Assembly (NCBI GenBank): GCA_000320545.1
Contig: ADNK01001550.1
Span: 1 to 43,669, forward strand
From: Bigelowiella natans CCMP2755
Lineage: Eukaryota; Protista; Cercozoa
DNA: 43,669 nt
Direction of reading: 5' to 3'
Positions 1 to 43,669 of this stretch are shown in pieces; the stretch's first letter is position 1; each line of letters begins with the position of its first letter. Under the pieces are notes generated by a model, which worked only from the letters and a program-made list of their open reading frames with translations, ran no database searches and had not been told where the DNA came from. A program made the position numbers and the translations under genes.

Positions 1-8
1 TGCGTAAT

Positions 9-393
9 CATTCGCGAAGCTTTCGCGAATGCCGCCGCACGTGGGGCAGCACACTTCCGGTGTGCTGCCATGAGTCCCGCCGGAACCCACGTGCCTATGC
101 TGTATTAATATCTACGTTATCTATATTCTATATCCGCGACAACCCCTTTGTTGTCGCACGTGACTTGTGCCCGCGTAGTGGTACGCGCTACATGCACCAA
201 ACACGCAACGGTGCACGCGCTCCAACACGTGCTGGAGGCACATGTGAAGTGGTCGATGCACATGTCACAGACACGACACACACGCACATGGACTCCACAA
301 GTCCCCATGAAACAGGTGGAACAGACTAGCAGGACGAACATTGAAGAAAGCATTGATCAAATGAACATGTCGAGCGCTGATCATCATCAGCGC
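9..393. other. Cluster of short perfect inverted repeats (hairpins) in intergenic DNA
   Basis: CATTCGCGAA/TTCGCGAATG (9-31), GGCAGCACAC/GTGTGCTGCC (45-69), CACGTGGG/CCCACGTG (38-45/86-93), GCGACAAC/GTTGTCGC (136-157), CGCGTA/TACGCG (172-187), GCGCTGAT/ATCAGCGC (374-393). Confidence 0.75.
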
Positions 394-1009
394 AGAGGAT
401 CATTGGTAAAGTCCTCCCTATTTCTACAAAACGACATCACAAATGCCAAAAATAGCTTAGAAAGGAATGCCGTTTTCACTCCACATGGGTATCACGGGTG
501 TTCATCTTCGGAAATGATCCCATTAATTCTGTTCCTCGCTGCTTTGCGTTGTCGCATGAATAATATAGACGACGAATTTAACAGACCGACTTGAGAATTT
601 TACAGTTTTGTTCCCCTGGTCGTAAAATTCAAGATATTTCCTGCGAGGATCCTGAGTGAACACAGTGAATTTCCCGTGCATTTTTATGGTGATATGGCTT
701 TAATTAATGTCTTTATGGAGAAACGACATATATTTGTATCGAACTGTGAAACTGTGCGAACAGGATCGGACGCTCCATTCAGCACACGAAACCCACTTCA
801 CATACCTCCCTCCAGAGAGAAAGCTTCCATAGTCCGAACTTAAGGAGGGTTATAGAATACGAAAGGAAGCAGCATTTTAGCTTCATTGTCGGTCGCGCAA
901 GGTTGCTTTCATTTGCGATGCATCTTTGGGGATAGTTAACCGAAGGGGCGTGATCGCGTGTTCTATGTAGATTTACATTTTTGAGATTGTGAGGATAATT
1001 CTCTCGCGT

Positions 1010-1088
1010 AACTCATATATATCTGCACTCATGGTTAGCTCGTATTTATCTGCACTCATGGTTAGCTCATATTTATCTGCACTCGTGG
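1010..1088. repeat. 27-bp tandem repeat, ~2.7 copies (ATCTGCACTCATGGTTAGCTCRTATTT), just upstream of the MAPK start
   Basis: Units at 1021-1047 and 1048-1074, a partial copy at 1075-1088, and a degenerate partial copy at 1010-1020. Confidence 0.9.
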
Positions 1089-1169
1089 CTTTGACTGATC
1101 TAATATCTCATACGATTCTAAAGATAGTAGGAAGAGCTTTTCTGCTAAGGAAGGACAAATATTCGCAAG

Positions 1170-5208
<4,039 letters not shown>

Positions 5209-5480
5209 TTGAAGGAAGAGGCTTTAATTTAATTATATACCTGCTGTCGATCGTATCACTACGGATATGTAATCTATTGTGCTGCCATATGCATATACGT
5301 CACGATTATAATATATTGCGGCGGTCATAAATCTAGTTTACATCATCACGGGAAGAACGATGGGTGCCTAATGATGAATATTGGTGTTATAATTGTTACC
5401 ACGCATGCATGCACGTGTGCCCATGTGCTAGATATCACAACTGTATCAAATGTGTAACGAATGGCATGAATTTTTAATTA

Positions 5481-6700
5481 AGAGTCATTGAGAAAATGTT
5501 TGCGCGTTCATGTGCGCCCAGGTGTGTGCTTTTTGCGTGCGTGTGCTGAAACTTCGCACGTCCATGAAGCTGGTGTGCACACACCCTCATGAGCTTGCAA
5601 AACTTGTGGCACGCAAATGCAAATGCGCTAGCGTGTTCAAAAGTGGCAAGAATTTTTTGATTTTCGCCCGCTGGCAGGCGTTGAAAAATGAGGTTTTCAA
5701 GCTGAAATTCGATTCGAAAAAAAAATCAAATTTGAACCTCGCACAGGCTCCAGTGTGCTTCCAATGTCCAATTGCAACGATTGAGCGCGCCAGGCCGCAC
5801 GCGCAAAGCACAGTTTGTTCAAAACCCACTCGTCACCGGGATTGACACAGTTGTGCGATGCTGGATGCATTTGCATGCGCGCATGCGCAGTGGTCGCGCA
5901 GCGCCATCATTGTCCCAACTGTTTTCGTCTGCTGTGGTCTGTCGTTTTGCAGTGCGGCCATTTCGAGGAAGTGAGACATGTTCGCATGATTCGCACGCAG
6001 CTGAGATTTTTCCTGTGCATGTGAGTAGTGAGCGTGTTGGCATTCAAAACTAGAAAACACTGTTGCGCAGCGCTGCACATTGACAATGATTATGTCCTGC
6101 AACTCTCACACAACTTTTTGCACTTTTCGCAGATTGTGATGGCGTTTTAGGCCTTCAAAAATGACACGTTTGAGGTCGTTTCTCGGTCAAAATTGGATTT
6201 TGACGCTCGGCCTAGCTGCAGGTCTATGGGTGTGTTCTGTGATCACGTTCATCAATGTGATGCGATGCGCGCACAACTCATCTCTTGCGCTGCAGCCAAA
6301 CGTTGCTGGGTTTGCATGACTGTTACCGAGTTCTGCAGATGATCATCAGCGCCAGTCATCATCATTGCTGAGCCGCAAACGTAGCGATCTGTGACGATGC
6401 ATCAATGTGCAAAGGCACGGCACAACTGAACAATAGAACAAATTGTGAACAACAATGCAATCTGACAAAAATTCAATGGAACGTCGTTTAGTGAAACTTT
6501 GAGTTTCCTGATTTCGTCACGCGAGCGAGGTCAAGCCGTGCGAGGAATGGCTTCACATCTAGACATGACCACGTACACTAAGTACGCACACACACATGGC
6601 ACAGAGAACATGAATTCATGTGCGTGCGCTTAGCTGGCATTTGAGTGCACATGCCAGATGACCAATGTCCGACGTGCATGCGTGTCAACGAACATGCACC
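5481..6700. other. TpA-depleted, TpG/CpA-rich intergenic block between convergent genes (possibly a decayed non-autonomous repeat)
   Basis: One TpA (within CTAG) in 5481-6025; later TpAs are mostly in TAG/CTA context; CpG is retained; no microsatellites and no credible exons. Confidence 0.8.
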
Positions 6701-7031
6701 GCCACCTCATACAACATCTTAGCGCCATGGCCGCTGCATTTCATGTAGCACGCTACATAAGGATAAATTACATCACGCTTGAAAAACACATTATTCCTAT
6801 TTCAATTCCATTACATCCATCTCACACAGCATGGGCTACACATGCACAAGATATGTCTTCGTTACATGCACATCTCATCATCATTCTATACTGATCGCGT
6901 AGATTGAGATCCGGCTAATCCACCGTTGTAGCAACTTCGTCCAGAGAACGAAACGGCCGATTTTCCCACGGGGGGATATTTTAACAATCCGCAACAATCA
7001 CTTTGCAATGCGCGGATCTTGAGCAGGGAAC

Positions 7032-7669
7032 TCATTCACTGCTACCTAGCCTTGCTTTTTGCCCTCCTTTTTCCTCGATTCCAATCCTACCAAACAAACA
7101 AAGCAATGGGAGACGTGACCAGACGACAGCATTCACAATGCCTGCATGTCCACTGGATGTGCTTTCACGAATCGAGAACATGAGAACATGGGACAGATGA
7201 GCACACGCTTTTACCCAATGCCCCCTCACCCCCCCCCTTCTCCTTTTCTGTCTCAAAACCGTAGAAAGGGTTTCGGTGACTCCTATACATCGACCAAGCT
7301 ACTGCATCTCCACCGCTATTCACACCACCGGCCTTCAACAAAAGGCCTTTCTACGCACCCACCCTTTCGGACGAGCAGTCCGAACCATATGCAGTGGAGC
7401 ACCCAGAGTGTCCCTAGCAGCGTGCACAATATGAACCATAAACGCAACAAATATACAGCATTTATCACACAACACACGAGTTGTAGAATTATAAGATTCT
7501 AAAGTGCCAGTCGGCGCAATTCAGACCAGTCCCCAACCCTATTCTCAAGGCCGCTTCACGACGATGTGTCGCGCTCCGGCATATTTTCATTAACATTGGC
7601 GCATCGAGGATAATATGTTGTACCGAGTAAGAAGAAGAAAGGGTATCGAACGGATTCCTACGGTTTAAA

Positions 7670-7706
<37 letters not shown>

Positions 7707-7776
7707 AATATCTCAATATTTACATACACGCGTGTGTGATTAAGCCTCTAGCTGCATCTCAACTAAACGCACGCGC

Positions 7777-7816
<40 letters not shown>

Positions 7817-8299
7817 AAGACACACAACCGACCAAGAGCTGCGAAACATCTGTAACCGTCAATATCGAGTACAAAACGGCGGATGCAAAGAACCTGCACA
7901 GAGGAGTAACGGTTGGTGTGGTGGTGATGATAATGATTGAAAAGCACAAAGAGGACGCAGATATTAAACACATTTGTATATGTGTATACATGTAAATACA
8001 TGTCGCAAGAAGGAATAACAAGATCCAGCAGCTGCTACATACCAGAGTCGCCAATATGCCCACATGAGTAGCACAAGCGGGTAGGTTGCCTTCACGCTGG
8101 TTCAAACCATAATGAGTTTGATTAGCATATAATTTCAAACACAAAATGTATAATATCGTGAAGATAGTATCGTTTTGAAAGTGACCACGAAACACAAACA
8201 CGATGTAGCTACCACTCTCTCGCTCTAGCTCACCCTCTCTCCCCCCCTCTATCTTTAATCTCTCTCTACCCAACCGCCTCCCTCTCCTCCCCTCTCTCC

Positions 8300-8337
<38 letters not shown>

Positions 8338-8499
8338 CACACATCAATCGATGATATCACGCAAAAACCTAACCCTATGTCGTAGTTAGCAGCCAAAAAT
8401 AGCCGCAAGGTTGCAAGCGGCAAATCCTGCAGCATATAAATGAGTTGTTAGGGAACATTCTTTTAACTATAATACATTGATATATGTGCAAATATACTT

Positions 8500-8532
<33 letters not shown>

Positions 8533-9255
8533 CATATATATATTATAATATTTACAATTCCTTTCCGCAAGCGGTATGACTTGTCCCACCCCTACCTTTC
8601 CGCCAAGGCCCTTGAGCACACGTTATACGCACCATTCTCTCCCCCCCCCCCCCCCCCCGCGCATAGCCACATATCACAGGGGTACTGTGCATATTTTAGT
8701 CATGTGTGAGGTCGCACGATACCGAGACGTCGTGCAGCCAAAGCACCAGCGACCCTATACGCTTTGGAGTGACCGAACCTATCCGCAATCATCACCAAAC
8801 AGCGAAAACCGTTTGGCTACGCAGTTAGAGAGCCTGCATCCGCATGGGAGAAGGGGGTGAAAGGGGGGGGAGGGGGGCATATCGATTCTAACTCTAGTTA
8901 CAGCGCAAGTGCGACAAAATTGGCAAAACGCCGAAGATCACGAGAAAGGTGCATTACTCGTTCCATAGCTGAAGAATATGAGCACATTCGTCACAGCGTG
9001 ATGGACGAGCTACATTAATACAACGGTGAGAAATGGCAATGGCAAAATACACAATTTAGTCACTCTCTAGAGAGAGAAAGGCCGCGAAAAGAAGTTTAAG
9101 CGTCGGGGAACACAACCAATCATTGACATTTTGGCTGAGAAGGAAGAAATGTGCCATTTCGTGAGGGAATTCTACCATTTTAAAATCGGGTTTCTCTCCC
9201 TGCAGCAGCTTATATGCCTGGTGACGAATTACGCGTTTTTAGCATACAATGGCAT

Positions 9256-9286
<31 letters not shown>

Positions 9287-9651
9287 ATAAAACGCATCGT
9301 ACCCACTGGCAAATATGTGCCGGTGTAGTTGACATTGCTTCTGGCATTGGAAAAACCGTAAAAGAACCCTGCCACTACCACTGACACTAATATATTGCGT
9401 AGCTATAGCTAAATCCCTTTTCGAGAACATGTATGCTACTCTTTTCTTCCTAGAAAAATCATTGTAATGGCCCCCCCCACAACGCTCGCCGTCCAAACCT
9501 GATAAATCCAGGCCTCGAAGTGAAACTGCAGAGGAGGAGTATGAGAGAAGGGGAGAAATGAAGAGACGATAAGGAGGAAAAATATTCAAATCGCAATACC
9601 ACGCAAATGTAAGGTACAATACGTCTACTTGACATATATATATATATATAA

Positions 9652-9687
<36 letters not shown>

Positions 9688-9755
9688 TATATAATATTTA
9701 TATATTCATACATATATGTATTCTACAACAAGCACACGCATAAATAAATGCATAT

Positions 9756-9792
<37 letters not shown>

Positions 9793-10387
9793 CTATTTCT
9801 ACATATACATTTCTCAGCATGCATCACTTACCGCTCCAGAGACGAAGTAATACAGCTGTAGATCTGCGGTGACCTCTGCATCCTACCAAAACGCATTGTG
9901 TTTCAGGTTGGCAAACCGCCTTTAGAATCGAGACTTAGAATCAATGATCAGGTGCTGCGGCCAACTAGGGTGGGGACCGGCAGCATTAACAAACAGGGCT
10001 CTCTCCTCCTTAAAGAATGCATCAAAAACCGCGTTGAACGACTTTTGAAAGTGGTTGGACTAGTAGATGTCAGCACGTAAGACACTCGAAAACAAAGGCA
10101 TATTCCGGAGATCGAAAAAGAAAGAAAAGCGGCGCTATTTCTAATGAGCAAAGCTGCTTTAGATGTCCTCCTTCTACATTTTGATGGTAGTTGGGTTGTG
10201 TTGCTGCTCACTTCGTCGTAGCACTGATATATGTCCTTGTACCAGACGGATGAAACCACGATCTTGTACCTTGAGGGGAAGTGAAAAAAAGGAAGGACCG
10301 ATGAAGAGGCGAAGGAGCATTGGTGGCAGTCAGATCAATACATTATGTCCTCAAGATTCATTTCAATAATGATACATACACAACACA

Positions 10388-10444
<57 letters not shown>

Positions 10445-10777
10445 TTCCTTTGTAATAAATACAGAGGGTAATTCCTCTATGTATGTATTTTACAACTGAC
10501 TATCACTGACATTTTGAATTTGGCATTCATTACCCATAAAGCACGGTGAAACAGTGCGACAGCAGTATGAAGATCCGCGTGTGGATCTGAGCATAATTTT
10601 GAATTTTGCGAGTGGACAAACGTCATACCACTGCTGGACATGGCAGCTACTGCAGCCTTCTTTAAACTCCAAAAACCATCGCAAAGCACGCACACAGGCA
10701 TACATTCCCCCGCCCCCTCTCACCAACATACATATGTATATTGAAATGTTATATACAATAAATATCTACTGTAAAGA

Positions 10778-10818
<41 letters not shown>

Positions 10819-10918
10819 TTGTATATGTATTTGTATATATTAACACGTAGCAAACCCTGAAGCTCATATTCTCAAACTCCTTCAATTCTTTGTCCTTTGA
10901 TGGTTTTCCTTTTGACTC
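7032..10918 (-). other. TLC (TRAM/LAG1/CLN8) domain, ceramide synthase-like with intact Lag1 motif
   Basis: Exons: KELKEFENMSFR (~10857-10918); ADLQLYYFVSGA|FHFEAWIYQ; AYKLLQGEKPDFKM (9176-9217); LVHHAVTNVLIFFSYGT (8958-9009); RIGSLVLWLHDVS (8723-8778); DLPLATLRL; LLMWAYWRLW; LGTLWVLHCIWFGLLVRK. Matches the ceramide synthase pattern DFxMxxHHxxTxxLxxFSY..RIGxxxxxxHDxSD. Confidence 0.9.
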
Positions 10919-11335
10919 TGCAGAGGAATATCATCGAGGCCATCAGTAACAATCCAGACTTACATATACACAAACCCCCTCCCTGAGATATTTGCCTCTC
11001 ACACGCACGCATTTGAACATATAACTTAGGTAGACAGTATAAGCGTCTCTTTCCTCTCTCTCTCCCTCTCTCCCTCTCCCTCTCTCTCTCTCTCTCTCTT
11101 TCTCTCTCCCTCTTCTTTGTCTTTATTATATATTATTATATATCATATTCCTTTTTGTACAATACCGGTAACAGCCTCCCCTTGTTCTTGTTCCAAAGAC
11201 GCATCAGCTAATTCAACCAAAAGCATAAATGCAAAAGTTCCAATGGCCATAGCGTCCGTTTGGGTTTCTCACATTCGCTCATGCGTACATGCCGTTCCAA
11301 TGTGTGTGGATATGAGGCTATCAACGTGTGATGTG

Positions 11336-11396
<61 letters not shown>

Positions 11397-11855
11397 TTGT
11401 GTGTGTGTGTTTGTTTTTCGTTAAATAATTCCAACGTTGATTCCATATTTTTAAAATAAAAATTTGATCCACAGCGCACTCAAAGGACCTCGCAGGCATG
11501 ATGACCTCTCCCTTTACTCTAATGTGCTTGTGCGACAACGACAACGACGAATCATACTACTGCTTTTTGCTACTGCTCTTAGTGTTACCGGAGTCTTTGG
11601 AAACCATCGCTATTGGGGAGGGATAAGAAGCATTGTAACTATTCGAACGTAGTTCCAAAGCGAGCAAGGGAAAATGCGGGTGGGGAAGAGCGTGAATCGT
11701 GGGGCAAATCAGATGATACATACGGTTTTATCATGCTTGGATTGTATTAATTTCGTTTCCCCCCTCCCTTCGGCTTTACTTTCTCTCTTTTTTTCTCATG
11801 CTCACGCGCGCGCTTTCTGCATCTCGGCAAGACGTTATAATAAATTGAAATATAC

Positions 11856-11890
<35 letters not shown>

Positions 11891-12268
11891 TATGGGTTGA
11901 GTAATATGTAGAGTAACGTGTTGGAAATATATCATGAATACATCTGAATTTTTATGCGAGCACGACATGGCAAACAATAAAGAGAGAAGAATGGGGAGGG
12001 CGCGCGAGGGTGGGGGGGAGGGGGAGGTTATTGAGGAGTAAAGAACACTCTTACAAAGAGCGGAGAATCAACGGTATCTGTTTCAAGCACAATCGCCGAA
12101 CCTGACACCAATGGACGATGGATATTAGGAAATATCATAGAGGGCAGGGACACACGAATCAGTATCCGTTATAATGCTTGCAATGGCGTTTCTTGCATCA
12201 TAAGCAGAGTTTTTTTTACATGGGACTGTTTATCTACTACTCCTACTACTACTATTGTACTACTAGTG

Positions 12269-12302
<34 letters not shown>

Positions 12303-12674
12303 GACCACTGACTACTACTACTACTACTACTACCGCATTGACTGAAGCGATACAGATAAGGAAGAGAAACACTAATTTGTCTGCGACGGGCTGATGATTT
12401 ATAAAGCAGGTTAGAGAGATATAGAGAGAAAACGAGAGAGGGAGGGGGGGGGAGAGAGAAGGGGAGAGGGAGACAGCCTTCGATTGGAAACACATCCTGA
12501 CCAACATGCAAAATAGGCACTTGCAACTGCCGTTATGGGATTGATTAATCTACTACCGGTTTTTTCCAGACGAAGTCAGGTGTAGAGCGATTCAGCACGT
12601 ACCATAATAGCAGCGTGTATGCCGTGCTGCAGTTTAGCGTGATACGAAAGCATAAATCATATATGGTTAAAAGA

Positions 12675-12712
<38 letters not shown>

Positions 12713-13149
12713 AATGTATGCGTGTGCGCGAACGTTGTTGTGCAATATTGGTTTGCTCATTTTTTAGGTATATTTTCCCGTAGATATGTGTGTGTATGTG
12801 TGTGTGTGGTGGTTAAAGGAGCATCTTCTTTTGCTTCGGATTAGCACAAAAATGCTTCGCACACGTGTGCTGCATAAAGCCGGAACTTTTACATTTAGAA
12901 CAAGCACCATTCTATTCTATCCAACGGCTATCGCAAGGACACGCGCAATTTCACCTGAAGTGCCACCAGCTATGGCCTACCCAAGGGAAGATCATCACCA
13001 CGCCTCTAGAGTAAGTTTCGGATTCAAGATTCCAAGGGCACGGAGTACAACATCGTGCAGAGGAAACGCATTATCTCAACTAAAGCCAAGCACACCGCTT
13101 GACAGCGACTAAGCGTGTCAATGCCGACGATGCTGATCTCATGAAGCAT

Positions 13150-13180
<31 letters not shown>

Positions 13181-13314
13181 CGCGCGCGCGCATTGACAGA
13201 TATGTGTGTATTTTAGAAGTTGGAGTAGTTGCTACCCATACAAAGCTGGAACGAAATAGATGATCTGATATCCTGACCACTGCTCGTCATAATGCAGCAG
13301 CACACAAACACAAA

Positions 13315-13394
<80 letters not shown>

Positions 13395-13822
13395 CCACAT
13401 ATAATTTTATAAATTCGTACGCATAGAAATATCAGATGTTAAATGTTGTTAGTAAATACTGTGTACATCGGCGCTGTAAACCAAGAACAAGGCATCATTG
13501 CAATATTAGAGGCCACCACCATACCCAGAAGTAGAAGATATTCATTCCATAATAGACACCGATAAGAACCTAGTTTAATTCCATATATATAATGTGAGCG
13601 CGAATGCATGCATGTGTGTGTGTGTGTGCGTGTGTGTGTGTGCGTGTGTGCGTGTGTGCAGGTACATAATTTTCCCTTAATTATTACGCAGTGAGTCAAA
13701 TGAAAGAAACGACGAGAGACTTCGATCGTGTGAAAGGTACCGTGAGAAATCTGGGGACTTTTCTTTTGATGTCGTACAGCCTAAGGAGAGACTCGATGAG
13801 GAAATACGCATGCTATGAAAAA

Positions 13823-13856
<34 letters not shown>

Positions 13857-13874
13857 ATACACACACAGAGAGAA

Positions 13875-13950
<76 letters not shown>

Positions 13951-14306
13951 CGCCATATTCAAATAAATATCGCAACTAAATCAAGAAAACTATTTAGCTT
14001 ATTCGCCCGACGACCTCAGCAAAAAACCAGAGAATAACCCCCACTGGCACTGCTTAAACAGCTTCCACATTTCTGCAAAATTACACGTGTAAAGATTACG
14101 CCTTCACACAATAATGGCGTCTCGTCAAATGGCCTCTGCCCCGTGCTCCTGTTAATCTGGCGCATATTGCAAGAAATACCGGGAAGAGGCTCCGAGTATC
14201 TTGAGTAGAATCCCAATGTCCACGTGGTCGCTACAAGCGCCGGTAGTACAATATCACTCGAGCCGTAAGGCATGTACCTGTGATATATGAGCATCACGTA
14301 CTCATC

Positions 14307-14340
<34 letters not shown>

Positions 14341-15296
14341 ATCATCAGCAGCATCATCATCATAAGGCCGCCGATAGGATAGCTTCGTATCGTGCTGTCA
14401 GTACCCGTACATGAAGGACATCTGCAGCAATAATGCAAGCGCTGTAAACCTGGTAGCAAATGATATGCATTTCATCTTTCGGTATTGTAAGTATACACAC
14501 ACACACTTACTCTCACACACACACACTCACACACACGCACACACACGCACACGCACACACGAAAACCTATATACTTATATAAATAAATGAATAAAAATGT
14601 GAATATATACTGTCTCTATGCGATTTCACCAGTATTCTCCGATTTCAGAATGCTGGATCATCAAGAAGAGCTGAAACGTAGTCATTGCACACACACAAAA
14701 GAGAGCACTATGAAATGCCAAGAGCTTTGGCTCGAAACGAATAAAGTCTCCCCTCTGCCAACCCTAGCACTCCCCCCCCCCTCCACCAAGTCGCAGTACT
14801 ACCTCAAAAAAGAGCGGGGCCATTATCACTCCTTGCGAGGGCAGCAACGCAATCGGACGACGAGACAACAAGAAGCAGCAGAATGCAAGTGAGGCATTGA
14901 AGAGTTGGTATATCCTAAGACTATTGGCTACGCCGGAGGCAGTCGCGAGGCGCACTTGGGTACCGTCGGTCAATATTGACAACTTGTTGTTGTTGGCAGT
15001 TTCTCAGTCGTGTGTCAGTTTCTTCCGAAGGAAAGAAGAGAGAGTACCACGTTGCCTCTCTGTGTGTGTGTGTGTGCACGCGCGCGTGCGCGCGTCCTTG
15101 TGCTCTAACACTAAGGCAAACCGTTAGTCATTCCAGCATCAACAGCTCTCCAATAGTCGCGAAGTGAGGCGTGAAATAACCCAGAAGCTATGCCTATTGG
15201 AAGTTGAGTCTTTGTCAAACCAATACGACAATTTTCAGATGAACATATACATCACACACACACACACATACACACACACACACACATGCGCGCGCA

Positions 15297-15334
<38 letters not shown>

Positions 15335-15710
15335 TAATAGCAGCAATCCGACCAAGCCATATATTCGTCAGCCCATACAATATTCCAAAGCTTGGGTATC
15401 TGATGAGTTTAAAAAGAGTTTCTCGAAATCCCCTCTATCAATATACTCTCTCTCTCTCTCTCTCTCTCCCTCTGTGCGGCGTGTACGCGTGTATGCGTTT
15501 CTAAACCAATTTGCATTTATGTATCAGTGTACCGTGTGTTTATGCATGGCGTGAATCAATCTTACTTGGCCATCTCGTTCCGAGGCTCGCCGTCGCTTGA
15601 CATATCCGCGTATGAAACTGCGAAAGGCAAACATCAAGCATACCATTGCTGCGCGTACATTTCAAACCCATCTTAGTGAAGGAGCACTCACTGCCACGAG
15701 AGTACACATG

Positions 15711-15748
<38 letters not shown>

Positions 15749-16096
15749 ACACACAACGGCCTTCGTGCGTGCAAGAAGATGTCTGTAACATATAATTCAT
15801 GTAATATTCTCTCGACCCCTGCTGACACTGTGTAGACATGAAGAAGTTGGCTCTCATATTATGATATTGATATTTCTTACATAATGAATTACCACTACCA
15901 ATACTACCACTACTACCACTAGCACTACTACTGCTGATAAGGTTGCTACTACTACTAGTGATACAATCACTGCTGCTGCTGCTGCTGCTGTTATTAGTTA
16001 GCATTAATTCCAGAATACCTCCAAGGACCACGATTCCGATGAAAGAGTACGCGAGAGACGACCACGCGTTCAAAGGCTGTGCATAACTGTATAATG

Positions 16097-16136
<40 letters not shown>

Positions 16137-16872
16137 TTTCTGTCATATTCTCCGTCTGTTTACTTCTTCACATAGAGATAACAGGCCTCTCGGCACATTG
16201 CATAGTCTGAAACAGAGATCAAAACCCGCCACCCGCAGATCGCATCGATTCTGTCAATCATATCGCTTCTACGAGGGAAAAGCTAGGATAACTATCGAAA
16301 GCATACATGCAACCCTCCCGTTCCGGTGTTCTGTAGGACATCGTATCCCACCCTCCCTGTCGCTCAAACGCAGAATACTCACGGGGTCCATGATCGCCAC
16401 CACTTGTTTTGTCTCGGTTCACTGGTCAACAAGTCATCGCTCTCGCCATACTGCGGTCGGATAACACAGCAAGGTTTTGATATTTCCCTTTCATAGACGC
16501 TTTGTGTAGACACGCATGAGTGTGAAGCAACCCCCCCCCCCTCTCCTCTCTCCCTCTCTTATGTCGTCCGAGTCCTGTTGCATGTGGAATGCGCGTGCTG
16601 CCTCTCATCATGATCTCCATATATGCTTTCAACCACGAAAGGACGGAGAGATGGACCTCGTAATGTTTGAGGTACTTTGCCACCATTTCGTCTCGTGGAC
16701 ACGAATGAGTCCACACGCTCCGACCGAGGAAGCCTTGCAAAGTCAATCAATTGTTACCGAAATCCCGCAAAGAGAAGCATATTGATGAAACCAGTTTTCA
16801 GGTCGAACCTAGACATGCGACCACCACAGCTGCGAGAGGAAAGAGCCATTCCATTGCCGGAACCTCTATCAT
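7032..16872 (-). CDS. Putative fused sphingolipid enzyme: N-terminal CREST (alkaline-ceramidase-like) hydrolase plus C-terminal TLC/Lag1 ceramide synthase; more than 30 short exons
   Basis: Continuous chain of minus-strand GT-AG exons separated by microsatellite introns, starting with a hydrophobic N-terminus (MEWLFPLAAVVVACLGFLG, ATG 16854 or 16872). No intergenic-type gap between the two domains. Exon phases in 11.0-12.0 kb are unresolved, so two tandem genes remain possible. Stop position is approximate. Confidence 0.6.
12333..16872 (-). other. CREST-superfamily (alkaline ceramidase-like) multi-TM Zn hydrolase domain
   Basis: Spliced sequence ..MCREPVISIYAQPLNAWSSLAYSFIGIVVLG..YPSFGILYGLTNIWLGIASGLFHASLRDYWRAVDAGM..(TM helices)..FYFWLCMGHSWWHFSTAYTLLLW. 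It contains the CREST SxxxH (exon 15122-15193), the downstream Asp, HxxWH (exon 12955-12976) and an N-terminal QPxNxWS motif. Confidence 0.85.
13149..13191. repeat. Compound (TG)n(CG)n microsatellite
   Basis: tgtgtg...tgcgcgcg...cgc; a similar (CA)n(CG)n tract lies at ~34188-34235. Confidence 0.9.
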
Positions 16873-17747
16873 TCCCTAGGGGGGGTGCGGGGTTGGAGTG
16901 TTGACGCGTATAGCTCTAGCATTCGACGCGAAGAAAGAACGGTTGGCGTTTCTGGTTAGAAAAAATGCATTTCGAGGACTCACCACCGCGCCTGAAGTCA
17001 TTGTAGTCCCCCCCTCGAGTCAGAAGAAGCACAAGATGTAACAGGGAAAGGGAAAGGAAACGGGAATAAGGCAGGAGGTGGTGGCGATGCCAATTCCTGA
17101 CCAAAAATATTGGTAATTTTCAGGGTTATAGTCAATTCCCTAAATTTCAAGGGAAAGTGATAGAATCTGTAAAATTATCGGCAACGAAACTGTACGTATA
17201 TTACCCTGGAAACATCGTATCTACCCGAGGGATCATGACTGATCAGTTCGTAGTCTTAAAAGCTCATAAAATCTGCCAATAAAACACATCGTTTCACGGC
17301 ATGCGACATGCTGGAAATTGCTCTTTTTTTTTCTAGTTTTTCTTAATTCTAAGATTTCCAGGATTTCCAGGATTTCAGGTAAAAACGCAGGGCGTGCATT
17401 ACCGTATTCCCACTCGCAGGTCGTAAACCTCGTCGATTCGTCGCGTAGAACTTTAGGATGATTTCGAAATCCGACATCAATCTTTGAATGTCGCAGGAAA
17501 AAACTGGATGTTTTCCTTTCTTTCTTTGCCCGCGATTTTATTGTCGCAGATGCCCAACTCGAGCCTCGAGAGTGCTCCTTGTCGCTGCGGCCGTGCTAGT
17601 AGTGCACAGAGGGAGAAGCAATAGATGAAAACAGTCAGCAATTGTCAAGGTATTTTTAAAGGGCAGGGAAGAGCTGAGGGCGGGCTACGCTCTAGGGGCG
17701 ACAGCCTCGAATAGAATGTCGCGCAGCTGCTGACAAGACCTGAAGTA

Positions 17748-20421
17748 ATGGAAACCCGCCCTGAGAGGGCCAAGTCCAATGGGACGCAAGTTTCCCTTGG
17801 CCAATCCACAGACTATGAGCTGGAGTATTCGAAGACTTTGGGTACTTATATTTTGCATGATAGCAGGTGTAACGCATGGTGTGCTAAGAGATAGATAGGC
17901 TCAGCTGCGAGAGACGCTTGCAACGTGTGCCGACCCAACCCGCTGATGAACTTCGCCTTTGATACGAAATGCTTAAATGCCTTCCTCGAAACTGAACAGT
18001 AACATTTAACAAAAAAAATGGACGAATTGAAAATGCGGCCTCGCGAGGACGCAAGCGAACTATCCGCCGCATATTTCTGCACATGAGGCTATCAATTAAA
18101 TTATAATGTCAGACACCCCTTCTCTCCTCAAAGAGGACAGCAATTGGAGGGAAGAACCAGATGCGGACAAAAGCGAACGTAACAGTCGCATAGAACAAGA
18201 AAACAGTATCGACAGCGCGACCAACAATTCTATTCACAATCCCCTCATGGCTGCGTCTTCCCCTGGCCTTCTCTCCGCACGCGTGTCAGCTGCTTCTTTG
18301 GGAGCTGGGATACGACGATTGTCGATAAGCACCTCGTCACGAGCAGGTCTTCTGCAACCAAATCGCTCTCCGAAAGCCGCAAGAGTGACGAGTTTCGAGA
18401 GAGGCACGTGCGACAAGAAGGAAGAGAGCGGTCGCCAACCCCTGAAGCAGCATCCCAGCTCAGTACAGTCAATCCTTCAACCCACTGCTGCTCATCACAG
18501 GAAGCGTACTAGCCAAAGCTCTAATGGGCAGTCGAACAATACACAAAGTGTTATGAAGTCAGACGAAAACCTCCCCTCCCTGGAGAACCACGGCAGCAGT
18601 CACACCGGGGCAGCCGCCGCGGGGAGGGGGAGCAGCAGCACAAACCTAGCATTTACAAGATTGAGTATCTCAGCACCCCGTTAGTACCAACCGACACGCG
18701 AATGAAAATGAAACTAACTAATACGACGTGTAATTATCGGATGTATTTGAATGCTTTAAAGGAGAGCCAAAAAAATAGATAAAAGGGATTGGAAAGGGCG
18801 CATGATCTGTGTACATGGATTAGTCCCCCCCCCCCCATTCCACAATCTTACGTAATCGCCAAAATTTCCATATATTTTCGAATCAGGCAAGCGCGGGTCG
18901 AGCCCTGATGCTCGCTACACATCCGAAACCACGAATAACACAGACTTTTCCTTCTTTGGAATGTCTCCGAAGCCGCGCCCCACCCCCTACCCGTCATCCA
19001 AAGCCGCTGGGGCTGCGCGCTCCAGGGGGGGGCGGAAAATTTTTCGCATCGGCCGCACGATACGAATTCCTTCTCCAACATCAGACATCGTAGCTCCACA
19101 GCACACCGGCCAAAGTTCCGAGGGGAAGCAAACACTGTATAGAAAGTCAAGAAGTAGCATGTCGCACAGCCTTGCTTCGCCTGTCTTCAGCCCCCCATTG
19201 TTCTATGCCTCTCGGCGATTTTCGTTTACCGGAGCTTCCAAAGGGGGGGGGGACACGAGGAGCAGTGGAGCGCGTAACCTTTACTATAGGCGATATCGTC
19301 ATTATCGATTTAAGGTTGGCCTGATCTTCACCGCATGGAAATTACATCTCTCCTCATTTCCTTTATCCTCTCAAACGGATTACGACACGCTTCTCTGTCA
19401 TTATTTTCCATAGCACGGCTGCCTTATTCATAAACTCATGTTGCGTTCTAAGAGCCGTAATTTCCCCCTCCCCCACCCCCCCTCCCCTCATTCTCCCTCC
19501 CCCCTCCTTTCTCTTCGTTTCTCAGACTAATCTAGCACAAGAGCTAACGCTGATCAGGACAGCCGTCCGCCCCTCCTTCTTGCTTGATCGTAGAAGCAAA
19601 GTCTCCCTCGCAACTGACCCCCTCCTCACCCATATGGAAAGCACTCTTGCAGCACCAAACGACGCCGCTATACCCTCCCCCCCCAAAGCAGCCACTCCGT
19701 CCCTTGAGGAGAAGAACGGCGCGGGAGGGGGCGGGGGCAGGAGCGGTAGTAGAGCCATATTCGTGTTAGATAGCGAGAAGCGAATAAGGGCGAGAGGCTT
19801 CCGCGAATGGGTTGTTTCACAAAACCAGCGGGTATTTCAAGCAGGATTCTTTCTTTCCGGCATCATCATCGCGACTCTACTCGTGTTATTCAGCCTTGAT
19901 TCGAGCGACAGCGACGATGACGAAGGGGGCCGGGGGGGGCGGAGCACTACCATCGCTCTGTTGGCTGCTGCTTTACTCTTCGTTGCGGTCGTCGCAGCGT
20001 CTACAATAACTAGCTATCGGGGGTTCTTTTGGCAAGGAGGGGGGGGGGGGGATGAGGGTCAAAGCAGCCACGCGGGCTCAGATGCCCCACCTCCTAGCAA
20101 ATCGCACTATCAGCATCGTCACCATCTGCGGCACTTTGATGCGTCCAGATGTTACTCCCCCTGCTGCTGCTGTTTGAAGCGAGGTCCAACCCCCTCGAGG
20201 AAGTCAGTAGGAGCAAGAAATGACGGCGGACATTGCACCAGCCCTTACGTGAGCAGCGGGACTGCTCAGAGGCAGAGCGTATTCGTCTTCATTCTCGCAG
20301 CATTCCTTCAGGCTATTTTCGTTGTCTCTCTGTAGGTTCATTTTTTAAGGGGGGTGATGGTAGAGGAGACGGGATGTATTTCGAATGGATAAAGGCTAGG
20401 GAAAGAGTGCACGAGAGATTG

Positions 20422-20461
<40 letters not shown>

Positions 20462-20746
20462 TATATGTATTATATAATATATTATCATATACTATAGTTA
20501 CTGCTGTACTGACTATCCCTTAAGTTATATTTTAAGACAAAATGCCGACCGGTATGCTTGTTTATTTTTAGATTATCAAGTGAATCGGAACTTGAATCAT
20601 CACGGTAGCAATTGTCCATACTTTACCTTAACTCAAGGGGCTATGTATATCCAAATGAAATATATTATATATATATAATATTCATTCTATGTAGTGCTGA
20701 AATAATCATACACATATAGCAAGCCTGCAACCCTTACGATATTATG

Positions 20747-20791
<45 letters not shown>

Positions 20792-21338
20792 GTGTGTGTG
20801 TGTGTGTGTGTGTATGTGCGTATACACGGTTCTGTTAATTCTTCATCATGATGAGATCCCAGTATCTTCCTACAATTTCCTACACACAATAATCCCTCAC
20901 GATCTTCTCTCCACCCCTCTCCTTACCAACCAAGCAGTGACCGCAGCATCTTGGCAGCGGGGTCATTTCTGCTTCCCATCGTTCCTTCGTTTTTCGAGAT
21001 AGGCCTTCCTCTGGGAGCCTTCACCATATCAGTTTCTACGAGTGTCCTCGCAGCAGCCATTCTCTTTGCTAGAGAGCGAAGTGCCACCGAGCGTGCCGCG
21101 TTGTTGCTTTTCGCAGCGATTTCCTCGGGAATGTCGGGCGTTTTCCTCTGGCGACAGCACGCATTGCGCGAGGTGGAGTTCGCCTACGTGCAGAAGCAGA
21201 CCGAGGCGAAGACCGTGGCCGAGTATACTAGGAGCGCAATCGAGAAGATGCGGGTGAAAATGAAGGCGGAAATAGTGATGACGGATTGTTCTTGGAGAGC
21301 GAGCTCTATATGATTGTGTGGGAATATACGAGTGTGTA

Positions 21339-21396
<58 letters not shown>

Positions 21397-22838
21397 CGTG
21401 AATGGCATCAAACATCAAGCTTTGTCTCCCCCATTTCCGTAGGAGAAATATCGTCGGAGAGAGGAGCGCAAAAAGGGCTATTGGAAAAAGGCATTATACT
21501 CATACTGTATCAATAATAGATGCCGCAATACATAAGCACAAACACACACATGTGGACATGCACATACACAAACATACTCGCATCAACATTCGTGCAAATT
21601 TTAATATGGTATATCCGCGGCGAAGAATAGAAGAAAGAAGGGGATACTTGCCGCACTTCAGCCATTTTTTGTCTTCCCATAATCCATTAGCGGCAAAACT
21701 CAGAAGTACGGATGCTGACCAATGATCTGCTATCGATACGAGACACGCTGCGACTGGCCACTTCCACACAAGTTGAAGAGTCTCTAAGGTTTCATTATGC
21801 TTTGGGATAGACGGATATACCACATCTATTTCACATAGATAATTATTGGATACATAAAATATGTTTGCGCGTATGTACGTGTGTATGTGCGTATGTGCGT
21901 ATATGTGTTTGTGTGCCTTGCATTCTTTCTGGGAAATCAAATAACACGAGGGGTCACTCTAGCCCTCTAGCTTGTCAATATAGAAAGTAACGTTGCATGG
22001 AGGGTTGACTTCTAGATGCAGCTGTTTAGGCATCACAGAGGCCTGAACGATTTCTTGTTAAGTATATCATCACTAGTAGTTGTAGCGTCATCGTTGCTAA
22101 CTGCCCACGAGACTGCCCTCGATAATGCTCATTTTGTCTTGTGAAGATTTGATGCATGGAATTCTCTTCTCGAATGGTCTAAGCCAAAACTGCATTTACA
22201 GCGTCGCGAGACGGTGATACTTGCTGCTCAGCAATAGAATCGAATGTAGGGCGATGTGGATGATGGTTCGGTCTTATATCACAATTGCAAAACAATGCCA
22301 CAGCAATCGTGCTGACTAGAATCAGAGCAACAGCGGCAGCGAAAGTTAGTTTAAATAACGTAGCTCTCAGTGAGACAAATTTATAGATATCATAGCGTGA
22401 TAATCCATAGATAGGGCCAACAATAAAAGTCGTGGCACGGACTCATATCTCAAAAGATTAGTCAGATCTGACGACTTAAACTTATGACATGCTGCCTCAA
22501 AAATGACCTCAGGTGCGAACGTTGCGAATAGATGCCGAGGATGGGGAAGATCCTTCATCCCCCAACGAAACTAAGAGCAATGATGAGTATCATAACAACA
22601 ATAGCAGCAGCAGTCCAAACACTGTGAAAGAAAATAAGTGTGACAGCGAGGCTAAGGAGAAAGCGAGCGCGACTAGGCGACATACATGGGCGGGCGGATA
22701 CTCGAAGAGACGACGGTAAGAAACGGTTATTAAAAAATCTCAGTGTGAAGAGATTGAGACCTCATCTAATTGTACTAACGAAGTGTAGTTTGATGTTGTT
22801 TTGTGTTCTACATATTTTGATAAACATGTGTGTGTGTG

Positions 22839-22869
<31 letters not shown>

Positions 22870-23875
22870 AGAGCAATATGTGAGTGGTCGTTTTATCGGT
22901 ATGCCATTGTAGTGCACAAGCGCATGTGTACATAGATTTATAGTTTTTTTTTAACCTTTTATTATATCCAATGCAGATATTCAACGAGTGACCCCGAAGA
23001 GAATATCGAGCGCGAGAATCAAAATACCCTCGCTGCTGTGCAGAATATCAGAACATGGCTTGTACGACTGGAAAATATGCAGGTGAATCTTGCCCCAGTT
23101 ACAATTAGCAAAATCCGTTGTTATATAAGAAGTTTACTCACACACACACAGAAAGATAAAGTAGTTCACACCATGCGTGATATAAACATGGGGTAAATGG
23201 TCGGAAAGAGAGAGAGAAAGAGAATGAAGATTCACCATTACCCAAAAGAAATATGGGACTTTTTTATTTATATTGTACAATCCTCAATAGCGGGGCTCGT
23301 CCCATTTTCTTGGAAGTAATACTGAAGAAGAAGATAGTGGCCTCTCCACTCAGGTGATGAATAACAAAAATGACGTGCATAAATTGATTAACTGTTTGCG
23401 ATCCATTAAGAACTATATTTGTGACAAAAAATCGCATTGTTGGTTTCACCTAGGTATTTCTTGGTGGAAGTTGCAATCCTACCACATGGCGTAAGGATGT
23501 CGTCATACCGATGTTAACAGAGGCGAATATATCCTTCTATAATCCACAGGTATCAAGAATAATGAGAGAATACTGCGTCATACGTTAGATGAGAGTTGCG
23601 CTTTTGTCTTAACTCGTGAAAGGCATTGAGTGTTTTATACTATACTCGGCTAAGTTTATCGTTTTAATATGTCAATCGAAACAAAATCATAAATATGAAG
23701 GTTGATGAATGGAGTGCGGATTTGATCGAAGTAGAAGCCAAAGCAAAGGCTGGTGAGTTTTGAAGCTTATTGCGACTGAGCGTGTGGTGCCAATGCTGTA
23801 AGAGAAACATGCGCACCCGCGCGCGCGCACACACACACATACACATATATAGACATATAAAGGGAGAGAGAGGGG

Positions 23876-23914
<39 letters not shown>

Positions 23915-24150
23915 GAGGAGGAAATTTTTATCCTTTTTTCATCTTAAACAATCACAGTGCTAATAAAGCAGATGTGTCGTAATGTTGTTAATGGAATATT
24001 CCTCCTACATTTTCTCTCCCCAACAAATAGGTGCTAGAATACTGTTTTTCGTTATAGACAAGAAAACACGTGCAACCTCTTCAGTACTGGAGAGTGTAGA
24101 GTACATCTGTTCCGGACGGTAGTATTACGACATGTAAATGCATGTTTACA

Positions 24151-24190
<40 letters not shown>

Positions 24191-24265
24191 ATAATAAAGT
24201 TGCATTATTAATTAACGAGTATATACGTATTTGTGTACTTAGGCTCTATGTATGCAATTAAACTA

Positions 24266-24315
<50 letters not shown>

Positions 24316-25464
24316 ATCATTACTGTTTCTTAACAATCGATCTACGACAGTGTTGTGGTACTTGTGATTGAGATGATTCCGGAGGGATCTAAGATCGATG
24401 AAAAGCAGATAGTAGGACGTGAACTAAAGGATCTTAACCGCGGACGCGCATATCTAAAGAATGTTGCTGATCGTCACGGTAGAGTTTAAAACATTAAAAG
24501 TCCATGTAGGTATATGTCAGTTTTTACTCGTATCAGGGGTACCAGTGTTTGAGACCCCGAGGGAAGGTGTAGAGCACATTGTCTTACAGGTATGTGCAAC
24601 GCATGAACATTATCAATATTGATTCATCGATTAGATAGATATATAGAACCGTAGATTCGTTGATTCGTCATTTCAAACGCTTTGAATGTTTGTCACGTAA
24701 GGGAATTATGGAATAGGCTTTGCACAAAACTCTATCGTTAGAATTTAGAAACTATTTCTTTTTTTCGTTTAGTTCTTTTATATTTCCATTCAAAAAAAAA
24801 GAGTTATTGATGTTAATAAATTTGGCTCGTATTAATGTTCTATGTTTAATTTACATTGAGAATTTAAAATGTGTCATTAAATATAAAGATCAAACAAGAA
24901 CAAAAGCGCAATCTCAAGTGAGTGAATGCTAGTACAAGATTATTATTATTTTTTTTAATAGCTAGCAAATAGCAAATTTCTCGAAATAGCTAGCAAATAG
25001 CAAATCTCTCGACTACAGCGTACGTCTAAATATGTGATTCAATAATCTCATAGCGCGCCACCTGCATTCTCTGGATCCCTTTCGTCATCTCAGCTACAGC
25101 ATCGACGACAGCAATCACAGTACAAGAATGTCATCGGTCATGTTAGAACCACAACATCTTCACTCGTTCAACATTTCGTACACTTGCATTCGATTCAAAT
25201 GGTGGGTAAGTGAAAAATGTCGAAAAATGCAAAAGTTAGTATATATATAAATTCTCAAAAACTTATGATTGTAACAATATTCTAGGGGGCGAGACGAAGA
25301 CCTCTCCAACATCCCTCGAAAATGAATACGTAGAATGGGAAAAGGAGCTTCCGATAAGGAAGGAGCACACTGGACACCATCAACAATCAAAAGCAAAATC
25401 TCAATCATCGCAGCAAATGGGTTCCGATTCCGCTAAAGACACTGTTGATATTGCAAACGTTTGA
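17748..25464 (+). CDS. Multi-pass membrane protein with a long disordered N-terminus and a C-terminal Raw-like (nucleoside 2-deoxyribosyltransferase-like) domain
   Basis: First exon METRPERAK..YSKTL (ATG 17748) splices in phase to DTPSLLKE (~18113). TM segments lie in 19830-20330 and 20950-21150. Raw-type exons: 23454-23549 VFLGGSCNPTTWRKDVVIPMLTEANISFYNPQ; 23701-23752 VDEWSADLIEVEAKAKA; 24031-24118 ARILFFVIDKKTRATSSVLESVEYI; 24351-24478 ..ELKDLNRGRAYLKNVADRH; 24537-24589 GVPVFE. The 3' end is approximate. Confidence 0.85.
24958..25012. repeat. 28-bp intronic tandem duplication (ATAGCTAGCAAATAGCAAATYTCTCGA x2)
   Basis: Two adjacent near-identical copies are visible in the sequence. Confidence 0.8.
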
Positions 25465-25489
25465 TCTTCATTTCATATATCAAGTTCTT

Positions 25490-26350
25490 ACTGTGGCCGA
25501 TGAAACAATTGAGTTTGTTGTTGACGTGTCGTCTCAGCTCCCGAAATTGCTTTGATCTCCGCTGAAACTTCACCATCTTTGCAGCATTTTGTTCCTGCTG
25601 CTTTGTAAACACTGAACGCTGTGTTGACCGCGAAGTGCAACCTTTTGCACACTCATCCCCACGGACATTGCCACAAAGAAAACAACGCAGAGTTGCATTT
25701 CCGCGCGCGCATGATTGCACTACTGCGATCGCAATTTCACTTTGTGGATGAACGCAACAGCTCAACGGCTAGACGGGCACTTTGGCATTGTTGCGAGAGT
25801 CATTGCACAACATTTCTAGATTCATCAGGTAGTAGCTAGAGTAGCGAGGTGCAGGTTGCAAGCGGTGTGTGTCCGCGTCTCAATTTCGATGTGTGGTCGC
25901 CCACCTAGCATAGAGCAGCCTGCATCTGCTGTGAAGCAAACACACCGGACCTTGGGACTCATCTTGTGCATGTTCTAGTGTTCTTTTTAGCGTGGTCAGA
26001 GTGCCGCACATCTAGAGAATGCATCGAGTTGCATGCGATTGCGTTGCGAACAGCATCAAGTGTATGCTGATTTGTTTGCTGCACACTCAAACGTAAAACG
26101 GCTTGATGCTTACATTTTGGGTGTGATTCCTTATTTATGAGCGGGCTTCTCAAGCTGTGAGCACTGCTAAACTGATCTGCTCTTCATGCATACTAGCACA
26201 CAAAGTCTAAAACTGTCCGATACTAGTTCTTGGTGCGTCGTATGGTTCTTCTAGTGACACGCTCAAAGTCAATCTAGCAATGCCCGCGTTGAGTTGCTTT
26301 GGAACTAGTGTGGGTTGGTTTGAACAAAATGTTGTCCGATGTGGCTTATT
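25490..26350. other. TpA-depleted, CTAG-sparing intergenic block between convergent genes
   Basis: Very few TpA in 25490-25800; in 25770-26020 nearly all TpA are CTAG or NTAG; TG/CA-rich; CpG retained. Confidence 0.75.
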
Positions 26351-26551
26351 CAGAGAGCAATGGTATTAGTTCCCGAACAATGTAATTTTCCACCAACCTC
26401 CCTGTTGATTGCACAGAATTAACGTCTAACGTCAGCACTTGTTTTGAACAGAAAACTCTCACCAGTCGATTCAAAACAACATTAAAAACTGCTTTACTTT
26501 CAGAAATTTTTCGTTCGTAATTTAATTTTTCTCATCGGCATGTGATGTCTA

Positions 26552-29500
26552 TCAGAAGAAAGTACCATAAACTTGAGTTGAATTTGAGATCTCATCCAAG
26601 GAGGCCTTTGCATCCTTTCTTGACAGCATGAGAATGTTCTCAATTCCCGAAAAAAAATTCAGATGCTCCCTCAGGATGAAACGTTCGCTAGCCCGTGCTA
26701 CTGAATTGTCGCGAAAGATTTTCGGACAGATTGATAAAAAAGACATCAGCCTGTGCATGAACATGACGATTCAAAAAATGCTGTGCTAAATATGACAAAA
26801 TTGGATAATTTTTCAAAACTAATTTAATTTTATCACCTGCGCAGAATTGCCGTGATAAGAAATCCAAATTACCATCTTCATCACAATCATTATATAAATG
26901 TGCATTAGATGACAAAATTTAAATCGAAGATAAATTTAGGATGAAATTTTTCTCACCACATGATGAGTGTCTGTTGTTATTTAAAACACTTCGAAGACAG
27001 CAACAAAATCGTTTCTAACAACAAAGACACATAAATATTAGACTTCAGCTTCATTCTCTCACCATATCTCTATTTACGTTGGTACAGACCCTCTATGAAG
27101 CAGTTAGTATCCATCTTAGACCTTACCAACACTAGTTTCTCTTCTCTGATCCCCAAAGGTTTCACAACGCGAACTTGTTTTGCCAAACTTGAATAATCTC
27201 CACCTAATCGGTTCTTTTCCTCACTTTTATAAAAACACGCAAAAAACACCGTGAACTGTTGAATCAACGTTTGAACTAGATTTTCCATCTGATTCAATAA
27301 ATCAGACATAAGTGATGCTATTTGCACATTTGAACATTAGCAACCATGTGAGCAACTCCTTCAAAGTTTTTATTCCTGATATCTCTTCGAGTTTCTCTGA
27401 TGAAGCAACTTCCACTGAAAAACAACAAATTATATTTAATATTCGTTTTATACGAAGGGAAAATTATTGTTACTTACATCTGAGGAAAGTTAAAATATCT
27501 GCAAGATTGTTGCTCGCAGGTTGTGTTATTACGCTCCCCTCCATAGAGCTATTTCTTATCTGCTGACGAATACGTCTTGATGCAACTTCAACATTCTCAC
27601 TCTCCTCATGTTCCCCGCCAGAAAGTGTAAGAAGACCTGACATCTCTGATGCACCACGTTGCCATACAAACATGTTCAGTTGGTACATCCATGGCATAAG
27701 AGTTTCAAAAATCAATTTATGTACTGAACCTTCTAGTAGATACGACAAAAATTTCTGGTATACTATTTAAATACCTCGTTTGTGATGCATCATACGTTTG
27801 CGTAGGTTATCGTAGAACTTGTTATTTTCTTTCTTTGTTGTAGTTGCTAAACATGATTCTTTATTTTCACAATTTCTAGTTTTCATATCTACTCCATCCT
27901 GGGACAAATGTATAACAATCTCCGCCATGTCCCGACGGTTTTTCGGAAGGGCAAAACCTGATTTATTAGAATATGCCTATGTGTAATGACATGCAAACCT
28001 GAATTTGTATATATAATTTCTATTCCAAGGTGTAAATTAATTTGCACAAATTAGTGCAACATTTATAATATTGTACCCATAATTCTAGAACTTCGATGGA
28101 ACATAATGAAAAATGCAAGAACATTTTAGATAGATTCGTCTTAGGATAATATTAATATTTGGACGATTGATAGAACAAACCCTAGAATTTAAGTTTCGTG
28201 TACTATCGGAATACCATAATGTGCGAGAAATATGTGATTGGGTTTCTTTCCATATGTATCACAAGCTTCTACTCCGCTTCCAATCCCACCCTCTCCTAAA
28301 TAAAATAAATACACACTCGGCATGGCATAGCAGTGCATACAATGCATTTCTTCAATTGTCAAGTACACTAATTAATACTGAAACTTTAAGAAAGGGGAAA
28401 AGGATAAACTGTTACAATTTTTGACATACGTGCAGTCATGCGGAAATGCGCTGTTTTTGCTAGTCTTGATTTCATGAAACGCCAATCGCAGTTATGGTCC
28501 TCGCTGTGGTTTAGCATATCTGCTAATGGAACCTGCAAAATAGTTCTTTCAACTCTTCCATACACAGATATATCTGTACAAACTCAAAGAAACCATGGTC
28601 AGCATCGTTGCGCCTTCCTCATTGCTACTACTCGATACAGCTGCCATGCTTTCCCAATCCAATCGGAAAACACGAGAGGACACCATAAATCGAGCCCATA
28701 CAAAGTCCTTAGATTAAAAAGTAATCACCACAAAAGAATACGAAAAGCAATGTTACAGGATTCATATTCAACACGCAATCTTCTGGAAGATTGCTCCAAA
28801 TATCAATCAACGATAAATTAAAGGAGGAACATACTGGGGGGGGGGGGGGGGGAGAGAAAAAGAGAGAAAAAGGAAAAAGAAAAAAAGAATAATTGAATCT
28901 ACAAATACAAAGCATTGAATACTAATGATAAACCTTCAAATTGATGTTTTGCTTGAAAATTTCGTCTTCACTGCAAAGCGACTTAAAATCGTCCTACAGA
29001 CAAGGTATATATATCATCTATGGCAATGATAAGTGCACCAAAAATTAAATATATCAGCACACGCACATACACACACACAATTACATATTTACACATATTT
29101 TTATTTTATTCTAACTATTACTGTTACATATGCACATTTTATTACAAATTAGCAAACTATCTACCAAACAGCAGCACCATCATTGAGTTGGAAAATATGC
29201 GATGAGAAGCAACTGTTAAATTTCGTTACATAACATACGTGTATAATTTCAGCGAAAGCCTTAACTTCTTTCCCCGCCAGAGTGCCCCTAAGAACATGAA
29301 GAAACGCATTATATCGGAGCTTCACGCAGTCTGTAAGGACAGCTTTCCAAAATATGCAATGCCAACTACCTTAGCTCATCATCAATGTTGATCCTTCTCT
29401 TCGCATCGTCTGCGCAATCGATAGTTTTCGCACAGTATTTCCACACAAAATTAATCGCATTGACACAAACTTACATCAATAAAAGATCACAGAAATGCGT

Positions 29501-30757
29501 AGCAAAATATTCATACAACTCACAGTGATTGAGGGTATTGCGTGCGTATGTTGTATACAACGAAAAATCGAAGCAAATTGATTGTATCACCGTCCTGGGT
29601 TAAGGCACCATGCAGCAAGGACAGGCCTGGAGGGTTCCTAGATCGTTGATTAAATATAAATATTATACGCAATATCGAATATGATTTTCATCCTTAAACT
29701 GAAAACTTATCAATGACATTTATATGGCTAACAAACCGTGTATGAGATATGTTTAGTACGAACATAAAATTCCAAAAAATACATATACAGGTTTGCTTCG
29801 TTTACGTGCTCTATTTGAAATAAGGTATGGATCAGCAGAAACATCAAAATACGAGGAATGCTGAACATGCAGCCACTCAATGCTGAACATGCACTCTTGT
29901 ATATCATCGTATTTCTAACTTTGGCAATGAAGAGATGTATGGATGCCAAAATGACTTCTTCCCCTGCAGTCTCTCCTGGTCATAATGTCAATATACATTA
30001 AATTCTATAATTCTTGTTCTCTACCACTATCCCCCTTTCTCTCTCTCTCTCCTTTCTCCCTCTCACAATTCACGCCCTTCTCTTATAAGAACAAACTTGT
30101 GTATTCCTCCCCTTTTCTAGATACATTTTGAAAATGTTTATCTTGTCCGCTCTCGTATTTGTCTATTCTGCGTAAATGAGGGAAAAAATGCCTGTAATAT
30201 CCAGCACGCCAATATTGTGTGGTCCTGTGCATGGGACTTCGCATTTAAGCTCTTAAAGAATTGCGATCCTAGCGAAGTTTCCTAGCACACCCAGAAATAT
30301 GTGAAGATCAGAACGAACATATATGGAATCAGGATGCAAATATCATCAGTTCTGTTCTGAAGATGAGTCGATAGTACCCTTTTAGCTCTCTCCAGAGTTA
30401 ATAGTAAATTCAAAGGAATTCGAAACAGGTCGGAACCAGCGCGGATTGGACCCACACCCTCTCGAATGAACACTGCCCTTTCTCCTTTATCACCTACAGG
30501 ATGACAGAGGAACCACAAACTCAGAATCTTACATTATGTGTTTCTTATGATTGGTTATCAGGAAGTATCGAGGGTGGAGACCTTCCCGGATTTCGATGTT
30601 CGAGTGCACCCATCCGCCGCAACTTCGAATCCAAAGAATCAAGGTAGAATCGCTGTGGTCTGTACAACAAAGTAAAGGCCAAAGGCAAATGATGTCGTCA
30701 AATTTACTCCGATTTTGAGATTCACTAACCGGCCGCCTTCGAGGGCCAGCTCCCCAT
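26552..30757 (-). CDS. SET-domain protein methyltransferase, SETD3/SETD6/Rubisco-LSMT class, with C-terminal LSMT substrate-binding-like domain
   Basis: Exons: MGSWPSKAA (ATG 30757); DSTLILWIRSCGGWVHSNIEIRE; GDKGERAVF..AGSDLFRIPLNLLLT; ERLQGKKSFWHPYISSLP (~29920-29975); DFVWARFMVSSRVF (~28595-28707); VPLADMLNHSEDHNC (~28430-28532); GVEACDTYGKKPNHIFLAHYG (~28215-28295); FALPKNRRD; ILTFLRL; ARASERFILREHL. The 3' end is approximate. Confidence 0.9.

Positions 30758-43669: not shown

What the first reader, a model, noticed from the sequence alone, without database searches (positions are those of the whole stretch)
7032..16872. Apparent ceramidase-ceramide synthase fusion: opposing sphingolipid activities in one locus
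Seen: a CREST hydrolase with all catalytic motifs (SGLFH, D, HSWWH) is followed on the same strand by further TM-encoding exons (DKLVFLFLICIASVNA|VRRLCLKQIP). These lead to a Lag1-motif TLC domain (PDFKMLVHHAVT..RIGSLVLWLHDVSD), with intron-like DNA throughout and no spacer. Known: alkaline ceramidases deacylate ceramide and Lag1/CerS enzymes N-acylate sphingoid bases; they are separate genes in yeast, plants and animals. Inference: a bifunctional ceramide acyl-chain remodelling enzyme (deacylation-reacylation with channelling) or a lipid-sensing regulated synthase. I do not know of a described example. Even as two genes, the tandem pairing would be a notable pathway mini-cluster.
Basis: partly seen in the sequence, partly recalled or inferred. 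Interest (0 to 1): 0.85.

Follow-up and report, generated by a model that had tools for sequence, protein, structure and literature searches.

The report
Probable ceramidase-like/ceramide-synthase fusion gene
A marine alga (Bigelowiella natans) appears to encode a lipid-cutting enzyme and a ceramide-building enzyme as one membrane protein, a pairing I could not find described, but the joining splice has not yet been seen in RNA.

Summary
A hand-built model of 34 GT-AG exons (16872-7046, minus strand) reads without a stop as 564 aa. Residues 44-261 match a ceramidase/CREST profile (48 bits; S109, H113, D124, H247, H251 intact). Residues 360-561 match a ceramide-synthase profile (65 bits; H442/H443, D473/D476, W544 intact). 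The genome is Bigelowiella natans. The halves join through a 166-nt phase-0 intron whose donor ranks 2nd of 33 and beats all 581 decoy GTs, with a branch point. Topology fits without an extra helix, and the protein ends in KKxx. Two genes would need a stop and a start 38 nt apart. No ortholog was reached, because exon-wise searches cannot reach 564-aa proteins. 'Ceramidase' is unproven: the N-half is a long-branch CREST protein lacking the ACER calcium site, and ordinary ceramidases and a CerS exist elsewhere in the genome. About 80% one gene; best mechanism (about 45%) is lipid deacylation followed by N-reacylation from acyl-CoA. The scan's index showed no such fusion elsewhere in this genome (the only one it covers).

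The parts
7046..16872 (-). Predicted single gene, 34 exons, 564 aa, about 15 TM helices
   Evidence: Local model, all introns GT-AG, no internal stop. Exons 1-3, 14 and 19-22 are the least certain.
16809..16872 (-). Exon 1: ATG plus extra N-terminal hydrophobic segment (aa 6-24)
   Evidence: phase links to exons 2-4
12557..16206 (-). CREST/ceramidase-like 7-TM domain, exons 3-16 (aa 44-261)
   Evidence: 47.9 bits against the combined profile, collinear;
15122..15193 (-). Exon 7: SxxxH motif (S109, H113) and catalytic Asp D124
   Evidence: H-to-D spacing of 11 as in ACER3 His81/Asp92 (PMC9436119)
12955..13005 (-). Exon 15: HxxxH motif (H247, H251)
12557..12626 (-). Exon 16: end of CREST TM7 plus start of the short luminal linker (contains an NRS sequon)
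12391..12556 (-). Junction intron, 166 nt, phase 0. If retained: TAA at 12547-12545 ends a 279-aa CREST-only product; an ATG at 12507 with a weaker GT at 12501 could start a CerS-only product
   Evidence: Donor 2nd of 33 and above 581 of 581 decoys; acceptor near the median; CTAAC 24 nt upstream of the AG. Not seen in RNA.
12055..12390 (-). Exons 17-18: CerS TM1 equivalent followed by RR..K
   Evidence: Hydropathy; position before the TLC match. Sequence similarity of this part alone is not significant.
7363..10917 (-). TLC / Lag1-type acyltransferase domain, exons 21-33 (aa 360-561)
   Evidence: 65.1 bits against the CerS profile; 19.1 bits against the genome's own ordinary CerS
8424..9217 (-). 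Lag1p motif over exons 26-29: KPDF, H442/H443, D473/D476
   Evidence: equivalents of CerS6 His211/212 and Asp239/242 (PMC11919693)
7046..7086 (-). Last exon: basic tail ending KKQG* (KKxx ER-retrieval type); no DxRSDxE motif
   Evidence: motif definition from PMC8789539

Best explanation
One gene makes a 564-aa ER membrane protein: an extra N-terminal helix, a 7-TM Zn-dependent CREST hydrolase, a 13-residue luminal linker, and a 7-TM Lag1/CerS-type acyltransferase with a cytosolic KKxx tail. SHOWN here: both domains, their catalytic residues, and an in-frame splice path. INFERRED: the junction is spliced (about 80%). From established mechanisms, the CREST site (three His plus Asp and Ser) hydrolyses a lipid acyl bond, and the TLC site loads acyl-CoA on the first His and passes it to an amine such as a sphingoid base. 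Both sites face the cytosolic leaflet. INFERRED function: the N-half removes the fatty acid from a ceramide or related N-acyl lipid and the C-half re-acylates the freed base with a chosen acyl-CoA. That would be one-polypeptide acyl-chain exchange, added to the ordinary ceramidases and CerS that the genome already has. The free fatty acid cannot be reused directly, so only the base could be handed over.
For: Stop-free 34-exon path. Junction donor stronger than every decoy, correct phase, branch point present, 9 nt before the in-frame stop. 166 nt matches the species' mean intron of 184 nt, while intergenic DNA averages about 1.5 kb per gene (32.9 Mb over 21,708 genes; PMC12730881). Flanks leave one promoter gap (about 1.2 kb) and one TpA-poor 3' block after the TLC end; none at the junction. 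ACER3 has a luminal C-terminus (10.1101/348219) and CerS6 a glycosylated, hence luminal, N-terminus, so no extra helix is needed; Lys+Arg are 31 on the predicted cytosolic side and 12 on the luminal side. No 110-350-aa protein holding exon 4 was found in a database that does hold Bigna1 and MMETSP proteins. Catalytic residues are intact in both halves.
Against: No ortholog was found. The ACER calcium motifs DWCExN and AEF are changed to MQCAERP and AQP, and E33G abolishes ACER3 activity. The N-half is a very long branch outside the ACER group, so its substrate is open. DxRSDxE is missing. The splice matrix was trained on my own model's 33 introns, and the helix boundaries were chosen by me.
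Confidence: 0.45

Rival explanations
1. One fused protein, but the CREST half is not a ceramidase. It is either a sensor or regulator of the acyltransferase (PAQR/AdipoR-like), or a phospholipase-type deacylase paired with a lysolipid acyltransferase (a one-protein Lands cycle).
For: CREST members include PLA2- and PLD-type enzymes (PMC13562381). TLC proteins TLCD1 and CLN8 are lysophospholipid acyltransferases, and the TLC gene fld-1 suppresses the CREST gene paqr-2 in worms (PMC11838012). The N-half lacks the ACER calcium site and is unplaced.
Against: The C-half has CerS-type features (xxDF, HH, HDxxD, Trp in TM7) and scores 65 bits against CerS, while the genome's non-CerS TLC gene L004 gives only an insignificant match. 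The N-half keeps all five catalytic residues.
Confidence: 0.25
2. Two separate products: two tandem genes, or a locus whose main RNAs are a 279-aa CREST-only form (junction intron retained, TAA at 12545) and a CerS-only form (ATG at 12507).
For: Both stand-alone frames exist in the sequence: an in-frame TAA, and an ATG with a usable GT at 12501 (score 4.3). A TATAAA lies at 12403. No RNA evidence for the join.
Against: Only 38 nt between stop and start; a very strong in-phase donor just before the stop; no 3'-end signature at the junction; no deposited stand-alone product found. B. natans nuclear introns are spliced in over 90% of reads at the median (PMC6009652).
Confidence: 0.17
3. A fused protein in which both halves make ceramide: the CREST half works backwards with free fatty acid, the TLC half with acyl-CoA.
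For: Yeast Ypc1 and Ydc1 make ceramide in reverse when Lag1 and Lac1 are absent (PMC4713442 abstract).
Against: That reverse flux is described in cells lacking CerS; nothing here favours it.
Confidence: 0.08
4. Decaying duplicate fragments with no function.
For: Both halves are highly divergent and ordinary copies exist elsewhere in the genome.
Against: 34 exons in frame, all catalytic residues kept, and 20 transcriptome-sized runs hold 6-22% of the locus words, against 7.1% expected from all exons and 3.3-3.7% from either half.
Confidence: 0.05

Closest known systems
Alkaline ceramidases (ACER3, yeast Ypc1/Ydc1; Pfam PF05875, CREST superfamily)
   Same: 7-TM order, SxxxH, Asp 11 residues later, HxxxH (HSWWH), basic TM6-7 loop, predicted cytosolic catalytic face
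   Different: No DWCExN/AEF calcium site; only 23 bits against an ACER profile; extra N-terminal helix; continues into an acyltransferase
Bacterial ceramidase-domain proteins (PF05875, mostly Alphaproteobacteria)
   Same: Collinear ER..A.PLNA, GS..LPAL and GH..WH motifs; 15 bits, P 7e-7
   Different: Not grouped with them in the tree; they are stand-alone proteins of about 220-250 aa
Lag1/Lac1/CerS ceramide synthases (TLC domain, PF03798)
   Same: TM1, a polar loop, then a six-TM TLC barrel; HH, DxxD and the TM7 Trp kept
   Different: RKDF changed to KPDF, 3 extra residues between HH and DxxD, no DxRSDxE, N-terminus replaced by a CREST domain
PAQR-2/AdipoR2 with FLD-1/TLCD1 in animals
   Same: A CREST protein and a TLC acyltransferase linked in one membrane-homeostasis pathway
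   Different: Separate genes, other subfamilies, phospholipid substrate

Membership tests
CREST superfamily | SxxxH at end of TM2, Asp at start of TM3, HxxxH at start of TM7 (PMC3146951) | tested here: met
   S109/H113, D124, H247/H251, collinear with the profile
CREST superfamily | Seven core TM helices | tested here: inconclusive
   Profile alignment covers all seven segments, but hydropathy alone finds four peaks in the N-half; no fold was predicted
Alkaline ceramidases (ACER) | Calcium-site motifs DWCExN and AEF | tested here: not met
   MQCAERP and AQP in the model; motif from 10.1101/348219. Exon 3 is among the less certain exons.
Alkaline ceramidases (ACER) | Branches within the ACER group | tested here: inconclusive
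   Outside the 95/93-supported group, but on a branch of length 3.8
Alkaline ceramidases (ACER) | Ceramide hydrolysis | not testable with these tools
   Needs an assay
TLC domain family | Six-TM TLC domain by profile similarity | tested here: met
   65.1 bits, P 3.6e-22, local CerS profile. Exon-wise Pfam scans were blank because the pieces are 20-32 aa.
Lag1/CerS clade | Lag1p motif with His-His and Asp-x-x-Asp; TM7 Trp | tested here: met
   H442/H443, D473/D476, W544
Lag1/CerS clade | C-terminal DxRSDxE motif (PMC8789539) | tested here: not met
   Tail reads ESRKKEG; the genome's ordinary CerS also keeps only DxR. So it works like a CerS, but strict clade membership is not shown.
Lag1/CerS clade | Acyl-CoA-dependent N-acylation of sphingoid bases | not testable with these tools
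   Needs an assay
True gene fusion | In-frame splice path with proper signals | tested here: met
True gene fusion | Transcript or protein that spans the junction | tested here: inconclusive
True gene fusion | Same architecture in related species | tested here: inconclusive
   No ortholog of any tested exon found; sensitivity is low

The most novel reading that the evidence does not exclude
A natural single-chain enzyme that couples a Zn-dependent CREST deacylase to a Lag1-type N-acyltransferase and exchanges ceramide acyl chains by passing the sphingoid base between its two sites, conserved across chlorarachniophytes.
Probability: 0.3. Interest if true: 0.8.

Novelty: new variant of a known kind. 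Interest (0 to 1): 0.6.

Why it matters
Ceramidases and ceramide synthases are known as separate, opposing enzymes. A natural fusion would let one test directly whether breakdown and re-synthesis are physically coupled, using one cDNA and two single-site mutants in yeast. It would also give a first functional clue for a divergent CREST lineage and echo the genetic link between CREST and TLC proteins in animals. The limit: both parts are known families, and so far it is one predicted gene in one genome.

Tried and rejected
The joined model was only compared in local scripts with sequences already fetched. Blank exon-wise searches: Pfam, PDB, Atlas (35), 50% representatives with exon 11 (21; one spurious repeat protein), homolog searches with the exon 11 and exon 4 frames, metagenome scan with exon 11 (38), viral scans, plasmids with L001 (29). 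A padded one-exon alignment query was simulated (62, 64) and dropped as too weak. Supplements of three chlorarachniophyte papers gave nothing. My early guess that the N-half is bacterial-type was not supported (ACER profile 23 bits, bacterial 15 bits, tree unresolved).
Full report
Source. The genome has 91,405,885 bases in 3,736 contigs. One of its ceramidase genes is identical to jgi/Bigna1/89336, and the published Bigelowiella natans assembly is 91.4 Mb in 3,736 contigs (PMC12730881). The window is therefore from this chlorarachniophyte alga.

Observation. I built an exon model by hand from splice sites, phase and family motifs: 34 exons from 16872 to 7046, every intron GT-AG, 564 codons, no internal stop. 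Exons average 50 nt and introns are 75-477 nt. Exons 1-3, 14 and 19-22 are the least certain; exon 22 gives a 7-residue insertion against other CerS proteins.

The two domains. Exon-by-exon Pfam and PDB searches were blank because the pieces are too short. I therefore fetched reference proteins and compared them locally. Residues 44-261 score 47.9 bits (P 7.7e-17; best shuffle 8.4) against a profile of eukaryotic and bacterial ceramidase-family proteins. S109, H113, D124, H247 and H251 correspond to the five residues essential in ACER3 (PMC9436119). The ACER calcium motifs are not kept, and the domain is a very long, unplaced branch. It is a CREST hydrolase; that it is a ceramidase is not shown. 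Residues 360-561 score 65.1 bits (P 3.6e-22; best shuffle 6.4) against six CerS sequences. The His pair, Asp pair and TM7 Trp of CerS6 are all kept; the DxRSDxE tail is absent. The two motif exons tested are single-copy in the genome. Three other ceramidase genes and other TLC genes, including an ordinary CerS, lie on other contigs, so this locus is an extra rather than the housekeeping pair.

One gene or two. Exon 16 ends CREST TM7 and reaches a GT at 12556, nine bases before an in-frame TAA. In a leave-one-out matrix this donor ranks 2nd of 33 and above all 581 intronic decoy GTs. The acceptor at 12391 is near the median, is in the same phase, and has a CTAAC branch sequence 24 nt upstream. 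A second route through 12526-12502 is also in frame. The two-gene reading needs a stop at 12545 and a start at 12507, 38 nt apart, in a genome with about 1.5 kb of intergenic DNA per gene. The flanks show a divergent gene from about 18100 and a convergent kinase gene ending near 5200. The TpA-poor block that other scan notes link to gene 3' ends occurs after the TLC stop (observed/expected 0.38) and not at the junction (0.92). ACER3 ends in the lumen and CerS6 starts there, so the two join without an extra helix; predicted cytosolic loops carry 31 Lys+Arg against 12. A search that could have found a 279-aa stand-alone CREST product found none, although the database holds Bigna1 and MMETSP proteins; this is weak evidence. 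I put a single gene at about 80%.

What could not be shown. Twenty transcriptome-sized runs from six studies hold 6-22% of the locus words; all exons together predict 7.1% and either half 3.3-3.7%. This suggests both halves are expressed, but the runs are only guessed to be RNA, retained introns could inflate the share, and it says nothing about the join. No ortholog was reached, and those searches cannot see 564-aa proteins, so conservation is unknown.

Mechanism. CerS uses a His nucleophile and acyl-CoA entering from the cytosol. ACER-type sites hydrolyse an acyl bond at a Zn centre. With both sites on the cytosolic side of one chain, the simplest function is deacylation followed by N-reacylation, handing over the base and not the fatty acid (inference, 0.45). 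Rivals are a CREST half with another substrate or a sensing role (0.25), separate products (0.17), two synthetic routes (0.08) and decay (0.05).

Novelty. Three full-text searches and targeted reading of the CREST survey and a fungal sphingolipid survey showed no CREST-TLC fusion; subscription journals and domain-architecture databases were not covered. The scan's index, which covers this genome alone, had no other such note. It is a new combination of two known families, probably real, unconfirmed at RNA level and of unknown spread. Interest 0.6.

Noticed in passing
window 5400-6600: Strongly TpA-depleted block (observed/expected 0.03-0.38) between the 3' end of this gene and a convergent MAP-kinase gene; a weaker one lies near 25500-27000.
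   Followed up: partly
window 2500-5200 (+): Intron-rich MAP-kinase-like gene ([27 protein letters not shown]), convergent with the fusion gene.
   Followed up: no
window 18100-19410 (+): Ser/Arg-rich open frames starting MSDTPSLL, divergent from the fusion gene with about 1.2 kb between them; not identified.
   Followed up: no
L005 889-2950 (G000:C3215): Ordinary intron-rich ceramide synthase of the same genome; its tail keeps only DxR of the DxRSDxE motif.
   Followed up: partly
L001, L002, L003: Three further ceramidase-family genes in the genome; L001 is jgi/Bigna1/89336 with close relatives in MMETSP transcriptomes.
   Followed up: partly
L148 89-1081 (Ga0314680_10217719): Stand-alone divergent CerS-like protein from a metagenome collection with VHHAVT, VLWLHAASD and a KKKA end, and no CREST part.
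   Followed up: partly
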